The notes under the pieces were generated by a model. It was not told the DNA's origin, did not search any database, and saw nothing but the letters and a program-made list of their open reading frames with translations. The position numbers and the translations under genes were made by a program. This document shows positions 1 through 64,000 of a DNA stretch of 64,000 nucleotides, one piece after another (position 1 is the first letter of the stretch; every line of letters begins with the position of its first letter). The stretch comes from an uncultured Candidatus Saccharibacteria bacterium (lineage in GTDB: Bacteria > Patescibacteriota > Doudnabacteria > UBA920), in the NCBI GenBank assembly GCA_964594755.1, contig CAZQMO010000001.1, positions 68,838 through 132,837 of the forward strand, given 5' to 3'.

Positions 1-623
1 GCTTTGGCGCTCCAATATTGCTGCTGTGATTCGTGATAATCTAAATGATCATTTGTGACCATAAGACAAACACCAATGGCTGGACTCTGTTTTAAAAACT
101 CGAGTTGAAAACTGGATAATTCAAATACAACTAAATCGCGACTTGTCACTTTTTGTAATACATCAAAAGCGCTCTGCAAACCAATGTTTCCTGTCAAGTA
201 ATTATTGAAACCAGCCGCTGTTAGGATTTCAGAGATTAACTTAGAAGTGGTTCCTTTCCCCTTTGTTCCTGTAATGCCAATTATTTTGGCTGGGCAATGT
301 TCAAAAAACCAGGCTGTTTGGCTGGTTAATCTAATGTCGTGGCTAGTTATGTTTTGAACAATGTCTTTCGGTAGCAGTACACCAGGGCTTTTGAACCAAA
401 TATGGCAATCCAGTGCTTGCGATAAATAGTCGTCACCACTAACATACCTAGCCTTGGTTTGTGCTAATAAATCTCGTGCCGATTGTTGTAAATCATTCAA
501 ATCAAGTTTATCAAAGACAGTAACTTCTACTTGATTTGTTGCTAAGTACTTTAAAATTGATTGCCCTTCTTTCCCAAAACCAATTATGGCCGTATTAGTA
601 TTTTTTAAGTCAGCGATGTTCAT
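1..623 (-). CDS. murD: UDP-N-acetylmuramoylalanine--D-glutamate ligase MurD, N-terminal part (gene runs off window start)
   Basis: Reverse-strand translation from ATG 623..621 gives MNIADLKNTNTAIIGFGKEGQS... with the Mur-ligase P-loop GITGTKGKGTT. There is no stop before coordinate 1. The ATG overlaps the TGA stop of the upstream gene (ATGA). Confidence 0.85.
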   Translation of the reverse strand, partial: MNIADLKNTNTAIIGFGKEGQSILKYLATNQVEVTVFDKLDLNDLQQSARDLLAQTKARYVSGDDYLSQALDCHIWFKSPGVLLPKDIVQNITSHDIRLTSQTAWFFEHCPAKIIGITGTKGKGTTSKLISEILTAAGFNNYLTGNIGLQSAFDVLQKVTSRDLVVFELSSFQLEFLKQSPAIGVCLMVTNDHLDYHESQQQYWSAK

Positions 624-2183
624 GGCGATAAGAACCTTCCTGCAAGTATTCCAGTTGGCTTGGAATTTTGGACAGCAATCTGTCCTTTTACGAATACTGC
701 GTTAATTCCCAACGGGTACTGGTAAGGGTTGTTAATGGTAGCTTTGGAATTCAAGGCAGTTGGATCAAATAGGACTAAATCTGCGTCGTAACCTGTGGCA
801 ATCACCCCTTTATTTTTTAAATTAAGCACTTGGGCGGGTCGACTTGTCATTTTTGCAATTGCTTCTTCCAGGGAAATTGCTTTTGTGTCTAATACTTGTC
901 GCAAAAACTTTGCTGAACTACCAAAGCACCTTGGATGAACCAGCCTGTCACCATGCTCTAAGTTAAAACCACCGCCATTTGTACCTAGAAATGATAGTGC
1001 ATGGTTGCAAAGTACGTTTACCGTTCCTTCATCGAGACATTTATCAAAGACCAATGTTGAACTTCCGCCATGCTCAACCAGGTTTAAAATTGCTTGTTCG
1101 CTCGTTAAACTCATAGTTTTGGCTATTTCACTCAGCTTACGACCGTTTACCTTCATGCCGGCTCCAGACGAGGCCACAGTAATTTCTCCCAGGTTAGTTG
1201 GATGATTTTGTAGAGCGGAAAGAATACGCATTTTTTGATCATTATCATGCAACCTTTGTAGTAAGTGTGTCCGACCTCCTTCTAGAGACCATTTTGGTAA
1301 ATAAGTATACAAGGGTTGCCAAGTTTCAGTGTAAGGGTAACAATCAAAATAAATCTTTGCTCCCCTGTGCCAAGCAGTTTCGATTGAATCTAGTAATTGC
1401 GTAAGGAGGTGCCAGTAAGCTTTATGGCGAATCTTTAAATGGGAAATTTTAATCTTTGCCCCAGTTTGTTCAGCTAATGAAGCCAACTCTTTCGCGCTTT
1501 CGATTACAAGCTCAGATTCATTGCGTAAGGCAATAGCTAATAATTTATCGTGTTTGGCGCAGAGCTTTGCTAAAGCAACTAATTCTACATCAGTGACATT
1601 TATTTCATGTGAGTATTGTAAGCCTACCGACACTCCAAAGGCACCTTCATTAAAACTCTGTTCCAATAAACTTAGCAGACTTTCTAGCTCGGCTTGAGTT
1701 GGTGGATTAGTGCTATCCCCTAATAATCCTCGACGAATGGTTGAATAACCAACTAAGCTAGCGATGTTGGAACCAAATTGCATACTATCTAATTGAGTGT
1801 GATACTCCCCAAAACTACGCCAATTAACATTGAGTCCTGAGGTGGGTTGCCATTTTTGCACAGAGCGCAGGCTATCTTCTGAAATTAATGGAGCTAGGCT
1901 TGCCCCAGAGTTCCCTACTAATAGAGTTGTAAAACCCTGAACTAATACGCTGTCTAAGTTAGGATTAGAAAATAATTGCCAATAAGAGTCGCTGTGGTTT
2001 TGGGTATCTATAAATCCAGGGGCTAAAACCTGGCCAGCTGCATTAATGGTCTGTTTAGCTCCACTCGAGATGTTTTTTTGAACAGCGACAATCTTTTCAC
2101 CTTCAATAGCCACATCTGCTGTGAAAGTTTTTTCTCCAGTACCATCAGCGATTAAAGAATTTTTAATCAGTAATTGATACATT
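620..2183 (-). CDS. Amidohydrolase-superfamily protein (N-acyl-D-amino-acid deacylase-like); likely start at the internal Met MYQLLIKNSLIADG
   Basis: 550-aa ORF whose conserved N-terminus (LIKNxLIADGTG, APGFIDxxxH, GxTTxxxGN) matches the D-aminoacylase family. Its ATG overlaps the mraY stop (TAATG). The HxH motif reads QNH and the GNCG Cys reads GNSG (see findings). Confidence 0.7.
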
Positions 2184-3222
2184 AGCGGTTCAAAAAGAAA
2201 ATGATGATTGACATGATTCCTGAGATGGCAGATAAGATCCAGAATCGCATGGTAATTTTTGCCTCTGGCCAACCACTGGCTTCTAAGTGGTGATGGATAG
2301 GCGCGGATAAAAAGAATTTTCGTTTAAACACATGTCGCCAAAAGATTTGAATAAAATAACTTAAAGCTTCAATTACAAAAATTAATCCAATTAATGGTAA
2401 TAAGTATACGCTGTTAGTTAGGAACGCTACTATCGCCAGTAAGACTCCTAAACCCATTGATCCCGTATCTCCCATAAAGAACCTGGCCGGATACACATTG
2501 AACCATAGGAAGGCTAGTAAGGCTCCAGAGACGACACCCAGCATTACTGCTAAATCTTCACGGCCCTGCATAAATGCGATTACCATGTAACACAAGAACG
2601 CTAAGAGTAAAACCCCACCAGCTAAACCGTCTAGGCCATCGGTTTGATTGACTGCAAAACTCGTTCCTACTGCAACAAGCAAGAAAAATGGAATGAACCA
2701 CCACCCTAGAGTAATGTCACCATAGAAAGGAATCTGAACAAAATCAAAACCCAATTTAAAATAGAACCACCAGGCTCCGATCATGGCTACGGCTGTATAG
2801 AGTAAAACTTTAAATCGGAATCTAAACCCTCTACCTTTGTGTCCAAGTCGGCGAATATCCAAATAATCGTCCATTAAGCCAACAGTTGCAGCCCCAACTA
2901 AAGCTCCTAATGGGAGTAAAGTTTCTTTTCGCGTTAAGAAATTAAAAATATGAAACTGCTCCAGTCCCAAGAGTCGATCCAGTGACCAAAAAACTACAGC
3001 TAATACTACAGTTGTACCCCAGACAATGACTCCTCCCATAGTTGGAGTACCAGCTTTGGCATGGTGCATATTGGTGTAGAGTGGAGTAGTACCATCATTA
3101 CGGATTTGTTTGCCAAGTCGGTATTTGTAAAGAAACTTTGTAACTAGTGGTGTAATTGCTATGGCAAACAGAAAACTTACCATAGTTAAGCTAAAAATTT
3201 TGATGAGTGATTCAGTTATCAT
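2182..3222 (-). CDS. mraY: Phospho-N-acetylmuramoyl-pentapeptide transferase MraY
   Basis: Polytopic membrane protein with MraY motifs NQTDGLDGLA, MGDTGS and PIHHHLE. Confidence 0.93.
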   Translation of the reverse strand: MITESLIKIFSLTMVSFLFAIAITPLVTKFLYKYRLGKQIRNDGTTPLYTNMHHAKAGTPTMGGVIVWGTTVVLAVVFWSLDRLLGLEQFHIFNFLTRKETLLPLGALVGAATVGLMDDYLDIRRLGHKGRGFRFRFKVLLYTAVAMIGAWWFYFKLGFDFVQIPFYGDITLGWWFIPFFLLVAVGTSFAVNQTDGLDGLAGGVLLLAFLCYMVIAFMQGREDLAVMLGVVSGALLAFLWFNVYPARFFMGDTGSMGLGVLLAIVAFLTNSVYLLPLIGLIFVIEALSYFIQIFWRHVFKRKFFLSAPIHHHLEASGWPEAKITMRFWILSAISGIMSIIIFFLNR

Positions 3223-3276
3223 TGCTATTATTATACCATATTTAAAGCGACCCTGAGAGGTCGCTTTGTGTATGTC

Positions 3277-4185
3277 TTAACGGTTCAGAAACTGCTTTCG
3301 TAACTCTAGGGTGTCACCTTCTCGGTCTGGGCTACCAATAACCACAAGTAGTTTTCTGCCACGTTCTGTGTCTAAAAAGTTAATCATCGCACCTAGTGCT
3401 AAATTGGTATACCCAGTTTTTACTGCTCGCAGATCTGGATATTGATTGGCTAGTCTGTTAGTCGCTGAAATAGCGTATTGATTTCCTAATTCACTGACAA
3501 ATCTATATTCAGTAGCTTTTTCTGAATCAGTAAACATACCTCGTTCGTCTAACTTATGTACTAAAATAGAAAGGTCTCTAGCTGAAGAATAATTCACTAC
3601 GCTATCAAAGCCCATGGGATTACTAAATCGAGAATTCTTCATACCAAGTTCTATCGCCTCTTGGTTCATAAGTTCACCAAATGGTAATTCCACTTTTTTT
3701 GCCACGAACCCTCCTAGCACACTAGCAGCATCGTTAGCCGAGCCAATTAGCACAGCACTAACTAGATCTTTTACCCTGATTTTATCACCGGGTTGTAATC
3801 CTAGAACCGGACTCACATTCACAATGTCCCCTGCTTCAACGGTTACCACTTCCGCTGATTGAGAGTGCTCGAGCGCGGTCCATACCGTCATCAACTTGGT
3901 TAGGCTGGCGACAGGTAAGGAATTATCAATCTGCTTCCCCGCAATGATCTGATTTTGCTCATAGTCCAGAACCAGGTAACTAGCTGCTTTAATTCCAGTA
4001 GTATTCTCATTAGACAGCTCATAACTAACTAAGTTGTCTAATTCTGCTTGCTCTCTATCGGTTGCACCTAAAATTTTAATCTGGTTTGTTGGAGCAAAGG
4101 CAGGATCGCTTAACAAAACACTGCCAATCATAGGCAGGAGCAATCCTGCTATGACTGCACTTGATCGGCTGAAATGTTTGTTCAT
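3277..4185 (-). CDS. dacA: D-alanyl-D-alanine carboxypeptidase (S11, PBP5/6-like), secreted
   Basis: N-terminal signal/TM segment plus the SxxK (SLTKLMT), SxN (SAND) and KTG (KTGYT) motifs. Confidence 0.85.
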   Translation of the reverse strand: MNKHFSRSSAVIAGLLLPMIGSVLLSDPAFAPTNQIKILGATDREQAELDNLVSYELSNENTTGIKAASYLVLDYEQNQIIAGKQIDNSLPVASLTKLMTVWTALEHSQSAEVVTVEAGDIVNVSPVLGLQPGDKIRVKDLVSAVLIGSANDAASVLGGFVAKKVELPFGELMNQEAIELGMKNSRFSNPMGFDSVVNYSSARDLSILVHKLDERGMFTDSEKATEYRFVSELGNQYAISATNRLANQYPDLRAVKTGYTNLALGAMINFLDTERGRKLLVVIGSPDREGDTLELRKQFLNR

Positions 4186-4236
4186 AGATATATTTTAAAG
4201 GTATCCTGGTAATCAAGCAATACAAGCGGTCTGCGT

Positions 4237-4265
4237 TGACACTCTGATATCCCTACGATAGTATT
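4237..4265 (+). promoter_or_regulatory. sigma-70 promoter for trxA (TTGACA -17- TAGTAT)
   Basis: ttgaca at 4237-4242, a 17-nt spacer, then tagtat, about 25 nt upstream of the trxA ATG. Confidence 0.55.
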
Positions 4266-4289
4266 AATAAGTAATTAATAAACAATATA

Positions 4290-4610
4290 ATGAGTGAAGT
4301 AAAGATTACCAAAGATACTTTTGAAGAAAAGGTACTCAAATCAAATATTCCCGTATTGGTCGATTTTTGGGCTGAATGGTGCGGTCCTTGTAAGGTCATT
4401 GGCCCGATTCTTAGTGAATTAGCCACAGAAAATGATGGTAAGATTACAGTTGCTAAAATCAATGTAGATGAGGAGCCAGAATTGACTCAGCAGTACGGTA
4501 TCTTGAGTATACCAACCATGAAATTTTTCAAAAATGGTCAGATTGTAGGTGAAATTGTAGGAGCAGCTCCTAAGTCAGCCATAGAAACTGAAATAGCTAA
4601 ACACATCTAA
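4290..4610 (+). CDS. trxA: Thioredoxin
   Basis: 106 aa with the WCGPC active site and a thioredoxin fold. Confidence 0.93.
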   Translation: MSEVKITKDTFEEKVLKSNIPVLVDFWAEWCGPCKVIGPILSELATENDGKITVAKINVDEEPELTQQYGILSIPTMKFFKNGQIVGEIVGAAPKSAIETEIAKHI

Positions 4611-4616
4611 ATTAAG

Positions 4617-4646
4617 ACACCCTCATGATAGAGGGTGTTTTTTTAG
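4617..4646 (+). terminator. Rho-independent terminator after trxA (also terminates the convergent - strand operon)
   Basis: Hairpin acaccctc-atgatag-gagggtgt followed by TTTTTTT. Confidence 0.8.
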
Positions 4647-6415
4647 ATTTGATAGGTTTGCCCTGGCTCCAAAGAGTCTGTAGATTTAGATTCAGAAGTT
4701 TTCTTTGACGAATGCGATGTCTCGTCAGCAGCTTTCCTTTCTGGGGGGTTTGGGCTGAAGACATTTTCAATAGCACTTGTTAAAGTCTCTGCCAAGGCAG
4801 TGTTTTTCTTTTCTTGAATCTTTTGCGCAGACTGCCAAACTTGATTACTTTTAGCTTGGTTTTTACTTGGCTTAGCTACTGATTTTTGCTTGGTTGGGTT
4901 TTTGTGTGCTGTTTTGTCTTTAGGGTTGGAGTCTACGGTGGTTCGCTTGGCCCGTTCTAACAACTCGGACGAAATTTGTATAGCCGGAATATCTGTTTGT
5001 ACAGACTTAGTTTTGGAACTGTCTTTTACTAGTGGCGTAGACGCTGTAACCTTTTCTGTAGCTTCGGCTGCCTCTGATTGAGACTGTTCATTACTATGTG
5101 ATTCTGCAGTCGCGCCATGAAAATCAGTTCCCATCCAGCGCTGGATTTTATCTTCTACTTGCTCCCGAGGCTTAGCATAGCGTTCCCTTGATACTTTAAT
5201 AACTTTATCAGCGTCTCCGACACGCCAATCCTCATTTACTGGCATAGTCACAGCAGTAAACGGATCACTGGCAATACCATTAATCATCAGTTTTAGAATT
5301 ATATGGTATTTAGGAAGGTTTACGATGTCTGTTGGAGTGAAAATTGGATCGAATTCGGTTTCTAAATATTCCGCATCTGCTGCACCAACTCTAAAGACAA
5401 CCATGGTGCCCACATTACCAAATACAGCATCACGGACCTTTGGATTATTATCTGGGGTTAATTGCCCGATATATTGATGTCCTACAGTTAAATTTAATCG
5501 GTACTTCCGTGCTTCCGAAAGAATGGTTGCGAAACTGTCAGTTACAAAATTTTGGAACTCATCTACATATAGGTAAAAGTCTTTTCGTTCATTTTCTGGA
5601 ATATCTACACGAGAGAGAGCAGCTAATTGTAGTTTGGTGACTATCATAGCACCAAGTAATGCTGAGTTATCTTCTCCTACTTTACCCTTTGATAAATCAA
5701 GCAATAAGATCTTATTGTTATCCATAATGTCACGCAAATCTATAGTTGATTTTGGTTGGCCTACAATATTTCGGATCACAGCTGATGATAAAAATTGCCC
5801 GACTTTGTTTTGAATAGGAGCCACTGCTTCAGTTCGGTATTTTTCGGCGTAATTGGCAAATTCTTCAACCCAGAAAGCTTTTACCATTGGGTCCTTAATA
5901 TTATCAACAATTTTCTTGCGGTATTTTTTATCAACGTACATTCTGACAATACCAAGCATAGTGTTGCCTGGACTATCCAACAGCGCCAGAATCGTGTTGT
6001 TAAGGATATACTCCATACGACTCGACCACATACTAGCCCAAATTTTTGTAAACACACCCATTAATCCAGAAGCAACCAAATGTTTATAACGGCTCTCTAC
6101 AGATTCTAAGATATTAAATGCTATCGGATGATCTAGATCTGATGGATCAAAATATACCACATCATTTACCCGGCTTGGGGGAATAAAATCCAAAATTTTA
6201 CGAGTGGAGTCACCATGAGGGTCAATAAAACAGACACCATTACCATTTCGGATATCTTGAATAACCATGTTTTCCATCATGGTAGTTTTCCCCATACCCG
6301 TCTTACCAATCACATACATATGACGGCGACGGTCATCAGGTTTGATCCCAAAAGGAACTTGTTGGTTCCGAAAATTGGTTTTAGCAAAAAAATTGATTGT
6401 TTCTTTTTCGGTCAT
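4643..6415 (-). CDS. Type IV secretion/conjugation-family P-loop ATPase (VirB4/VirD4-TraG-like) with a long low-complexity K/S/T/Q-rich C-terminal tail
   Basis: Walker A RRRHMYVIGKTGMGKT near the N-terminus and Walker B YLYVDEFQNF. The overall pattern matches the TraD/TraG/VirB4 family. There are no TM segments, and the last ~150 aa are disordered and Lys-rich. The start overlaps the upstream ORF stop (ATGA). Confidence 0.7.
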   Translation of the reverse strand: MTEKETINFFAKTNFRNQQVPFGIKPDDRRRHMYVIGKTGMGKTTMMENMVIQDIRNGNGVCFIDPHGDSTRKILDFIPPSRVNDVVYFDPSDLDHPIAFNILESVESRYKHLVASGLMGVFTKIWASMWSSRMEYILNNTILALLDSPGNTMLGIVRMYVDKKYRKKIVDNIKDPMVKAFWVEEFANYAEKYRTEAVAPIQNKVGQFLSSAVIRNIVGQPKSTIDLRDIMDNNKILLLDLSKGKVGEDNSALLGAMIVTKLQLAALSRVDIPENERKDFYLYVDEFQNFVTDSFATILSEARKYRLNLTVGHQYIGQLTPDNNPKVRDAVFGNVGTMVVFRVGAADAEYLETEFDPIFTPTDIVNLPKYHIILKLMINGIASDPFTAVTMPVNEDWRVGDADKVIKVSRERYAKPREQVEDKIQRWMGTDFHGATAESHSNEQSQSEAAEATEKVTASTPLVKDSSKTKSVQTDIPAIQISSELLERAKRTTVDSNPKDKTAHKNPTKQKSVAKPSKNQAKSNQVWQSAQKIQEKKNTALAETLTSAIENVFSPNPPERKAADETSHSSKKTSESKSTDSLEPGQTYQI

Positions 6416-7596
6416 TCAATAGGGAGATTAGCTGGAGGTGAAATCTTCTTGGAGTCCAATGCTTCAACTGGTTGACTAATGCCGGAAATAGTAATTGGGA
6501 AATGTAATATGGTAGCAATTTCCTCGGTGTTAAGGACATAAGTCTTTTCTCCGATCCAATTACTGCGATTCTTATAACCTTTAAATAAGGCAGCTTTACG
6601 TTTTTTTACCCACCAATCTATGTAGGCTGATTCCAAAGTTTTTGAAATTCGATAGTCTTTTTTTGGCCCGAACGCAGGTTTAAAACCATTACTAGATGGT
6701 GCACTAAAAATCTTAAAAGGACTCAAGATTAATTTTTTGTGATCAGAGTTAAACTTCTCTGCAGTTCCGATATGAAGTAGGCGAATTTTTGCTTTATAAC
6801 CCGGACGTGATAATTTGGTCTTGATAGCAGTTATATCAGCTTTTTCAACTTCGTCTAACTGAATCATATCACGTTCACCTTTGATTTTTTCTACTTCTTC
6901 ATCAGCATCATCATGCCAAGAATCGTCCATTACAGGTTCCAGAATATACTGCAAACCATAAAACTCTTGATCACTTATCTTGGTGAAGGTTTCTAATAAC
7001 GGTGACAGTGGGTCTACAACAATATTGCTTAGTTCAGGTGCGGTTAAGCCTTCAAATTCTCGATAGGTTCGAATTGGGAATGACTGATTTTTAACCAATA
7101 CAAATTCGGCGCCGAATAAATCATAACGGGAATCATCAGGAGAATAATCAAAGTTTTCCAAATAGTCTTGGACTTCTGTGATTTCTAAGCTTGGATAATT
7201 AGCATAAAGTGCAGCCTCAACTAAATCGCGTTGTTTAGTGGGGACTCTGACTAGGTAAGAAATTTTTCCGCCCAAACTAATTATTTCAAATGAGATACGA
7301 AATACTAATTTGCCTTCAAGGTATTTTTCCTGGAAAGTAAAATTATCGAATAATTGGTGTAACTGAATAAAGACCTGTTCTGCCTGATAAAAAGTGGTTG
7401 GATTTTCTTTCGGTGGCTTAAGTTCAAGTAACGTGTAGTCAATACTACCTAAATACTGACCTTGTATCTCTTCTAAGTAAAGTCGATATAGGATCCAAAT
7501 TGCGAGCAAAACAAAAACGATCCACCCACCGTGACTTATTATAAACCAAGCTGCGCTTAAACTTTGTGATATGTCCGGGAATAGACCGTTTTCCAT
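6412..7596 (-). CDS. Membrane-anchored protein (single N-terminal TM helix), translationally coupled to the T4SS-like ATPase; possibly the N-domain partner of a split VirB4-like protein
   Basis: 394 aa with an N-terminal hydrophobic helix (WFIISHGGWIVFVLLAIWILYRL) and an acidic central region. It has a 4-nt overlap with the downstream ATPase. Confidence 0.55.
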   Translation of the reverse strand: MENGLFPDISQSLSAAWFIISHGGWIVFVLLAIWILYRLYLEEIQGQYLGSIDYTLLELKPPKENPTTFYQAEQVFIQLHQLFDNFTFQEKYLEGKLVFRISFEIISLGGKISYLVRVPTKQRDLVEAALYANYPSLEITEVQDYLENFDYSPDDSRYDLFGAEFVLVKNQSFPIRTYREFEGLTAPELSNIVVDPLSPLLETFTKISDQEFYGLQYILEPVMDDSWHDDADEEVEKIKGERDMIQLDEVEKADITAIKTKLSRPGYKAKIRLLHIGTAEKFNSDHKKLILSPFKIFSAPSSNGFKPAFGPKKDYRISKTLESAYIDWWVKKRKAALFKGYKNRSNWIGEKTYVLNTEEIATILHFPITISGISQPVEALDSKKISPPANLPIE

Positions 7597-7630
7597 ATTA
7601 GAGCTAGTGTTTGTTTAATACTTTTTTGAT

Positions 7631-8719
7631 TTACTTTACAATGTCGTAAAGATTTTTTCCGACCTTACGGAACAATTTCTTATTTGATAATCCAACTAAG
7701 ACGGTATTCTTCTTTACCAGGCGCTTATCGAGTACCCGTTTAATGATTTCGTCCCTAGATAATGGCTGACCTTCTTCTTTGATTACTTCAGAGATAATAT
7801 CGGACACCACGCCTGGTTTATAACCCCATTCAGTCAGAGCATAAATACCACGGCCGACGAGTACAAAACGCTTATCTTTGATTAACTTGTTATGAACTGT
7901 TTCTTTATAAGCTTTACGGCTATCAATGTTGTTTTGATTAATCAGGTCAGTAATGACTGAGTAATGCTCTGGTTTGCCATGATGTTTCATCACCAAGTAG
8001 GCTTTATCCCCCACATCCTTAGGTTTGATCTCATTCCAGTGAGATAGACCATATTCTCCAAAGGGATTTTTCCGAATCGTTTCAGCAGTGTGTAAATAAT
8101 TCAATACCACTTTTGGAGTAAGCCGGGTTTCATTTTGCTTATAGAAATCAGATTGCTGGAAAGCTTCCAAAAATTCGTCTGCAGAAATTGGTTTCCCGTG
8201 ATTATCGAGTAGATCTTTGGTCGCTGCAATAAATTCATGCAGGAAATCGCGTTCGAAACCAATCTTGGCCCATGATTGAAGAATGTGCTCATCGGAGCCA
8301 TGCTCTTCTAGTTCAGAAATTAACTTGAGGAGGAATTTGAGAGCTTGGATGTCAGCAGGATCAGTGTAACCTAAGTAATTAGTCAAAGCTTCCTCAGACA
8401 TAATCCCACCATGTTCGGAAATAGTATTAATCAGTAAATCGCGAGCTGAGATAAAGTCTTGCAACTCAACAACGCCACGTTTGAGATTTTTTAAGAGTTC
8501 TTTTTCGATTTGTCGAACACGCTCACGGGTCAAACCTTGCTCTTCACCAACAGCTTTTAAGGTAGATACTTCATGCTCACCTAAGCCATAGCGTTTAGAA
8601 AGAATAACTTTTTCACGTTCTTTCAACGGTTCTAGAATTCGATCAATAATAATATTGAGTTCGAACTGTTGCAACGACTCTTTCTGATGTGAATCAATAA
8701 TTGTGTCCAAAATTCCCAT
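7631..8719 (-). CDS. DNA-binding protein with a sigma-70 region-4-like HTH (N-terminal) and a HARE-HTH-like C-terminal motif
   Basis: LSKRYGL...GLTRERVRQIEKELLKNL is a typical sigma-70 r4 HTH. The C-terminal VLVGRGIYALTEWGY matches the GRGxYxLxEW signature of HARE-HTH/Mrr_N-like domains. It is the first gene of an operon with the two downstream genes. Confidence 0.5.
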   Translation of the reverse strand: MGILDTIIDSHQKESLQQFELNIIIDRILEPLKEREKVILSKRYGLGEHEVSTLKAVGEEQGLTRERVRQIEKELLKNLKRGVVELQDFISARDLLINTISEHGGIMSEEALTNYLGYTDPADIQALKFLLKLISELEEHGSDEHILQSWAKIGFERDFLHEFIAATKDLLDNHGKPISADEFLEAFQQSDFYKQNETRLTPKVVLNYLHTAETIRKNPFGEYGLSHWNEIKPKDVGDKAYLVMKHHGKPEHYSVITDLINQNNIDSRKAYKETVHNKLIKDKRFVLVGRGIYALTEWGYKPGVVSDIISEVIKEEGQPLSRDEIIKRVLDKRLVKKNTVLVGLSNKKLFRKVGKNLYDIVK

Positions 8720-8737
8720 AAACGTATAATTTCCCCA

Positions 8738-8766
8738 ATTATAACATATATCTTTTTATTGGTCAA
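8738..8766 (-). promoter_or_regulatory. Consensus sigma-70 promoter (TTGACC -17- TATAAT) driving the HTH / membrane / ATPase operon
   Basis: On the - strand: ttgacc, spacer aataaaaagatatatgt (17 nt), then tataat, about 12 nt upstream of the ATG at 8719. Confidence 0.65.
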
Positions 8767-8790
8767 CCTATAGTAATCAGTATAATAAAG

Positions 8791-8820
8791 AAAACCCCTC
8801 ATAAGTAAGGGGTTTTCTAG
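8791..8820 (-). terminator. Rho-independent terminator after secF
   Basis: On the - strand: aaacccct-tacttatg-aggggttt followed by a T-rich run. Confidence 0.7.
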
Positions 8821-9708
8821 TTATTTTTTCATTTTACGTAGTTGCCAGTAATTTAATATTGGGCTCGCAACGAAGATTGATGAGTAGGTTCCTGCGATAA
8901 TTCCGATAAACAGTGCTAGAACAAAGTACCTAATAGTCTCTCCTCCGAAGAGTAACAGAGCCAGTAAGACCAACAATACGGTTAAACTGGTGTTCAATGA
9001 TCTAACTAAGGTCTGAGATACACTGTGATTGATCACAAATTCCATAGTCTGTCCGGCATAGATGCGTAGGTTCTCTCGAATACGGTCAAACACGATGATT
9101 GTATCATGCACAGAAAAGCCTAGAACAGTCAGCATGGCCGTAACGAACATGGTATCTATTTCAACTCCGCCAAATTTACCTAAAATCGCAAAGACACCTA
9201 GAACAATAATTAAGTCATGAAGCAAAGCAATTACTGCAGCGATACCGAATTGCCAACTTGAAACTGGTCTTGTTACCCGGCGGAACGCATAGGCAATATA
9301 AAGAATTATTCCTACAGAGATTAACAATAATTGATAGAGAGCTTGTCTTGTGAGCTGTTCTCCAACAACTGGTCCAATCGATTCAAAACGTCGTTCTTCA
9401 AAATTACCTAGATTGGTCCGCAAAGCTTCTAAGTACTTGTCATTTTCAGATTTGTCGGTTACTTCACTGCGGATAATAATGCCGTTGTCATCAGTAGATT
9501 GAACTTGGGCATTGCTCAGACCATTTTGAGATAAAGTGTCGCGAACCTGACTTGGGCTGACTGGTTGTTCAAAGGAGATTTCGGTTACGGTACCACCTTT
9601 AAAATCGATTCCTAATCGCAGACCAAAGATTGCTAGAGATAAGATTCCTAAACCAGTGAGAACTATCGAGAGTACAAAAAAATGTTTGTAATATTTTAAG
9701 AGTTTCAT
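8821..9708 (-). CDS. secF: Protein-export membrane protein SecF
   Basis: 295 aa, six TM segments, N-terminal LGIDFKGGT motif. Confidence 0.92.
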   Translation of the reverse strand: MKLLKYYKHFFVLSIVLTGLGILSLAIFGLRLGIDFKGGTVTEISFEQPVSPSQVRDTLSQNGLSNAQVQSTDDNGIIIRSEVTDKSENDKYLEALRTNLGNFEERRFESIGPVVGEQLTRQALYQLLLISVGIILYIAYAFRRVTRPVSSWQFGIAAVIALLHDLIIVLGVFAILGKFGGVEIDTMFVTAMLTVLGFSVHDTIIVFDRIRENLRIYAGQTMEFVINHSVSQTLVRSLNTSLTVLLVLLALLLFGGETIRYFVLALFIGIIAGTYSSIFVASPILNYWQLRKMKK

Positions 9709-9709
9709 A

Positions 9710-11209
9710 TTAGTTCCTCCCCCCTTCTGTTGACTTTTTGGGCAGTTTCACTCCAAATAACCACGGAATACGGGCGATACGGTCATTCATTAAGACAGCC
9801 AAGAATGTTCGAGTTGCTGTAATTGCACTAAACATTGAAATCAATACACCAATCGACAAAGCTATAGCGAAGCCTTTTACAGAGGAAGTTCCAAAGGTGT
9901 ACAAGATCAACGTGGTAATCAAAGTGGAAACATTTGAATCACGAATAGACAGCCAAGCGCGATCGAACCCATCCTTGATAGCCTTTTGTAAGTCTTTACC
10001 AGCACGGATTTCTTCACGGACTCTTTCAAAGATTAAAATATTGGCATCAACTGCCATACCAATCGAAAGAATAAAACCAGCAATACCTGCTAAGGTTAAG
10101 GTTACTGGGGAAACCGCGTTTAGGAAAATTAGGGCGATGTAGCTTATTAACGCAATTATCCCAAACCAACCACTGACAGTTACGCCGAGAAGGAAGAATA
10201 CACCTACCAGAATCACGGCAGTGATAGAAATTCCGATTTTAAAGATGGCAACTGATACCAAAGTGTAGACGAGTAAAGCAAGAACAGCTAGGAAACCTGG
10301 CCAGCGGTAGTACCAAAGCATAAATAGAGCAACTAAGATCAAGCCAATCAAACCAGCTAATAATGATTTCTGAATTGATTCTTCACCTAAACTAGCCCCA
10401 ACATTTTGTTGTGAAATCAAATTAATAGGGACTGGTAAGGCACCAGAGTTCAGACGAGTTGCTAATAGTTTTGCTTCTTCTGGGGTAAAGCCACCAGTGA
10501 TGTAAGCTTCGCCATTGGTAATGGTGTCATTAACCCGAGGAGCCTGAATGATTTGACCATCCAAAACAATGGCTAAAGGTTTGCCGATATTTTCTTCTGT
10601 GATTTTGGCGAACAGTTCCTTACCCTCATCATTGAAATTTAAACGAACCACAACTTGAGTATTAATCCCCTGCCCTTGCTGAACGTCTGCAGTAGCTCGC
10701 TCGAGCTGCTTTCCTGACAATCCAGTAGGTTCCCAACCAGTCAAAGGATCAATCGTGATTTGACCATCAGGACCAACGATTGGAGTAGGTCGTGCTTCTG
10801 GATCATCTTGAGTTCGAAACTCAAGTAAAGCAGTTTCACCAATTTGCTTGATAGCATCGTTGATATCAGAGATACCAGGTAATTCAACCACAATTTGGTC
10901 GCTACCTTGAATCTGAACAAGAGGTTCAGCTACGCCAAAGCTGTTCACGCGACGTTCAATAGTATCGCGAACACTAGCAAGGGCGTCGCCGCGATCTGAT
11001 TCTGAAATATCTTTATAGTCAGCTTGGTAAACAAGTCGTGCTCCACCTTGTAAATCTAAACCTAACTTGGGTGGAAATTCTTTCTGGTAATCTATGCCAA
11101 TTTTGGTGAGATTGATCTTTTGCCCTTGCGGATGAACTATCCAAGCAGCCGCAGCTCCAATCAAAATCACAAACAAAAAAACCGTAAAACGTTTTATGAA
11201 TGATTTCAT
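9710..11209 (-). CDS. secD: Protein-export membrane protein SecD
   Basis: 499 aa with LGLDLQGGARLVYQ and a large periplasmic domain plus a C-terminal TM bundle. Adjacent to secF. Confidence 0.92.
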   Translation of the reverse strand: MKSFIKRFTVFLFVILIGAAAAWIVHPQGQKINLTKIGIDYQKEFPPKLGLDLQGGARLVYQADYKDISESDRGDALASVRDTIERRVNSFGVAEPLVQIQGSDQIVVELPGISDINDAIKQIGETALLEFRTQDDPEARPTPIVGPDGQITIDPLTGWEPTGLSGKQLERATADVQQGQGINTQVVVRLNFNDEGKELFAKITEENIGKPLAIVLDGQIIQAPRVNDTITNGEAYITGGFTPEEAKLLATRLNSGALPVPINLISQQNVGASLGEESIQKSLLAGLIGLILVALFMLWYYRWPGFLAVLALLVYTLVSVAIFKIGISITAVILVGVFFLLGVTVSGWFGIIALISYIALIFLNAVSPVTLTLAGIAGFILSIGMAVDANILIFERVREEIRAGKDLQKAIKDGFDRAWLSIRDSNVSTLITTLILYTFGTSSVKGFAIALSIGVLISMFSAITATRTFLAVLMNDRIARIPWLFGVKLPKKSTEGGRN

Positions 11210-11241
11210 ACTGTTCTGTTAATAAGGTTGTATCTCAAATA

Positions 11242-11270
11242 ATTATATGGCATCTGGCCAGATTTTGCAA
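11242..11270 (-). promoter_or_regulatory. Consensus sigma-70 promoter for secDF (TTGCAA -17- TATAAT)
   Basis: On the - strand: ttgcaa, a 17-nt spacer, then tataat, about 30 nt upstream of the secD ATG. Confidence 0.6.
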
Positions 11271-11278
11271 AGTATAAT

Positions 11279-13816
11279 CTAGCGAAAATACCGCATAATT
11301 AAAGCTAAGTCACGCTTCTGCCAGGCGAGATTTATCCGAATCTTTTCAGTGGTTTGAGCAATGGCTTGCTTTGCATACGACAGCTTTTTCCCCTTTTGAA
11401 ACTTAAGGAATCCTGCTAGCTCTTGAGTAGTGTTAAAACTTTGAGCTCCGGAGAGCAGGTAGCCTGCCATTTTGGTACCCATAAACTGTTGTTGCAATTT
11501 TGGCCAGTGTTTTAGAATAGTTCGCCAGACTTGCGACTTAATCGCGGGATTTTGTAATGCAGCCGAGATAGCAAAAGGCTGGTCTTGGTTTCGGACTTTA
11601 GTACTAAATAATAATTTTAGCAACTCGGTTTGAGTTCGCTTGGTAGCTCCCGAAATTAATGCAAAGAGAATTTGCTGCTTTTGGATGGCCAGATCGGATT
11701 GGTCATACAAAGCCAACAATTGTTGGTACTGCTGCTTACTACCAAACTTTGCGATAGTCGCGAATACCGCGCTCCGTAGATTGACATCAACGGATTTAAT
11801 ATTTCTGCCAGTTTTAAAATATTTTATGGCCGCCGCAATAGCTAGTTTCTCGCCTCCTAACCCTGCTTCATGAAAAGCCAAACCTCGCAGTAAAGCATTA
11901 TTATTGGGTTCATTCTTTTTAACCTTAAAGCCAATTTGAGGACGGGCGATTAATTGGCTAAACAGTTTGGTTTGAAACTGTTCTAATTTTTGTTGTGCTT
12001 TGGTACCAAACAACATTCGATGCAGCTGGTTTAGTTGTTTGGCAATCTCAGACCAAATTACATAACTAAGCTCATTGTCTGTAAATCGTAAGGTTTCTAA
12101 ATAGACATCAGTTGGTATCAAACCAGATTTGGCTAATAAAAAGGAGTCTCTGATTAACGCCAACCGGTCTTGTGTATTGAGAGTTTTATCCTCAAACTTT
12201 GGTAGCAGTCTTGCGAGCAAACCCATATCATATCGTATGACTGTAAGACTGGTGTCATTATGATCCAGGTTAATAAATTCAAAGGTGTTTGGTAAAGGAA
12301 GCTGAGTTGATTTGGTGCTGAATAAAAATGGCGCACTAATTTCTTTTTCGGAAGTGTGCAAACTTAGTGGAATTGGCCAGGTCAGCTTATTAGCTTTTGG
12401 CAGTTGCTTAAACTCTTGCTGGTCTAGCTGTAACAAGTCGCCTTCAGTCGAAATTGAAACAACTGGAAACCCAGGTTTTTCGGTCCAAGCTTTCATTATC
12501 GCTCTAATTGGTTGGCCGGAAACTTTTTCAAAACTTTCCCATAAATGAATTGAAGAAGTATTTTTGTAGGAATGTTTTTTTAGATACTGAGATAAACCCT
12601 TTTGAAAATGCTCTGCCCCAATATAATTTTCTAGCATCCGCAGAACACTAGCCCCTTTGGCGTAACTAATTGCGTCAAATATTTCGGAGATTTCATCGGG
12701 GTGCTTTACCGGAACTTCTATTGGGTGCGTGGCATGCAAGCTATCTTGTTGCAATGCAAAAGCTTGTTCGTCTAAGGCGAACTTAGTCCAGTAATTCCAT
12801 TCTGGATAGATTGCATCAACTACATGGTAAGCCATGTAAGTTGCAAAGCTTTCATTAAGCCAGAGATGAGTCCACCACTCCATAGTAACCAAATTACCAA
12901 ACCATTGATGAACTAATTCATGAGCAATAACCTCTGCAACCCGCTGCTTCTGGCTAAAAGGCGAGTTGTCTTCATCTACTAACAATAGAGTCTCACGAAA
13001 AGTGATTGCTCCCCAATTCTCCATGGCTCCAGCAGAAAAGTCTGGGATTGCCAATAAATCCAAAATTGGTAACGGGTATTTTATGCCAAAATAGTTTTCT
13101 AAATAATCAAGCGCCTTTTTGGAAAATTCCAATGCAAACTTCCCCTGAGCTTTTTTCCCTGGAGTTGTGTGAACTCGAATTTTGACTTTACTCTTGCTTA
13201 TTCCTTGTAAGTGCTCGAGCTCCCCTACAATCAAGGCTAACAAGTAAGAAGACATATTTGGCGTCGCCTTAAATTTGATAACTTGGTAGCCTGGTAGATG
13301 TGGTGAAATCTTGTCTGGGATAGTGTTGGAAATTGCGGTCAGATGCTTTGGGATAACTACTTCGAGTACAAACTTGGATTTGTGAGAGGGTTCATCAAAG
13401 CAAGGAATCATACGGCGGGCATCAGTAGCTTCAAACTGACTCACAGCCAGATACTTATCTTGGCCTTTGTGATGGTATTGGCTGCGATAAAGGCCTCGCA
13501 GTTGATCATTAATTGTTCCTGTGAATTGTAAAGTTAATTTAGTCTTACCTTTAACAGGTTTAGGGAGTATTAGAGTAATCGTTTCACCTTTAGACTGATA
13601 AGTTAACTTTGGCTCGAATTTTGACCTACCAACAGTGAGTGCTACGTGAGTAACTTTTAAGTCAACTGAGTGCAATACTAATTGTTTAACTGGCTTATCG
13701 ATTTCTAAACTTATGATTTCTGAGCCGACAAAATTAAAATCCGCCAGATTTGTCTGGATTTTAATATGGTATTGGATAGGTTTTATATTTGCCGAAAGTC
13801 GATGTTTGGTTTTCAT
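11279..13816 (-). CDS. pepN: Aminopeptidase N (M1 family zinc metallopeptidase)
   Basis: 845 aa with the GAMEN motif (FSAGAMEN) and the HEXXH-18-E zinc site (HELVHQWFGNLVTMEWWTHLWLNESFA). Confidence 0.92.
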   Translation of the reverse strand: MKTKHRLSANIKPIQYHIKIQTNLADFNFVGSEIISLEIDKPVKQLVLHSVDLKVTHVALTVGRSKFEPKLTYQSKGETITLILPKPVKGKTKLTLQFTGTINDQLRGLYRSQYHHKGQDKYLAVSQFEATDARRMIPCFDEPSHKSKFVLEVVIPKHLTAISNTIPDKISPHLPGYQVIKFKATPNMSSYLLALIVGELEHLQGISKSKVKIRVHTTPGKKAQGKFALEFSKKALDYLENYFGIKYPLPILDLLAIPDFSAGAMENWGAITFRETLLLVDEDNSPFSQKQRVAEVIAHELVHQWFGNLVTMEWWTHLWLNESFATYMAYHVVDAIYPEWNYWTKFALDEQAFALQQDSLHATHPIEVPVKHPDEISEIFDAISYAKGASVLRMLENYIGAEHFQKGLSQYLKKHSYKNTSSIHLWESFEKVSGQPIRAIMKAWTEKPGFPVVSISTEGDLLQLDQQEFKQLPKANKLTWPIPLSLHTSEKEISAPFLFSTKSTQLPLPNTFEFINLDHNDTSLTVIRYDMGLLARLLPKFEDKTLNTQDRLALIRDSFLLAKSGLIPTDVYLETLRFTDNELSYVIWSEIAKQLNQLHRMLFGTKAQQKLEQFQTKLFSQLIARPQIGFKVKKNEPNNNALLRGLAFHEAGLGGEKLAIAAAIKYFKTGRNIKSVDVNLRSAVFATIAKFGSKQQYQQLLALYDQSDLAIQKQQILFALISGATKRTQTELLKLLFSTKVRNQDQPFAISAALQNPAIKSQVWRTILKHWPKLQQQFMGTKMAGYLLSGAQSFNTTQELAGFLKFQKGKKLSYAKQAIAQTTEKIRINLAWQKRDLALIMRYFR

Positions 13817-13824
13817 GGTTAACT

Positions 13825-16554
13825 CTAGTTAGCCAGATTGTTTTGATGCTCTTCACTATTTACAAGCCCGCACTTTTTATACTTCTTACCGCTACCACAG
13901 TAACATGGGTCGTTTCTGCCTAACCCTTGGGCGCGCGGATCAGCTGGTTCAGCTTGGCTAACTTGGCCTTGCTGAGGTTGACTTCCACCAGACAGATTAA
14001 TGGTAGCGTGGTGGTGCTGTGCTCCACCTTCATCAGTATGAGTTTCAACTCCAATTCTTAATACCGCAGACAGCACCTGCTGATCAATTTCAGATAATAA
14101 TCGTTGGAATAAACTGTGGCCTTCTTTTTTATACTCAACCAATGGGTCGCGCTGTCCATAACCACGAAGACGGACGCTATCACGCAAATGATCCATGGTA
14201 TCTAAGTGTTCCATCCAGAGTCGGTCAATACTCTGCAAAATCACCGTACGCAATATACTGTTATATAATTCTTCGCCTATTTCTTGGGCTTTGGCCTTAA
14301 AACTGTCATTGGCTAATTTGTGCAGTTCATCAGCAATCACAAATTCACGATCAGCTGCATTTTGACTCGCTTCTAAAATTACAGTTTTCTTGTTTTGATC
14401 TAATTGAGGAATAAAACTACTTACTTCAGCAAAAATCTGTTCCACCGCTTCATCATGACTTAGGGTACCGAAGTGACTTGTGATAATTTCATCAATTTTT
14501 CGATTGAATAACTCAGTAATTTCTGTCTGAACAGAACCATCTAATTCTCCACCTGATAAATACTTGCGGCGGCGTTTATAAATCTTTTTACGTTGCTGGT
14601 TAAGCACATCATCAAACTCCAACACATTTTTACGAGTGTCAAAGTTCAAACCTTCAATTTTCTTTTGCGCTGATTCAATGCTTCGGGAAACCATCTTGGC
14701 TTCTATAGGCTGATCATCGGGAATCTTAAGAGTTTCCATCATGCTTTGCATACGGGCACCACCAAATAGACGCATTAAATCGTCTTCCATGGAAACATAG
14801 AATTGACTCGACCCAGGATCACCCTGACGGCCGCTACGACCGCGCAATTGGTTATCAATCCGGCGAGATTCATGACGTTCAGTTCCAATGACGGCTAAAC
14901 CACCGGCCTGTTTAACTTTCTGAGCTTCTGCTGGATCAACCGGGTTACCGCCAAGCAAAATGTCAACACCACGACCGGCAATATTAGTAGCTACAGTAAT
15001 CGCTCCGCTACGGCCTGCTTGAGCAATGATTTGCGCTTCCCGTTCGTGATTTTTTGCATTGAGCATTTCGAACTGCAAACCTTCTTTTTTTAAAGCATCA
15101 GCAAGTTGTTCATTTTTAGCAATGCTGACTGTACCAATCAACACTGGCTGACCATTCTTGTGTCGTTCCTTTACATCCCGGGCGATGGCTGTGAATTTAC
15201 CAGCTTCATTCTTGAATACTAAATCAGAATGGTCTAGGCGAACCATTGGTTGATTGGTCGGAATTTGCGTTACTTCGAGCTGATAGATTTTGAAAAATTC
15301 TTCTTCCTCGGTCTTAGCTGTACCAGTCATACCGGACAATCTTGAGTACAGACGGAACAAATTCTGGAAGGTAATGGTCGCTAAGGTTTTACTTTCTTGT
15401 TGAATCTTTACGTTTTCTTTGGCCTCAATTGCCTGGTGAAGTCCCTGACTGTAACGGCGACCAAACATTAAACGGCCAGTAAATTCATCAACAATTACTA
15501 CCTCCCCATCACGGATGACATAATCACGATCTTTTTTGTATAAAGTTTTGGCACGAAGAGCTTGTTCAATATGGTGCAAAGTGGTTACACCGGCGCTAGT
15601 GTCGTAAATATTTGGAATATTCAAAATTCCTTCGATCTTAGTAATACCATCGTCAGTAAGGCTGGCGGCTTTGTGTTTTTCGTCAACAGTATAGTCTTCA
15701 GTCTCTTGCAATCGATCAACTAACTTTGAAAACTGATAATACTTATCAGTTGGTTCTGAATCTGGTTGCGAAATAATTAATGGTGTGCGGGCTTCATCAA
15801 TTAAAATACTGTCGACTTCGTCAACGATTGCGAAAAACAAATCACGCTGACGGAGTTGTTTAACATCCTGGACCATATTATCGCGCAAGTAATCAAAGCC
15901 GTACTCATTATTGGTTCCGTAAGTAATGTCGGCAGCGTAAGCTTCTTGGCGGCTAACTGGTCGCATGTGCTTTACATCAAGCACTAAACCTTGAGTACCA
16001 GATTCTATGGCATCAATTTCTTCTTGTTCTGGTTGGAAGCTTGGGTCAAATTTAAAAGAAGCTTCGTGCTGAATGCTTGCAACAGACAAACCTAAGTATT
16101 CGTACAAGCGACCCATGTCACTAGCTTGCCAACGCGCCAAGTAATCATTAACTGTTACTAAATGAGCGCCGCGGCCGGCTAACGCAAATAACACCAACGG
16201 TAAAGTTGCAGTTAGTGTTTTACCTTCACCGGTTTTCATTTCAGCGATACGGCCTTCAGACAGCACTAAACCACCCATTAACTGCACATCAAAATGGAAT
16301 TGAGAACGAGAACGTTTAGAAGCTTCACGAGTTAAAGCAAATACGCGAGTGCGTATTTCCATTAGTTTCTTAAAGACTTGTTCTTCTTCTGTTAGTTTAG
16401 CTAGTTCGGTTTTAAAGCTTTGGATTTCTGCCTTAATTTGCTCTTCGGTGAGCTCAGCTACTTCTTCAGCCAAAGCATTGATCTTGTCCAATTCGCCTTG
16501 ATATTTGCCTAATCCAGGGCCGCTAGACTTAAAAATTCTGTTGAAAATTGACAT
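13825..16554 (-). CDS. secA: Preprotein translocase ATPase SecA
   Basis: 909 aa with DEAD-like motor motifs and a C-terminal zinc-binding tail CYCGSGKKYKKCG. Confidence 0.96.
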   Translation of the reverse strand: MSIFNRIFKSSGPGLGKYQGELDKINALAEEVAELTEEQIKAEIQSFKTELAKLTEEEQVFKKLMEIRTRVFALTREASKRSRSQFHFDVQLMGGLVLSEGRIAEMKTGEGKTLTATLPLVLFALAGRGAHLVTVNDYLARWQASDMGRLYEYLGLSVASIQHEASFKFDPSFQPEQEEIDAIESGTQGLVLDVKHMRPVSRQEAYAADITYGTNNEYGFDYLRDNMVQDVKQLRQRDLFFAIVDEVDSILIDEARTPLIISQPDSEPTDKYYQFSKLVDRLQETEDYTVDEKHKAASLTDDGITKIEGILNIPNIYDTSAGVTTLHHIEQALRAKTLYKKDRDYVIRDGEVVIVDEFTGRLMFGRRYSQGLHQAIEAKENVKIQQESKTLATITFQNLFRLYSRLSGMTGTAKTEEEEFFKIYQLEVTQIPTNQPMVRLDHSDLVFKNEAGKFTAIARDVKERHKNGQPVLIGTVSIAKNEQLADALKKEGLQFEMLNAKNHEREAQIIAQAGRSGAITVATNIAGRGVDILLGGNPVDPAEAQKVKQAGGLAVIGTERHESRRIDNQLRGRSGRQGDPGSSQFYVSMEDDLMRLFGGARMQSMMETLKIPDDQPIEAKMVSRSIESAQKKIEGLNFDTRKNVLEFDDVLNQQRKKIYKRRRKYLSGGELDGSVQTEITELFNRKIDEIITSHFGTLSHDEAVEQIFAEVSSFIPQLDQNKKTVILEASQNAADREFVIADELHKLANDSFKAKAQEIGEELYNSILRTVILQSIDRLWMEHLDTMDHLRDSVRLRGYGQRDPLVEYKKEGHSLFQRLLSEIDQQVLSAVLRIGVETHTDEGGAQHHHATINLSGGSQPQQGQVSQAEPADPRAQGLGRNDPCYCGSGKKYKKCGLVNSEEHQNNLAN

Positions 16555-16577
16555 ATATTGAGAATAAATACTGTGCT

Positions 16578-16606
16578 ATTATACTAAAAAGCTTGGACTT
16601 AGCCAA
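16578..16606 (-). promoter_or_regulatory. sigma-70 promoter for secA (TTGGCT -17- TATAAT)
   Basis: On the - strand: ttggct, a 17-nt spacer, then tataat, about 23 nt upstream of the secA ATG. It overlaps a + strand TTGAGA-16-TATACT element. Confidence 0.55.
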
Positions 16607-16690
16607 GCCTAAATTAGGAGGAAAAATGATAACTAGAGAAGAAAGTCAGCGCGCGAGTCTCTAATCCAAGCCAAGAATGCCGCTGAATTA

Positions 16691-16930
16691 TTGCAGCGGT
16701 TTGTAGCAATGCGCGTAGATCTGATCAAAAAGTGTTACCCAACCTTGCCGCCAGCAACCAAACAACGACTTATTCCTGAGATTAGCTTTATTCTCAGAGA
16801 GGAAAGAGTATCAAATCAAGTCATAGAATATATGTCCGAAGACGATGACAAACGACTAGAAATCGTCAGACGAGTATTATATTTTGAGAGAGCCGGAGTA
16901 TTCGGATCTATCAAAGCTAGTTCCGCTTAA
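16691..16930 (+). CDS. Hypothetical small protein (79 aa)
   Basis: ORF with no recognisable motif and a weak RBS. An upstream 12-aa micro-ORF (MITREESQRASL, 16627..16665) with a perfect AGGAGG precedes it. Confidence 0.3.
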   Translation: MQRFVAMRVDLIKKCYPTLPPATKQRLIPEISFILREERVSNQVIEYMSEDDDKRLEIVRRVLYFERAGVFGSIKASSA

Positions 16931-17255
16931 ACCCTCTCATTAGGTTTCCCAGCCTTCGACGAAGGCTGATTTTTTTATCTTTGGTTTTTGCTAATTGAGC
17001 TTGGATTTTTGGGACAGCTAAATCTAAAGCCTCGTAGAAATCATTTCCTCGGGCATCAGCATAGATATTATGTGGGCTGACTTGAATGTCAACTCGGAAA
17101 AACTGTCCGCTTTGATGTTTAATGTCTTCAGCGATTTCGACATAAATGACATCTTCTGAACGAATATACTTTTCTATAATATTTAACTTACTTTCAATGT
17201 TACTACGAATCGAATCAGTGAGAGTGGTGTTGGTTGCTTTGATATTTATCTTCAT
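16917..17255 (-). CDS. hpf: Ribosome hibernation promoting factor / RaiA (short form)
   Basis: 112 aa: MKINIKATNTTLTDSIRSNIESKL...VDIQV typical of the S30AE/HPF family. Confidence 0.88.
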   Translation of the reverse strand: MKINIKATNTTLTDSIRSNIESKLNIIEKYIRSEDVIYVEIAEDIKHQSGQFFRVDIQVSPHNIYADARGNDFYEALDLAVPKIQAQLAKTKDKKISLRRRLGNLMRGFKRN

Positions 17256-17287
17256 AAAATTCCTTTCTTTCCCTTATTATAACATTA

Positions 17288-18382
17288 TTATGTGAATTTT
17301 GTGCCGATGATTTCCTGTTTTGGAAAGCCAATAAATTCTGGTTCTGCTTCTAGCTCAATTCCGGTTCTATCTAATACCGCCTGCTTAACTTGATTGAATA
17401 ACTCTAAAACTTCTGCTGCTTTCCCTTGCCCAGAATGATTAATCACAATGGCTGGTTGATTAGGGTTTAAAGACACACCTCCAACCACAAGTTCTCTACC
17501 AACACACTGCTCAATCAGAAATGCTGTCGGGGTCTTATAGCCTTGTCTAACTCGCAATTTTCCAGACATGCCTTGAAGTTTTTGCGCAGCGTCTTTTGAG
17601 AAATGGCTGTGAATATTGGTCTGTAAATCTGCAAATTCCGATTCAGACAAAACTTTCCCCCGAAAGAATGAGCCAGCATTACCAACAGTAGGTTCTGAAG
17701 GAAATGGAAATTTGTTATTTCTAATTTCAATGATTGCAGACCTGATATCTTGAATGGTTGGCTGTAGATTTTGAAAACGATCTTTCAAATCACCATAGCT
17801 TAAATTAGGCTGACCATTCTTCCGCAATTTTAGTCGAGTACTGATGATAATATATTTATTTTTATCAGTAGTGTTAAAAATACTTTTTCTGTAACCAAAA
17901 GCTAGTTGCTCATTGGTTAAAGTCGCGATATTACTAGATTCACGATCAATCACAGTGACTTGTTGCACAACATCGCTCGCCTCCTGACCATAAGCTCCTA
18001 CATTCTGGACTGCGAAAGCACCAACGAATCCAGGGATATGAGCAAGGTTTTCTATTCCCCACCATCCTTCTTCACAAGCTAAACGGACCACATCATCCCA
18101 AACTTCGCCGCTAGCAATATCCAAAATGACCTCGCTGTCGGTTTCAGAGACTAAATCTATACCAACAGTTTCGATTCGCATAGCCACGCCACTAAAACCC
18201 TTATCCGCAACCAAGACATTACTACCACCCCCAAACACAAATAATGGCAATTGCTGTTGTTTAGCGAAATCTATTCCCTGCTGAATCTCTGCCGTGTCTT
18301 GAGCAAATATTAAATATCGGCAAGGACCGCCGATATAGAAAGTTGTATAAGGGGCTAACGGGAAATTCTCCTTAATCTGCAC
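17288..18382 (-). CDS. murB: UDP-N-acetylenolpyruvoylglucosamine reductase MurB
   Basis: N-terminal FAD-binding YTTFYIGGP motif and MurB-like domain order. Overlaps murC. Confidence 0.85.
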   Translation of the reverse strand: MQIKENFPLAPYTTFYIGGPCRYLIFAQDTAEIQQGIDFAKQQQLPLFVFGGGSNVLVADKGFSGVAMRIETVGIDLVSETDSEVILDIASGEVWDDVVRLACEEGWWGIENLAHIPGFVGAFAVQNVGAYGQEASDVVQQVTVIDRESSNIATLTNEQLAFGYRKSIFNTTDKNKYIIISTRLKLRKNGQPNLSYGDLKDRFQNLQPTIQDIRSAIIEIRNNKFPFPSEPTVGNAGSFFRGKVLSESEFADLQTNIHSHFSKDAAQKLQGMSGKLRVRQGYKTPTAFLIEQCVGRELVVGGVSLNPNQPAIVINHSGQGKAAEVLELFNQVKQAVLDRTGIELEAEPEFIGFPKQEIIGTKFT

Positions 18383-19778
18383 GATTAACTAACTCCTTAG
18401 CTAAAGTATTAAAATCACCAACCGCCATAATCACAACCACATCATGGGGCTGCCACTCTGTGGTGAGAATCTGTTTGGCAGTTGTTTTATCTGCGACCAA
18501 TCTTACGTTGGGGTTATTCTTAGCAATCTGATCAACTACTTGTTGACCAGTGATTGAATTATCAGTCTTCTTTTCGCGCGCTGGATAAATTTCTGCTAGC
18601 AGAACCTGATCAGCTTGATTAAAACTCACAGCTAACTCGTCCAGAACAGCTTCAGTACGGCTAAAGGTATGTGGTTCGAATACTGCCCACACTCTGGAAT
18701 CTGGAAACCGCAGCTTTGCAAGCGCAATGGTTTCCTTAATCGCAGTGGGATGATGAGCATAGTCATCAAAAATCTTTACTCCTTTAGCTTCACCAATGTA
18801 TTCAAAGCGACGTTTAATCCCAGAAAATTCATCCAAACCGTTTTGAATATCTGCAGCCGAAAAACCCAGCGTTCGAAGCAATGAAATTGGACCCAAGGCA
18901 TTATAAACGTTAATTCGTCCAAACAAATTGATACGATATCTTTCTACTGGAAAATCTCCAAGCTTTTGAACTAAAAATTCGGTGTAATTTTCCGTGGTCA
19001 CGATATCTTTGACTACAAAGTCAGCAGAATTGTCTAACCCATAACTAATCGAACCTAGACTAGTACCATGAACTAATTTGGCCAACTCAATGTTGTCTGC
19101 ATTATAAACTACCACACCATCATCAGGCATGTTATGAATCATCTCAGCAATTTCATCACGGATCTCGTCAATCGAAGCAAACACATCAGGATGGTCAAAT
19201 TCTAAATTGGTAAGTAGTAAAATATCAGGCTTATACTGGGTAAATTTCGGAGTTGGATCATCGTATAGCGCTTTATATTCATCACCTTCAAACACAACGT
19301 AATGACCTTCACCTAAGTGAAAATTTCGGTTGGTGTTAGTCAGGACAGCACCAGTCATAAAGCTACTGCCATCAATTTCCTGAAGCAGAGTTCCTAAAAT
19401 AGCTGAAGTTGTTGATTTCCCGTGGGTACCAGTAACCACAATTCTCAGTTTCTCTTTAAATAATTCGTACAATAATTCTGAAAAGGAATATAGCTTTTGA
19501 TTACGCTCAACCACTGCGGCAATTTCTGGATTTGAGTCATCTTCACCCGCTGAAGCGATGATAATTGCATTGTCCAAATCAGCCACATGATCAGCGTCAT
19601 AACCCACATTGTAAGGAATATCTAGATCATCCAAGACAGATTTTGCCGGATCATAAAGCGCTTTACTATCACTACCAGAGACCTCAAAACCTAACTGCTT
19701 AGCTAGACCCGCGACAGCTGACATAGCAATCCCGCCAATGCCGATAAAATATATTTTTGAATCTTCAGTTAAGTTCAT
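18372..19778 (-). CDS. murC: UDP-N-acetylmuramate--L-alanine ligase MurC
   Basis: N-terminal YFIGIGGIAMSAVA (MurC signature), Mur-ligase P-loop GTHGKSTT and Mur C-terminal domain. Confidence 0.92.
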   Translation of the reverse strand: MNLTEDSKIYFIGIGGIAMSAVAGLAKQLGFEVSGSDSKALYDPAKSVLDDLDIPYNVGYDADHVADLDNAIIIASAGEDDSNPEIAAVVERNQKLYSFSELLYELFKEKLRIVVTGTHGKSTTSAILGTLLQEIDGSSFMTGAVLTNTNRNFHLGEGHYVVFEGDEYKALYDDPTPKFTQYKPDILLLTNLEFDHPDVFASIDEIRDEIAEMIHNMPDDGVVVYNADNIELAKLVHGTSLGSISYGLDNSADFVVKDIVTTENYTEFLVQKLGDFPVERYRINLFGRINVYNALGPISLLRTLGFSAADIQNGLDEFSGIKRRFEYIGEAKGVKIFDDYAHHPTAIKETIALAKLRFPDSRVWAVFEPHTFSRTEAVLDELAVSFNQADQVLLAEIYPAREKKTDNSITGQQVVDQIAKNNPNVRLVADKTTAKQILTTEWQPHDVVVIMAVGDFNTLAKELVNRAD

Positions 19779-19779
19779 C

Positions 19780-20811
19780 CTAGTTTAATAATTGTTTCAA
19801 TTTTTGATCTTGATTTACAAACTCAATTTCTTTATCTTTGAGCAACTGCCATAAGGCAGGTAGATGCTCTAGAGCAGTTTGCCGTCCGACTTCGTAATAA
19901 TCTCTCATATTATCTACATGTAAAAATCTAACAAACAACGCCCTTTTCCAAAATGGTACAGATAATTCTTTGGTAATCAGATAATCACAATCATAATTTA
20001 CTTTTAGTTTATGAGCTTGTTGTGCCTCGATTGCGATATCTAAAGATTTATTGACCACACTCCATAATCGAGGGTCTTCTAATTTTGGTTCATGGTACTG
20101 ACCAAGATAAAAATAGTTTTGCCAAAACTCTGAGTACTTGACCTTATCCAAAAACCGTTTTCGAAACTCTTCAGCTTGTTGAGGCCAAAGTAAACTTTTA
20201 ATCCGATTAATTGTTTTCCTAAGAAAAATTTGCCAGGGACTGAATACATGACGAGTAGATCGCAAATCGATACCAATAACCAGATCAGTTCCAGCCGCTC
20301 TAGCAACATTCCCTGGGACCACATTGATGATTCCACCATCTACCAGTAGTTTGTTCCCCCAAGCTTGGGGCTCAAATACAACTGGTAAGGCACAGGAAGC
20401 ACAAATGGCCTTAGCTAAATCTCCCACTTGTAACACTACTTCTGATTTACTATTTAAATCTGTTGTCACAAAACCCATGCGCGGCGCAATGTCCTCAAAA
20501 TTATAATTTTTAGTATAGAGTCTGACCAGTTCTTCGAACTTCCGAAGTTGGAATAAGCCTCCATTATTCTGATTACGTTCCAGAAAGCTTAACAGGACTT
20601 CCCGGTTCATCTTAAAAGTAAACTTTTTCAGTTGATCCATGGTGCCGCAACCAAAGCTGGCAGCCACGATAGTTGCTCCAGACATGGCTGCAATATAATC
20701 AATTGGAAAATCATTTTCTTTGAGCACCTCCAAAAAGCCAATATAAAATACTGAACGAGAAGATGCTCCTGATAGAGCTAGGCCGACTTTTGGTTGTTTA
20801 GTCTGAATCAT
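19780..20811 (-). CDS. Patatin-like phospholipase
   Basis: Oxyanion/Gly-rich motif GLALSGASSRSVFYIG, nucleophile motif AMSGAT (GxSxG-like) and catalytic DGG(I) motif. It sits between murC and murG with overlapping stops. Confidence 0.75.
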   Translation of the reverse strand: MIQTKQPKVGLALSGASSRSVFYIGFLEVLKENDFPIDYIAAMSGATIVAASFGCGTMDQLKKFTFKMNREVLLSFLERNQNNGGLFQLRKFEELVRLYTKNYNFEDIAPRMGFVTTDLNSKSEVVLQVGDLAKAICASCALPVVFEPQAWGNKLLVDGGIINVVPGNVARAAGTDLVIGIDLRSTRHVFSPWQIFLRKTINRIKSLLWPQQAEEFRKRFLDKVKYSEFWQNYFYLGQYHEPKLEDPRLWSVVNKSLDIAIEAQQAHKLKVNYDCDYLITKELSVPFWKRALFVRFLHVDNMRDYYEVGRQTALEHLPALWQLLKDKEIEFVNQDQKLKQLLN

Positions 20812-21928
20812 GCTTACTTAAAAATTTACTCTGCAAAGTATAGATTTTTTTTGCCGCGTTTTCTGGAAATATTTTGTGTAAGTTACCTGTGAATTCTCTA
20901 ATAAGTTCTGGATTAAACAGTAGCTCACGAATAGCTGTTAACAGTTTAGTAACGGTTAATTCAGATTGATCTATAACAATTGCGGCATTTTGAGCATAAA
21001 GCATGGCTGCATTGGATTCTTGGTGTGTCTGTGGCATTGGTACTACAATTGCTGGTTTTTTATGGTGGGCTAAATCGGTTAAGGTACCTAATCCAGCTCG
21101 TGATAAGACAATGTCACTAGCTTCGTATGCCGCAGCCATATTGTGAATAAATTGATAGCTCTGATAATTTTCTGCTGATTTTTGCTCAGTTGATCTGGTC
21201 CCAGTGCTGTGTAGAACCTGAACCACCTTAGTTAGCTGATTCAAGTTTTGAATAATAAAATCATTCAAAGCCGACGAACCAGTTCCCCCGCCGACCACTA
21301 ATAATACCGGAAGTTGTTGGTGAAGTCCAAACTCTTTTAAAGCAGCAGATTTACTCATTTTGTCTCTGTCTGTTACTTGGTAACTCGGGTTGCCTGTCCA
21401 AAAAACTTTATTGGAAGTCACAAACTTTTTTCCAAAACCAGAACCTTGTGGAAACTCGCGAAGAGAGTTTTCAAAAGTTACAGTAACTAAATTAGCTAAC
21501 GGTGTACAAAGAGCATTACTTAAAGTAAGTCTTACATCTTGTTGATGGATAAACCTGGGAATGCGTAATACCCAACTTGCTGCAATCACCGGAACTTGCA
21601 CAAATCCCCCGGCTCCTAAGACCGCAATAGGGCGATATTTATTTAACAACCAAAGGGATTGAACAAATCCTACCAAAATCAACAATGGTGATAACACAGT
21701 GCGCACTGACCAATAACGCCGCAGCTTCCCAGAGATGATTGTATGAAATAAATAATGTTCTTTTTGAGCTATTGTCCGAGCCACTGATTTGCGAGCATCA
21801 AGAATTACTGGTCTGACATTATGATGATGCTGCTGCCACTCTTTGGCCACTGCCAAAAGCGGTGTGATTGGTCCAGCGCTCAAACCTCCTACCAAAAACA
21901 GATATTTACTTGAATGTTTTTTGCCCAT
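20798..21928 (-). CDS. murG: UDP-GlcNAc:lipid I N-acetylglucosaminyltransferase MurG (GT28)
   Basis: GT28 fold; N-terminal Gly-rich LFLVGGLSAGPITPLLAVAKE and C-terminal LVVGGGTGSSALN. Lies in the mur cluster. Confidence 0.85.
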   Translation of the reverse strand: MGKKHSSKYLFLVGGLSAGPITPLLAVAKEWQQHHHNVRPVILDARKSVARTIAQKEHYLFHTIISGKLRRYWSVRTVLSPLLILVGFVQSLWLLNKYRPIAVLGAGGFVQVPVIAASWVLRIPRFIHQQDVRLTLSNALCTPLANLVTVTFENSLREFPQGSGFGKKFVTSNKVFWTGNPSYQVTDRDKMSKSAALKEFGLHQQLPVLLVVGGGTGSSALNDFIIQNLNQLTKVVQVLHSTGTRSTEQKSAENYQSYQFIHNMAAAYEASDIVLSRAGLGTLTDLAHHKKPAIVVPMPQTHQESNAAMLYAQNAAIVIDQSELTVTKLLTAIRELLFNPELIREFTGNLHKIFPENAAKKIYTLQSKFLSKHDSD

Positions 21929-21930
21929 AA

Positions 21931-23109
21931 TTATTCAGCTTCAGGCTCACGATCTTGTGCCTGGTAGCTCTCTGCTAAGATCTGATTATAGACTTTTACA
22001 GTCTGCTTGGCAGTAGTTTGCCAATCAAACTCAGCGCTACGCTCTAAACTTTTCTTTTGCATTAATTCGTAAAAGGGTTGGTCGTTAACTAAGAGATGCA
22101 TTTTCTCAGCAATGTCTTCGGGGTTATTCCCATCAAAAAAGATAGCGGCATCATCGTATACTTCATTAAAAACATCAGTATTGGCCGCTAAAACTGGCAG
22201 TCCATACTCCATAGCTTCTAGCCCGGGTAAACCAAATCCTTCAAATAGTGAAGCAGTAGCAAATGCAAACGCATTCTGATACAGACCGGCCTGTTCGCTA
22301 TCAGATACAAAACCCGTTAAAACAATATTATCACGGTGTCTAATATTTAGGATCTGCTCTCTGATCTCTGGATAATGTGAGTCATTCTTGCCAGCAATGA
22401 CTAAATCAAGGTCAAACTTATATTTTGAAATCAAAATGTCAAACCCTTTAGCTAAATTGACCAAATTCTTTTTGCGCTCTAAAGTTCCAACAAACAAGAT
22501 ATAAGGTCGAGACAATAAATATCTTTGTTTAAGTGTCTCAAAATCAGTAACCTCTCCTTGATAACGATTCGGGGCTTCGTATGTAACAACAATTTTTTGG
22601 CTGGGCACCGAAAGGACTGCTTCGATTTCTTTTTTGGCTGCATTAGTAACTGTTAAAACCCTCTGAGCTCTTTTGACCGCTTGATTGATAATTAATTTGT
22701 ACGCTATGAATTTGTAGTAGCGAGATTTTTTGTGACCACTCAAGGCATGATGAACTACATCATGAATAGTTACAACATAAGGGCCGCGGTATAATATTGG
22801 GACATTAAAATTCGGAAAGTGCATCAGATCAAGGTTTTGTTTCTGCAGTAATCTAGGAAACCACCATTGCTCAGCAAACGAGTAATGCCTGAAGTTCGCT
22901 GGTACTAATTCCACACCTAAATTTGTTAAAATTTGAATATCCAGCGGAGAATTATTCTGTTCATGATAAAACACAACCAACTGATATTGATCAGATAACC
23001 CAGCTTTCTTAAGCACTTCGATAATTCCGTTGAGCAACTCAAAACTATACCGGCCAATACCTGCATTCAGGCTTCCCCCCATACGGAAATCAAATCCAAT
23101 TCTTATCAA
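21931..23109 (-). CDS. Glycosyltransferase family 4
   Basis: C-terminal GT4 signature EGFGLPGLEAMEYGLPVL. Confidence 0.85.
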   Translation of the reverse strand: MIRIGFDFRMGGSLNAGIGRYSFELLNGIIEVLKKAGLSDQYQLVVFYHEQNNSPLDIQILTNLGVELVPANFRHYSFAEQWWFPRLLQKQNLDLMHFPNFNVPILYRGPYVVTIHDVVHHALSGHKKSRYYKFIAYKLIINQAVKRAQRVLTVTNAAKKEIEAVLSVPSQKIVVTYEAPNRYQGEVTDFETLKQRYLLSRPYILFVGTLERKKNLVNLAKGFDILISKYKFDLDLVIAGKNDSHYPEIREQILNIRHRDNIVLTGFVSDSEQAGLYQNAFAFATASLFEGFGLPGLEAMEYGLPVLAANTDVFNEVYDDAAIFFDGNNPEDIAEKMHLLVNDQPFYELMQKKSLERSAEFDWQTTAKQTVKVYNQILAESYQAQDREPEAE

Positions 23110-24221
23110 CTGATTACTTGTTTAATAATTTCAGCAGTCTTAGACCATTTAAATCTTTGGGATCGATCCAGGCCACGCTTTATATACTGTTCACGAAGAG
23201 TTTCTTCGTTTAACAGTACTTCTATACCTCTAGTTATTTCCGACACGTTGTATGGATTTACAAGTAGCGCCCCATCGCCCAATACCTCTGGTAAGGAAGT
23301 AACGCTTGCTGCTAAAACTGGTGTACCCACCGCACAAGCTTCTAACGGTGGTAATCCAAAACCTTCATACAGACTCGGCCAGACAAATGCCCGAGCAAGT
23401 TTAATCATCGCTGGTTTGTCTTCCTCCGGCACATAACCTAAATAATGAATTTTTCTGGCTTTAGAACTTTTACTAATCCTATCCAATAGTGCAACGCCAT
23501 TCCAACCAAATTTACCAACCAAAATTAAATCAGCGGAAACTTGAGCTTTTTCAAAAGCTTCTATTAATCTAAACAAGTTTTTTCTAGGCTCGATCGTCCC
23601 GATATATAATAAGAACTCACCAGGTAAATTGTAACGGTTCCTGACTGAACGTTGCTCGGCCACTGTAATCCCGGGGTGGAACCTGCCGTGATCAACCCCA
23701 AGCTGAGCAACCGTAATTTTGTCATTAGCAATGCCTAATTCAGTATGTAAAGCTTGCTTCGTGTAAGCAGACACGGCAATTAATTTATCTGCCCGTTTCA
23801 CTAACTTAGGGATATTAATAAACCTATGCCATAACCGTGATTTCCAGGAATACATTTCTGGCATTAAAATTGGCGAAAGATCATGCACTACTAAAATGAG
23901 CTTTGTAGTACTTCGTAAAGCCACCATATTTGGATTAGGCATAAATAGTGCGCCCTGCTCACCTGTTAAACTTTCGATAGTTGGCCAATTAAACAGTTTA
24001 AAGGATAAATTTAGAAGCCGATTCGGCCAGCGAGTCTGTTTGTAAGTTGCGTTAATAAAATGAAATTGGTCAAATTCCTTGGGTTGAAAAGCATTGTAAT
24101 ACAAAGTATAGCGATTGGTTTTATCGCTAGTTAGTAAAGGCTCTAGCACTTCCGTAGTAAAATACTCTACTCCGGTAATTTGCTTCGAATGTAAACTTCT
24201 AAGGTCAACTGTGATGTGCAT
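23106..24221 (-). CDS. Glycosyltransferase family 4
   Basis: EGFGLPPLEACAVGTPVL GT4 signature. 4-nt overlap with the upstream gene. Confidence 0.85.
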   Translation of the reverse strand: MHITVDLRSLHSKQITGVEYFTTEVLEPLLTSDKTNRYTLYYNAFQPKEFDQFHFINATYKQTRWPNRLLNLSFKLFNWPTIESLTGEQGALFMPNPNMVALRSTTKLILVVHDLSPILMPEMYSWKSRLWHRFINIPKLVKRADKLIAVSAYTKQALHTELGIANDKITVAQLGVDHGRFHPGITVAEQRSVRNRYNLPGEFLLYIGTIEPRKNLFRLIEAFEKAQVSADLILVGKFGWNGVALLDRISKSSKARKIHYLGYVPEEDKPAMIKLARAFVWPSLYEGFGLPPLEACAVGTPVLAASVTSLPEVLGDGALLVNPYNVSEITRGIEVLLNEETLREQYIKRGLDRSQRFKWSKTAEIIKQVIS

Positions 24222-25305
24222 AATATGTTTGCTCTACGAATTGCTGAATTTGCTGTGCGAATACTGTCTGGCTAAATTTATCTGCATGTGCTTTCATAAT
24301 TTCTGCCTGATAAGGATGTTGCTCCACTTTTTGTAACGCCTCTTTGAGAGAAGGTTTATCAAAAACTTCTAACAACTCTCCAGTTTGCCCCGGGATGATA
24401 GTTTCTAAACTCCCGGCCTTTGCTAATCCTAAAGTTGGTGTACCACAACTCGCCGCTTCCAGCGGCATCAATCCAAAGTCTTCAATCTGCGGATAAATAA
24501 ATGCTACCGCACCGCTATACTGATCACGCAACGCTTCATCAGAAACTCTGCCATAAAAATGGATGTTCGGTTTTGAAATTGATTTTAAATAGTTCAAATA
24601 TCGGCCTTCACCGATTACGTGCAGTGGTAAGTTTAACTCATTGAAAATCTCGATAATGGTTTCGTAGTTTTTGTAAGGAGTAATGCGTCCGGCCATGAGA
24701 TAATAACCTTCCTTGGCTGTGGTTGGATGCCAGAATTCGGTATCAATGGACGGATAGATTAATATGGAATCGCGATTGTAATAAGTACGAATACGATTTT
24801 GTACCTCTTTTGAGTTAGCAATAAAATAATCTACCTGTTTAGCCGCGTTCAGATCCCACTTGCGCAGCCACCAAAAATACAGTCGCATCAATGGTCGTAA
24901 GATTGGAGTAACTTCACCTTCGGCATAAACCACATCATTCCATAGAAAACGTGTTGGGGTGTGACAATAGTTGATATGAATACTACCAACTGGCTTTCGC
25001 AAACCTTTAATGTAAGCAGAGCTAGAACTTAATAACACATCAGCTGGTTCGACTGTAAAAAACTTCAATACCACTGGCACCCACACAAACCAAAACTGTA
25101 AATGAGGAAAATAAGTATACAGCGTTTGCAACCAACTTTTTTTAATCGTCACTTCACCCAAATGACTAGCAACTTTAGGGTTACTGGCTAAGGTATAGAT
25201 TGGGCTATCTGGGTAAATTTCATGAATGGCTTTGATTACTCGTTCACCCCCGCCAAATTGAGTGAATGAATCATGGGCTAAGACAACTTTAGGTTTTGAA
25301 TTCAC
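24205..25305 (-). CDS. Glycosyltransferase family 4
   Basis: EDFGLMPLEAASCGTPTL GT4 signature. Overlaps the previous GT. Confidence 0.85.
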   Translation of the reverse strand: MNSKPKVVLAHDSFTQFGGGERVIKAIHEIYPDSPIYTLASNPKVASHLGEVTIKKSWLQTLYTYFPHLQFWFVWVPVVLKFFTVEPADVLLSSSSAYIKGLRKPVGSIHINYCHTPTRFLWNDVVYAEGEVTPILRPLMRLYFWWLRKWDLNAAKQVDYFIANSKEVQNRIRTYYNRDSILIYPSIDTEFWHPTTAKEGYYLMAGRITPYKNYETIIEIFNELNLPLHVIGEGRYLNYLKSISKPNIHFYGRVSDEALRDQYSGAVAFIYPQIEDFGLMPLEAASCGTPTLGLAKAGSLETIIPGQTGELLEVFDKPSLKEALQKVEQHPYQAEIMKAHADKFSQTVFAQQIQQFVEQTYYAHHS

Positions 25306-25394
25306 AAACTGGTTCCTTCCTGTTTTCTTTAGAATTTAGCTTAATTATACACTAAAAATCCCTTCATTCCGAGTAAATCGAATAATCTTTAGGA

Positions 25395-25423
25395 TTGACA
25401 AATCACCCATTCTGTGGCATTAT
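25395..25423 (+). promoter_or_regulatory. Promoter of RNase P RNA gene (TTGACA -17- CATTAT)
   Basis: ttgaca at 25395-25400, a 17-nt spacer, then cattat. The predicted TSS coincides with the 5' end of the RNase P RNA P1 helix. Confidence 0.55.
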
Positions 25424-25427
25424 TTGG

Positions 25428-25760
25428 AAGCTTTAAGCAGGCCGAGCAATCGCCCGCCGCCATGAGCGGCTGGAGGAAAGTCCGGACACTCGAGTTGAAA
25501 GTATCATATGAGCTTTTAACCCTAGTAGCGGGTAACACCCGTCGGGAGTAATCCTAGAGATGCGAACAGTGACGCCTAAGCAGAGATGCAAGGGAATCCT
25601 TCGGGATTAACTTTTGCGGAAACGCAAAAGATGAAACGGCTAAATTCTTACTTGAGTGCAATGCCAAATTTGGTAGGCAGCACGAGCGCCTTGGTAACAA
25701 GTCGCCTAGATAGATGATTGTTTAGAACCAGAATCCGGCTTACGAACCTGCTTGAAGCAA
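25428..25760 (+). ncRNA. rnpB: RNase P RNA, bacterial type A
   Basis: Contains the universal GGAAAGTCCGGAC (P4 5' strand) and AGAATCCGGCTTA (P4 3' strand) motifs. P1 pairs 5' gaagctttaagcagg with 3' cctgcttgaagc. Length is about 333 nt and the region is GC-rich relative to its flanks. Confidence 0.88.
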
Positions 25761-25761
25761 A

Positions 25762-25828
25762 ACAAAAACACACAACCCTGTGTCATTCCCGTAAAGGCGG
25801 GAATCTAGACTTTGTGTGTTTTTGTTTT
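25762..25828 (+). terminator. Terminator hairpin after rnpB
   Basis: caaaaacacacaa ... ttgtgtgtttttg long stem followed by a T-run, enclosing an inner hairpin cattcccg-taaagg-cgggaatc. Confidence 0.6.
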
Positions 25829-25860
25829 CAGAGAAAATTTGAATATGGAGGAAACAAATT

Positions 25861-26127
25861 ATGAATAAAGCCAAAAAGCAATTATTAGCTTATATTGATG
25901 AGGCTATGGGTAGCAAACTTTTCACCGATACCGCACATTATATTTTAATGGACGTTATTGATGGTTGTAACGAGTCGGCTGAACTGAATGATAGACAAAT
26001 CCAATTCGTAACGGAACACACCAATGCGATTGCAAACTCAATAATGTCCCTCAAAGCAAATGAAAAAGCTTACAGGGCAAAAATGGCAAGCATAGCACTC
26101 GCCTCTTATGTCAACTCTTGTGGTTAG
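25861..26127 (+). CDS. Hypothetical protein (88 aa)
   Basis: Strong RBS (GGAGGA, 8 nt before the ATG). No recognisable domain. Confidence 0.5.
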   Translation: MNKAKKQLLAYIDEAMGSKLFTDTAHYILMDVIDGCNESAELNDRQIQFVTEHTNAIANSIMSLKANEKAYRAKMASIALASYVNSCG

Positions 26128-26155
26128 GAAAGTTACTCAGGGAGGATGATAGTGA

Positions 26156-26848
26156 TTACTTCCCCATTCTACGCTCACGGCGCTCGTACTCAGCGAGTGC
26201 TTTTTTTATTTCCATATTTTTGAAATCCGGCCAAAGTTTATCAGTAAAATAGAATTGACTATGGGCTGTGTGCCACATCATAAACCCAGCGCTCCAGTGC
26301 GGTTCACCCCCAGTTCGTATTACTAAATCAACTTCTGGTAAACTCTTGGTCCAAAGCGATGAATGCAAGACTTCTTTTGTTACTTTTTTCCCTGACACAA
26401 CCAACCGGTTAATAGTATCAATCATTTCTCTTTGACCATCATAAACAAACAAAATAGTAAGTACTTTTTGGGTATACTTAGCTGTCTTGCTTTCAATTTC
26501 TTCAACTGCTTTTATGAGCTTCAAATCTCTAATAACTTCTTTCCACTCTCCCACAAGCTGAAAACGTGTATTGTTCTTTATGCAGCGTTCTAAGAATTCA
26601 GGTTTAACAACTTCATTCCGTAAAATATCAATTAAAAACTTTACCTCTAGTTTGGACCGTTTTACAAAATTGTCATATGAGGCAGCCCAAAAAGTGATGT
26701 AATTTACACCAATTTCATTTGCGAAATCAGCAACATCCCAAAAACGCTTGGTTCCTTCAAGGTGACCATGCAAAGGATTGATTTGATTTTGTGTTGCCCA
26801 GCGCCGGTTTCCATCCGGAATAATTGCCAAATGATTTGGTACAGCCAT
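26156..26848 (-). CDS. uppS: Undecaprenyl pyrophosphate synthase (cis-prenyltransferase)
   Basis: N-terminal HLAIIPDGNRRWA and a C-terminal RxG-type motif, diagnostic of UppS. Confidence 0.92.
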   Translation of the reverse strand: MAVPNHLAIIPDGNRRWATQNQINPLHGHLEGTKRFWDVADFANEIGVNYITFWAASYDNFVKRSKLEVKFLIDILRNEVVKPEFLERCIKNNTRFQLVGEWKEVIRDLKLIKAVEEIESKTAKYTQKVLTILFVYDGQREMIDTINRLVVSGKKVTKEVLHSSLWTKSLPEVDLVIRTGGEPHWSAGFMMWHTAHSQFYFTDKLWPDFKNMEIKKALAEYERRERRMGK

Positions 26849-27339
26849 TATCCTGTGAACTCCTCATCACCTGATGGTCCATAAATACTTGGGACTTTGC
26901 CACCTGCCGGACGGATATACGCAGACAATTGACCACGATGATGAATAAGATCAATCATCATATTAAATACTGCATCACCTGCTATAGTATCGCGATGAAA
27001 AAACTTTACCGGTGCTTTTAATTGCTCGTCAGTGGTAGCTTTCAAAGTAGCTAGAAATTGCTCATTGACTTTTTTACTTAGTTCAACTGCCTCGGCAACG
27101 GTTTGAGGATCAATCCCTTCATAAAAATGACCGACAGTATCCACTAATACTGATTCGCCCCGTAGAAAAGCTTCAGTCATGGGAATCTCCCCAATGATTG
27201 AGCGGATCAATTCTTTAGCGCTTTTAGAACGTTCATGAGGACGATAGTTAAAACCTTCCTCAGGAATAGCAGCGATTACCTTAGTAAACACTGGTAATTC
27301 CCACTCCAAATGAGTTTCAAATTCTTGTTTTGTTAACAT
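26848..27339 (-). CDS. DinB/YfiT-like metal-dependent four-helix-bundle protein (DinB_2 family)
   Basis: 163 aa with the conserved His triad pattern (H...H...HHRGQ) of DinB_2 / bacillithiol-transferase-like proteins. Confidence 0.6.
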   Translation of the reverse strand: MLTKQEFETHLEWELPVFTKVIAAIPEEGFNYRPHERSKSAKELIRSIIGEIPMTEAFLRGESVLVDTVGHFYEGIDPQTVAEAVELSKKVNEQFLATLKATTDEQLKAPVKFFHRDTIAGDAVFNMMIDLIHHRGQLSAYIRPAGGKVPSIYGPSGDEEFTG

Positions 27340-27349
27340 AAATATTAAT

Positions 27350-27874
27350 TTACCAGAAAATCATATAGGCTGCCATAGCCCCCATCAGCAAATCTTCGGT
27401 TAGACTTACTTTTGTTAAAGGAAGTTTGATATAAGTGCCCAGACAAGCACATTTGATTTTACTACCGCGCAACAATTCCTTTCCTACCCCAATTGAACCA
27501 ATAATCATCAAAGGTAAAGTGATATAGTCTGCCCAACTTTGACCTATCAGATAGGCTAATCCTAACCCAAATTCAATAAAGGGATAAACCTTGGCGTACA
27601 ACACTGAACGTTTAGCAATCATATCATAACCAATGTAAGACATGACAAACCCTGGTAAGTCTAAGAATTTAAATCCTGCGAACACTACAAAGAATGTTCC
27701 CATGAAGAAACGCACCCAATCACGGAAGGTTTCACCAAATGAGTTGTGCAGAAACAGAGAGATAATTACTATTCCAGCTATTACTCCAGCAAATTTTAAA
27801 TACTCTATCGGAGCACCTTCACCTTCATGATGACTATGATCCATCATGTCATGATTCTGATGTTCGTGATTCAT
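27350..27874 (-). CDS. DoxX/MauE-like four-TM membrane protein with a His-rich N-terminus
   Basis: N-terminal MNHEHQNHDMMDHSHHEGEG, then four hydrophobic helices and a CAC motif in the last helix. Confidence 0.5.
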   Translation of the reverse strand: MNHEHQNHDMMDHSHHEGEGAPIEYLKFAGVIAGIVIISLFLHNSFGETFRDWVRFFMGTFFVVFAGFKFLDLPGFVMSYIGYDMIAKRSVLYAKVYPFIEFGLGLAYLIGQSWADYITLPLMIIGSIGVGKELLRGSKIKCACLGTYIKLPLTKVSLTEDLLMGAMAAYMIFW

Positions 27875-28407
27875 TATTGCCTTTCTGCAACAGTTGTATC
27901 AGCAAATTGTTCGATGATTTTCCAATTTGACTGCTGATTTAATTCGTTAAAAAACTGTTCGCTAGTTTTGCTGCTTAAATGATTATTACCTAATATAAGT
28001 ATACCCGACCGTGTCAAGAGCCTTTTGTAATGAGGTAAAAACTCGTAATGAATTTGGTAGCCATCAAAAAAAATTAAATCGTATTTGGTAGTTAGTGTTG
28101 GTAAAAACTCTTCCGCAATCACATTGTGAACAATAATCTTCTTAGCAAGATTGTTTGCTTTAATAAAATCTGTAGCTAGATTGGCGTGTTCACTATCTTT
28201 TTCAATAGTATCAATCATGGCAGCTGGTGAAGCAGTAGCCATGACCACTGAAGTAAAACCAATCCCAGTCCCGATTTCTAAAATGCGCTTTGGTTGAGAT
28301 TCCTTTACTAAATCAAATAAACGATTGTAGTCTTCGTATGGGTAAGCACTACAATCGTGTTCATTTCTATGAGTAACCGCTTCACTAAATAAATGGTTCA
28401 AATCCAT
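27874..28407 (-). CDS. SAM-dependent O-methyltransferase (class I, family 3-like)
   Basis: SAM motif I ILEIGTGIGFTS and an acidic motif II DLIFFDG. Confidence 0.7.
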   Translation of the reverse strand: MDLNHLFSEAVTHRNEHDCSAYPYEDYNRLFDLVKESQPKRILEIGTGIGFTSVVMATASPAAMIDTIEKDSEHANLATDFIKANNLAKKIIVHNVIAEEFLPTLTTKYDLIFFDGYQIHYEFLPHYKRLLTRSGILILGNNHLSSKTSEQFFNELNQQSNWKIIEQFADTTVAERQ

Positions 28408-28421
28408 AAAGCAAATGAGGA

Positions 28422-28808
28422 CTATTTGGTCACACTAACTGGTTTAGACGAGCGCGATGGTCTACGGTTAGATTGTCTGCGCAGTACAAAATTGCCATCC
28501 TTGGTTAACTCTAAGATTTTTTGTAAACGCTTAATCCTATCTTTCATGTAAGTCATCACAGGGTTAGCTTTGGCGCCAACTTGTAGTTCTTGTAGTTCCT
28601 GATTGAATTCTTCGATTTCATTTTCATAAGGATCAAAAGCATTCTTCCCACTCACCACAGATAGCACTGAAGAAACTATTTGATCTTCTAGAGAATTTAA
28701 CTTCTGATTGATGGCAGAAAATTCGGACGAAATAAAATAATCTGGCTTAGTTTCCAGGTGATATTCCCTTAATTCAGCTAAAACTGTCTCTTTATAACGT
28801 CCACTCAT
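28422..28808 (-). CDS. Hypothetical coiled-coil protein (128 aa); first gene of the uppS operon
   Basis: ORF with no motif, Arg/Ser-rich C-terminus. Confidence 0.45.
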   Translation of the reverse strand: MSGRYKETVLAELREYHLETKPDYFISSEFSAINQKLNSLEDQIVSSVLSVVSGKNAFDPYENEIEEFNQELQELQVGAKANPVMTYMKDRIKRLQKILELTKDGNFVLRRQSNRRPSRSSKPVSVTK

Positions 28809-29010
28809 GGATTAAGTATACCTGAATTTTTGATTCTGTGTGTTAAAATTTCTGAGGTATTTATTCTCTATACTTTTTATTAAATACGGCCGATTGACTT
28901 ATTCAGTTATAGGTGCAATACTTAAGTATTGACCCAACATCCAACAAGGTCACTTACTGCTTAATGTCTGCTTGCCGCTTGGATTAAGGTGATCAGCGGA
29001 AGGAAATATT

Positions 29011-29112
29011 ATGTCGGATCACAATACCCCACAGGCGCCCAATACTGATAGCGCCCCAAAGACTGATGAAACAGTTAAGACTCCCGAGTCAAAGCCCGAG
29101 GAAGCCAAATAA
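29011..29112 (+). CDS. Small acidic protein (33 aa, MSDHNTPQAPNTDSAPKTDETVKTPESKPEEAK)
   Basis: RBS GGAAGGAAAT precedes the ATG and a perfect intrinsic terminator follows it immediately. Not in the ORF track because it is under 60 aa. Confidence 0.4.
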   Translation: MSDHNTPQAPNTDSAPKTDETVKTPESKPEEAK

Positions 29113-29118
29113 AGTTTT

Positions 29119-29144
29119 AAACCCCGCTATTGCGGGGTTTTTAC
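29119..29144. terminator. Bidirectional rho-independent terminator (aaaccccgc-tatt-gcggggttttt)
   Basis: Perfect 8-bp GC stem with T-runs on both strands. It lies between the convergent small ORF and ORF 29148..29654. Confidence 0.8.
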
Positions 29145-29147
29145 TTG

Positions 29148-29654
29148 CTAAAGTTTTCTACTATCGTAAGCCCAATGTAAAATCGCTTGGCGTTGTCGTG
29201 GTCTGCATTGGTAATCGCGAGGATGACAAGATTTTTTTAATTGTGCAATGTGACGACGAATCGCTTTCCAGCGTTTAATTTGTCGTTGATCTTCTTGTGG
29301 CATACGGCGCCCCATGTAATAACGGCAGTACCACTGAAACCAACCTCGTGGGTCTTCCGGATGAATCCAACCTTTCTTTTTCCATACTAACAATGGCTGG
29401 CTAGCGTTAACTTTAAAGTAGTTCAGAGTGGCATCATGAAATTCTGGGTTGAGTTTGGCTTTTGCAAACCAATCTTTTGGAAATTCTTTTTTACAATCTG
29501 TCATATACTTACCACCAAACACGCCTAGCGCCAGCATTTGTTTTGGCGTAAGCTCAGGTTTGAATTCCGGATCAAACTTTTTACCAACTGGTGCGACTAG
29601 TTCATAGCTATAACCAGTTTGCATTTTATCGTTCACATGAATGACTCTTTTCAT
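29148..29654 (-). CDS. Conserved hypothetical protein (168 aa) with GWIHPEDPRGWFQWYCRYYMGRR motif
   Basis: ORF directly downstream of tRNA-Trp, in the slot usually occupied by secE/nusG. Basic C-terminus; family not recognised. Confidence 0.5.
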   Translation of the reverse strand: MKRVIHVNDKMQTGYSYELVAPVGKKFDPEFKPELTPKQMLALGVFGGKYMTDCKKEFPKDWFAKAKLNPEFHDATLNYFKVNASQPLLVWKKKGWIHPEDPRGWFQWYCRYYMGRRMPQEDQRQIKRWKAIRRHIAQLKKSCHPRDYQCRPRQRQAILHWAYDSRKL

Positions 29655-29667
29655 AATATTATCTTAA

Positions 29668-29690
29668 CAAAAAACCGCCTGTTCGGCGAT
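29668..29690 (-). terminator. Terminator after tRNA-Trp (- strand)
   Basis: On the - strand: cgcc-gaacag-gcgg followed by TTTTTTG. Confidence 0.55.
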
Positions 29691-29696
29691 TTTTTA

Positions 29697-29770
29697 TGGC
29701 ACGGGCTGTAGGAATCGAACCTACGCAAGCGGTTTTGGAGACCGCTGTACTACCATTATACGAAGCCCGC
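29697..29770 (-). tRNA. tRNA-Trp (anticodon CCA)
   Basis: Reverse complement GCGGGCTTCGTATAATGGTAGTACAGCGGTCTCCAAAACCGCTTGCGTAGGTTCGATTCCTACAGCCCGTGCCA forms a cloverleaf with anticodon loop CTCCAAA and an encoded CCA. Confidence 0.9.
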
Positions 29771-29833
29771 AAAGCTTACTGCTCCATATTATATCAAACC
29801 CCGCTAATCCGCCGACTGGCAGAGCGGGGTTGA

Positions 29834-29989
29834 TTACTTAGTTTCTTTGTGTGCAGTTTGTTTGCGGCAGTGCTTACAATACTTTTTAATTTCAAGACGA
29901 GCTTGGGTATTCTTCTTGTTCTTTGTAGTATTGTAATTAATATTGCGGCACTCTGTGCATTCAAGCTGTATACGGTGATCTTGTGACAT
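29834..29989 (-). CDS. rpmG: 50S ribosomal protein L33
   Basis: 51 aa [51 protein letters not shown] with the L33 C4 zinc-ribbon signature. Missed by the ORF track because it is under 60 aa. Confidence 0.9.
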
Positions 29990-30136
29990 AATAATTTTTT
30001 ACTAATGGGGCACCCCGCAACACTTGGGCTCGAGCAGAGCGAGAGTTAAGTGTTGTGGGGAAAGGGACAACATCCTGCAAGCTGCAGTGACTTCGACAGC
30101 GTCGGAGGCACGTAAGCCGGAGGGATGATTGGCCCG

Positions 30137-30213
30137 TGGAGCCGGCTGTCGGATTCGAACCGACGACCTACGGTTTACAAAACCGTTGCTCTAACCAGCT
30201 GAGCTAAGCCGGC
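30137..30213 (-). tRNA. tRNA-Thr (anticodon TGT)
   Basis: Reverse complement GCCGGCTTAGCTCAGCTGGTTAGAGCAACGGTTTTGTAAACCGTAGGTCGTCGGTTCGAATCCGACAGCCGGCTCCA with anticodon loop TTTGTAA. Confidence 0.9.
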
Positions 30214-30466
30214 CGAAATTACAGCCAAATATAACTTTCAAAGTTTAACACAAACCCTTGCAAAAGTCCAGTCTCCAGTTTATACTACTAATGCATACAG
30301 CATTTACACAATCCCAACGAGGATATAAGGGGAATCCGATTTTACCACCCTATAAAAACAGGGTGAGTCGGCCCATTATTATAAAAGAAAGCACGAAATA
30401 TGGCTTTTTTTATTTGCTTATTGACCACCACTTTGATACCTTAATTTAGCTAAAGTAGGAGGAAAT

Positions 30467-30964
30467 ATGACAGAACACCGCGAAGACACTGTAGGATCAT
30501 CTATTAAAAAATATCTAGGGCTGGCTACCATTCGACGATCCACTGACAAAGAACGCAACGATACCAAGCTCCACAATGAGAAAGCTGAACCCAACGTTCC
30601 GCGTATCTCCGTTCCGCTAATCGGAATAGAATATTTCTGCCGTTGGTGCCAAAAGATGACCTTGGCAACACTATACGACCCGTGGTCATACAACGCTCAT
30701 GCAAATTGCACCCATTGCTATGCACGAGCAGATTTCATGCCGAACGGCATAAACTACGGCCTAAGTCTTGCGCAATTATGTATCCTCGCCGAAGCTGCCA
30801 GAAAAAGGCATTCAAACTGGCTGAGGATAAAAGCGGCCATGCTGAGTTACGCCCTCTTTGGCATACCAGCAGATCTAATTCCGGCAGATCGTGAAGGCAT
30901 GACTCTCGGCGAAGTTGAAACAAGATATTTCTTCGCTCTTTCACATTTCATCATGTCAGAATAA
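30467..30964 (+). CDS. Hypothetical zinc-ribbon protein (165 aa; CRWC...CTHC), orphan gene inside the tRNA cluster
   Basis: Perfect RBS AGGAGG 6 nt before the ATG. Two CxxC pairs and a local GC about 47-48%, above the flanking sequence. An intrinsic terminator follows. Confidence 0.6.
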   Translation: MTEHREDTVGSSIKKYLGLATIRRSTDKERNDTKLHNEKAEPNVPRISVPLIGIEYFCRWCQKMTLATLYDPWSYNAHANCTHCYARADFMPNGINYGLSLAQLCILAEAARKRHSNWLRIKAAMLSYALFGIPADLIPADREGMTLGEVETRYFFALSHFIMSE

Positions 30965-30969
30965 CGACA

Positions 30970-31000
30970 TCAGCACTCCAACGGGAGTGCTTTTTTCTCA
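30970..31000 (+). terminator. Rho-independent terminator (agcactcc-aacg-ggagtgct TTTTTT)
   Basis: 8-bp stem plus a T-run directly after the 30964 stop. A second perfect 13-bp palindrome (aaaatgacatctc-gtct-gagatgtcatttt) follows at 31014-31044. Confidence 0.75.
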
Positions 31001-31045
31001 TCCGCTTCAAACATAAAATGACATCTCGTCTGAGATGTCATTTTA

Positions 31046-31131
31046 TGGTGGGCCGAGCAGGATTCGAACCTGCGAAGGCGAAAGCCAGCAGATTTACAGT
31101 CTGCCCTCGTTGACCGCTTGAGTATCGACCC
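31046..31131 (-). tRNA. tRNA-Tyr (anticodon GTA), long variable arm
   Basis: Reverse complement GGGTCGATACTCAAGCGGTCAACGAGGGCAGACTGTAAATCTGCTGGCTTTCGCCTTCGCAGGTTCGAATCCTGCTCGGCCCACCA. Confidence 0.88.
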
Positions 31132-31132
31132 G

Positions 31133-31208
31133 TGGAGCCGTTGTGCGGGATTGAACCGCAGACCTTCTCCTTACCATGGAGATGCTCTACCAACTGAGCT
31201 ACAACGGC
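31133..31208 (-). tRNA. tRNA-Thr (anticodon GGT)
   Basis: Reverse complement GCCGTTGTAGCTCAGTTGGTAGAGCATCTCCATGGTAAGGAGAAGGTCTGCGGTTCAATCCCGCACAACGGCTCCA. It is 1 nt from tRNA-Tyr. Confidence 0.88.
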
Positions 31209-31247
31209 ACGTCCAAGTCTGGATGTGGTACTGAATACCCAGATAGT

Positions 31248-32006
31248 TTAACTGTTTTGATGAATATTTTCAAGAGGCACAGTGGTCTTGGCTTTGTTCT
31301 CCAGTTCAAAGCGAAGGTCTTGATACTTACGATTACCTGGCTCCAAATGAAGAGCCTTGTCCAATGATTCAACTGCTGCGGCGTACTTCTTTAAGCCTTG
31401 TTGTGCTAACGCTAAATTATAAAATCGACTTGGACTAGTTGGGTCTAACTTTACAGCTTTAGTGTATGCTTCCTCTGCACGTTTATGTTCTTGCAAATAC
31501 AATGAAGCTAAGCCGAGACGAACCCAAAAGATAGCTTCAGTTGGTGCATGATTAACCAAGTAATCATAAACACTCACCGCGTCATGCATCTTCTTTTGCT
31601 CCAAATAATACTGACCTAGCATATCGTAATAAGAATTATCTTTGGGATTACGCTTAATTAGGTCAATGTAATACTTTTCATTCTTAACTAATGCCGGTTG
31701 AGTATCAACATTATCCCCTGCTTGAAAGATCCTCTGGAATTGATAACTGATTTTTGGAGATTGCTTTAACCCTTTGGCTTCCAAAACAAAATGCCAAAGT
31801 TTATGTTTGAGTAATTTAAAGAAACCCAAACTCTTAGAATAGGCACGGGCCGGTAACCCTTTGGCCAATAAAGCCTCACTAGCTGGTACGCCACTAGAAG
31901 CTTCTTTGCGTGCTGTATGTTGTTTTTGATCGCGAGTAGCCTGGGGTAAATGTCGCAACACCATCAGGATGACCCCGAGGGCTGAGAGCACAAATGTAAT
32001 GTTCAT
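31248..32006 (-). CDS. TPR-repeat protein with N-terminal membrane anchor
   Basis: N-terminal hydrophobic helix, then several 34-aa TPR-like repeats (AEEAYTKAVKLDP..., YNLALAQQGLKKYAAAVESLDKAL). The track ORF begins with GTG at 32024; ATG at 32006 is the likelier start. Confidence 0.6.
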   Translation of the reverse strand: MNITFVLSALGVILMVLRHLPQATRDQKQHTARKEASSGVPASEALLAKGLPARAYSKSLGFFKLLKHKLWHFVLEAKGLKQSPKISYQFQRIFQAGDNVDTQPALVKNEKYYIDLIKRNPKDNSYYDMLGQYYLEQKKMHDAVSVYDYLVNHAPTEAIFWVRLGLASLYLQEHKRAEEAYTKAVKLDPTSPSRFYNLALAQQGLKKYAAAVESLDKALHLEPGNRKYQDLRFELENKAKTTVPLENIHQNS

Positions 32007-32069
32007 TATAGTGTTATACGGCACTGATATTTGTTTAAGTGGTTACTCGTGCGTATATTATAGCATTTT

Positions 32070-32100
32070 TCATAAAACAAAAAATCGCAAATTTTGCGAT
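32070..32100 (-). terminator. Terminator after tsf (- strand)
   Basis: On the - strand: aatcgcaaa-ttt-tgcgatt followed by TTTTTGTTTT. Confidence 0.6.
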
Positions 32101-32124
32101 TTCTTGTTGATAAATGTAGAAATT

Positions 32125-32706
32125 TTAGTTGCCGAGCATAAAGCGGGCAAAACGGCGAACTTGAATGTTCTCACCCATCTTCCCAGTTGCTTCACCGAGC
32201 AATTCCCCGATAGTCTGGTCAGGATTCTTTACATAAGGCTGGTTAAGCAAACAAACTTCTTCCAAATATTTATTTACTTTACCTTCAAGCAACTTTTCTA
32301 GAACATCTTCTGGCTTGTCACCGGCTTGTTCTTTGTAAATTTCCTTTTCTTTTTCGATTACTTCAGCAGGAACTTCTTCGCTTGAAATATATAATGGATT
32401 GCTTGCAGCGATATGCAAAGCAATTTCTTTAACTAGATTTTTGAAGTCATCAGTGCGGGCAACGAAGTCAGTTTCGCAGTTCACTTCTACCAAGACACCG
32501 ATTCGGCCTCCTGCGTGAATATAACTTTCTACTAAACCTTCGTTAGCAACCCGGTCAGCTTTTATAGCTTGCTTAGCCAATCCTTTTTTGCGAAGAACTT
32601 CGATAGCAGCATCTTTGTCGCCACCTGATTCTTCGAGAGCTTCTTTGACATCCATAATCCCAGCTCCGGTTTGTTCACGTAATTCTTTGATTAAATCGTT
32701 AGACAT
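32125..32706 (-). CDS. tsf: Elongation factor Ts (short form)
   Basis: N-terminal UBA-like LIKELREQTGAGIMDVKEALEE plus the EF-Ts core. Sits downstream of rpsB as in the conserved rpsB-tsf operon. Confidence 0.92.
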   Translation of the reverse strand: MSNDLIKELREQTGAGIMDVKEALEESGGDKDAAIEVLRKKGLAKQAIKADRVANEGLVESYIHAGGRIGVLVEVNCETDFVARTDDFKNLVKEIALHIAASNPLYISSEEVPAEVIEKEKEIYKEQAGDKPEDVLEKLLEGKVNKYLEEVCLLNQPYVKNPDQTIGELLGEATGKMGENIQVRRFARFMLGN

Positions 32707-32723
32707 AAAATTTTTGGTGTTAA

Positions 32724-33449
32724 TTATTCAGCAGAAGTAGCACTTTCTTGGGCTACTGGAGCAGCAGACTTATTAGCCTTGATTGCTTCGGCAATAGTCT
32801 TAGTAATCAATTCCACAGCGGCTGTAGCATCATCGTTAGCTGGAATTGGATATTTTACTAACCCGGGGTCAGTATTGGTATCAACAATCGCGATAACAGG
32901 AACTTTCATCTTACGTGCTTCGGTTAAAGCAATATCATCATGATGAATGTCAGCGATGAACACAGCTGCTGGAGTCTTCTTCATGTTCTTGATACCTTCG
33001 AACAACTTAGTCAGTTTTTCGATTTCGCGTTCGATCAGCAAGCGTTCTTTCTTAGTGTACTTTAATTCAAAGTCAGGAGAATCTTTGCGTTGCTGTAATT
33101 TTTCTAACTTGCGTACAGTCTTTTGAATAGTACGGAAGTTGGTGAAGGTACCACCGAGCCAACGCAGATTAACGTAAGGCATGCCGCAGTTTTCTGCTTG
33201 CTGCTTAACGATATCGCGAGCTTGGCGCTTGGTACCAACAAACAAAATGTTGTTACCTTGCTTAGCTAGATCAGCTGCAAAATCAGCTGCCTTAGCCAAA
33301 CCAGTGCGAGTTTTTTCCAAATCAATGATGTGGATGTTATTACGCACAGTAAAAATATACGGTTTCATCTTAGGATTCCACCGAGAGGTTTTGTGTCCAA
33401 AATGGGCACCGGATTTTAACAAATCCAAAAGACTAATTTCAGTCTTCAT
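32724..33449 (-). CDS. rpsB: 30S ribosomal protein S2
   Basis: LLKSGAHFGHKTSRWNPKM signature, 241 aa. Confidence 0.95.
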   Translation of the reverse strand: MKTEISLLDLLKSGAHFGHKTSRWNPKMKPYIFTVRNNIHIIDLEKTRTGLAKAADFAADLAKQGNNILFVGTKRQARDIVKQQAENCGMPYVNLRWLGGTFTNFRTIQKTVRKLEKLQQRKDSPDFELKYTKKERLLIEREIEKLTKLFEGIKNMKKTPAAVFIADIHHDDIALTEARKMKVPVIAIVDTNTDPGLVKYPIPANDDATAAVELITKTIAEAIKANKSAAPVAQESATSAE

Positions 33450-33742
33450 AAAATTTCTTACAGCTTTCTCGCTTGAGCCAAGTTCGAGGAAAAATCTGCG
33501 GATATTACGAATCGTACTGATGGTACGATGAGTAATAACGCAAAGATTTTGACAAAGAAATTGGCCAAGCCTTCGGCGAAGTTTGGTTGAAAGTCTGAAT
33601 TTACTTCAGACTAAAACCATACGAGCGAGAAAGCTGTAACCCTTTAGCTTCTATTTCGGTCATCAGCTTAAGCCAGTTGGCCAAAAGTGACAGGATTTAT
33701 CCGAAATATGTTTGATTAATTACCGCAATATTGTAGCAAGCC

Positions 33743-33771
33743 TTGACGAAATTGGCAAGTTCCCCTATAAT
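33743..33771 (+). promoter_or_regulatory. Consensus sigma-70 promoter for rpmE (TTGACG -17- TATAAT)
   Basis: ttgacg at 33743-48, a 17-nt spacer, tataat at 33766-71. Confidence 0.65.
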
Positions 33772-33840
33772 CACGAGGTATTTGCACTGCATTTTATTTA
33801 AATTTTCGCCAAAATTTAAACTTAATTTAATCTCAATTTT

Positions 33841-34101
33841 ATGAAAGACGGAATTCACCCAACTTACCACAACGATGTAAAAGTGACTTGTTCATGCGGG
33901 AATTCATTTGTAACTGGTTCTGTAATGGAATCAATTCAAACTGAAATCTGCAGCAACTGTCACCCATTTTACACTGGTAAGCAAAAGATTTTAGACACAA
34001 CCGGTAACGTTGACCGCTTTAAGAAGCGTCGCGAAGCTGCGGCAACTGCTGTTAAGAAAGAAAAGAAGCCTCGCAAGACCCGCGGAGCTAAGTCTGAGTA
34101 A
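33841..34101 (+). CDS. rpmE: 50S ribosomal protein L31 (zinc-ribbon type)
   Basis: [23 protein letters not shown]...[13 protein letters not shown] is the L31 signature with CxxC/CxxC. Confidence 0.93.
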
Positions 34102-34105
34102 TAAC

Positions 34106-34140
34106 AAACCACCCTTCAACAAGTCTGAGGGTGGTTTTTG
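34106..34140 (+). terminator. Rho-independent terminator after rpmE
   Basis: aaccaccct-caacaagtctg-agggtggtt followed by TTTTG. Confidence 0.75.
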
Positions 34141-34146
34141 ATATAT

Positions 34147-34275
34147 TCACCTTTTTTCCAGAATTCCCGCCAACCAACTAAGCACATGCACAAGGACTCC
34201 AATTAGAAAGGGGAAAAAGACCAGAAATAGCAGTAAGCTTATTCCGATGTAATGCTCGGTAACCCGATCTTCCAT
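34147..34275 (-). CDS. Small hydrophobic membrane peptide (42 aa, MEDRVTEHYIGISLLLFLVFFPFLIGVLVHVLSWLAGILEKR)
   Basis: Perfect SD AGGAGG 9 nt before the ATG and a single predicted TM helix. Under 60 aa, so absent from the ORF track. Confidence 0.4.
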   Translation of the reverse strand: MEDRVTEHYIGISLLLFLVFFPFLIGVLVHVLSWLAGILEKR

Positions 34276-34342
34276 TTCAGTGACCCTCCTTTAGTTTACT
34301 CACAGACTAACCAATTCTTGAGCAATTAGCAATACAACTTGT

Positions 34343-34385
34343 GCCAAAAAATTGACTGCTGGAAAATTCAGCAGTCTTATGATAA
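34343..34385 (-). terminator. Terminator after ORF 34390..34656 (- strand)
   Basis: On the - strand: gactgctg-aattttc-cagcagtc followed by AATTTTTT. Confidence 0.55.
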
Positions 34386-34389
34386 TAGA

Positions 34390-34656
34390 TCACTTCTTTA
34401 AATGTTCAGACCTTAGTTTTTCGGCTTGATCAGGTAGTGGTATGAGAGGATTGTTTACGAAAGTAAGTTTCCAATAAGCAACTGCCCGCCTTACTATCTG
34501 AGCGTGTGGCATACCTGTTTCTAGAGCCAATAACTTTACCACAAACTTGGTATCATCATCTATAAACTCTCCTGTACTTTTCTTGGGCAAAATTGATCTG
34601 ATGCTGGTAGAAAGATCACTAGCAATCTTTTGCTTTCTTTGTTTACGTCTAATCAT
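34390..34656 (-). CDS. Hypothetical small basic protein (88 aa)
   Basis: ORF with a basic N-terminus (MIRRKQRKQK) and a possible HTH-like core. It has its own terminator. Confidence 0.4.
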   Translation of the reverse strand: MIRRKQRKQKIASDLSTSIRSILPKKSTGEFIDDDTKFVVKLLALETGMPHAQIVRRAVAYWKLTFVNNPLIPLPDQAEKLRSEHLKK

Positions 34657-34751
34657 TTCATTGTCCTCCTCAAAATTAACACTATATTAACACCTAAACA
34701 TCAGATACACAACTTGCCAAAAACCAATAGAAACAATACAATTAGACAGTT

Positions 34752-35822
34752 ATGAACCCTGGATTTCAGAAAATCTTAGACGAATACAATCAGCTCACGG
34801 AGCAGCTCAGCTCCGGCGAGAATGTTGATATTGCCAAAATTGGTAAGCGTCAATCTCAATTACTGCCAACTGTAGAAAAAATCCAAGCCTTAGATAAATT
34901 AGAAAAGGATATTGAGGGCAACAAACAACTTCTTGGCAGTGATGATGAACAAATCCGCGGAATGGCAGCCGAAGAAATCGAAATGCAGGAAGCTCAAATT
35001 GTGGAATTAATAGAAAACATTGAAACTGATCTAATCCCTACTGATCCCAACGACGATAAAAATATTATTATTGAAATGCGCGCCGGGGCTGGTGGTGATG
35101 AATCAACTTTGTTTGCCGCCGAAATGTTCCGCTCCTATTCTAAATACGCGGAAACTCAAGGTTGGACTGTTCACATTGATTCTAACTCCAAAAGCGATGC
35201 CGGTGGGTTTAAAGAAATAATTTTTGAAGTTAATGCTAAACCAAGCGCGCAGGTTGCACCTTACGCCAAGTTCAAATATGAATCAGGTGTGCACCGAGTG
35301 CAGCGCGTTCCCGAAACCGAAAAGCAAGGCCGAGTTCACACCTCTACTATTACAGTCGCTGTGATGCCGCAGTTAGAAGAAAAAGATTTTGAAATTGATC
35401 CGAAAGATTTAAAGATTGAAGCCACTACTTCGCAAGGCGCGGGAGGGCAAAGCGTAAATACTACATATAGTGCCATTCGGGTAGTTCACATACCAACTGG
35501 TATTATGGCCACCTGTCAGGACGAACGCTCCCAATCCCAGAACAAAGAAAAGGCTTTAGCGGTAATTCGGGCCCGCGTTTCCGCTCATTACCAAGAAATC
35601 GAAGAAAAGAAAATCACGGATAGCAGGCGTAGCCAAATTGGCACTGGAGATCGCAGTGAAAAAATCCGCACCTATAACTTCCCTCAGGACAGGGTCACGG
35701 ATCATCGGATTAATCAAAACTTTAATCAAATCAATCTCATCATGGAAGGCCAAATTGAACCAATCATTTCTGCCTTAGAGAAAGCTGATCTTATACTTCG
35801 TAAAGAAGCAGCTACAAAATAA
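34752..35822 (+). CDS. prfA: Peptide chain release factor 1
   Basis: GGQ motif (AGGQSVNTT) and the RF1-type tripeptide region RVPETEKQGR, which reads PET rather than the usual PAT/PVT. Confidence 0.92.
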   Translation: MNPGFQKILDEYNQLTEQLSSGENVDIAKIGKRQSQLLPTVEKIQALDKLEKDIEGNKQLLGSDDEQIRGMAAEEIEMQEAQIVELIENIETDLIPTDPNDDKNIIIEMRAGAGGDESTLFAAEMFRSYSKYAETQGWTVHIDSNSKSDAGGFKEIIFEVNAKPSAQVAPYAKFKYESGVHRVQRVPETEKQGRVHTSTITVAVMPQLEEKDFEIDPKDLKIEATTSQGAGGQSVNTTYSAIRVVHIPTGIMATCQDERSQSQNKEKALAVIRARVSAHYQEIEEKKITDSRRSQIGTGDRSEKIRTYNFPQDRVTDHRINQNFNQINLIMEGQIEPIISALEKADLILRKEAATK

Positions 35823-36616
35823 TGACTATTCAGGAAGTTTTACGAAAATATCATCACCCTGAGACCGAATTACTCCTTGGCAATATCCTCAAACAGTCCA
35901 AGGAGTTTTTATATTTGCATCCAAACAAAAACCTCACCTCTAACCAACTCAAGAAATTCCAAACCTGGTATAAAAAACGGCAGCAAGACTATCCACTCGC
36001 CTATCTTCGCGGTTATAAAGAATTCTTTGGTCTCAACTTTAAAGTTAACAAGCACACCTTAATTCCCCGACCTGAAAGTGAATGGTTGATTCAAAAAGCC
36101 ATTTCTTTATTCAAAAATAAGTCTGTGAAGATTATTGAGATTGGCACAGGTTCAGGTTGTTTAGCTATTAGTCTTGCTAAGTATTTACCCAAAGCAAACA
36201 TCACTGCTGTTGATATTTCTCCCCAAGCCTTAATTATCGCAAAGCAAAACGCTGTGAATCACAAAGTCAAAATCAAGTACAAAAAACAAAGTCTGCTCAC
36301 TGGCGATAATTCCAAGTATGATTTAATAGTTGCCAATCTACCTTACGTCCCTAAATCAGACTATAAAAAGTTTTTTAATAATCTTCGGCACGAACCAAAA
36401 CTGGCATTAGTTGATTCCAACCAAGACATGGATTTATACCTCAGATTAATCGATCAATTTTCAAATAAGCTCACCAATAAAGGTGTGGTCTTGCTTGAAA
36501 TGGATCCCAGTTATACTAATCAGCTATCCAAAATCATCACGCTCACCTATCCTAATAAAACTATTCAAACGGTAAAAGATATCCACGGCCTCGACCGATT
36601 TCTCTACTTGCATTGA
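35822..36616 (+). CDS. prmC: Release factor glutamine N5-methyltransferase PrmC/HemK
   Basis: SAM motif IIEIGTGSGCLAI and catalytic N(L)PY motif VANLPYVP. Its start overlaps the prfA stop. Confidence 0.88.
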   Translation: MTIQEVLRKYHHPETELLLGNILKQSKEFLYLHPNKNLTSNQLKKFQTWYKKRQQDYPLAYLRGYKEFFGLNFKVNKHTLIPRPESEWLIQKAISLFKNKSVKIIEIGTGSGCLAISLAKYLPKANITAVDISPQALIIAKQNAVNHKVKIKYKKQSLLTGDNSKYDLIVANLPYVPKSDYKKFFNNLRHEPKLALVDSNQDMDLYLRLIDQFSNKLTNKGVVLLEMDPSYTNQLSKIITLTYPNKTIQTVKDIHGLDRFLYLH

Positions 36617-36674
36617 CTTAATTGGCTCTATTAGCTAAAATCCGGTCAGCGACATTTCGCAAAGGAGAGACAGA

Positions 36675-36866
36675 ATGAAAATTGTGTTGAAGTTACTTAT
36701 GGCTTTGGCAACCATCGCTGGTGTTCTGGCATTACTGATCGGTAAAGATTATGGCTATTCGCGTTGGTGGGCCGCAGGCCTACTCGCCCCTGTCGTGCTG
36801 TATACCCTCTATTCGGTATTCAGGAACAGCACAAAGCCACAAGAACGCTACCACATCACTGAGTAA
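36675..36866 (+). CDS. Small membrane protein (63 aa)
   Basis: RBS AAAGGAGAG, two hydrophobic helices, and a terminator downstream. Confidence 0.5.
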   Translation: MKIVLKLLMALATIAGVLALLIGKDYGYSRWWAAGLLAPVVLYTLYSVFRNSTKPQERYHITE

Positions 36867-36885
36867 TCGGAAACTCATGTATAAA

Positions 36886-36919
36886 AAAGCCGCTTGGATT
36901 CCCAGGCGGCTTTTTATAT
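36886..36919. terminator. Bidirectional terminator (aagccgc-ttggattcccagg-gcggctt)
   Basis: Stem followed by T-rich runs on both strands, between the convergent small ORF and rplY. Confidence 0.6.
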
Positions 36920-37600
36920 TTATTCAGATTTATCTTCAGATTTTTCTTCACCCTCAGTGGCTTGTTCCTCACCAGCTTCTGGTCCGACTGCAGCAGCTAC
37001 TGCAGCAGCTTCATCGACTTGTTCGGCAAGCTCTGCTTCCATATCACGAGGTTCTTGAACTTTAGCAACAGCTTCCTCGGCTTCAGCTTTGATTTCAACT
37101 TTATCATCACGAGGAATATCCGCAACAGTTAATACGTCGTCAAAGCTTGTTAATTTGGAAATATCTACTTCAAAATGTTGTGGTAAGTCTGCTGGTAAAC
37201 ATTCAACTTCAACTTCTGAAAGAATCTTTACTAATGTACCACCCAAAGCTTTTACAGCATGAGATTCACCGATAAATTCGATAGGTACAGTGGCGGTTAA
37301 CTTTTCTGTCATAGAAACTTCAAAAAAATCAACATGGATTGGCTGACTGTTTAAATAGTGGTATTGCACGTCTTGAATAAGAACGTTCTTCTTGCCACCA
37401 TCAGCCATATCGAGCTCAATGATTGTACTTTCACCTGCTTTACGAAGAACCTTTTCAAATTCAATCGCATTTACGCTCAAGTGTGAGTTACCAGCATTGT
37501 GTCCGTAAAGCTCGGCTGGAATCAAACCTGCTTTACGCAAATTCTTACCATCACGGCCTACTAGCTCCCGGGATTCAGTTTTCAAATTAATTTTTTCCAT
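36920..37600 (-). CDS. rplY: 50S ribosomal protein L25 / general stress protein Ctc, with acidic C-terminal tail
   Basis: N-terminal L25 beta-barrel (LKTESRELVGRDGKNLRKAGLIPAELYG), a Ctc-type C-domain and a glutamate-rich tail. Confidence 0.88.
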   Translation of the reverse strand: MEKINLKTESRELVGRDGKNLRKAGLIPAELYGHNAGNSHLSVNAIEFEKVLRKAGESTIIELDMADGGKKNVLIQDVQYHYLNSQPIHVDFFEVSMTEKLTATVPIEFIGESHAVKALGGTLVKILSEVEVECLPADLPQHFEVDISKLTSFDDVLTVADIPRDDKVEIKAEAEEAVAKVQEPRDMEAELAEQVDEAAAVAAAVGPEAGEEQATEGEEKSEDKSE

Positions 37601-37739
37601 AAAAATAATTTATATTTAGACCCCCGCTTTTACAGGGACGACCATTTGCACTCAAAAGGCCAATTTATACTCAAAAATTATACAAGAAACTCCGAATTTT
37701 GGCAAGAGCCTTTACAAAAGAAATCTCTCAAACAAAAAA

Positions 37740-37768
37740 GGCCGGCAATGCCGGCCAAATGCTTTGAT
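37740..37768 (-). terminator. Terminator after zinc-ribbon ORF (- strand)
   Basis: On the - strand: ggccggc-att-gccggcc followed by TTTTTTG. Confidence 0.7.
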
Positions 37769-38137
37769 TTACTTAGTTTTAATGGCTTTTACGAAGTCGC
37801 CATCGAACTTCTGAATAGTCTCATGGATTTTAATACAATCTTCCAACCCCAATGCTGGGAGCTGGCTAAAGCGACTACTATCTTTTTTAGTAAGATCAGT
37901 CTTGGCAATGACCGTGAAGATATCTGGGCCACTGATATCGATATTAAACATCACTGAACTTTTGCAACTGTCACAGTCGGAATGAATCAAAAGATGGGCT
38001 TCGGCTAGTTCATCTTCCTGTTGGCTATCAAGTACTCTGATGTTAGAAATCTGATACTTTGTACTGCAGACTGGGCACTGAAGCATAAAACCTAGCCAGT
38101 TGAGCACCTTTTTGATATCGTATTTTTTCATATTCAC
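37769..38137 (-). CDS. Hypothetical zinc-ribbon protein (122 aa; CPVC...CDSC)
   Basis: ORF immediately downstream of ftsW, with two Cys pairs, a weak SD and its own terminator. Confidence 0.5.
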   Translation of the reverse strand: MNMKKYDIKKVLNWLGFMLQCPVCSTKYQISNIRVLDSQQEDELAEAHLLIHSDCDSCKSSVMFNIDISGPDIFTVIAKTDLTKKDSSRFSQLPALGLEDCIKIHETIQKFDGDFVKAIKTK

Positions 38138-38181
38138 CTTTCACAATTACTTTAGCACAATTTTACCTGGTCAGAAAGACT

Positions 38182-39282
38182 TTAAAACCTTAATACCCGG
38201 GACTGTTTTGCAACATTTTGCACAACCCCTAAAGCAATCGCTGTAACTAACATTGAACTACCACCAGCAGTAAAAAACGGTAAGGGAATTCCAGTAACAG
38301 GTAACAGTCCGATATTCATCCCAACATTAACCGTGAACTGAGAAACAAATAAAAACAAGATCCCCCCAACCATATACATCGCTAAATCATCTCGGGCGCG
38401 TTTCATAATGACCACTAACCTAGTTAGCAAAATAATGAACAAAGCAAGGATGGACGTTGAACCAACTAAACCAATTTCTTCACTCGCAGCAGCAAATACA
38501 AAGTCGGTATGCTTCTCTGGTAAAAACCGTAAACCGCTTTGTACGCCCTGACCCAAGCCACGGCCAAACCATTGACCACTACCTACCGCAATCATGGCTT
38601 GGCGAACATTATATCCTTGGCCTTGAGGGTCACTATCTGGATTCAAAAACACCTCAACACGATTTTTTTGATAGTCACGTAACACAAACTGCCAACCCAG
38701 GCCAGCTAAAAGCATGGCTGTCACTAACAAAACAATAATATAGATTTTCCGAATGGGGCTGATTAGAATCTGGCCAAACCACACTGCTAACACAATCACA
38801 CTAGAACCTAGGTCGGGTTCAAAAAAAATCAATACTGCCGGTAAAGCAGCATAAGCGAAAGTTATAGCAATATTTCGCCAAGAATTAATTTGCCCTCGGT
38901 TCATATATAACCAACGAGCCAGGCCGATCATCACTATCACCTTAGCCAACTCGGCTGGCTGAAGCTGGAAAAATCCGAAATCAATCCACCTGGCACTACC
39001 CCTAATTGGGTCACCAAATATGAGCAGATAAATCAGAGCTAAAATTAACACCGGATAAATCATGCGGTTATATTTAGCTAATCGCTGGTAATTGTAGTTA
39101 GCCAAAAGAATAAACACTAAAATAGCACCTAGAGCGTAAACTACCTGTCTCCAGAACTGCGATAAATCACCTTCACCTAAAGAAATGGCGTACTGTACCG
39201 CCAAGCCGCCTGAAAGTAATAAGCCGCTGACTATAAGCAGCGGCAAATCAAAAAATTTTAACCTGTTTAAAAAAGTTGACAT
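38182..39282 (-). CDS. ftsW: SEDS-family peptidoglycan glycosyltransferase FtsW/RodA
   Basis: Ten TM segments, the conserved SEDS periplasmic loop and a C-terminal GGSSMLxxxxALG motif. Confidence 0.9.
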   Translation of the reverse strand: MSTFLNRLKFFDLPLLIVSGLLLSGGLAVQYAISLGEGDLSQFWRQVVYALGAILVFILLANYNYQRLAKYNRMIYPVLILALIYLLIFGDPIRGSARWIDFGFFQLQPAELAKVIVMIGLARWLYMNRGQINSWRNIAITFAYAALPAVLIFFEPDLGSSVIVLAVWFGQILISPIRKIYIIVLLVTAMLLAGLGWQFVLRDYQKNRVEVFLNPDSDPQGQGYNVRQAMIAVGSGQWFGRGLGQGVQSGLRFLPEKHTDFVFAAASEEIGLVGSTSILALFIILLTRLVVIMKRARDDLAMYMVGGILFLFVSQFTVNVGMNIGLLPVTGIPLPFFTAGGSSMLVTAIALGVVQNVAKQSRVLRF

Positions 39283-39289
39283 GAGAAAA

Positions 39290-40132
39290 CTAATTTGCGC
39301 TTACGGTCAGATTAGCAGGGTCTAAAGTATTCGTATAGGCTTCTAAGCCGATGCGTTGAACCATTGCTCTGTCCACCCCAGGCCACTGTATAACATAGGC
39401 ACGGCGCTCATAAGGCTTGAGAGTAAATTCCTCACGTGAAGTAATAGCCAATACCTCATTATTGGCTCCGTACAATACTAATACCAAAGTAACTTGTCGT
39501 AAATCAAAAGGACTACTATTAATCACTGCTCCCTCGGTAACAGTAGCAGCAGGTGAATCTTGCTGGTAAGTATATGGTTCGGTCATACGCAACTCTACTT
39601 CGGGGAGTGATAGACGCTTCTGCCAGACTGGTTCAGAAAACTTTAACTCTGCTGAAGTAATTGGGTCAATCGACTCCACACGTGGGACAACTAACCAGCG
39701 TTGCTGATCTGGTAAGAGAAAAGTTGTACCAGAAGCAGTTTGCACAGGTTGATTCTTACTATTCATAAATGTGATAGTATATCGCAATTGTTCAACTGCC
39801 AAATCTAAGTTAGGATTTTTAATTATTGCATAAGCCGAAGTTGTTCCAATAGCATTTTGCACTAAGTTCACCTTACTTTGCGAAATAGGGTCAGGATTGC
39901 TAAAGGCCGGTTGTGCTACTATCGCCTGCTGAGCATACTGACGAACCAATACTAACTCTAAACCGTAACGAATCAAAATTGAACCAGGTGCGAGTAAAAT
40001 TAAGAGCATAACTAATAACGCCCGTTGCCAAAGGTACAGGCCTAAAAACCAAGTCTTGAACTTGAAAATGCTTTCCTGGGCCCCTAAAGCAGCTCCACTA
40101 GTTTGAATTTGTAAATTTTCTTTCAGAGACAT
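39290..40132 (-). CDS. Membrane-anchored hypothetical protein (possible FtsQ/DivIB-like divisome partner; speculative)
   Basis: Short cytoplasmic N-terminus, one TM helix and a roughly 220-aa extracytoplasmic domain. It lies directly upstream of ftsW in the same operon. Confidence 0.4.
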   Translation of the reverse strand: MSLKENLQIQTSGAALGAQESIFKFKTWFLGLYLWQRALLVMLLILLAPGSILIRYGLELVLVRQYAQQAIVAQPAFSNPDPISQSKVNLVQNAIGTTSAYAIIKNPNLDLAVEQLRYTITFMNSKNQPVQTASGTTFLLPDQQRWLVVPRVESIDPITSAELKFSEPVWQKRLSLPEVELRMTEPYTYQQDSPAATVTEGAVINSSPFDLRQVTLVLVLYGANNEVLAITSREEFTLKPYERRAYVIQWPGVDRAMVQRIGLEAYTNTLDPANLTVSAN

Positions 40133-40185
40133 ACTCAGTATGGTAACTTTATTATAGCAAAAACTTCACGAAATTAACCCCAACA

Positions 40186-43100
40186 ATGGCTTTTACCCAC
40201 CTTCATTGTCATTCCCATTATTCCTTACTCGACGGTCTGTCTAAAGTCCCAGATTTAGTGACATTAGCGAAACAATACGGCATGGACTCTTTAGCTATTA
40301 CTGACCACGGCGTAATGTATGGGGCCATAGATTTTTACAACACCTGCGTTAAAAACGAGGTTAAACCAATAATCGGGCTCGAAGCTTACATCGCACCCCG
40401 AGGACTGCATCGCAAAGAAGGTAAGCAAGACGCTGATTACCACCACCTCACCTTGTTGGCTAAGAACTATGAGGGCTATTTGAACTTGATGAAATTAACC
40501 ACGATTGCTCACACCGAAGGTTTTTACTATAAACCGCGTCTTGATTTGCAAACCATTACTCAATTCCACGAAGGGCTAATTGCTTTATCAGGCTGTCCGC
40601 GTGGCCAGGTACCACGAGCCATTAAAACTTCCATGACTGCTGCAGAGCGAGTACTCGAAGAGCATCTGCAAATTTTTGGAGTAGATAATTTCTTTTTGGA
40701 ACTGCAGCGCAATAGTCTAGATGGCGAAGAATTACAACCAAATGAACAACTCGTTGAGCTGGGTAAAAAAATGGGTGTACGTCCTGTTGCCACTCAAGAC
40801 TGTCACTACTTAAGACCTGAAGATAGTGAAGCCCAAGATGTAATGGTTTGTGTTGGTACTGGTCGCACGGTCGATGAGCCCAACCGTTTAGATATGCGCA
40901 GTCATGACCTGTCATTATCTAAACCGGAAGACATGGTAAATAAATTCTTAGATTTACCAGAGGCTATTGAAAGTACTCAGATTATTGCTCGTGCTGTTAA
41001 TCTAGATATTCCTACTAATCAACGTTATTTCGCACACGTTAAACTGCCAGAGCGAGTTACTCCAGAGCAAGAACTGACAAGAATAGTAAACATCCGAGCA
41101 AGCGAAGTTTATGGACAAGATGGGATTACTAATACAATCCGTGAACGAATTGATTACGAACTAGATATCATCTGTCAAAAAGGTTTTGCTGTGTACTTCT
41201 TAATGGTGGCTGATATTGTGGCAGGGGCTCACGAGCTGGGCGTACTTACTAATACTCGAGGAAGTGCAGCTGGTTCAATAGTTGGTTACTTACTCAAGAT
41301 CAGTGCGATTGACCCGCTTGAATACCAGCTACCGTTCGAACGTTTTTTAACTGTGTTTCGCCCAACCCCTCCAGATATTGATTTAGATATTGCTGATGAC
41401 CGTCGCGATGAAGTAATCAGTTGGATTGCTGATCAATATGGTCATGACAAAGTGGCACAAATCATAACCTTTGGGACGATGAAAGCTCGTGCTGTTGTCA
41501 GAGATGTAGGTAGAGCTTTAGGTGTACCTTATGGTAAATGCGATCGGATTGCCAAAATGATTCCCTTGGGAAAACAAGGATTCACCATGACTCTAGACAA
41601 AGCCATGGATCAGAACATCGAATTAAAAACTATTTACGATACTGACGATGAAACTAAACGCATTATTGATATTGCCAAAAAGTTGGAAGGTTGTGTTCGT
41701 CATGCTTCCATCCATGCTGCTGCGCTAGCCATTACCCCAACCCCGCTAACTGATTACACTCCGCTTCAACTTGAACCTGATGGAAACAGGTTGATTACCC
41801 AATACGACATGTACGCACTTGATGTCGGTGCAGATGGAAATGCTATAGGTGTAATTAAGATGGACTTGCTAGGAATTCGCAATCTTAGCATTTTGGAAGC
41901 AGCCATTAAATTGGTAAAAATTCGTCACGACATTCAAATTGACGTCAGTAGCCTACCACTTGATGATCAGAAAACATTTAAACTAGTCGCGGAAGGCCAT
42001 ACCTTTGGAGTTTTTCAATTGGGGAGTAGCGGGATGACCCGTTATCTCAAAGAACTAAAGCCTACTTCAATTTTTGATATTTCTGCCATGATTGCGTTGT
42101 ACCGCCCGGGTCCAATGGGAATTATCCCTCAGTATATTGCTCGCAAACACAATCCATCTTTGATTAGTTACTTCGACGAACGAATGAAGGATTATCTAGA
42201 ACGCTCATTGGGACTATTGGTTTATCAAGATGATGTCTTATTAACTGCAATCAATCTGGCTGGTTATACTTGGGAAGAAGCCGATAAACTCCGCAAAGCT
42301 ATGGGAAAAAAGATCCCCGCAGAAATGGCCAAGCAAAAAGTTAAATTTATTGATGGTTGTATAAAGGGTGGGATGAGTAATGAAAAGGCTGCGGAGCTGT
42401 TCACGTTAATCGAACCATTCGCAGCTTATGGTTTCAACAAAGCGCATGCAGCTTCCTATAGTCAAGTCAGCTATCAAACTGCTTACATGAAAGCTAACTA
42501 TACAGTTGAGTTTATGGCTGCCTTAATGAGCGCAGAAAGTGGTGATGAAATAAAGATTCATGAAGCCTTTGAGGAATGTAAAAACCTGGGCATTACAGTG
42601 CTACCACCAGATGTTACAGAGAGCTACGGTGGATTCACGGTCATCGACGATACTACCATCAGATTTGGCCTGAGAGCAATTAAGAATTTAGGTTCAGATG
42701 TTATCCGAAAAATAATTGACTGTCATAAAGCAGGAATTACATTTGCATCCCTGGAGGACTTTTTAACAAAAAGTTACACTAAAAGCTTTAATAAAAAATC
42801 TTGGGAAGCTTTAGTGAAATCCGGTGCGTTAGATAAATTCGGTGAACGAGGACAATTACTTGCCAGTACCGAAAATGTTTTAGACTTTCTTCGCGAGCAT
42901 TTCAAAAATGACCAATCCGGTCAAACTTCCCTGTTCGGAACAACTATGCAGATTGGTCGACTGCAGCTCAAAGAAACCGCGCCGTTAACTCAAGATGACT
43001 TGCTCAAGTTCGAAAAAGAACATATTGGATTATTTGTTTCCGGGCACCCTTTAGATAAATTTCACATTGTTACCCAAAATTATTTAGCAATTCGGGATCT

Positions 43101-43638
43101 CACCGAAGATATGGATGGCAGGCAAATCACGATTGCGGGCATTATTACAAAAGCTAAGCGCACTATCACCAAAAAGAACGATCCGATGGCCTTCGCCACA
43201 ATTGAAGATAAGACTGGTTCAGTCGAAATCTTAATATTCCCAACAGTAATGCCGCAAGCTATCCCCTATCTTGACAGTGATATGGTTATCAAAGTAACTG
43301 GAAGGATTTCCTCGAAAGATGGTGAACCAAAAATCATTGTTAATGACATTAAAGACCTCCCCAATGATGAGCTGTATCAGATGGCAGTAGATGAATTAGA
43401 AAAACAAAAAGAATTAACCATTCACCTCCCAGACATCAAGAACCAAACCACTCTTCACCAAATCAAAAAGCTGCTTGAAGCAAATCCTGGGAGTGCCCCT
43501 GTATTCTTACAAGTTGGTAGCGGTCAAGAGACTAACACCATTAAGACCAAAACCAGTGTACGCATCAGTCGCGACCTGATTCAAAAACTACGGGCAATAC
43601 CAGAAGTAAGTATGATCTATGACCGGATGGACTTTTAG
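40186..43638 (+). CDS. dnaE: DNA polymerase III alpha subunit DnaE
   Basis: 1150 aa with an N-terminal PHP domain (HLHCHSHYSLLDG), a palm with catalytic Asp motifs and a C-terminal OB fold. Confidence 0.96.
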   Translation: MAFTHLHCHSHYSLLDGLSKVPDLVTLAKQYGMDSLAITDHGVMYGAIDFYNTCVKNEVKPIIGLEAYIAPRGLHRKEGKQDADYHHLTLLAKNYEGYLNLMKLTTIAHTEGFYYKPRLDLQTITQFHEGLIALSGCPRGQVPRAIKTSMTAAERVLEEHLQIFGVDNFFLELQRNSLDGEELQPNEQLVELGKKMGVRPVATQDCHYLRPEDSEAQDVMVCVGTGRTVDEPNRLDMRSHDLSLSKPEDMVNKFLDLPEAIESTQIIARAVNLDIPTNQRYFAHVKLPERVTPEQELTRIVNIRASEVYGQDGITNTIRERIDYELDIICQKGFAVYFLMVADIVAGAHELGVLTNTRGSAAGSIVGYLLKISAIDPLEYQLPFERFLTVFRPTPPDIDLDIADDRRDEVISWIADQYGHDKVAQIITFGTMKARAVVRDVGRALGVPYGKCDRIAKMIPLGKQGFTMTLDKAMDQNIELKTIYDTDDETKRIIDIAKKLEGCVRHASIHAAALAITPTPLTDYTPLQLEPDGNRLITQYDMYALDVGADGNAIGVIKMDLLGIRNLSILEAAIKLVKIRHDIQIDVSSLPLDDQKTFKLVAEGHTFGVFQLGSSGMTRYLKELKPTSIFDISAMIALYRPGPMGIIPQYIARKHNPSLISYFDERMKDYLERSLGLLVYQDDVLLTAINLAGYTWEEADKLRKAMGKKIPAEMAKQKVKFIDGCIKGGMSNEKAAELFTLIEPFAAYGFNKAHAASYSQVSYQTAYMKANYTVEFMAALMSAESGDEIKIHEAFEECKNLGITVLPPDVTESYGGFTVIDDTTIRFGLRAIKNLGSDVIRKIIDCHKAGITFASLEDFLTKSYTKSFNKKSWEALVKSGALDKFGERGQLLASTENVLDFLREHFKNDQSGQTSLFGTTMQIGRLQLKETAPLTQDDLLKFEKEHIGLFVSGHPLDKFHIVTQNYLAIRDLTEDMDGRQITIAGIITKAKRTITKKNDPMAFATIEDKTGSVEILIFPTVMPQAIPYLDSDMVIKVTGRISSKDGEPKIIVNDIKDLPNDELYQMAVDELEKQKELTIHLPDIKNQTTLHQIKKLLEANPGSAPVFLQVGSGQETNTIKTKTSVRISRDLIQKLRAIPEVSMIYDRMDF

Positions 43639-43750
43639 ACTTGACATATCAATGCATAAATCATAAAATAATCACGCTTACTTAACTCTGCTCACCCTGC
43701 GCGGATTTAGGTAGTCAAAGGATGCTCCTCAAAGAGTGTCATCTCCAGTA

Positions 43751-43781
43751 GCGAGCAGTTTCCGAACTGCTCGCCTTTTTT
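43751..43781 (+). terminator. Rho-independent terminator after dnaE
   Basis: gcgagcag-tttccgaa-ctgctcgc followed by TTTTTT. Confidence 0.8.
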
Positions 43782-43798
43782 AACTGTTTATAACTTGA

Positions 43799-43827
43799 TT
43801 GACACATAACAAACAGAATTTTATAAT
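43799..43827 (+). promoter_or_regulatory. Perfect consensus sigma-70 promoter (TTGACA -17- TATAAT) in dnaE-thrS spacer
   Basis: ttgaca at 43799-804, spacer cataacaaacagaattt (17 nt), tataat at 43822-27. Confidence 0.7.
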
Positions 43828-43833
43828 AAAAAT

Positions 43834-43996
43834 GTATTAATAATCCGATCAACACCTACAGTTTGAACCAATCTTTCAGATAAATCCTAAGGAGGGTTTA
43901 CCTAGGCCCAACTGCCGATCCTGCACCGAACATTTATCTGAATGGTACTGTCCGTCTTCTACCTCCACTTGCCCTATTTATTAGGGCTTTTTTTTT
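43834..43996 (+). ncRNA. Candidate small RNA / leader unit 1 (about 160 nt, promoter-to-terminator)
   Basis: Bounded by the consensus promoter above and the terminator gcccta-tttatt-agggc plus T9 at 43971-43996. It contains no convincing ORF. It carries aaggaggg and cctcc segments and a TGGTAC segment faintly reminiscent of a T-box core. Confidence 0.35.
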
Positions 43997-44015
43997 ATGT
44001 TTTTTTCTGTATAAT

Positions 44016-44170
44016 ATAAATAGTTCTGTTAGCGCTGACCCGACTACCAACCGGCGAGCTAACTCAAGTTGAATACCTAAAAGGCTGCCAAAACTGTGGC
44101 AGTGAACTGGGACGGAATCGTCTTAAATTTAAGACCCCAGAAGTTAGTTTTTAAAAATTACTAACTTCTG
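44016..44170 (+). ncRNA. Candidate small RNA / leader unit 2 (about 150 nt)
   Basis: It begins after a TG-TATAAT -10 element (44008-44015). It ends at the strong terminator cccagaagttagt-ttttaaaaat-actaacttctggg plus TTTTT (44125-44170). It contains a ctgccaaaactgtggcag hairpin and an ACC-containing loop. Confidence 0.3.
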
Positions 44171-44320
44171 GGTTTTTCTTTACTCGCGAATTATTCCATA
44201 ACCCGCTACCGCTGATAGTAATCCAAACAATGAGAGTGATAACTACGGCAGGTTCTAATTTCAGGCTCCTCCCAATAACATCGCGCAGTCTATATAAGAA
44301 CCAAAGCATCTCAATTTTAC

Positions 44321-44368
44321 TCACACAACCATCGCTAAACCTGCAAAAATTACTTTCAATTTATTCAT
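44321..44368 (-). CDS. Micro-ORF (15 aa, MNKLKVIFAGLAMVV) with perfect SD, divergent from thrS
   Basis: AAGGAGG 4 nt upstream of the ATG on the - strand. Hydrophobic peptide of unknown significance. Confidence 0.2.
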   Translation of the reverse strand: MNKLKVIFAGLAMVV

Positions 44369-44399
44369 ACAACCTCCTTTTAATATTAATCCGTTAACT

Positions 44400-46130
44400 A
44401 TGCACCATTTAGAAAACCAACGTCACTCTCTTGCTCACTTGCTCGCTGCCAGTGTCTTAGAAATGTTTCCTGACGCGAAATTAGGAATCGGTCCAGTAAT
44501 CGAGAACGGTTTTTACTACGACTTCTTACTTCCTCGCCCTCTCACCCCTGAAGATCTCCCAAAACTAGAAGCTCGCATGAAAGAATTATCTAAGCAACAC
44601 TTAGCATTTGAACGCCAAGATATTTCTGCTGTTGATGCTAAAAAATTCTTTGAAGATCGAAAGCAAGACTTTAAACTAGAGTTGATTGAGGAGTTGGAAA
44701 AGACAGGAGAACCATTAAGTCTTTACAAGACAGGTGAATTTATCGATCTTTGCCGCGGAGGTCATGTAGAGAATACATCTGAAATCAACCCAGATGGATT
44801 TAAGCTTCATAAAATCTCAGGGGCTTACTGGCGCGGTGATCAAACCAACGCACAATTACAACGAATCTACGGCTTAGCTTTTGAAGACCAAAAGCAATTG
44901 GATGATTATTTAACTTTACAAGAAGAGTTGGAAAAACGTGATCATCGCACGCTCGGACCACAACTTGGTTATTTCTTATTTCATGAATACGCCCCAGGCA
45001 TTCCCTTTTATCAACCAGCAGGAACGATTGTCCGTAATCAGCTCGAAAAGTTCGTTCGGGAAGTTTCTTATGGTAAAGGTTACAGCGAAATCCGATTACC
45101 TCAATTATTTGATTCGGAACTATTTAAAACTTCTGGGCACTGGGATCACTACAAAGACGATCTGTTTACACTGGAATCAGAAGGTCGCACCTTTGGATTA
45201 AAACCAATGAACTGCCCGGGCCATATGCTGTTATACAAACAAAGTCTTTATTCCTATAAAGACTTGCCGCTTCGCTTCGCAGAAATGACCACGCTCTACC
45301 GCAACGAGCTATCTGGTACGCTTTCTGGATTAACCCGCGTGCGCGCCTTTGCTCAAGATGATACTCATATTTTTGTTACCCCAGAACAAATCACCAATGA
45401 AGTTGCTGACTTGCTCGCTAGAGTGACAAGCATTTACGGAATCTTTGATATGAAAATTGATCAAGTCACGATTGGAACCAAGCCAACAGAGTCGCTTGGT
45501 ACAAAACAGGAATGGGAGCACGCTGAAGCAGCCTTAGCAGCAGCTTTAGATAAGGCAGGCTGGGAATATACCCGCGAAGAAGGTGATGGCGCGTTTTACG
45601 GTCCCAAAATTGATATGCGCATCAAAGATGTGTTTGGCCGAGACTGGCAATTAGCAACTATTCAGTTAGACTTCCAAATGCCACAACGCTTTAAGCTCGA
45701 GTATGTGGCCAGCGACGGTTCCCGACAAACTCCAATCGTAATTCATCGCGCTATCTTAGGTAGCTTTGAACGGTTCATGGCTATCTTAATCGAACAATAT
45801 GGTGGCGCACTACCAGTGTGGCTGTCCCCAGTTCAAGCTGTAGTTTTGCCTATCTCAGATAAACATAGTGAGTACGCAAAGCAAGTCGCTGATGAATTAA
45901 TAAAAGCAATTCCTGATTTGCGTATCGAAATTGATGACCGCAGTGAATCGGTTGGTAAACGGATTCGTGAAGTGGCAACTAAAAAAGTTCCTTACACGTT
46001 AGTTGTTGGAGATAAAGAAGCTGCTGACCAGACTATTGCGGTTAGAGGTCGAGGTGATCAGGATCTTGGCACCATCACCATCGGTGAATTTGCCCAAACC
46101 TTGATTGATAAAATTAATACTCGTAAGTAA
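44400..46130 (+). CDS. thrS: Threonyl-tRNA synthetase (lacks N-terminal TGS domain; starts at editing domain)
   Basis: Begins with the RHSLAHLLAASV editing-domain zinc motif. Class II motifs 1-3 and a C-terminal anticodon-binding domain are present. 576 aa. No SD; the upstream sequence is CCTCC. Confidence 0.92.
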   Translation: MHHLENQRHSLAHLLAASVLEMFPDAKLGIGPVIENGFYYDFLLPRPLTPEDLPKLEARMKELSKQHLAFERQDISAVDAKKFFEDRKQDFKLELIEELEKTGEPLSLYKTGEFIDLCRGGHVENTSEINPDGFKLHKISGAYWRGDQTNAQLQRIYGLAFEDQKQLDDYLTLQEELEKRDHRTLGPQLGYFLFHEYAPGIPFYQPAGTIVRNQLEKFVREVSYGKGYSEIRLPQLFDSELFKTSGHWDHYKDDLFTLESEGRTFGLKPMNCPGHMLLYKQSLYSYKDLPLRFAEMTTLYRNELSGTLSGLTRVRAFAQDDTHIFVTPEQITNEVADLLARVTSIYGIFDMKIDQVTIGTKPTESLGTKQEWEHAEAALAAALDKAGWEYTREEGDGAFYGPKIDMRIKDVFGRDWQLATIQLDFQMPQRFKLEYVASDGSRQTPIVIHRAILGSFERFMAILIEQYGGALPVWLSPVQAVVLPISDKHSEYAKQVADELIKAIPDLRIEIDDRSESVGKRIREVATKKVPYTLVVGDKEAADQTIAVRGRGDQDLGTITIGEFAQTLIDKINTRK

Positions 46131-46165
46131 TTGTATTTAGATTAAATCATATACATGGAGGTAAT

Positions 46166-46441
46166 ATGACAGCTAAGTTAATCGATTGGACTAAGCTCCA
46201 CGGTGAAATAATTGACTTTAATCTCTGGCTAGAGCAAAAAAATGATCGTTGCTTGGACAATCATGAAGCGAAGCTAATCCTTGAGCAAAATGAGTTAGAC
46301 CCAACACTGTTAGAAAAAATGAAACCGGGTCAATTAATTATTCTCAATCACTCCAAACAAGTTCGTGCAATCTGCAAAGACACAATCTCTGATTTCCGAT
46401 ACATCAGCAAGTTAGCGGAAACAAAAAAGCCCAGTGCATAA
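46166..46441 (+). CDS. Hypothetical protein (91 aa)
   Basis: RBS GGAGGTAAT precedes the ATG; a terminator follows. Confidence 0.5.
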   Translation: MTAKLIDWTKLHGEIIDFNLWLEQKNDRCLDNHEAKLILEQNELDPTLLEKMKPGQLIILNHSKQVRAICKDTISDFRYISKLAETKKPSA

Positions 46442-46458
46442 CTGGGCTTAATTTTTTG
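46425..46458. terminator. Bidirectional terminator (agcccagt-gcataa-ctgggct)
   Basis: Stem with T-runs on both sides. Confidence 0.65.
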
Positions 46459-46463
46459 GAAAA

Positions 46464-46937
46464 TTACATAGCTGGGGTTGAAGGCGGTGTTGGTGCAGCA
46501 GGTGCACTCTGTTGTGGAGCCGCTTCCTTGAAAGCTAAGAACCACAGAAGGACCAAGTTAACAGGTCCGATGAGCAATATGATTCCCCACCAACCTGGAC
46601 GGTTGCGTACTTCAGCAATTTTCCACCAAATGTAACCTACAAGTACGATAACGAGTAAGTTTACTAAAGGGATGAAAGCAGCTAAGAATCCAAGTGCCCA
46701 CCATAAGGGCAATCTGGCAATTCTTAGCATTAACAGTAGGTTTAAAACTGGAATCCAAGCCCACCATTGATTAGGTGTCTCAGTCTTCTTCGCAATCACT
46801 GATAAACAATAAGCTGTATAAACATACACAGCAATACCCAAAATTACTACAAAGAGCAAAGGTGCGCCAGATAAACCTTGCTCATACGGAGTTAAGTTTT
46901 GGTATGCACCATAAGGTTGCACTTCACCATATTCCAT
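46464..46937 (-). CDS. Membrane protein (DUF4870/DUF5684-like; Trp-rich helices, Pro/Ala-rich C-terminus)
   Basis: Three or four TM helices with YIWWKI..RPGWWG motifs. Confidence 0.5.
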   Translation of the reverse strand: MEYGEVQPYGAYQNLTPYEQGLSGAPLLFVVILGIAVYVYTAYCLSVIAKKTETPNQWWAWIPVLNLLLMLRIARLPLWWALGFLAAFIPLVNLLVIVLVGYIWWKIAEVRNRPGWWGIILLIGPVNLVLLWFLAFKEAAPQQSAPAAPTPPSTPAM

Positions 46938-46975
46938 ATAGTTACGAATTAATTACTTTCGTTAATTATATCAAA

Positions 46976-47740
46976 TTAAGTCAAGATACAAGAACCTTTT
47001 GCAGTCACTGCAATCGTATGCTCAAAGTGAGCTGCCAGTCCACCATCAGAAGTGCGAATCGTCCAACCATCAGCATCAAAAATAACTTTTGGCTTATTTT
47101 CACAAACCATTGGTTCTATCGCTAACACCATCCCCTCAACTAACTCTATTCCCGTTCCAGCTTTCCCGTAACAAGGTACTGCTGGGTCTTCATGAACCGC
47201 ATAACCTACTCCATGACCAACTAAATCTCGTACCACACTAAAGCCAGCCTTCTCAACAATACTCTGCATGGCGTAACCTAAGTCACCAATACGGTTGCCT
47301 GGTTTAGCAAGATTAATAGCTTCCTGTAAAGCAGTTTTAGTAACTTTCATAATCTGCTCGGCTTGCTGAGAGACTTTGCCAACCCCAACAGTTACAGCCG
47401 TATCCGTGTAGAAACCTTTGTAAACCATCCCAATATCTAAACCAACTATATCCCCTTCGTGTAATATATCGTCCGGCATCGGCACTCCATGTACAACCGC
47501 ATCATTTATTGAAGTACATAGACCCGCAGGAAAGGGATTGTTTTTGTCACCATAACCAATAAAGCTCGGCTTCCCGCCAGCTTTAACAATCTCTGCCTCA
47601 GCATAAGCATTCAAATCCTGTGTAGAAACCCCAGGCTTTACTAGCGCGGCGGTCCTTTGCAAAATTTGACCTAAAATTTTGCCACCTTCGGCAATCAGTT
47701 CAATTTCTTCTGGTTTTTTGGTGTACTTTTTCATAATCAT
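46976..47740 (-). CDS. map: Methionine aminopeptidase type I
   Basis: Pita-bread fold metal ligands (D..D..H..E..E pattern) and N-terminal MKKYTKKPEEIELIAEGGKILG. The track ORF extends to 47815, but the internal Met is the likelier start because it otherwise overlaps the upstream kinase. Confidence 0.85.
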   Translation of the reverse strand: MIMKKYTKKPEEIELIAEGGKILGQILQRTAALVKPGVSTQDLNAYAEAEIVKAGGKPSFIGYGDKNNPFPAGLCTSINDAVVHGVPMPDDILHEGDIVGLDIGMVYKGFYTDTAVTVGVGKVSQQAEQIMKVTKTALQEAINLAKPGNRIGDLGYAMQSIVEKAGFSVVRDLVGHGVGYAVHEDPAVPCYGKAGTGIELVEGMVLAIEPMVCENKPKVIFDADGWTIRTSDGGLAAHFEHTIAVTAKGSCILT

Positions 47741-48347
47741 TAATATATCGGGTGATCGCCGCTTGGATACGATTCCGCACCTGGCTTCTGGTACCAGTTC
47801 CGCTAATGTTAACAAATTCGTAGTGTTTTGCGAAGTAGTCTACGACTTTACTAATTTGCTCCCGGTAATAGCGGGCGCGGTTTCTTAAACCGCTCAAAGT
47901 GTCATCACTGCGCTTTGTAAACGAAGTGTTCTGATAACCTTTACGTTGTTTTACACGGGTGATCGATTCTGATTGAGGAATAGATAGATAAATCACTAAA
48001 GGTTTGGAACGTTTAGTCTTTTCCAATAAATTTTTGACAATCTTAGCTTCGCCTATCATCTTAGGATGACCGTCAAACAATATTCCTTTATCTGGTTTAG
48101 TCTGTTTGATGGTTTGTTCTAAAATGCCGCGAACAATTTTGGTCGGAGTTAAAATTCCTTTGTCCGCAGTTTTCTTTTGAGCTGAATCAATCTGAGCATT
48201 TTTCTGACGAAGCAAAGTCAGTTCCAAACCCATATCAAAATCTCGCAACTTATATTTTTTTGCAAAGTAAGCTGACTGAGTGGCTTTACCAGCCCCCACA
48301 TCTCCAAGAATAATTAAGTTGAGAGGTTTTCCGTCAGCTAATTTCAT
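47700..48347 (-). CDS. Nucleoside monophosphate kinase, adenylate-kinase family (second, divergent paralog)
   Basis: P-loop LIILGDVGAGKATQS and an NMP-kinase fold, 215 aa. Confidence 0.65.
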   Translation of the reverse strand: MKLADGKPLNLIILGDVGAGKATQSAYFAKKYKLRDFDMGLELTLLRQKNAQIDSAQKKTADKGILTPTKIVRGILEQTIKQTKPDKGILFDGHPKMIGEAKIVKNLLEKTKRSKPLVIYLSIPQSESITRVKQRKGYQNTSFTKRSDDTLSGLRNRARYYREQISKVVDYFAKHYEFVNISGTGTRSQVRNRIQAAITRYINDYEKVHQKTRRN

Positions 48348-48929
48348 CTAGACTTTTAAGGCGCTATTAATTCGCTGTGTAATATCTTCGATTGAACCGA
48401 CGCCATCAACTGTGAATAAGTCACCAATGCCTTGTAAAAATTTAATCACTGGCTTGGTTTCGGTGTCGTACAAATCTAACCGATAAGCAATCTTCTCCGG
48501 AGTGTCATCAGTACGGAATTCATGATGAGCTCGTTCTAACAAGCGCTTGATCGATTCATCTTTCGGCACATCAATGACAATGGTGGCAAATTGATTGAAA
48601 CCGTTTTGAGTTAAGTAATGAATTAAATACGCGCCCTGACCAACTCGGCGAGGCACCCCATCAAACAAAATCCGCTTATGCTTAATCACTTCTGGTAATT
48701 CTGAATTGAGTACCCGATACAATTCGTCATCCTCTAATAAATGACCTGCATCAATCAAAGATTTTACTTTGCGTCCAAACGGGGTATCTTTTTTGGCTTC
48801 TTCACGCAAAATCTCACCCATTTCCCAATAAAAGTAGCCTAGTTTTTCTGCTAAGACCTTTCCTTGAGTACCCTTTCCTGAACCTTGCGGGCCAACCATA
48901 AAGATGGCGTCATATTTTGGCATTTCCAT
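48348..48929 (-). CDS. adk: Adenylate kinase (short, lid without zinc)
   Basis: P-loop GPQGSGKGTQ plus NMP-binding and LID segments, 193 aa. Confidence 0.88.
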   Translation of the reverse strand: MEMPKYDAIFMVGPQGSGKGTQGKVLAEKLGYFYWEMGEILREEAKKDTPFGRKVKSLIDAGHLLEDDELYRVLNSELPEVIKHKRILFDGVPRRVGQGAYLIHYLTQNGFNQFATIVIDVPKDESIKRLLERAHHEFRTDDTPEKIAYRLDLYDTETKPVIKFLQGIGDLFTVDGVGSIEDITQRINSALKV

Positions 48930-48935
48930 GAGTTA

Positions 48936-48964
48936 ATTCTACCGATTTACAAACGTTTGAGCAA
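48936..48964 (-). promoter_or_regulatory. sigma-70 promoter for adk (TTGCTC -17- TAGAAT); leaderless start
   Basis: On the - strand: ttgctc, a 17-nt spacer, then tagaat, ending 6 nt before the adk ATG. Confidence 0.55.
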
Positions 48965-49036
48965 ACTTTATGGTATAATTAACAAAACTAAGCACCCCGA
49001 AAGAAAAATTTCCAAAGTAAAAACAAAAACTGACTA

Positions 49037-50767
49037 GTGAACAATATCTTTTTTGAATTAACCTTAGTACTCATTGCAGCTGCAGCGATTTCTTATGTGC
49101 TGCACTTTTTAAAGCAGCCAAGCATCATCGCCTATATAATTACCGGTCTGTTGATTGGTCCATTTGCGTTGTACCGATTACATCACGGAGAAATTTTAGA
49201 AGGTTTGGCTGAAATCGGCATCACCTTGTTGTTATTTATGGTGGGTCTGGATTTAGATATTTCACAGCTAAAACGGATCGGAAAAGCAGCGGTAGTGGCT
49301 GGTCTTGGACAGGTCTTGTTCACAGCAGGAATTGGTTATGTGTTAGCCAGCTTGCTTGGCATGGATCCGATACCAGCCTTGTATGTCGCAATTGCCTTAA
49401 CCTTCTCTTCCACCATCATTGTTGTAAAGCTGTTAACTGAAAAAAAGGATATGCAAAGTCTGTACGGGAAACTAGCTGTGGGAATATTCCTGATTCAAGA
49501 CATTGCTGCAATTTTTATTTTAATTTTATTAGCTGGAATCACGGGAAATAGTAGTGTCGGTGAATTAACCAGCGGTGGAATCCTTAACAGTGTGATTTTA
49601 ACCATTGCTAAAGCGTTCATGATCGGTGTTGTGGTTATAGCGTTAAGCCGTACTGTCTTCCCTAGGTTAATCAATTCCTTAATGAAGTCTGATGAAATGT
49701 TGTTGCTGTTCTCTTTGGGTTGGGCGTTAGGACTGGCAGCCTTCTTCACTTCACCTTGGATTGGTTTTAATGCTGCCATCGGTGGGTTTGTGGCAGGTTT
49801 GGCTTTGGCCAACACCGGTGCTCACTACCAAATTAGCGGACGCATCAAACCGATCCGTGATTTCTTCATTGTCATTTTCTTTATTGTCTTGGGCTCACAA
49901 TTAGTAGTTGGTAATCTCACTGCGGCGCTATGGCCTTCAATTATCATGGCCTTGTTTGTTTTGATTGGTAACCCAATCATAGTTACGATCATTCTGAGTT
50001 TTATGGGTTATAAAATCCGCACTTCATTTATAACTGGAGTGACTGTCGCCCAAATCTCGGAATTCAGCTTAATCTTAATGGCAATAGGTTTAGCAGCTGG
50101 ACATGTGGGTGAAACCGAAGTGACTGTTGTAACTTTAGTTGGAATCACTACAATAGCTATTTCTTCTTACGGAATCCTTTACTCTAACAAACTCTATAGC
50201 TTACTCATGAAAGTCACCATGGGTTGGTTAGATAAACTAGGACGACGCGCCGGCCGAGATCAAGAGCATTTAGGAGATACAGTATTTAGCAAACATATTG
50301 TGATTGTGGGTGCTCATCGATTAGGGAGCCATTTAGTTCAAAGATTACAAAAACAAAAGGACACGCAATTCATTATTATTGATTTTAACCCCGATGTAGT
50401 GAGTCATTATCGCGGTCTAGGCCTAGCTGCGGTCTGTGGCGACATTAGTGATCCTTATATCCAAGAAGTTGCCGGACTACCAACCGCCAAATTAATTATT
50501 TCGACTATCCCAGATTTTCGTGACACCAAAGCTTTGGTAGAAGCCATTGTTTCGCTAAAACGCAAACCAAAATTGATTGTGGCTGCTAACGACGAATCCG
50601 AGGCCTTAGAACTTTATGAACAAGGCGCGGACTATGTCTTACTCCCCCACTTTGTTGGTGGTGTTCATTTATCAGATATCATCCATTCTCACTCAGACAG
50701 CGCAAGTCTACGCAAATTAAAATCTAAACACTTAGAAACTATTAACAGATCACTCAAAGTCGCTTAG
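49037..50767 (+). CDS. CPA2-family monovalent cation:proton antiporter with C-terminal TrkA-N (KTN) domain (KefB-like); GTG start
   Basis: Twelve or more TM helices, then an IVIVGAHRLGSHLVQRL Rossmann motif. An in-frame TAG lies immediately upstream, so the start is GTG. A TGGTATAAT extended -10 is at 48971-48979. Confidence 0.85.
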   Translation: MNNIFFELTLVLIAAAAISYVLHFLKQPSIIAYIITGLLIGPFALYRLHHGEILEGLAEIGITLLLFMVGLDLDISQLKRIGKAAVVAGLGQVLFTAGIGYVLASLLGMDPIPALYVAIALTFSSTIIVVKLLTEKKDMQSLYGKLAVGIFLIQDIAAIFILILLAGITGNSSVGELTSGGILNSVILTIAKAFMIGVVVIALSRTVFPRLINSLMKSDEMLLLFSLGWALGLAAFFTSPWIGFNAAIGGFVAGLALANTGAHYQISGRIKPIRDFFIVIFFIVLGSQLVVGNLTAALWPSIIMALFVLIGNPIIVTIILSFMGYKIRTSFITGVTVAQISEFSLILMAIGLAAGHVGETEVTVVTLVGITTIAISSYGILYSNKLYSLLMKVTMGWLDKLGRRAGRDQEHLGDTVFSKHIVIVGAHRLGSHLVQRLQKQKDTQFIIIDFNPDVVSHYRGLGLAAVCGDISDPYIQEVAGLPTAKLIISTIPDFRDTKALVEAIVSLKRKPKLIVAANDESEALELYEQGADYVLLPHFVGGVHLSDIIHSHSDSASLRKLKSKHLETINRSLKVA

Positions 50768-50794
50768 CGCGGCTTTTTTTGTTACAATGGCACT

Positions 50795-52129
50795 ATGTTG
50801 AAAATCTACGATAGTCTGCAAAAACAGATCAGATTGCTCCCATATAAACCTGGTCAAACTGTAAATATGTACTCGTGTGGTCCGACCGTTTATGAGTTTG
50901 CCCATCTCGGTAATCTGCGCAGTTTTATTATGGCTGATATTTTACGTCGTACCCTAGAAGCCAATAAACTTAAAGTGAACTGGGTGATGAACCTGACAGA
51001 TATCGATGATAAAACCATCAAAGGCGCAATCAGCGAATTTGGCATTGACGCTGGACTGTCTCAACTCAAAACTTACACTCAAAGATACACCGAGAAATTC
51101 TTTGAGGATTTACGCACTGTCGGTATCAACACTGATTCAATCACTTTTATTAATGTCACCGATGTCATTGATGATGTTCAAGAATTGATTTTAGATTTGT
51201 TGGAAAAAGATTTTGCTTACAAAGCTGATGATGGTAGTGTCTATTTTAATATTGAAAAGTACCAAGCAGAGTTTGGTGATTACGGTGATTTAGTTGGGAA
51301 CAAATTCTTAGAAGGTAAAAAAGTCGGTGCTCGCATCAAGAGTGACGAGTACGATAAAGATAACCTCAGTGACTTTGCTCTCTGGAAAGCTTGGGATGAA
51401 CATGATGGACAGATTTTTTGGGAGCATCCAATTTTAGGCAAAGGCCGTCCTGGTTGGCACATTGAATGTAGCGCCATTAATTGCTTAGCCTTTAAGGGTC
51501 AACCTACAGATATCCATACCGGCGGTGTAGATCTTATTTTCCCACACCACACTAATGAGATAGCGCAAAGCCAGCCAATCTATCAACCGTTCGTAAACAA
51601 TTGGGTTCACTTTGAACATTTACTAGTAGATGGAAAGAAAATGTCTAAGAGTCTCAAGAATGACTACCGGCTCAGTGATTTAATAGCAAAAGGTTTTTCC
51701 GGCTATGACTTACGTTATTTCTTTTTACAAAGTAATTTTCGGCAACAGACCAACTTTACTTGGGACGCATTAGAAGCCGCACAGTCCGGTCGCAACAAAC
51801 TCCGAAGCTCTTTCACAAATTCTGATGACAAACTTGAAGCCAAACTCCTTAAGTCAATCAATGACAATCTAAATACTGCTGAAACCTTAGCCATGGCGCA
51901 TACACACAAAGAACATTTAGGGGCGTTTAATGAATTACTTGGGCTAGGTCTAGAACAGCAGGCTCAAGAAATCGAAATCCCAGATAATGTCCAAAAACTT
52001 TTGCATGAACGTCAACAAGCTCGCGATAACAAAGATTTTGCGAAATCTGATTTGCTCCGCGATCAAATCTCCAAACTTGGCTTTTCTGTGCTAGATACAG
52101 CGGAAGGTCAAAAAGTTACCCACAAATAG
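50795..52129 (+). CDS. cysS: Cysteinyl-tRNA synthetase
   Basis: Class I HIGH-like motif CGPTVYEFAHLGN and KMSKS (KMSKSLKN). The N-terminus is MLKIYDSL... Leaderless: -10 tacaat at 50783-88. Confidence 0.92.
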   Translation: MLKIYDSLQKQIRLLPYKPGQTVNMYSCGPTVYEFAHLGNLRSFIMADILRRTLEANKLKVNWVMNLTDIDDKTIKGAISEFGIDAGLSQLKTYTQRYTEKFFEDLRTVGINTDSITFINVTDVIDDVQELILDLLEKDFAYKADDGSVYFNIEKYQAEFGDYGDLVGNKFLEGKKVGARIKSDEYDKDNLSDFALWKAWDEHDGQIFWEHPILGKGRPGWHIECSAINCLAFKGQPTDIHTGGVDLIFPHHTNEIAQSQPIYQPFVNNWVHFEHLLVDGKKMSKSLKNDYRLSDLIAKGFSGYDLRYFFLQSNFRQQTNFTWDALEAAQSGRNKLRSSFTNSDDKLEAKLLKSINDNLNTAETLAMAHTHKEHLGAFNELLGLGLEQQAQEIEIPDNVQKLLHERQQARDNKDFAKSDLLRDQISKLGFSVLDTAEGQKVTHK

Positions 52130-52159
52130 ACATTAAAGGCTATAAATTGCCTGTCATTA

Positions 52160-52197
52160 AAACCGCTGGTTTACCTATTAAAACCCAGCGGTTTTAA
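52160..52197 (+). terminator. Terminator after cysS (aaaccgctgg ... ccagcggttt)
   Basis: 10-bp stem followed by a T-run. A second hairpin plus T5 is at 52235-52260. Confidence 0.7.
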
Positions 52198-52332
52198 TGT
52201 CTTTTCTTGCCTCCGCTTCGCTTTGGGCACGATCAGACCCAAATTAGGGTCTGTTTTTAGCAAGAATAAGCCACAAATTACGTCACAATGATAACTCCTC
52301 GTCAATAGAGGAGTTATTTCTTTTCTGCTACA

Positions 52333-53757
52333 ATGGGTAAACAGACTGTAGTTAAATACCAAATGGCTAATTCAATTGACCGGCTTCCGCCGCAAAATCT
52401 TGAAGCAGAGACTGCCCTCCTAGGCTGTTTAATGCTTGATAAAGACGCAGTAATTAAAGTCGCTGATAAAATCATTAGCGATGACTATTATGATCTTCGT
52501 CACCGCTTAATCTATGAAGCTATTTTGCAATTGTTCGAAAAGAACACTTCCATTGATATACTCACGGTTTCCAATTTACTGGAAGAAAAAAAAGACATTG
52601 AGCGCATCGGTGGGGCGAGTTACTTGGCGAGTTTAGTAAATTCTGTCCCCTCTGCGGCTAACGCTGCCTACTATGCTAGTATTGTTCGCAAAAAAGGAAC
52701 TTTGCGTCGTTTAATTTCCTCAGCATCTGAAATTACTAACTTAGCTTTTGCCGAGGAAGGTGAAATCGAAGATATTTTAGATAATGCCGAGCAAAAACTG
52801 TTCAATATTTCCCAGCAACACTTACAGCAAAATTTTATTCCTATTAGCAGCGTGTTAAGCGAAAGCTTTGATCGCATTGACGAGCTCCATCGTTCTAGCG
52901 GTAAACTCCGAGGACTCCCAACTGGATTTATTGATTTAGATAAGAAACTAGGCGGCTTACAAAAATCTGATCTTGTGATTTTAGCCGCCCGCCCATCTAT
53001 GGGAAAAACCTCTCTGGCGCTGGATATAATGCGTTATGTTGCAGTACACACCAAAACCCCTGTAGGAATCTTTTCTCTGGAAATGAGCAAAGACCAATTA
53101 GTTGATCGTTTACTTGCCGCAGAAAGTAATGTTGATTTCTGGAAAATCCGTACAGGTCAGTTGAACGATGACGATTTTGCCGCACTGGGTGATGCTATGG
53201 GTGCTTTAAGTGAAGCGCCAATTTATATTGATGACACCGCTGGTGGTAACATTATGGAAATTCGCACCAAAGCGCGCCGTCTGCAAATGGAACACAAGCT
53301 CGGCTTAGTGATCGTTGACTACTTGCAGTTAATGGCAGGTCGCAACACTGATAACCGAGTCCAAGAAGTTTCCGAAATTTCCCGTTCCCTTAAAATTTTA
53401 GCTCGTGAACTTAATGTGCCAGTATTAGCACTATCGCAGTTATCTCGTGGTGTAGAGAATCGTCCCGATAAGGTCCCGCAATTGGCTGACTTGCGTGAAT
53501 CTGGTTCTATTGAACAAGATGCCGACGTAGTAATGTTTATTTACCGTGAAGATATGTATAAAGGAAAAGAATCCAGTCGACCAAACATCGCAGAAATTCA
53601 TATTAAAAAACATCGTAACGGTCCAACTGGGCAAGTCGACCTGTTCTTTGACGCTGAACGCACGTCCTTCCGTAACCTTGATAAAAGCTTTGATACTAGC
53701 CCAGAGACTGTGATGCAAACATTGCAGGGCTTTGATGAAAACGAACCATCCAACTAG
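52333..53757 (+). CDS. dnaB: Replicative DNA helicase DnaB
   Basis: N-terminal domain (LPPQNLEAETALLGCLML), Walker A GARPSMGKTSLAL and RecA-like motifs H1a-H4. Confidence 0.95.
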   Translation: MGKQTVVKYQMANSIDRLPPQNLEAETALLGCLMLDKDAVIKVADKIISDDYYDLRHRLIYEAILQLFEKNTSIDILTVSNLLEEKKDIERIGGASYLASLVNSVPSAANAAYYASIVRKKGTLRRLISSASEITNLAFAEEGEIEDILDNAEQKLFNISQQHLQQNFIPISSVLSESFDRIDELHRSSGKLRGLPTGFIDLDKKLGGLQKSDLVILAARPSMGKTSLALDIMRYVAVHTKTPVGIFSLEMSKDQLVDRLLAAESNVDFWKIRTGQLNDDDFAALGDAMGALSEAPIYIDDTAGGNIMEIRTKARRLQMEHKLGLVIVDYLQLMAGRNTDNRVQEVSEISRSLKILARELNVPVLALSQLSRGVENRPDKVPQLADLRESGSIEQDADVVMFIYREDMYKGKESSRPNIAEIHIKKHRNGPTGQVDLFFDAERTSFRNLDKSFDTSPETVMQTLQGFDENEPSN

Positions 53758-53897
53758 ACAATATAATTAATATAAATTCTAGATTTTGAGACAAGTTCGA
53801 GGAATCAACGAGCAACGAGTGAGCCGTAATGAAAGTTACGGTGAGTGAGTAGCGGAGCTGATGACAAAGAAATTGTCCAAAATATAGAATTTAAAAC

Positions 53898-54497
53898 ATG
53901 TTAAAACTCCCCTCTTCTCTTCAGAGATTAATAAACGAATTTTCCAAACTGCCAGGCATTGGGCCAAAAAGCGCTCAACGCCTAGCTTTTTATTTACTAA
54001 AAAAAGATAATGTCGAAATTATGCTTTTGTCTGACAGCGTTCGTGAAGTTCGTCACGACATCACTTTTTGTAAACAATGTCATAACATGGCGGAAACTGA
54101 TCCTTGCAGCGTATGTGCCGATAAATCACGCAATCAAAAATTGATTTGTGTAGTTGAAGAACCATTAGATGCTATAGCGCTCGATAAAACCGGGGTCTTT
54201 AATGGTTTATTTCATGTCTTAGGTGGCGTCTTGAATCCCATGGAGGGAATCACCGCCGACCAGCTCAACATCGGCTCGCTCATTGACCGAATCAATCAAC
54301 TTGGCGCCGAGGAAATAATTATTGCCACCAACCCCACCTTGGAAGGCGAAACCACGGCTATGCATATTGCCAAACTACTCAAAGACACACCGGTTAAAAT
54401 TTCTCGCATCGCGCGTGGCTTACCAATGGGTGGTGACCTTGAATACGCCGACGAAGTTACTCTTTCCCGAGCTTTGGAAGGCCGCCGCGAAATTTGA
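53898..54497 (+). CDS. recR: Recombination protein RecR
   Basis: HhH (LPGIGPKSAQRLAF), C4 zinc finger CKQC...CSVC and a Toprim domain. Leaderless: -10 tagaat at 53885-90. Confidence 0.93.
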   Translation: MLKLPSSLQRLINEFSKLPGIGPKSAQRLAFYLLKKDNVEIMLLSDSVREVRHDITFCKQCHNMAETDPCSVCADKSRNQKLICVVEEPLDAIALDKTGVFNGLFHVLGGVLNPMEGITADQLNIGSLIDRINQLGAEEIIIATNPTLEGETTAMHIAKLLKDTPVKISRIARGLPMGGDLEYADEVTLSRALEGRREI

Positions 54498-54527
54498 AAA
54501 AACCCTCGATTAATTCGAGGGCTTTTT
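54498..54527. terminator. Bidirectional terminator (aaaccctcg-attaatt-cgagggctttttt)
   Basis: Stem with T-runs, between the convergent recR and htrA-like genes. Confidence 0.75.
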
Positions 54528-55586
54528 TTATAATTGTTCAGCTGTGATTAAAATTGAAACTGTATTACTACCGCGCTGAACATTCAGGCTAATCACTTGA
54601 GAAGGTTTAATTTTTCGAAACCATTGGTCAAGATTCAAACTTTCATCAACTTTAACACCGTCTACTTCGAGAATAATATCATTGGCTCTCAAGCCACCAC
54701 GACTAGCGGGACTACCAACCGCGACTTCGCTCACCCTAGCACCAGGATTGGACTGTAATGCCTTAGCTTCTAATTCATTCAAAATCTGATAACTAAACCC
54801 TAAGCTTGGACGAATAATGGTTTTTTGGTTGCCAAAGAGATTATTGACGAGCTCCTGGGTTTCTTCTGCAGGAATAACTTTTGAACCATCCCAAATCCCA
54901 ATTAAACGTCCGGAGAGATTCAACACAGCACTCCCAGCTGGAACTGGTTCAAATAAATTGAGGGAAAGATTTCGTGAAACTAAATCACTATTTGCAATCT
55001 GGCCAGACACGTCTGTGCTTAATTGCTTAATATAACCTGTATAAAATCTTGCTTGGCCAGATGACAAGGAGTTTTGAATCATGACCACTTGCTGACCCAC
55101 TCGTAAATCTCGAGGTTCAACTGAGGAATAAACAATTAAATCTCGAGCTGAAGTTTGTAACACAACTAAATCAGATGCTGGATCAGAGTAAGCAGCTTCA
55201 ACTGGATATACATCACCCTTAGACGTCACTACTGCATAGACTTTACCAGCAGCAGCTAAGGCACTTTTTGCAGTGACAAAGTAGCCGTCACTGGTCCAAT
55301 TAACAGCGCTCCCTGAGAGCACCATATTATTGCCGTCATAATAAGCTAGTGCGGCGGTACGAGTTTTTGCATTCTCTGCTGTTTCAACTAAATCGTTATT
55401 TGTGTTAACGCGAACAGTCTCACGGTTAGTTACAACAATCGGAGCTTGGGTATTAAATAGACCCCACTTCCTGGCCCAGGAAGTTGTTGCTAATCGAGCT
55501 GAAACATAGTTGCCAATCAATAAATCAACAACCAACACCACTACGATAATAACTAGGACTAGTAAGGCAATTTGCTTTTTATTCAT
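54528..55586 (-). CDS. Membrane-anchored HtrA/DegP-like trypsin-fold protein with C-terminal PDZ domain; catalytic His apparently absent
   Basis: N-terminal TM anchor, then a trypsin-like domain alignable to DegP (GYFVT..., DLVVLQ, AVLNLSGRLIGI) and a PDZ domain (GARVSEVAVGSPASRGGLRANDIILEVDG). The DegP TNNHVV His position reads TAKSAL. Confidence 0.65.
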   Translation of the reverse strand: MNKKQIALLVLVIIVVVLVVDLLIGNYVSARLATTSWARKWGLFNTQAPIVVTNRETVRVNTNNDLVETAENAKTRTAALAYYDGNNMVLSGSAVNWTSDGYFVTAKSALAAAGKVYAVVTSKGDVYPVEAAYSDPASDLVVLQTSARDLIVYSSVEPRDLRVGQQVVMIQNSLSSGQARFYTGYIKQLSTDVSGQIANSDLVSRNLSLNLFEPVPAGSAVLNLSGRLIGIWDGSKVIPAEETQELVNNLFGNQKTIIRPSLGFSYQILNELEAKALQSNPGARVSEVAVGSPASRGGLRANDIILEVDGVKVDESLNLDQWFRKIKPSQVISLNVQRGSNTVSILITAEQL

Positions 55587-55593
55587 AAATTGA

Positions 55594-56340
55594 TTAGTTC
55601 TGGATCGTCCAAGGGGACGAAATTAAAATAATTACTGACAAGATAATAACTAACAACAAGTTAAATTGAATTTGTCTGCGAGTAAGACTCTGATATAAGT
55701 AATGATAATATATTGCCCACAATAAATACAGGATGACAAAACTTAAAATCGCTAACACTGAAAAGTGTAATGGTAAAAATTGTAAAATCCAAAAAATTTG
55801 AGCAGCAAATAACCCTAGTACTAATGATGCAAACCATTTCACAGTAGACTCATGAGGCACAGCATCAACCGAAGTTCGCACTAATACACATACCCCTAAG
55901 AAGACTAAACCAAGATAAACTAAGCCAGACAACGGGAAATAAAAATGGAACCCATACAACCCTAACATCAAACTAGCCAAAGAAACTAAGAATAAATTCC
56001 AACCTAACTGCTGTCCTTTATTGGCTACTAAGGTTTCAAAAATAAAAATCAACGGGATGCTAAAAAGGATAAAGGTTGTTCTGACAAATCCCAACGGAAT
56101 GATAAACAATAAACCAAACCAGATTAAAATAAACAGCGGTACACGTATCAACAGCCACAAGTTATACTGAGCCTGACTGAGCAAATAACGCCAATTGTAC
56201 AAGCTTAGAGCAACCAAATAGAGCAGCACCGCTGGTACTAAATAACGAAAAACTAAATCACCTCTAGTTAAAAAATAAATGAGTGCCGAAAAACCTATTG
56301 CGAAAATTATACTAAAGATTTTATGTCTATTGGGATTCAT
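55594..56340 (-). CDS. Polytopic membrane protein, hypothetical
   Basis: Seven or eight hydrophobic helices. The internal Met (MNPNRHKIF) is the likelier start because it overlaps the lgt stop by about 14 nt. Confidence 0.5.
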   Translation of the reverse strand: MNPNRHKIFSIIFAIGFSALIYFLTRGDLVFRYLVPAVLLYLVALSLYNWRYLLSQAQYNLWLLIRVPLFILIWFGLLFIIPLGFVRTTFILFSIPLIFIFETLVANKGQQLGWNLFLVSLASLMLGLYGFHFYFPLSGLVYLGLVFLGVCVLVRTSVDAVPHESTVKWFASLVLGLFAAQIFWILQFLPLHFSVLAILSFVILYLLWAIYYHYLYQSLTRRQIQFNLLLVIILSVIILISSPWTIQN

Positions 56341-57259
56341 GGTTGTAAATTTTCTTATACACGATGATACAAATGCCAAGAATAAAGAGCAGCCCAGCAA
56401 TGATTAAGTTCTGCTTGATTCCAAAGATGATATTGCTGTCCAAACGTAAAGATTCTGTAAAAACTCTCAATAACCCGTATAATATGAGCCACCACACAAA
56501 GATCTGTCCAGAAAACTGAGGGATTTTTAGTCTTTGAGCAAGGCTTGGCCAGTTTACCAAAACCAGTAAAATCAGTAAACTCCCTAGGGCTTCATACAGA
56601 AACAGCGGATGAAAATAGCTAAATTCCCGCCAGGCCAGCAACCGGAACTCCATTGGCACAAACATTTTCCAAGGAAGCAGAGTTGGCGTGCCGTAAGCTT
56701 CATAATTAACTAGATTACCGAAACGGCCAATGATTTGCCCTAACACCAGACTAGGCACAAGCCAATCTAAAAGTTTAAAAAATGGCTGCGATTTGTTCTG
56801 ACTTAACCAATATACCCATAGACCAATTAACCCACCAATCACAGCCCCAATTATTCCTAGCCCGCCCTGCCACACAAACAGAATTTCAATTGGATGGGCT
56901 ACATAGTAAGCCAGTTCGGTAATTACATGATAAAGTCGAGCTCCTAAAAAACCGCCAACCAATAAATATATCGAGACGCTGTCGAGCTGAGTTTTAGTAA
57001 AGCCAAATTTACTAGCGCGTTGGGCCGCCAAATAATATGCTGACAATACAGCTAGAGCTAAAATCAAACCATACCAACGAAAAGACCAACCAAACAACTC
57101 AAGTGATTGTGCAAAAATTATCTGGCCTGGAAAGACCCAAAACAATAAGACCACTAACCAAGCGACACTAAGCCCTGTGATCAAAAGTATTTTTTGTTTG
57201 GACATTGAAGTAGGCCAGTTAGGCTGACTAGAATAAAACAGTTTGTGTGTAAACTCCAA
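56327..57259 (-). CDS. lgt: Prolipoprotein diacylglyceryl transferase Lgt
   Basis: Lgt signature GRFGNLVNYEAYG plus polytopic topology. The start may instead be the internal Met at about 57205. Confidence 0.85.
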   Translation of the reverse strand: MEFTHKLFYSSQPNWPTSMSKQKILLITGLSVAWLVVLLFWVFPGQIIFAQSLELFGWSFRWYGLILALAVLSAYYLAAQRASKFGFTKTQLDSVSIYLLVGGFLGARLYHVITELAYYVAHPIEILFVWQGGLGIIGAVIGGLIGLWVYWLSQNKSQPFFKLLDWLVPSLVLGQIIGRFGNLVNYEAYGTPTLLPWKMFVPMEFRLLAWREFSYFHPLFLYEALGSLLILLVLVNWPSLAQRLKIPQFSGQIFVWWLILYGLLRVFTESLRLDSNIIFGIKQNLIIAGLLFILGICIIVYKKIYNHESQ

Positions 57260-57806
57260 CGCGGCTCTGTGGTTCCTGGCACCTGATAGGAATTTCTTTG
57301 ATTGAAAAGTAATCGCGATAAAGAATCTTTTGATTCTTTAAAGCATGCTCATAAACACCCTTAGTAACTTTTACATCATCCAAGCAATATCGTTTGAGCA
57401 AATCCATTTTGCCGTTTTTGTAATACAGCAAAGCCTCTAAACCATTTCCAGATTTGCCTGTGCCTAAAGTTGCCTGAGCAACTGCTTCTAAGCGAATTTT
57501 ATGGCCGACTACTTTTTCAATTTCCTCCAGAATGTCGTAGGCGGGAATTTGCTGGAGTGAGAAGTTTAGATACGGCTGCAGTACTTCAAAATCAAATTGC
57601 TTGATATTAAATCCAATAATTTGATCAGCTGATTGCAGCAGCGGTGCTAAACGCGGCAATTCATGCTCTTCATAAATTTCATAAATATCACGGGAATAGT
57701 CATAAATCCCGCAAACTGAAACTTTGAGCAAATGATTTTTGCCCCGACCACCGACATCATCAAAAGATTTTTGAGTTTCCAAATCTAAAACTATCTTTTT
57801 GAGCAT
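57228..57806 (-). CDS. RNase H-like fold 3'-5' exonuclease-family protein (DEDD/YprB-like)
   Basis: Motifs IVLDLETQ (Exo I), IGFNIKQFD (Exo II) and YCLDDVKVT (Exo III). Confidence 0.55.
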   Translation of the reverse strand: MLKKIVLDLETQKSFDDVGGRGKNHLLKVSVCGIYDYSRDIYEIYEEHELPRLAPLLQSADQIIGFNIKQFDFEVLQPYLNFSLQQIPAYDILEEIEKVVGHKIRLEAVAQATLGTGKSGNGLEALLYYKNGKMDLLKRYCLDDVKVTKGVYEHALKNQKILYRDYFSIKEIPIRCQEPQSRVGVYTQTVLF

Positions 57807-57925
57807 TTTTTGATTTTGGTTTCTTTTTACTGAACTTTCTTTGCTTTAAGTATATCAGACTTTGAAGCTGATAACCAAAATATCGCTTAATTATGGTAGG
57901 TTTTTTCTGGTTTAATTTTTATGGG

Positions 57926-57954
57926 TTGACAAACGTGACAATAAATGGTAATAT
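57926..57954 (+). promoter_or_regulatory. Consensus sigma-70 promoter (TTGACA -17- TAATAT) at the start of GC-rich non-coding island
   Basis: ttgaca at 57926-31, spacer aacgtgacaataaatgg (17 nt), taatat at 57949-54. Confidence 0.65.
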
Positions 57955-57960
57955 ATTTTT

Positions 57961-58547
57961 ACGAATTCGTTATGGATAGCTGGTGGCTTTGCCGCCTGAT
58001 ATAGATCCTGTCTGATTCAAAGACGGGCCGCAAAGCCCATCCTAACGATAATACGCCAAGACTTGTTGGTCGATGGCGTCGCGGAGTTCGCGGAGCAACA
58101 AGCAGTGCCCCCCGATTCGCGATTCGTAAATACCCTTTTCAGAAATGACTAGGGTGAAAATGGGCGACTAATAATCGTTCATATAGGAGGGTGGGTCCCT
58201 AGGGCTCACCCATCTAAAGACACTTCACAGGAGGACTTTTGGAATGAAACACCGTATTCATGGTCCGCCGGCAACGACACAGAGACAGGGAATGTAAAAA
58301 AAAGATCGTCGACCGGCTCGACCGAAGCCTAATCGGCTTCGGCGCCAAAATAGTGCGACAATCACGTCGCACAAAGGAGAGATCATCATGTACCCATCAC
58401 CCAACTAGCCGCCCCGGCGGCGAAATAATGATCAAAAAACTGATCGGCGGGGCGAGCAATCGCCCCTTAGCAATCATACTTGTTTCCTCCAAGTAGCGAC
58501 CCGGAGTCGCACCCGAGAGCAGTCTAAAAAACTGCTCTCTTTTCTTT
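57961..58547 (+). ncRNA. Candidate large structured ncRNA A (about 590 nt, GC-rich, many GNRA-capped hairpins); identity unknown
   Basis: Runs from the promoter above to the terminator gagagcag-tctaaaaaa-ctgctctc plus TTTTCTTTT (58515-58547). Local GC is far above genome background. All six frames are broken, with only Arg-rich ORFs typical of GC-rich non-coding sequence. Confidence 0.4.
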
Positions 58548-58575
58548 TGACATAAATCTGCAATATTGCTAATAT
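58547..58575 (+). promoter_or_regulatory. Second consensus promoter (TTGACA -17- TAATAT) inside island
   Basis: ttgaca at 58547-52, spacer taaatctgcaatattgc (17 nt), taatat at 58570-75. It overlaps the T-run of the preceding terminator. Confidence 0.6.
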
Positions 58576-58581
58576 GGCAAG

Positions 58582-58796
58582 TAATATTAGAACTTTGAGG
58601 GGGATTAAAATCAAGCGGCCGCAAAAACAACGGCGCACATCGTTATTTGCCGCTAACGTTAGTGCCCTGGTGACACCGCTTGAAGAGGTGCAGGACGGGA
58701 TCATAACCCAATCCCTGTATCTCGATAGGTAGCCACCGATGTGTCTGCCGCCCGAAGCCGCAACTCTTCTCCATCAGGGGTTGCGGCTTTTTTCTT
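58582..58796 (+). ncRNA. Candidate structured ncRNA B (about 215 nt); weak resemblance to SRP-RNA helix-8 motif, unverified
   Basis: Runs from the promoter above to the terminator aagccgcaac-(16 nt)-gttgcggctt plus TTTTCTTTT (58755-58796). It contains ccctggtgacaccgcttgaagaggtgcaggacggg, loosely similar to the SRP RNA CAGG-GNRA-AGCAGC core. Confidence 0.35.
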
Positions 58797-58826
58797 TTGC
58801 CAAAACCTGCTTAATTTTGGTATAAT
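58797..58826 (+). promoter_or_regulatory. Promoter of aspS (TTGCCA -18- TGGTATAAT, extended -10); leaderless
   Basis: The -10 ends 10 nt before the ATG at 58837, so the TSS sits about 3 nt before the start codon. Confidence 0.6.
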
Positions 58827-58836
58827 TTATCAGATT

Positions 58837-60609
58837 ATGGAACGAATACTAACCTCAGAAACTCTCAACTTAGTCGGACACGAAGTCACTCTCGCCGGCT
58901 GGGTCAACAACAGCCGTGACCACGGCGGTTTAATTTTTATTGACCTTCGCGACCACACTGGAATAGTGCAATTAACTATTCATCCTGAACAAAAAGAAGC
59001 TTTTGAAATCGCAGGTTCAGTTAGAGATGAATTCGTTATCAAAGCAGCTGGTAAAGTTGCTGAGCGAAGCAAAGATTTAGTTAATCCAAACCTGCCGACT
59101 GGGCAAATCGAAATTGTAGTTAGCGATTTAGAAATCCTAAACAAGTCCGAAGTGCTCCCCTTCCCTGTGTCTTTCGGCACCGAAGAAGTCAACGAAGAAC
59201 TCCGCTTAAAATATCGTTTCTTAGATTTGCGCCGACCTAAAATGCAATCACGATTGCGTCGCCGAGACCAATTCAATACCAAGATTCGCGAATACATGCA
59301 CGGCCGTGACTTCACCGAGGTCACAACTCCGATTCTTACTTCATCTAGCCCAGAAGGTGCTCGCGATTATTTAGTGCCCTCTCGCCTCCATCCAGGAAAG
59401 TTTTATGCTCTACCACAAGCCCCTCAACAATTTAAACAATTGTTAATGGTCGGTGGCTTACCAAAGTATTTCCAGATTGCACCTTGTTTCCGTGATGAAG
59501 ACCCGCGCGCTGACCGCCATCCTGGCGAGTTTTATCAACTCGACTTGGAAATGGCTTTTGTTGATAGCGGAACACAAGTATTAGAAGAAATTGAACCTCT
59601 AATTACTTCTTTAGTAGAAGACTTTGCAGGCAAGAAGGTTTTGCAATCACCTGCCCCACGCATTCCCTACAACGAAGCCATGGACAAATATGGCAGTGAC
59701 AAACCAGATTTACGATTTGGTATGGAGATGGTGGATTTAACTGACGACTTTAAGAATACTGAATTTAGCGTGTTCGCTACAGCCATCAAAGACGGCGGCG
59801 TGATCAAAGCTATTAACGCTAACAAGGCTGCTAGCTTTTCTCGTAGTCAAATTGATCAACTCACTGAACAAGCTAAACGCGATGGTGCTGGTGGCTTAGC
59901 CTACATATTGTTTACCGAAGAAGGACCAAAGTCTCCTATCTTAAAGTTCATGTCCGAAGCAGAGATCTCTGCTATCAAAACTAAGACCAATGCCCAAACT
60001 GGTGATGCCGTATTCTTTGGTGCAGACGACAAAGCTGTGGTTAATAAAGTTCTGGGTGGCCTGCGTTCAACACTTGGAGATTTACTAAATCTCAAAGATC
60101 CAAATGTAGTTGCTTTGGCTTGGATTGTAGATTTCCCATTGTACGAATACAACGAATCAGAAAAGAAAATTGATTTTTCTCACAACCCATTCTCCATGCC
60201 GGTTGGTGGCTTAAAAGCGTTTGATAATGCTGAACCTTTAGATATTAAAGCTGATCAATACGATATGGTGGCTAATGGTTACGAAATTTGCAGCGGCGCC
60301 GTGCGCAACTACAATCCAGAAGTTATGTACAAAGCTTTTGATATTGTTGGCATTGGGAAAGACGAAGTTAATCAAAAGTTTGGCGCCATGATTAATGCAT
60401 TCAAGTTTGGCGCACCTCCTCACGGTGGCTGTGCTTTTGGCTTAGATCGTTTATTTATGATTCTAGAAAATGAACCAAACATCCGCGAAGTAATTGCTTT
60501 CCCAAAGAATGGTTCGGCGATTGATACCTTAATGGATGCTCCAAGCGATGTTGATGAAAAACAACTCAAAGATTTACATATCAAACTAGACATCCAAACC
60601 AAAAAGTAA
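58837..60609 (+). CDS. aspS: Aspartyl-tRNA synthetase (bacterial type)
   Basis: N-terminal OB domain (MERILTSETLNLVGHEVTLAGWV), class II motifs 1-3, GAD insertion and C-terminal GLDR motif. The track ORF's upstream extension (58741) is unsupported. Confidence 0.93.
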   Translation: MERILTSETLNLVGHEVTLAGWVNNSRDHGGLIFIDLRDHTGIVQLTIHPEQKEAFEIAGSVRDEFVIKAAGKVAERSKDLVNPNLPTGQIEIVVSDLEILNKSEVLPFPVSFGTEEVNEELRLKYRFLDLRRPKMQSRLRRRDQFNTKIREYMHGRDFTEVTTPILTSSSPEGARDYLVPSRLHPGKFYALPQAPQQFKQLLMVGGLPKYFQIAPCFRDEDPRADRHPGEFYQLDLEMAFVDSGTQVLEEIEPLITSLVEDFAGKKVLQSPAPRIPYNEAMDKYGSDKPDLRFGMEMVDLTDDFKNTEFSVFATAIKDGGVIKAINANKAASFSRSQIDQLTEQAKRDGAGGLAYILFTEEGPKSPILKFMSEAEISAIKTKTNAQTGDAVFFGADDKAVVNKVLGGLRSTLGDLLNLKDPNVVALAWIVDFPLYEYNESEKKIDFSHNPFSMPVGGLKAFDNAEPLDIKADQYDMVANGYEICSGAVRNYNPEVMYKAFDIVGIGKDEVNQKFGAMINAFKFGAPPHGGCAFGLDRLFMILENEPNIREVIAFPKNGSAIDTLMDAPSDVDEKQLKDLHIKLDIQTKK

Positions 60610-60611
60610 TT

Positions 60612-61364
60612 TTGGCTCACGTAAAACTCCAACAATTTGAAGGACCGCTTGATTTATTACTCAGCTTAATTGAAGAGCAAAAATTGAGCATCACTGACAT
60701 CGCACTCGCCGAAGTTACCGAGCAGTTTTTAAATTATGTAAAACAGTTAGAGCAAATTGAACCAACGGCTTTAGCTGATTATTTAAATATCGCTGCCAAA
60801 CTGTTGGTGATTAAATCAAAAGCCATCTTGCCAAGCTTAGAAGTTGCTGAAGATGATGAAGCTGAACCAGAAGAAGATCTGACCAGTAAACTAATTCTTT
60901 ATAAAAAATTCAAAGAAGTGGCTCGGTATTTGCGTCAGGTTGACTCACAAAACCAGCAAGGATTTATTAGAACTGCCGTGTTCTCTCAAAAAGTAAACTT
61001 CTTCCCAGACCCACATGTCACAGCCCAGACCTTGCATGATTCCATTCTCAAAGTCCTCCAGCAACTCAAAGAATTAGATAATCTACCCAAAGCTCGCGTC
61101 AAAGAAGCAGTCTCCATTCAAGAAAAGATTTCTCATTTACAAGATAGTTTAGCTAGTCGGATTGAAACTAGCCTCAGCGAACTCCTCGCAGAAGCTAAAA
61201 ATAAAGATGAAGTGATTGTGACTTTTTTAGCCCTATTAGAGCTAATCAAACAACGTATCTTTAGCGTTGAACAAGAATTACTGTTCACAGATGTTAAAAT
61301 AAAAAAGTACCAGCCAAGCACTGCTAATGAATCAGTTTCTCAAGAAGAACAAACCCAAAACTAA
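60612..61364 (+). CDS. scpA: Segregation and condensation protein A
   Basis: ScpA N-terminal motif FEGPLDLLLSLIEEQKLSITDIALAEVTEQF. Confidence 0.88.
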   Translation: MAHVKLQQFEGPLDLLLSLIEEQKLSITDIALAEVTEQFLNYVKQLEQIEPTALADYLNIAAKLLVIKSKAILPSLEVAEDDEAEPEEDLTSKLILYKKFKEVARYLRQVDSQNQQGFIRTAVFSQKVNFFPDPHVTAQTLHDSILKVLQQLKELDNLPKARVKEAVSIQEKISHLQDSLASRIETSLSELLAEAKNKDEVIVTFLALLELIKQRIFSVEQELLFTDVKIKKYQPSTANESVSQEEQTQN

Positions 61365-61912
61365 TGAACCAACTTACTTCCAAAATCCATAGTCTTTTAT
61401 TTGTCACTAGCAAGCCAATGAGTGTTAAACAATTGGCGAAATTTGTTGATGCTCCAGAAACTGATATTCAATCTGCTCTCCAGGAACTAAAAGCTTACAC
61501 CGCAAATAGCGGCGTAATCTTACTCGAAGCTAATGGTAGTTTCCAGTTAGCCACTGCCAGCAGCAACACTGATATCGTAACTAATTTTCTAAATAGCGAC
61601 CTCCGCGAGCAACTTACGGATGCGACTGCTGAGGTTCTCGCCATTATCGCTTACCGCCAACCGATCTCTAAATCAGAAATAGAATCCATTCGCGGCGTGA
61701 ACTCGCAATATTCCATCCGTGCTTTATTGATGCGCGGGCTAATCGAGAAAGTTTCCAACCCGGATGATAGCCGCAGCAACTATTATCAAATCACCACGGA
61801 ATTCTTACAACAACTCGGTATTTCATCTATCAATGATTTACCTAACTTTGAGGAATTGACCCAAAACATAAAACTACCTGAGACTCCTGCTGCTAGCGAA
61901 TCTCAGCAATAA
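61364..61912 (+). CDS. scpB: Segregation and condensation protein B
   Basis: Two winged-helix ScpB motifs (LLFVTSKPMSVKQL; AIIAYRQPISKSEIESIRGVNS). Overlaps the scpA stop. Confidence 0.88.
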   Translation: MNQLTSKIHSLLFVTSKPMSVKQLAKFVDAPETDIQSALQELKAYTANSGVILLEANGSFQLATASSNTDIVTNFLNSDLREQLTDATAEVLAIIAYRQPISKSEIESIRGVNSQYSIRALLMRGLIEKVSNPDDSRSNYYQITTEFLQQLGISSINDLPNFEELTQNIKLPETPAASESQQ

Positions 61913-61914
61913 AA

Positions 61915-61941
61915 AAAGACTCGGAGGATGAGTCTTTAAGT
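61915..61941. terminator. Bidirectional terminator hairpin (aagactc-ggaggat-gagtctt) after scpB
   Basis: Stem flanked by A7 upstream and T-rich sequence on the - strand. Confidence 0.55.
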
Positions 61942-61943
61942 CG

Positions 61944-62036
61944 TTCGAGCAGGAGTCGAACCTGCGAGCACAGTCTGTCGTGCACCACCCTACCTTAAAC
62001 TGCAAGGCAAAGCTTCCAAACCAATTGGCCGAACCA
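61944..62036 (-). other. Aberrant tRNA-like element (canonical T-arm GCAGG-TTCGACT-CCTGC plus 3' acceptor strand, but no standard cloverleaf)
   Basis: The - strand reads ...GGTGCACGACAGACTGTGCTCGCAGGTTCGACTCCTGCTCGAACGA. It has a T-loop identical to the selC-type GGTTCGACTCC. A 6/7 acceptor pairing exists with GGTTCGG about 95 nt upstream. The body is too long or irregular for Leu/Ser/Tyr and has no UCA anticodon, so it is not a tRNA-Sec. Confidence 0.3.
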
Positions 62037-62179
62037 GCATCATTCCTCCGAGTTTTTTTTTGCTATACTTCAACGGTCGCAGTTTTTGTATCCCTTGTCA
62101 ACCTACTGATATAAAAATAAAACCAAAAATAATTTTTTGGTTTTATTAGTCAGTAAAGAAATTTAAAGAAAAACAGGGA

Positions 62180-62302
62180 TTAGCGAGGAAGCTGCTCGTA
62201 GGATTCTTGCGGTGAAGAAGGGATCTCACCTTTGATTTTTGTGTTATCGCAGGCTCCTGCAACTAAACCCAAGGACAGGAGAGCAATCAAAAAATATTTC
62301 AT
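62180..62302 (-). CDS. Small putative lipoprotein (40 aa, MKYFLIALLSLGLVAGACDNTKIK...), leaderless
   Basis: Signal peptide ending in the lipobox-like LVAGA-C. An extended -10 TGGTATAAT lies 6 nt upstream of the ATG (62306-62314) with -35 TTGGAA at a 17-nt spacing. Confidence 0.45.
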   Translation of the reverse strand: MKYFLIALLSLGLVAGACDNTKIKGEIPSSPQESYEQLPR

Positions 62303-62351
62303 GAATTTATTATACCATCTGGTGTGATTTTTTCCAAAAACCTTCCCAATC

Positions 62352-62380
62352 TTGCCAATCCCCCAAAAATCCGGTAATAT
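62352..62380 (+). promoter_or_regulatory. sigma-70 promoter for cation antiporter gene (TTGCCA -17- TAATAT)
   Basis: ttgcca at 62352-57, a 17-nt spacer, taatat at 62375-80. Confidence 0.6.
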
Positions 62381-62423
62381 ACCTAAGTTGTCAAAATTAA
62401 ATCGGAGGGAAAAAGCAAACTTT

Positions 62424-63851
62424 ATGCTAAAAAACTTTGTGATTCATGGTGTGCAGACCATGCGCTCAAGAATCAAATTCGCAGCCTTTATGGCTGTTAT
62501 TGTTTTGGTCAGTTCACCTTTTGTTGAGGCAGCAGGCGCTGCCGCAGGAGGAGATCACTCAAGTTTCGTAACCACGTTCCTGTGGATGGGCGTGATTTTG
62601 CTGGCTGCCAAAGTAGCTAGCTTGATTGAACGATTCGGCCAATCCGCCGTGCTTGGTGAACTGTTAATGGGTCTGATTCTTGGAAATCTTTATCTAATAG
62701 GGATAACGATTTTTGAACCTATTAAAAGCGATACGTTCATTCCGTTCTTGGCTGAGCTAGGTGTAGTAATTCTGCTATTCCAAGTCGGCCTGGAATCCAA
62801 TATCAAGAAAATGGCCCAAAAAGGCGTTAGAGCGCTGTTAGTGGCTATTATCGGTGTAGTTGCGCCGTTTGTTCTTGGTACTTGGGTAGTTGGGCCCTGG
62901 CTCTTGCCTGGACTTGATTTCAACGCCTACCTATTCCTCGGCGCCGCACTTACCGCAACTTCGGTTGGTATTACCGCCCGTGTATTCCGTGACTTAGGGC
63001 AAAGCCAAAGCGATGAAGCTGGAATCATTGTTGGTGCTGCAGTTATCGACGATGTGATGGGTCTGATCGTGTTGGCTGTGGTTTCTGCGATGGTCACTGA
63101 AGGTAGTGTTAGTGTGGCCACCGTGGCAATAATCATTGCGAAAGCCATCGGGTTCTTAGTCGGAGCGATAGTTATCGGACAACTTACAGCCAATCAAATC
63201 GGTAAGTTCTTCTCCAAGATTCACACCGGCGTGGGCATGAAGTTTACATTAGCAATCGTTTTCGCTTTAGTATTCGCAGCTGTAGCTGGTTTGATTGGTC
63301 TCGCACCAATCGTGGGCGCCTTCGCCGCCGGTCTGATTCTAGACCCGGTTCACTTCTCGTACTTCAAGAAGCCAAAATCTGTTGAAGACTTGGAAATTCA
63401 CATTTCCGACTCAACTGACGAGGTAACTAAATCTAAACTAAAAGAGATTGCCGAAGAACATAACGAGAAGCATGTCGAAGACCTCATCGAGCCAGTGGCT
63501 ACTATGATGGTACCAATCTTCTTTGTATTCACAGGTATGAGCGTAAAGCTTGATACCCTGTTTGATCCTAAAATTCTTTTGGTAGCATTAGGTATCACAG
63601 CGGTCGCGTTTGTAGGAAAGTATGTTGCTGGTCTTGTAGCTGGTAATGTCAACAAGCATATCGTTGGCTTCGGCATGGTGCCGCGCGGTGAAGTTGGCTT
63701 GATCTTTGCTACGATCGGTAAAGGCCTTGGTGTGCTTAATGACGAAGTGTTCTCGGTAATCGTAGTGATGGTAATTCTAACCACCCTCATTACCCCGATT
63801 ATCCTAACCACTTTAATCAAACGGCAGACCTTACGGCAAGCTGCGGCTTAA
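62424..63851 (+). CDS. Cation:proton antiporter (CPA1/CPA2 superfamily, Na+/H+ exchanger-like)
   Basis: Eleven to thirteen TM helices with conserved acidic residues in the mid-membrane helices (VIDDVMGLIVLAV). The likely start is ATG 62424, downstream of the promoter; the track ORF starts earlier. Confidence 0.8.
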   Translation: MLKNFVIHGVQTMRSRIKFAAFMAVIVLVSSPFVEAAGAAAGGDHSSFVTTFLWMGVILLAAKVASLIERFGQSAVLGELLMGLILGNLYLIGITIFEPIKSDTFIPFLAELGVVILLFQVGLESNIKKMAQKGVRALLVAIIGVVAPFVLGTWVVGPWLLPGLDFNAYLFLGAALTATSVGITARVFRDLGQSQSDEAGIIVGAAVIDDVMGLIVLAVVSAMVTEGSVSVATVAIIIAKAIGFLVGAIVIGQLTANQIGKFFSKIHTGVGMKFTLAIVFALVFAAVAGLIGLAPIVGAFAAGLILDPVHFSYFKKPKSVEDLEIHISDSTDEVTKSKLKEIAEEHNEKHVEDLIEPVATMMVPIFFVFTGMSVKLDTLFDPKILLVALGITAVAFVGKYVAGLVAGNVNKHIVGFGMVPRGEVGLIFATIGKGLGVLNDEVFSVIVVMVILTTLITPIILTTLIKRQTLRQAAA

Positions 63852-63852
63852 T

Positions 63853-63885
63853 TCAGAACCACCTTCGGGTGGTTCTTTTTTTACT
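63853..63885 (+). terminator. Rho-independent terminator (gaaccaccc-ttcg-gggtggttc TTTTTTT)
   Basis: Perfect 9-bp stem plus a T-run after the antiporter gene. Confidence 0.8.
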
Positions 63886-63972
63886 CTTTTCAAACCAGCT
63901 GTTTTTTGGTAAAATTTTCCTGTCATCATCAATCCACCTGTCATCCTGAACTTAATTCAGGATCTTTTATAA

Positions 63973-64000
63973 GGCGCCATCGTCTAGTGGTTAGGACACA
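63973..64000 (+). tRNA. tRNA (probably tRNA-Glu), 5' part only; truncated by window end
   Basis: GGCGCCATCGTCTAGTGGTTAGGACACA matches the acceptor and D-arm of Glu-type tRNAs (TCGTCTAG.GG...AGGACAC). Confidence 0.5.

Follow-up and report, generated by a model that had tools for sequence, protein, structure and literature searches.

Two new lineage-restricted structured RNA families between the exonuclease gene and aspS in a Saccharibacteria clade

The gap between a divergently transcribed exonuclease gene and aspS (positions 57807-58836 of the window, the 64,000-nt stretch of DNA that was analysed) contains two separate RNA families, units A and B, which are new, restricted to particular lineages, supported by covariation and each placed behind a consensus promoter. 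Our preferred reading, held with even confidence, is that this island is a hotspot of self-contained RNA genes lying between the exonuclease and AspRS genes in one family-level clade of Saccharibacteria (TM7), and that the two cassettes present here are a fold-back small-ORF RNA (unit A) and an sRNA (unit B). To our knowledge, almost nothing is known of regulation by RNA in the Candidate Phyla Radiation (CPR), whose tiny genomes had been assumed to leave little room for it; our literature searches on ncRNAs or T-boxes in Saccharibacteria or the CPR and on leaderless translation in Patescibacteria found nothing relevant.

A GC-rich, gene-free gap upstream of aspS

The 1030-nt gap is bounded by the start of the exonuclease gene at position 57806 (57228..57806, minus strand; an RNase H-like enzyme of the PF13482 family) and by the aspS ATG at 58837 (58837..60609, plus strand; a bacterial-type aspartate-tRNA ligase, NF001750, 803 bits). 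An exact look-up of the window's exonuclease and AspRS proteins matched no record, and a metagenome scan using AspRS gave no nearer relatives. As originally predicted, the gap is free of genes and of intact ORFs: its longest reading frame does not exceed 78 aa, and a Pfam search with the six longest pseudo-ORFs returned nothing above threshold. The GC-rich, structured character claimed for the island was also borne out, in that positions 57955-58798 are 49.8% GC, compared with a window mean of 40.7% (sd 2.3%) for 844-nt stretches, form the GC maximum of the window (matched by just 0.08% of such stretches) and include two units with folding z-scores of -8.0 (A) and -3.4 (B). The description of the flanks as AT-rich was overstated, since they are approximately 40% GC. 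Because five independent assemblies carry the gap sequence, it is not an assembly artefact; two of these cover the whole gap (100% and 91% identical), and three are identical across its first 244-302 nt, where their contigs stop. The 100%-identical block is shared with L005 and may stem from recombination or from co-assembly chimerism. The first part of the gap (57807..57925, annotated without a strand and partly by eye) holds the exonuclease gene's divergent promoter and 5' UTR; its first 55 nt are the same in the related locus L001 and the remainder is variable.

Promoters, terminators and the start of aspS

The promoters and terminators in the gap are predicted from consensus matches, and the two promoter/terminator units of the original prediction proved to be near-consensus, as claimed. 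The unit A promoter (TTGACA-17-TAATAT with a TG extension, 57926..57954, plus strand) precedes a predicted transcript of ~588 nt (57961..58548, plus strand) that would end at a predicted terminator at 58515-58539, followed by a T run. An equivalent promoter is found in 17 of 23 syntenic gaps, and in L170 the -35 element and TGgTAATAT are kept around a different spacer. The unit B promoter (TTGACA-17-TAATAT, 58547..58575, plus strand), which is conserved in L169 and L001, precedes a predicted transcript of ~217 nt (58582..58798, plus strand; core 58605-58727), with a predicted terminator at 58754-58790 and a T run after it. The junctions of the two cassettes have the sequence CTTTTCTTTTG(A/C)C in common, a short direct repeat. 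No terminal inverted repeats flank unit A, and the idea that it is a mobile element was dropped, as this short direct junction repeat is the only repeat seen.

A third promoter, absent from the original prediction, serves aspS (TTGCCA-18-TATAAT with a TG extension, 58797..58826, plus strand, from the consensus scan); its hexamers are conserved and its spacer varies in L011, L012, L022, L168 and L169. The aspS ATG lies just 10 nt past the -10 box and has no Shine-Dalgarno sequence (SD), so the aspS mRNA is predicted to be nearly leaderless, with a 5' end near 58833; given this promoter of its own, aspS does not use unit A or B as a leader in the T-box sense. An SD is likewise absent before the first start codon in 36 of the 41 long ORFs of the window; with the SD so rarely used in this genome, the perfect SDs of the micro-ORFs in unit A stand out.

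Structure and conservation of unit A

The predicted unit A transcript, drawn from its fold, homologs and RNAalifold, folds at -222.7 kcal/mol, compared with -171.7 +/- 6.4 kcal/mol in shuffles (z = -7.96). The opposite strand is likewise stable (z = -6.58), so that stability by itself leaves the strand of unit A unfixed. In the RNAalifold consensus there are 153 pairs, 14 of them compensatory. At the 5' end is a three-way-junction domain (57958..58130, plus strand; 60 pairs, 4 compensatory) that is confined to the lineages of the window, L162 and L170. It is followed by a hypervariable block (58128..58185, plus strand), just upstream of which the Logan contigs end; the block is replaced in L162/L163 and mosaic relative to L170. 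An origin of this block by inversion or a DGR-type process was rejected by eye, as its variants show a mosaic pattern, with neither reverse complements nor A-specific substitutions among them. Next come a conserved hairpin, GGGUGGGUC...CUCACCC (58189..58211, plus strand), and an invariant hairpin, GUGCGAC-AAUCAC-GUCGCAC (58353..58372, plus strand), that lies directly before the second SD. The conserved 3' module (58442..58547, plus strand; covariance model R1) consists, in order, of a GNRA hairpin (58449-58466), UUAGCAAUCAUACUU (58467-58481), which holds the motif GCAAUCAU, the anti-SD-like UUUCCUCC (58483-58490), which holds UUCCUCC (58484-58490), the hairpin GCGAC-CCGGA-GUCGC (58496-58510) and the terminator. 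The hairpins and micro-ORFs described originally were all found where that prediction had placed them.

Homologs of unit A are present in at least five related lineages, with L162/L163 91% identical and L170 74% identical over 651 nt; despite this overall divergence, the window and L170 share an invariant 40-mer. Model R1 scores 121.6 bits in the window, 22-113 bits in L162, L170, L180, L168, L059 and L184, and only weakly in L190 and L002 (21-22 bits, E 0.002-0.03). The 3' module thus has model matches in nine lineages, and 16 of its 20 pairs are compensatory in an alignment (A9) that was fitted to the model. Across these comparisons the effective independent sequences are few (3-9). No paralog of unit A occurs within the window, and a pattern scan of viral contigs with a unit A 29-mer gave 0 hits.

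Unit B and the patchy distribution of both units

The fold, homologs and covariance model R2 delimit unit B, which is also more stable than shuffles (z = -3.42). Across five homologous lineages it has 58 pairs, 16 of them compensatory; in the core, 90% of cells are paired, compared with ~40% when the structure is slid, and the 10 compensatory pairs there were equalled in 0 of 500 shuffles. R2 scores 132 bits here and, among 81 sources, matches in its five lineages only. A degenerate unit B motif had 2 hits in the viral-contig scan; the covariance model gave just 15 bits on one such source (L188). Unit B also lacks paralogs within the window. It is probably a separate structured sRNA of ~215 nt from a narrow clade that acts in trans or binds a protein.

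The two units are distributed independently. Both occur in L162/L163 (91% identical), unit B occurs without A in L169, where the gap is 445 nt, and unit A without B in L168, L170 and L184; these combinations indicate that each unit is dispensable. Searches of 80 genome loci with both units (blastn and nhmmer) found L005 and L001 only, and phage and plasmid collections gave no match.

Units A and B match neither a universal RNA nor a decayed gene

Since the units are absent from close relatives, they are not indispensable RNAs, and neither is a universal RNA or a decayed gene. The original prediction had raised a highly divergent tmRNA, SRP RNA or 6S RNA and had named a decayed protein-coding gene as an outcome that would refute it. 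Such readings are invited by the high GC content and strong folding and, for tmRNA, by a weak alignment to the cyano_tmRNA model; we regard them as extremely improbable. Rfam searches, proposed with that prediction, matched no known family: over the whole window at gathering thresholds nothing fell in the island, and over the island at E<=10 hits were at chance level, with none to SRP, 6S or RNase P RNA. The best of them, cyano_tmRNA, reached 18.6 bits (E = 0.011) across a 104-nt deletion, far under its gathering score of 70, and ARAGORN found no tmRNA in the window. A tmRNA has a tRNA-like acceptor/T-arm domain and an internal tag reading frame without an SD; the gap ORFs, in contrast, have strong SDs and AUG starts. 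The segment of unit B described as SRP helix-8-like found no support, and unit B folds differently from the rod-with-bubble of 6S RNA. In addition, A is missing in L169 and B in L168 and L170, and the covariance models are confined to a narrow clade. Searching 27 relatives' loci with Rfam returned tRNAs only. The RNase P RNA of the window is at a different place (25434-25758). With respect to a dead gene, no ORF of >=100 aa is conserved across ~25 syntenic gaps, the pseudo-ORFs are without Pfam hits, and the homologs of both units show compensatory pairs.

Small reading frames and a predicted fold-back helix in unit A

Although unit A was originally described as non-coding, this is probably wrong, and its SD-led micro-ORFs are among its most widely conserved elements. 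ORF1 (MKHRIHGPPATTQRQGM, then stop; 58244..58297, plus strand, ATG at 58244) begins 9 nt downstream of SD1 (AGGAGG, 58229..58234, plus strand) and represents a shortened form of a small-ORF family, with 17 codons in the window, where the GPP codons are at 58262-58270, and 30-48 codons in relatives. The family carries an I-x-G/S-P-P or IRAGP motif near codons 5-11, in the variants IHGPP, INSPPG, IRPPN, IWPPS, SPPPG and MGIRAGP; the last of these, followed directly by the stop codon, is the whole of ORF1 in L180. A coding role is suggested by the 30-aa (L162) and 31-aa (L170) versions, which keep frame through synonymous changes and share the C-terminus TTGT..A before the stop, and by the L009-type ORF1, whose called homologs (46 and 43 aa) are distinguished by in-frame indels. 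Thus unit A is probably not purely non-coding, as judged from the sequence. Even nearly identical copies differ in the length of ORF1, which has 17 aa in the window and 30 aa in L162 and carries a frameshift in L163. The window version may lack a function, or its importance may be limited to the first ~10 codons; as an alternative to coding, the conserved CCG CCG codons could reflect a constraint at the RNA level. A second mini-ORF of six codons (MYPSPN, ATG at 58388) follows SD2 (AAAGGAGAG, 58373-58381; together 58373..58408, plus strand), and a GC hairpin (58408-58422) lies right against its stop codon. Its counterparts in relatives end in PSPT, AVPT, LHPT, LFPT, APTK or SPTE directly before the stop.

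The RNAalifold consensus contains a predicted helix between GGAGG of SD1 (58230-34) and CCUCC (58486-90), which lies ~255 nt downstream in the 3' module. Its ensemble probability is 0.63 in the window, 0.42 in L162, 0.91 in L170 and 0.99 in L184, and it is predicted to be weak in L168 (0.05) and L180 (0.08); both strands of the helix are invariant, so the pairing draws no support from covariation. In our preferred reading, ORF1 would be translatable on the nascent RNA only, and once the 3' UUCCUCC is transcribed it would fold onto the ORF1 ribosome-binding site and silence ORF1, with the stall motif and the second mini-ORF tuning which conformation forms.

This logic would be that of the fold-back-inhibited small-ORF mRNAs, such as the type I toxin mRNAs hok and aapA1. 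Like these, unit A combines a strong promoter and terminator with a very stable structured transcript, has a small-ORF SD predicted to be sequestered by sequence near the 3' end, and is patchy among related strains. Such a locus, with a stable fold-back-inhibited mRNA encoding a small toxic peptide, would explain the patchy, cassette-like distribution, and the varying presence among close relatives and the hypervariability also speak for it. Nevertheless, we consider a type I toxin-antitoxin-like identity of unit A very unlikely, as both ORF1 and ORF2 encode short hydrophilic peptides of basic or acidic character (Asp/Gly/Ser-rich in relatives) that have no transmembrane segment, and some copies retain the cassette although their ORF1 is cut short or frameshifted. 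In addition, no antisense antitoxin RNA is evident: the consensus scan, which could miss a weak promoter, detected no promoter-like site on the minus strand of the island. Unlike hok and aapA1, unit A also has a second mini-ORF and, in this lineage, the large 5' three-way-junction domain.

A somewhat unlikely alternative is that unit A is mainly a trans-acting sRNA, possibly released from the 3' end, in which the single-stranded GCAAUCAU...UUCCUCC is a seed that pairs with target mRNAs at their ribosome-binding sites or 5' ends, and the SD-led micro-ORFs just recruit ribosomes that shield the RNA from degradation. No other part of unit A is as widely conserved as the 3' module, which includes the block invariant with L170 and whose C-rich motif between two hairpins, just before a terminator, has the usual layout of a seed; moreover, L184 has AUG-UAG and nothing more after AGGAGG, a start-stop that suits ribosome loading better than a peptide function. 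Weighing against this alternative, sites complementary to the conserved 3' segment show no enrichment across the 64-kb window (the best site is gene-internal), and an anti-SD seed would have few targets where most genes lack an SD. The motif is furthermore predicted to be paired in cis in 4 of 6 homologs, and CCUCC is missing from L059 and L189, which retain the hairpins and GCAAUCAU.

The dual-function sRNAs RNAIII/hld, SgrS/SgrT and SR1/SR1P are a further point of comparison, in that unit A too is a regulatory-looking structured RNA carrying a small ORF, whose translation here is predicted; unlike them in sequence and structure, it shows no similarity to any of the three. On a more speculative reading, which we think improbable, unit A-type cassettes would be Saccharibacteria-specific ribosome-sensing devices that report translation capacity in a genome otherwise translating mostly leaderless, SD-less mRNAs: an EF-P-dependent or SecM-like stall at motifs such as IHGPP, INSPPG or MGIRAGP, in a mini-ORF with a perfect SD, would set whether the 3' UUCCUCC/GCAAUCAU is locked in cis or released in trans, and the gap would be a recombination hotspot that swaps such devices, unit B sRNAs and reduced T-boxes. 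Strong SDs on micro-ORFs with stall motifs, in a largely leaderless genome, would offer a concrete, testable handle on how these epibionts might sense translation status. If the units are instead ordinary orphan sRNAs, the false lead to tmRNA, SRP or 6S RNA is removed and related genomes gain clean annotation models.

A slot used by T-box leaders in sister lineages

In 14 related loci, a T-box in the form of a reduced leader lies directly before aspS, with the element GCxAUGAAGC-loop(GAC/AAC)-GCUGAGC; the window is without one, this element being absent from 57807-58836. A clade-specific T-box model (R3) had no window hit at E<=1, and the Rfam T-box model (RF00230) found nothing on the island at E<=10; L008 scores 22 bits with the latter. 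The k-mer AAGTAAGGTGGCA, present in 12 of 20 syntenic gaps, is absent from the window, and the window's GGUGACACCGC, ~70 nt from the terminator, lies within helix P1 of unit B. Unit B resembles a T-box in its slot before aspS, its length of ~200 nt, its own promoter and its intrinsic terminator, but it lacks a K-turn/specifier stem, the AGUAAGGUGGCACCGCG T-box sequence and an antiterminator. In a T-box leader, stem I has a K-turn (GA motif) and a specifier loop that presents the codon, and a conserved T-box sequence, ..GGUGGNACCGCG.., forms an antiterminator in competition with the terminator. Furthermore, a T-box leader is co-transcribed with its aminoacyl-tRNA synthetase gene, whereas a conserved promoter separates unit B from aspS. 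That unit B is a degenerate T-box was rejected with the clade-specific model.

We also considered whether units A and/or B are cis leaders that control AspRS by conditional terminator read-through, for example by ribosome stalling in the micro-ORFs, and so replace the T-box functionally. Besides the T-boxes that occupy this slot in relatives, the points in favor are that window ORF2 ends in an Asn codon and that ORF1 is 21-25% Asp+Asn in T-box-bearing relatives. Short regulatory-ORF leaders provide models for such control, including mgtL and mgtP of Salmonella (mgtA and mgtCBR), SecM with its GIRAGP arrest sequence and the pheM-type attenuators of aminoacyl-tRNA synthetase operons. Unit A resembles these in being a long structured RNA with SD-led mini-ORFs, X-P-P or IRAGP motifs and a stop codon set against a hairpin, upstream of an aminoacyl-tRNA synthetase gene. 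Cis control is, however, distinctly unlikely, because a strong terminator closes each unit and a conserved near-consensus promoter comes immediately after it, aspS has a near-leaderless start behind a promoter of its own, and A and B are each absent in some relatives. Also unlike these leaders, no antiterminator alternative was identified for either terminator, both T-box models find nothing here, and ORF1 and ORF2 of the window lineage show no consistent enrichment of Asp or Asn codons (in the window they contain zero Asp codons and just one Asn codon, which directly precedes the ORF2 stop). The unit A peptides are, in addition, too short for the full tunnel contacts of SecM.

A Microcin-C-like precursor was suggested by an ORF2 that ends in Asn and adjoins the AspRS gene, and was rejected, as the homologous mini-ORFs of relatives end in Thr, Lys, Glu or Ile; none of the seven neighboring genes called in relatives' loci belongs to a Microcin-C-type Pfam family. 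Finally, in L168, L170 and L184 the AspRS gene is immediately preceded by an A-like unit, an arrangement that also speaks for cis control, and such units remain where an archaeal-type non-discriminating AspRS has replaced the bacterial aspS. Units A and B fill the slot used by a minimal T-box in sister lineages, and this slot persists across the replacement of the AspRS type.

Composition and transcription signals of the gap upstream of aspS

The gap between the exonuclease gene (57228-57806, minus strand) and aspS (58837-60609, plus strand) spans 1030 nt (57807-58836), and the original prediction of a GC-rich, structured island framed by promoters and terminators was borne out. The GC content of positions 57955-58798 (49.8%) is the highest of all 844-nt stretches in the window (mean 40.7%, sd 2.3%). 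A consensus scan called three promoters on the plus strand (57926-57954, 58547-58575 and 58797-58826), each agreeing with the consensus at 10 or 11 of 12 positions, and placed two strong intrinsic terminators at 58515-58539 and 58754-58790. The two predicted transcripts, unit A (57961-58548, plus strand) and unit B (58582-58798, plus strand), fold more stably than shuffled sequences, with -222.7 kcal/mol versus -171.7 +/- 6.4 (z = -7.96) for unit A and z = -3.42 for unit B; because the antisense strand of unit A is likewise stable (z = -6.58), the strand is assigned from the promoters, terminators and ORFs. The sequence itself is real, since it recurs in independent assemblies: one is 100% identical over the whole gap, two more are 91% identical, and three further contigs are identical to the first 244-302 nt, where those contigs end. 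Window positions 57451-59750 are also 100% identical over ~2.3 kb to a related locus, L005 (MAG contig CAZQZS010000002.1), in a block that takes in the island together with the 5' half of aspS and a 5' portion of the exonuclease gene and is bordered on both sides by sequence of 50-80% identity, reflecting either recent between-species recombination or co-assembly chimerism.

Comparison with known genes and RNA families

The possibility that the island is a decayed gene was rejected, as the gap holds no ORF above 78 aa and no Pfam-recognisable protein remnant. A second proposal, that it encodes a divergent universal RNA (tmRNA, SRP or 6S RNA), fared no better. At gathering thresholds, Rfam identified RNase P RNA (25434-25758) and four tRNAs in the window and no family inside the island, where a search at E<=10 returned chance-level scores only, the best being cyano_tmRNA at 18.6 bits (gathering score 70) together with terminator look-alikes. 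ARAGORN found no tmRNA, and the units are missing or swapped among relatives; a unit that is both dispensable and swappable cannot be a universal RNA. The corresponding gap contained no Rfam family at threshold in any of 27 related loci, no similarity of the island to phage or plasmid records was found, and the window held no second copy. What remains is a cassette hotspot that houses two new RNA families, each of narrow distribution. The RNase P RNA (plus strand) is of bacterial class A (120 bits) and lacks 22-, 34- and 11-nt model segments relative to the consensus.

Cassette content varies among related lineages

Retrieval of loci through AspRS assigned the window to Candidatus Saccharibacteria (TM7, Candidate Phyla Radiation, CPR) and gave uncultured Saccharibacteria MAGs as the nearest genome records. 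Relatives that share 65-99% AspRS identity with the window form a clade that keeps the order exonuclease (minus strand), long gap, aspS (plus strand), the gap being 427-1672 nt long; in more distant Saccharibacteria the upstream gene is another one and the gap measures 4-200 nt. Intermediate relatives, obtained by look-ups with exonuclease homologs, differ in what the gap contains. Both units are present in L162 and L163 (exonuclease identity 94%, gap 91% identical), unit B alone (77% identical) occupies the 445-nt gap of L169 (92%), and L168 (88%) has only a shorter A-like unit directly before the aspS promoter. Among the loci with 84% exonuclease identity, L170-L176 carry a full-length unit A (74% over 651 nt) and no unit B, L180 carries a short unit A followed by unit B and a third unit, and L189 carries a different first unit followed by unit B; L184 (83%) has a short unit A only. 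A TTGACA-17-TAnnAT promoter directed toward aspS lies 50-160 nt from the exonuclease start in 17 of 23 syntenic gaps, many of which have a second such promoter further along. This recurrence of promoters around differing contents indicates that the gap is a hotspot: it houses between one and three small transcription units, insulated by terminators, that vary by lineage. Both cassette borders in the window bear the same junction of terminator tail and -35 element, CTCTTTTCTTTTGACATAA and CTTTTTTCTTTTGCCAAAA (CT(C/T)TTTTCTTTTG(A/C)C, 58537-58555 and 58787-58805), a possible site for cassette gain and loss.

In other lineages the same gap harbours additional, unrelated units that are GC-rich, 450-950 nt long and each bounded by a promoter and a terminator (L180, gap positions ~820-1290; the L002, L003, L190, L191 and L193 gaps; L059, 1256-2195), and these gave no Rfam matches. 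Some contain small ORFs led by a Shine-Dalgarno (SD) sequence, for example MTNTAWLNSQPFL in L003, L191 and L193 and MKNIKTVFRLFSLHPT in L059.

Unit A is a candidate small-ORF RNA

The description that fits unit A best is a structured transcript with small ORFs, probably an unusual one that combines a predicted SD/anti-SD fold-back with stall-type micro-ORFs. The two SD-led micro-ORFs originally noted in unit A were confirmed and have counterparts in relatives: AGGAGG (SD1, 58229-58234) lies 9 nt before ORF1 (58244-58297), and AAAGGAGAG precedes mini-ORF2 (58388-58408, MYPSPN*). These perfect SDs are conspicuous because SDs are rare in this genome, being absent before the first start in 36 of the 41 long ORFs of the window. 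AGGAGG motifs concentrate in long gaps holding small genes, and in several window ORFs a TATAAT box lies 4-10 nt upstream of the ATG (e.g., 3222, minus strand; 50795 and 58837, plus strand), a pattern that suggests widespread leaderless mRNAs.

The ORF1 peptide is MKHRIHGPPATTQRQGM in the window, where the copy is truncated, MRNLTIHGPPSTAQTKIREKTIATTGTTEA in L162 and MKMRINSPPGMSQAVRNSVSTTISTTGTSGA in L170; synonymous substitutions preserve frame and C-terminus between the latter two at 74% nucleotide identity, and L163 has a 1-nt deletion. The first unit of relatives bearing a T-box contains 36-48-aa ORFs that start MK(N/H) and include IRPPN, IWPPS or SPPPG. Independently called homologs of the L009 form, of 46 and 43 aa, differ by in-frame indels, which is good evidence for coding constraint. 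In L180 (reverse complement of 1146-2500, gap ~225-262), AGGAGG is followed by a seven-codon ORF, MGIRAGP-stop, an exact match to the ribosome-arrest motif at the C-terminus of E. coli SecM, and then by a mini-ORF, MKAVPT*; in L184, AGGAGG precedes AUG-UAG only. Mini-ORFs of the ORF2 type end in many lineages with Pro-x-stop or with Pro-Thr plus one or two residues (PSPN, PSPT, AVPT, LHPT, LFPT, APTK, SPTE, RPTHI), and the stop is directly followed by a GC hairpin at every locus inspected, the two touching in the window.

Folding an alignment of the window, L162, L163 and L170 with RNAalifold gave a consensus of 153 pairs, 14 with compensatory changes. On the plus strand, the 5' end forms a three-way-junction domain (57958-58130) that is confined to the window's sub-lineage. 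A hypervariable block (58128-58185) follows; L162/L163 have other sequence in its place, and compared with L170 it is a mosaic. The Logan contigs of three samples stop just upstream of this block, at ~58050 (L166) and ~58108 (L164/L165), and L001 has a 100-N scaffold gap (3558-3657) at its position, which suggests that variants co-exist in the sampled populations. Next come a conserved hairpin (58189-58211), SD1 with ORF1, and an invariant hairpin (58353-58372) that abuts AAAGGAGAG and mini-ORF2. The conserved 3' module consists of the hairpin GGGGCGA-GCAA-UCGCCCC (58449-58466), UUAGCAAUCAUACUU (58467-58481), UUUCCUCC (58483-58490), the hairpin GCGAC-CCGGA-GUCGC (58496-58510) and the terminator (58515-58539) plus its T run. 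R1, a covariance model of this module, scored 122 bits in the window, 97-113 bits in L162, L163, L170 and L180, 31 bits in L168 and L059, and 21-23 bits in L184, L190 and L002. In the model-fitted alignment, and hence with a fitting bias, 89.5% of cells pair, compared with 42-54% for slid partners, and 16 of 20 pairs have a compensatory change.

In the consensus fold, GGAGG of SD1 is predicted to pair with CCUCC of the 3' module, ~255 nt away. The partition-function probability of this helix is 0.63 in the window, 0.42 in L162, 0.91 in L170 and 0.99 in L184, and is low in L168 (0.05) and L180 (0.08); both strands are invariant, so the pairing is predicted with no covariation signal. ORF1 could thus be translatable co-transcriptionally and then silenced by the 3' anti-SD, with the stall-type motif and the second mini-ORF perhaps placed to influence folding.

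Unit B is a candidate small RNA

Five distinct unit B homologs (window, L001, L169, L180 and L189) yield a predicted structure of 58 pairs, 16 with compensatory changes. Across the core (58605-58727, 123 nt), the fraction of cells that pair is 90%, against ~40% for slid partners; compensatory change is seen at ten pairs, and none of 500 shuffles reached the observed values. Conserved single-stranded or loop elements include GAUCAAGCG, CGCAAAAAC, UGG, CGCUUGnAG and AGGACGGGnUCAU..CCCAA. Among 81 sources, the unit B covariance model R2 matched only these five lineages. Unlike 6S RNA, unit B is not rod-shaped, it was matched by no riboswitch or small-RNA model, and another promoter always lies 3' of it. 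Its most likely role is that of a trans-acting or protein-binding small RNA.

A reduced T-box and AspRS replacement at the aspS locus

In 14 related loci, the 120-270 nt before aspS form a reduced T-box (L006, 3077-3229; L008, 3814-3966; L009, 3807-3958; L021, 3852-3989; L013, 3793-3974; L007, 3740-3956; L059, 2249-2490; also L010, L014-L017, L019 and L081). It comprises a K-turn (GCnAUGA...GAGC), a stem of 4-5 bp with GAC-A or AAC-A presented in its terminal loop, optionally inserts that resemble Stem II, and the T-box/antiterminator AAGUAAGGUGGCACnGCGCC...AAGCGCCCUUACAAA followed by a terminator. The specifier loop is GAC-A (Asp) in L006, L008 and L009 and AAC-A (Asn) in L007, L010, L013, L019, L021 and L059, and the discriminator-pairing base is UGGC. 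The Rfam T-box model gave it just 22 bits (gathering score 93); R3, a clade-specific model, scored 50-163 bits in the 14 loci and matched neither the window nor any locus that carries unit A or B. In the literature library that was searched, no paper dealt with T-boxes of Saccharibacteria or the CPR.

A regulatory link of the cassettes to AspRS is possible from this arrangement. Where sister lineages have the T-box, the window lineage has a separate aspS promoter (conserved TTGCCA-18-TATAAT, with the ATG 10 nt past the -10 box), and in L170 and L184 the A-like cassette is retained upstream of a replaced AspRS. In these two loci a 435-aa archaeal-type non-discriminating AspRS (aspartate-tRNA(Asn) ligase; NF003483, ~490 bits; L170 344-1648 and L184 624-1928, both minus strand) sits between the RNA island and scpA in place of the 590-aa bacterial AspRS, an in-situ gene displacement.

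Follow-up and report, generated by a model that had tools for sequence, protein, structure and literature searches.

RNAs that mimic tRNAs, such as tmRNA, the Y RNAs and the tRNA-like ends of viruses, are few, and each has taught how cells read the shape of a tRNA. A chromosomal case is the pseudo-tRNA “tRNA-Other” of Bacillus cereus, a tRNA-derived gene that stands outside normal decoding, is thought to be regulatory, and keeps an ordinary cloverleaf with its anticodon loop. Among the bacterial Y RNAs, Yrn1 of Deinococcus radiodurans places the stem formed by its 5′ and 3′ ends in the acceptor position, beside a T arm and an “anticodon arm” whose loop has 6 nt, while YrlA of Mycobacterium smegmatis is a tRNA-like small RNA that is cut by RNase P and receives CCA (PMC4201824). 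The known bacterial Y RNAs are encoded within ~4 kb of rsr, on the same strand (PMC4201824).

Here we describe an element found in a stretch of 64,000 nucleotides, hereafter the window, from an organism whose ScpB homologues place it in Candidatus Doudnabacteria, within the CPR/Patescibacteria. We propose, with a probability of roughly 0.6, that the element is a stand-alone, structurally constrained gene for a tRNA-shaped small RNA, which acts as a tRNA mimic and represents an undescribed family found so far in one Doudnabacteria subclade. No Rfam family, tRNA finder or paper that we found describes this RNA. Mimicry of tRNA by small RNAs is an established theme in bacteria; our best reading is that the RNA family itself is new and lineage-restricted.

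Predicted transcription unit beside scpB

The original prediction had located the element on the minus strand, immediately after scpB. The adjacency is correct, but scpB itself (61364-61912) lies on the plus strand and converges with the element instead of preceding it on the same strand. The terminator of the element adjoins the scpB stop codon, and no gene follows the element on its own strand. Its upstream neighbor on the minus strand is a 40-codon, lipoprotein-like ORF (62302-62180), after which come a hairpin with a T run and then the TTGACA sequence listed below; in six of the nine copies presented in the next section, the gap between small ORF and element holds such a hairpin and T run, judged by eye to be a terminator. 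Neighboring genes in the window and in related loci include aspS, scpA, scpB, the 40-aa ORF, tRNA-Glu, and genes for a Na/H exchanger, a fatty-acid desaturase and YfhO, among others. The signals assigned to the unit are the following:

62096 to 62101, minus strand: probable -35 box TTGACA, read from the sequence
62073 to 62078, minus strand: probable -10 box GACCGT, 17 nt past the -35 box, placed by spacing and by comparison across loci
61911 to 62066, minus strand: predicted primary transcript of ~155 nt, from A 62066 through the T run, its start set by the position of the -10 box
61911 to 61937, minus strand: intrinsic terminator given by the terminator scan, hairpin AAAGACUC-AUCCUCC-GAGUCUUU followed by a U run

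The hairpin itself spans 61937-61915 and had been recognized from the outset; the terminator scan recovers it together with its T run. On the promoter side, the CTTGACAAG box is kept upstream of all nine copies as well as of the divergent RNAs found at the same site in other lineages, 17 nt from a -10-like hexamer. This hexamer reads CAnnnT in most other copies and TATGGT or TAATGT in sister lineages, and the window's version, GACCGT, was not listed by a consensus promoter scan. From the conserved spacing and sequence, we infer that TTGACA and GACCGT are the promoter of the element and that the RNA starts near 62066. The element is a predicted independent transcription unit, with promoter-like boxes and an intrinsic terminator.

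Copies in relatives and their common fold

We took scpB loci from public assemblies, to which a scan of one genome per species added 80 Doudnabacteria loci. In three loci (L001, L003 and L005) the element was recognized by reading the DNA after scpB, and a covariance model, R1, was built from six copies. With R1 we obtained nine distinct copies scoring 114-155 bits, one per locus (the window, L007, L001, L003, L005, L009, L087, L089 and L091), the match in the window covering 61911-62053 at 155.4 bits, and no other match above 22 bits in the ~1.5 Mb of DNA fetched. The ScpB proteins of copy-bearing loci are 71-98% identical to that of the window. Eight copies lie directly against the converging scpB; the copy in L007 is ~0.6 kb away, with an extra membrane ORF between.

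The RNA can be modeled as a cloverleaf, with an acceptor-like stem, a small D arm containing GG, a variable arm and a canonical T arm, closed by a leader-trailer helix. Its parts in the window are:

62044 to 62053, minus strand: outer closing helix, 5′ strand ACUCGGAGGA, pairing with 61919-61928
61919 to 61928, minus strand: outer closing helix, 3′ strand UCCUCCGAGU, overlapping the terminator hairpin in its loop and descending arm
62030 to 62036, minus strand: acceptor-like stem, 5′ strand UGGUUCG, with a G:G mismatch at position 2 in the window copy
61941 to 61947, minus strand: acceptor-like stem, 3′ strand CGAACGA, preceded by an extra U (61948) and not followed by CCA
62016 to 62028, minus strand: D-like arm CCAA-UUGGU-UUGG, a 4-bp stem with a 5-nt loop containing GG
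61987 to 62013, minus strand: long hairpin in the anticodon position, with a 10-bp stem and the loop GCAGUUU (62003-61997)
61968 to 61983, minus strand: variable-arm hairpin GCACG-ACAGAC-UGUGC, with a 5-bp stem, 94% paired and present in every single-sequence fold
61949 to 61965, minus strand: canonical T arm GCAGG-UUCGACU-CCUGC, fully paired (100%), both sides having changed at two pairs

Several of these parts had been noticed beforehand. The perfect T arm (GCAGG, 61965-61961; TTCGACT, 61960-61954; CCTGC, 61953-61949, on the minus strand), the acceptor 3′ strand, (T)CGAACGA at 61948-61941, and its imperfect partner GGTTCGG at 62035-62029 are all present as described. The complementarity between the 5′ end and the terminator, and the alternative pairing that it implied, are real and conserved in all nine copies; in the window, it joins CTCGGAGGA (62052-62044) to TCCTCCGAG (61928-61920).

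Folding of the 151-nt stretch gives a structure more stable than that of shuffled sequences (z = -3.85). The 5′ strand of the outer helix contains CGGAGG in 9/9 copies, and the pairing of CGGAGG with CCUCCG appears in the unconstrained minimum-energy fold of every one of them, within a helix of 10-17 bp that reaches 17 bp in L001, where it extends into the A-rich leader and the U tail. In the nine-copy alignment, pairing reaches 95% and 93% in the two parts of this helix, and two of its pairs have changed on both sides. An internal loop separates it from the acceptor-like stem in the window copy. The latter forms five to seven pairs, its top being mismatched in several copies, the window included (G:G). 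Its core, GUUYG/CRAAC, is paired in all nine copies in a register set by hand, with C:G replaced by U:A in three, and in the model-fitted alignment the helix is 81% paired, with both sides changed at six of seven pairs. Three of the four D-like pairs are changed on both sides, and the loop contains GG in eight copies. The hairpin in the anticodon position, whose stem measures 9-11 bp across copies, has eleven modeled pairs, 94% paired, four of them changed on both sides. The T loop reads UUCGAnU in each of the nine copies, which, on its 5-bp stem, matches the UUCRAnn loop of a canonical T arm.

RNAalifold, run on six copies, recovered five helices (the outer, D-like, long anticodon-position, variable-arm and T-arm helices) with 11 double-change pairs; the acceptor pairs were added to this structure by hand. 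In the nine-copy alignment A5, which was fitted to R1 and is biased towards the structure, and which holds nine sequences of a single clade, 92.5% of the pair cells are standard, compared with 30-49% in controls with the 3′ partners slid 1-3 columns. Both sides have changed at 18 of the 43 pairs, compared with 0-5 in the slid controls and a mean of 9.8 in shuffles, none of 500 of which reached 18. Every helix has at least one such change, except the short inner part of the outer helix. As a check independent of A5, the unconstrained minimum-energy fold of each transcript taken alone gave the same architecture in 9/9 cases. At a mean column identity of ~71%, these comparisons suggest that seven helices have been kept through compensatory changes, more than chance would produce.

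These changes also bear on the idea that the element is an attR-like scar, in which an integrating element would have left behind a duplicated tRNA 3′ half. One resemblance speaks for it: over the T arm and the three bases that follow, the element differs from the tRNA-Tyr of the window at 3 of 23 positions. The T arm of this tRNA is the only related sequence that a search for a duplicated half-tRNA in the window returned, and the similarity does not extend into the acceptor strand. The element, moreover, has a matching 5′ half of its own that covaries with the 3′ half, is present as a complete unit beside scpB in nine genomes, and has no integrase, recombinase or reverse transcriptase gene nearby or among the 25 largest ORFs of the window. 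An integration scar, raised in the original prediction, is already contradicted by these observations, and we give it next to no probability.

In searches beyond Doudnabacteria loci, the pattern GTGCWCRCWGGTTCGANTCCWG was too general for a metagenome scan: the 80 loci listed contain ordinary tRNAs, many of them clustered in dense arrays, with R1 scores of at most 22 bits. A gapped-signature scan of viral contigs combined with R1 yielded no copies among the matches listed, and there is no sign of a phage-borne element among them.

Comparison with tRNAs and known tRNA-like RNAs

The element is not a decoding tRNA. Its loop at the anticodon position has between 4 and 7 nt, depending on the copy (GCAGUUU, GCAGUAU, GUAUUUU, AACA, CUUU), and the 5-bp anticodon stem, 7-nt loop, U33 and purine 37 of a canonical tRNA are not found. 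The same holds for the combination of a 7-bp acceptor stem with a discriminator base and CCA; an encoded CCA is present in 0/9 copies, compared with all four genuine tRNA genes of the window (Thr, Tyr, Thr and Trp). Of the canonical core (U8, A14, R15, G18 G19, A21), only the GG is kept, in eight of nine copies, position 8 being G, U or A and the D loop being 5 nt long. Given this non-canonical core, not every tRNA enzyme would accept the RNA.

Programs agree with this assessment. ARAGORN found four ordinary tRNAs in the window and made no tRNA or tmRNA call at the element; it made no tRNA call in the window copy or in those of L007, L003, L009, L087, L089 and L091, and placed a normal tRNA at this position in 0/86 related loci. 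Under the curated thresholds of Rfam 15, no family reached its gathering cut-off for the element or its copies, the tRNA model (RF00005) staying below 29 bits, and below its cut-off, in all copies searched. The original prediction of an aberrant element therefore stands, since no program calls a normal tRNA here and the relatives carry the element. Its suggestion of a non-canonical or disrupted tRNA is right as to the tRNA shape; decoding, or simple disruption, does not fit the compensatory changes, the 4-7 nt loop and the lack of CCA.

The best permissive Rfam match, and the only relevant one, was tRNA-Sec (RF01852), at 19.7 bits against a cut-off of 47. With tRNA-Sec, class-II tRNAs and allo-tRNAs, the element shares the long variable arm, the compact D arm, whose loop is small, and the extension of the anticodon stem. 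We rejected tRNA-Sec on the score, on the absence of a UCA anticodon, which the original prediction had stated correctly, and on the 4-bp D stem, 6 bp being expected; the element also differs in that its loop is not fixed at 7 nt, that it departs from the 8/5 or 9/4 stem arrangement and that CCA is missing. The tRNA-like domain of tmRNA is likewise a non-decoding mimic in which an acceptor stem and a canonical T arm are stacked, the D region is reduced and the anticodon is missing. The element, however, has no tag reading frame, pseudoknots or encoded CCA, and measures ~155 nt compared with ~350 nt. A tmRNA was rejected on the negative ARAGORN result, on G3:U70 occurring in L007 only, and on the lack of a conserved ORF, the frames differing between copies when inspected by eye.

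Other candidates were set aside as well. SRP RNA, 6S RNA, RNase P RNA and riboswitches had no Rfam support. A tRNA with a short intron in the anticodon arm does not fit an extra length that is inconstant (shorter in L001 and L087), and no U33/purine-37 frame could be recovered. A small protein was considered because GGAGG precedes an AUG in the window and L001; the frame, its start and its length differ among copies, and L003 has no AUG. We rejected this reading because the substitutions keep pairing, not amino acids, and the frame is not conserved.

Compared with tRNA-Other of B. cereus, the element has its anticodon arm replaced and a closing helix added. The bacterial Y RNAs (Yrn1, and YrlA of Salmonella and Mycobacterium) are, like the element, ~100-150 nt long with a long stem formed by the 5′ and 3′ ends (PMC4201824), and they similarly enclose a tRNA-like module, thought to be tRNA-derived, with a canonical T arm and a D-like loop. 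A 5′-3′-end stem around an internal T-arm module is what we find in the element, and this topology matches Yrn1 as described (PMC4201824): in both, the acceptor position is occupied by the terminal stem, and the loop of the “anticodon arm” is non-canonical. The terminal stem of YrlA, unlike that of the element, corresponds to the anticodon position. The element differs from the Y RNAs in having a separate, 7-position acceptor-like stem between terminal helix and junction, as well as a variable arm.

This shared topology could mean that the element is a true Y RNA, bound by an orthologue of Ro60 (Rsr) encoded elsewhere in the genome. The Ro60 motifs GNCGAAN0-1G and GGUCCGA are nevertheless absent from 9/9 copies when these are inspected by eye, the conserved 5′ motif being (A)NNCGGAGG; no Ro60/TROVE (rsr) gene is present among the called neighbors of the loci or the 25 largest ORFs of the window; and none of the Y RNA models of Rfam 15 matched the element, either at cut-off or at E <= 10. 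We consider a true Y RNA very improbable. Because the motif is absent and no rsr gene lies nearby, we draw no more than an analogy, in which the Deinococcus Yrn1 layout would be the closest described and YrlA a looser one.

Pairing between leader and trailer has a eukaryotic parallel in mascRNA, the tRNA-like element of MALAT1. A leader-trailer interaction flanks mascRNA, which is, like our element, a tRNA-like cloverleaf without decoding; in contrast to ours, it is eukaryotic, lies inside a long transcript and directs cleavage by RNase P and RNase Z (PMC8457004). The two have no sequence relationship.

Same-site variants and possible role

The 40-codon ORF beside scpB is conserved in 47 distinct loci. 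In about half of these, a terminator is all that separates the ORF from scpB. L090 and L012, close relatives with 74% and 70% ScpB identity to the window, are among them; the RNA is absent from this site in both, so it is dispensable or mobile within genomes. Other loci carry different-looking structured RNAs at the same site, in L011, L014, L016 and L078 behind the conserved -35-like box. L057 encodes a near-canonical class-II cloverleaf of Ser-like appearance: its 7-bp acceptor stem continues to 10 bp, its D stem has 3 bp and a GG loop, the loop at the anticodon position measures 6 nt, and the T loop reads UUCGAUC. T-like loops are also found in L058 (UUCGUGC), L025 (AUUCGUGA) and L016 (GUUUGAU), and L011, L014 and L078 keep the GCAGUUU hairpin and the hairpin that follows it, with a GNRA hairpin in place of the T arm.

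These divergent RNAs have no Rfam match, and R1 run with filters off gave no significant match to them, L014 (13.9 bits) and L057 (7.7 bits) being matched in the right place; their pairwise local similarity to the element is marginal. Their homology to the element is plausible on the basis of synteny and of two shared features, the promoter box and the GCAGUUU hairpin. If the common origin is real, the family would have arisen from a class-II tRNA gene and been quickly remodeled, the window's clade retaining the full acceptor/T-arm module. Tentatively, we extend this to a scenario that we hold to be possible rather than probable: Doudnabacteria would possess a fast-evolving, hitherto unrecognized small-RNA family that arose from a class-II tRNA gene and occupies a fixed site beside scpB; within it, the window's clade keeps a functional acceptor, T arm and elbow and is a true mimic (a decoy or scaffold, or a charged non-ribosomal carrier), while the T loop of sister clades has been remodeled (UUCGUGC, GUUUGAU) or replaced by a GNRA hairpin. 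The locus would then be a stepwise record of a tRNA gene becoming a regulatory RNA, and its near-canonical, remodeled and T-loop-less versions a natural series for such a change of role.

The empty sites and the variants could instead point to a decaying tRNA pseudogene, which survives as a shared terminator for the converging transcripts of the small ORF and scpB. The bare terminator hairpin in relatives without the RNA (L012, L090 and about half of the 47 loci), the degenerate anticodon loop and the progressively less tRNA-like versions in other lineages are all in keeping with it. Neutral decay would not, however, be expected to leave 18 double-change pairs and 92.5% pairing at ~71% identity, nor to conserve the promoter boxes of the RNA and add a new conserved CGGAGG:CCUCCG helix; and streamlined CPR genomes rarely retain 150 nt of junk, here across nine lineages. 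The element is probably not a decaying pseudogene, a reading to which we assign a low probability.

Our preferred reading, a tRNA-mimic RNA, fits best of the three options offered in the original prediction. It accords with the pattern of conservation: the part of the tRNA shape that is kept is the one read by enzymes that ignore the anticodon, the paired ends with their invariant CGGAGG/CCUCCG are kept as well, and the anticodon loop is variable. The RNA may have descended from a class-II-type tRNA gene that gained a new role. A partner would read the upper half of the tRNA shape, namely the acceptor/T-arm stack and the elbow formed by D loop and T loop, and would bind or process the RNA; candidates are RNase P, the CCA-adding enzyme, T-arm modification enzymes or another tRNA-binding protein. 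The RNase P RNA gene of the window lies away from the element, at 25434-25758. If bacterial Y RNAs like Deinococcus Yrn1 are a guide, the paired ends with CGGAGG/CCUCCG could confer nuclease resistance, provide a second binding site, or both. A mimic of this kind would be a new case in CPR bacteria, which have minimal genomes and almost no described small RNAs, and would give a concrete handle on the partner protein.

The paired ends also involve the terminator. Folded alone, the 3′ part forms the terminator hairpin at -8.5 kcal/mol in the window and at -7.6 to -10.7 kcal/mol in the other copies; in the fold of the full transcript, the loop and descending arm of this hairpin pair instead with the 5′ CGGAGG. 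The local hairpin probably forms first and ends transcription, and the longer 5′-3′ helix would then be the more stable final state, sealing both ends of the RNA. Such competition for CCUCCG could alternatively serve a cis-acting switch, in which binding or cleavage of the tRNA-like domain would decide between termination and read-through antisense to scpB-scpA-aspS. The two pairings are mutually exclusive and both are kept in nine copies, and scpB converges, so that read-through would indeed be antisense. Yet the closing helix and the terminator are separate in L011, L014, L078, L016, L057 and L058, the overlap thus not being general; L007 has a different gene downstream; and the outer helix is itself followed by a U run, such that it may also terminate. 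We regard this switch as improbable.

The main functional rival is an RNA that is charged without decoding, an attenuator and a pseudogene being less likely. The element would in that case be processed at both ends by RNase P and 3′ processing, receive CCA, be aminoacylated by a synthetase that ignores the anticodon, and donate its amino acid outside translation, in cell-wall or lipid aminoacylation. Non-proteinogenic tRNAs of Gram-positive bacteria provide a model; among the synthetases, SerRS recognizes the long variable arm, and AlaRS the acceptor stem. The element has kept a variable arm of this kind as well as the acceptor/T-arm stack, and the same-locus variant in L057 resembles a class-II, Ser-like cloverleaf with a 7-bp acceptor. 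YrlA, cut by RNase P and given CCA, offers a precedent (PMC4201824). Against this, CCA is not encoded, though the tRNA genes of the window all encode it; neither the discriminator base nor the 1:72 and 2:71 pairs are conserved, with G3:U70 in L007 only; the long leader-trailer helix would hinder processing of the ends; and no gene of the Fem/MprF type was seen among the neighbors covered in a partial survey. We consider a charged carrier unlikely.

Two of the nine copies are given a tRNA label by ARAGORN, in forced calls: that of L001 is reported as “tRNA-???” with the 4-nt anticodon “aaca,” and that of L005/L010 as “tRNA-Asn (att).” Such mislabeling may contaminate tRNA inventories and genetic-code inferences for uncultured genomes.

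Small ORF and 5′ leaders

Upstream of the tRNA-shaped element, on the same strand, lies a short coding sequence:

Window 62180-62302, minus strand: lipoprotein-like small ORF of 40 codons (MKYFLIALLSLGLVAGACDNTKIKGEIPSSPQESYEQLPR)

This ORF is retained next to scpB at 47 distinct Doudnabacteria loci, and a Pfam search matched none of its families to the protein. Since the ATG lies only about 8 nt after a TATAAT box in the window, the promoter spacing suggests that the 40-codon ORF is probably translated from a leaderless mRNA.

The inferred transcripts of all copies of the element open with a C/A-rich unpaired leader (for example at window 62066-62054; ACACAAACAG, ACCCAAACAAAAAAG and similar), followed by a GGAGG-like purine block, for which a seed, ribosome binding and protein binding are candidate roles.

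Divergent structured RNAs at the same site

At the site of the element, other Doudnabacteria scpB loci carry different-looking RNAs of about 115-170 nt:

L011 3225-3345, minus strand: uncharacterised structured RNA
L014 3110-3232, minus strand: uncharacterised structured RNA
L078 3225-3345, minus strand: uncharacterised structured RNA
L016, L025, L057, L058 and L064, in the stretch separating scpB from the small ORF: further structured RNAs, likewise uncharacterised

Rfam returned no match to any of these RNAs. In each of them a long helix closes the structure and several hairpins meet at a junction. They also contain the GGAGG-like purine block, there unpaired. The T-like loops are remodelled in some of them, and in three a GNRA hairpin replaces the T arm.

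Gene order and likeness to tRNA-Tyr

Three further features bear on the surroundings and sequence of the element:

L007 3057-3655, plus strand: extra membrane-protein ORF between scpB and the element
L091 2555-3585, minus strand: large serine recombinase (Resolvase/Recombinase/Zn-ribbon)
Window 31051-31073, minus strand: stretch resembling the element, inside tRNA-Tyr (31046-31131)

L007 is the closest relative, its ScpB being 98% identical to that of the window, and the ORF interposed there shows that tight linkage of the element to scpB is not obligatory. At L091, which also carries a copy, the recombinase adjoins a tRNA-Glu gene (2521-2595), itself next to the small ORF, and this abutment hints at integration at the tRNA-Glu gene.

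Over the T arm and first acceptor-strand bases, tRNA-Tyr and the window's element are identical at 20 of 23 bases, and in the near-identical relative L007 the shared run, judged by eye, covers about 21 of 22 bases. The likeness could reflect chance, shared origin or gene conversion.

Other RNA genes

The following RNA genes and elements were also seen, the first two as ARAGORN calls:

L054 3584-3658, minus strand: tRNA with anticodon UUA ("tRNA-Stop")
L050 3531-3604, minus strand: unusual tRNA, its anticodon called as 2 nt long
Window 25434-25758, plus strand: bacterial class-A RNase P RNA (120 bits)
L014 4785-4952, minus strand: SAM-I riboswitch (46.6 bits)

The L054 tRNA is a possible suppressor, and the L050 tRNA matches it in place. 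Compared with the model, the RNase P RNA is about 40 nt shorter, with several helices reduced. The riboswitch, on a Doudnabacteria contig, scores barely over the cut-off.
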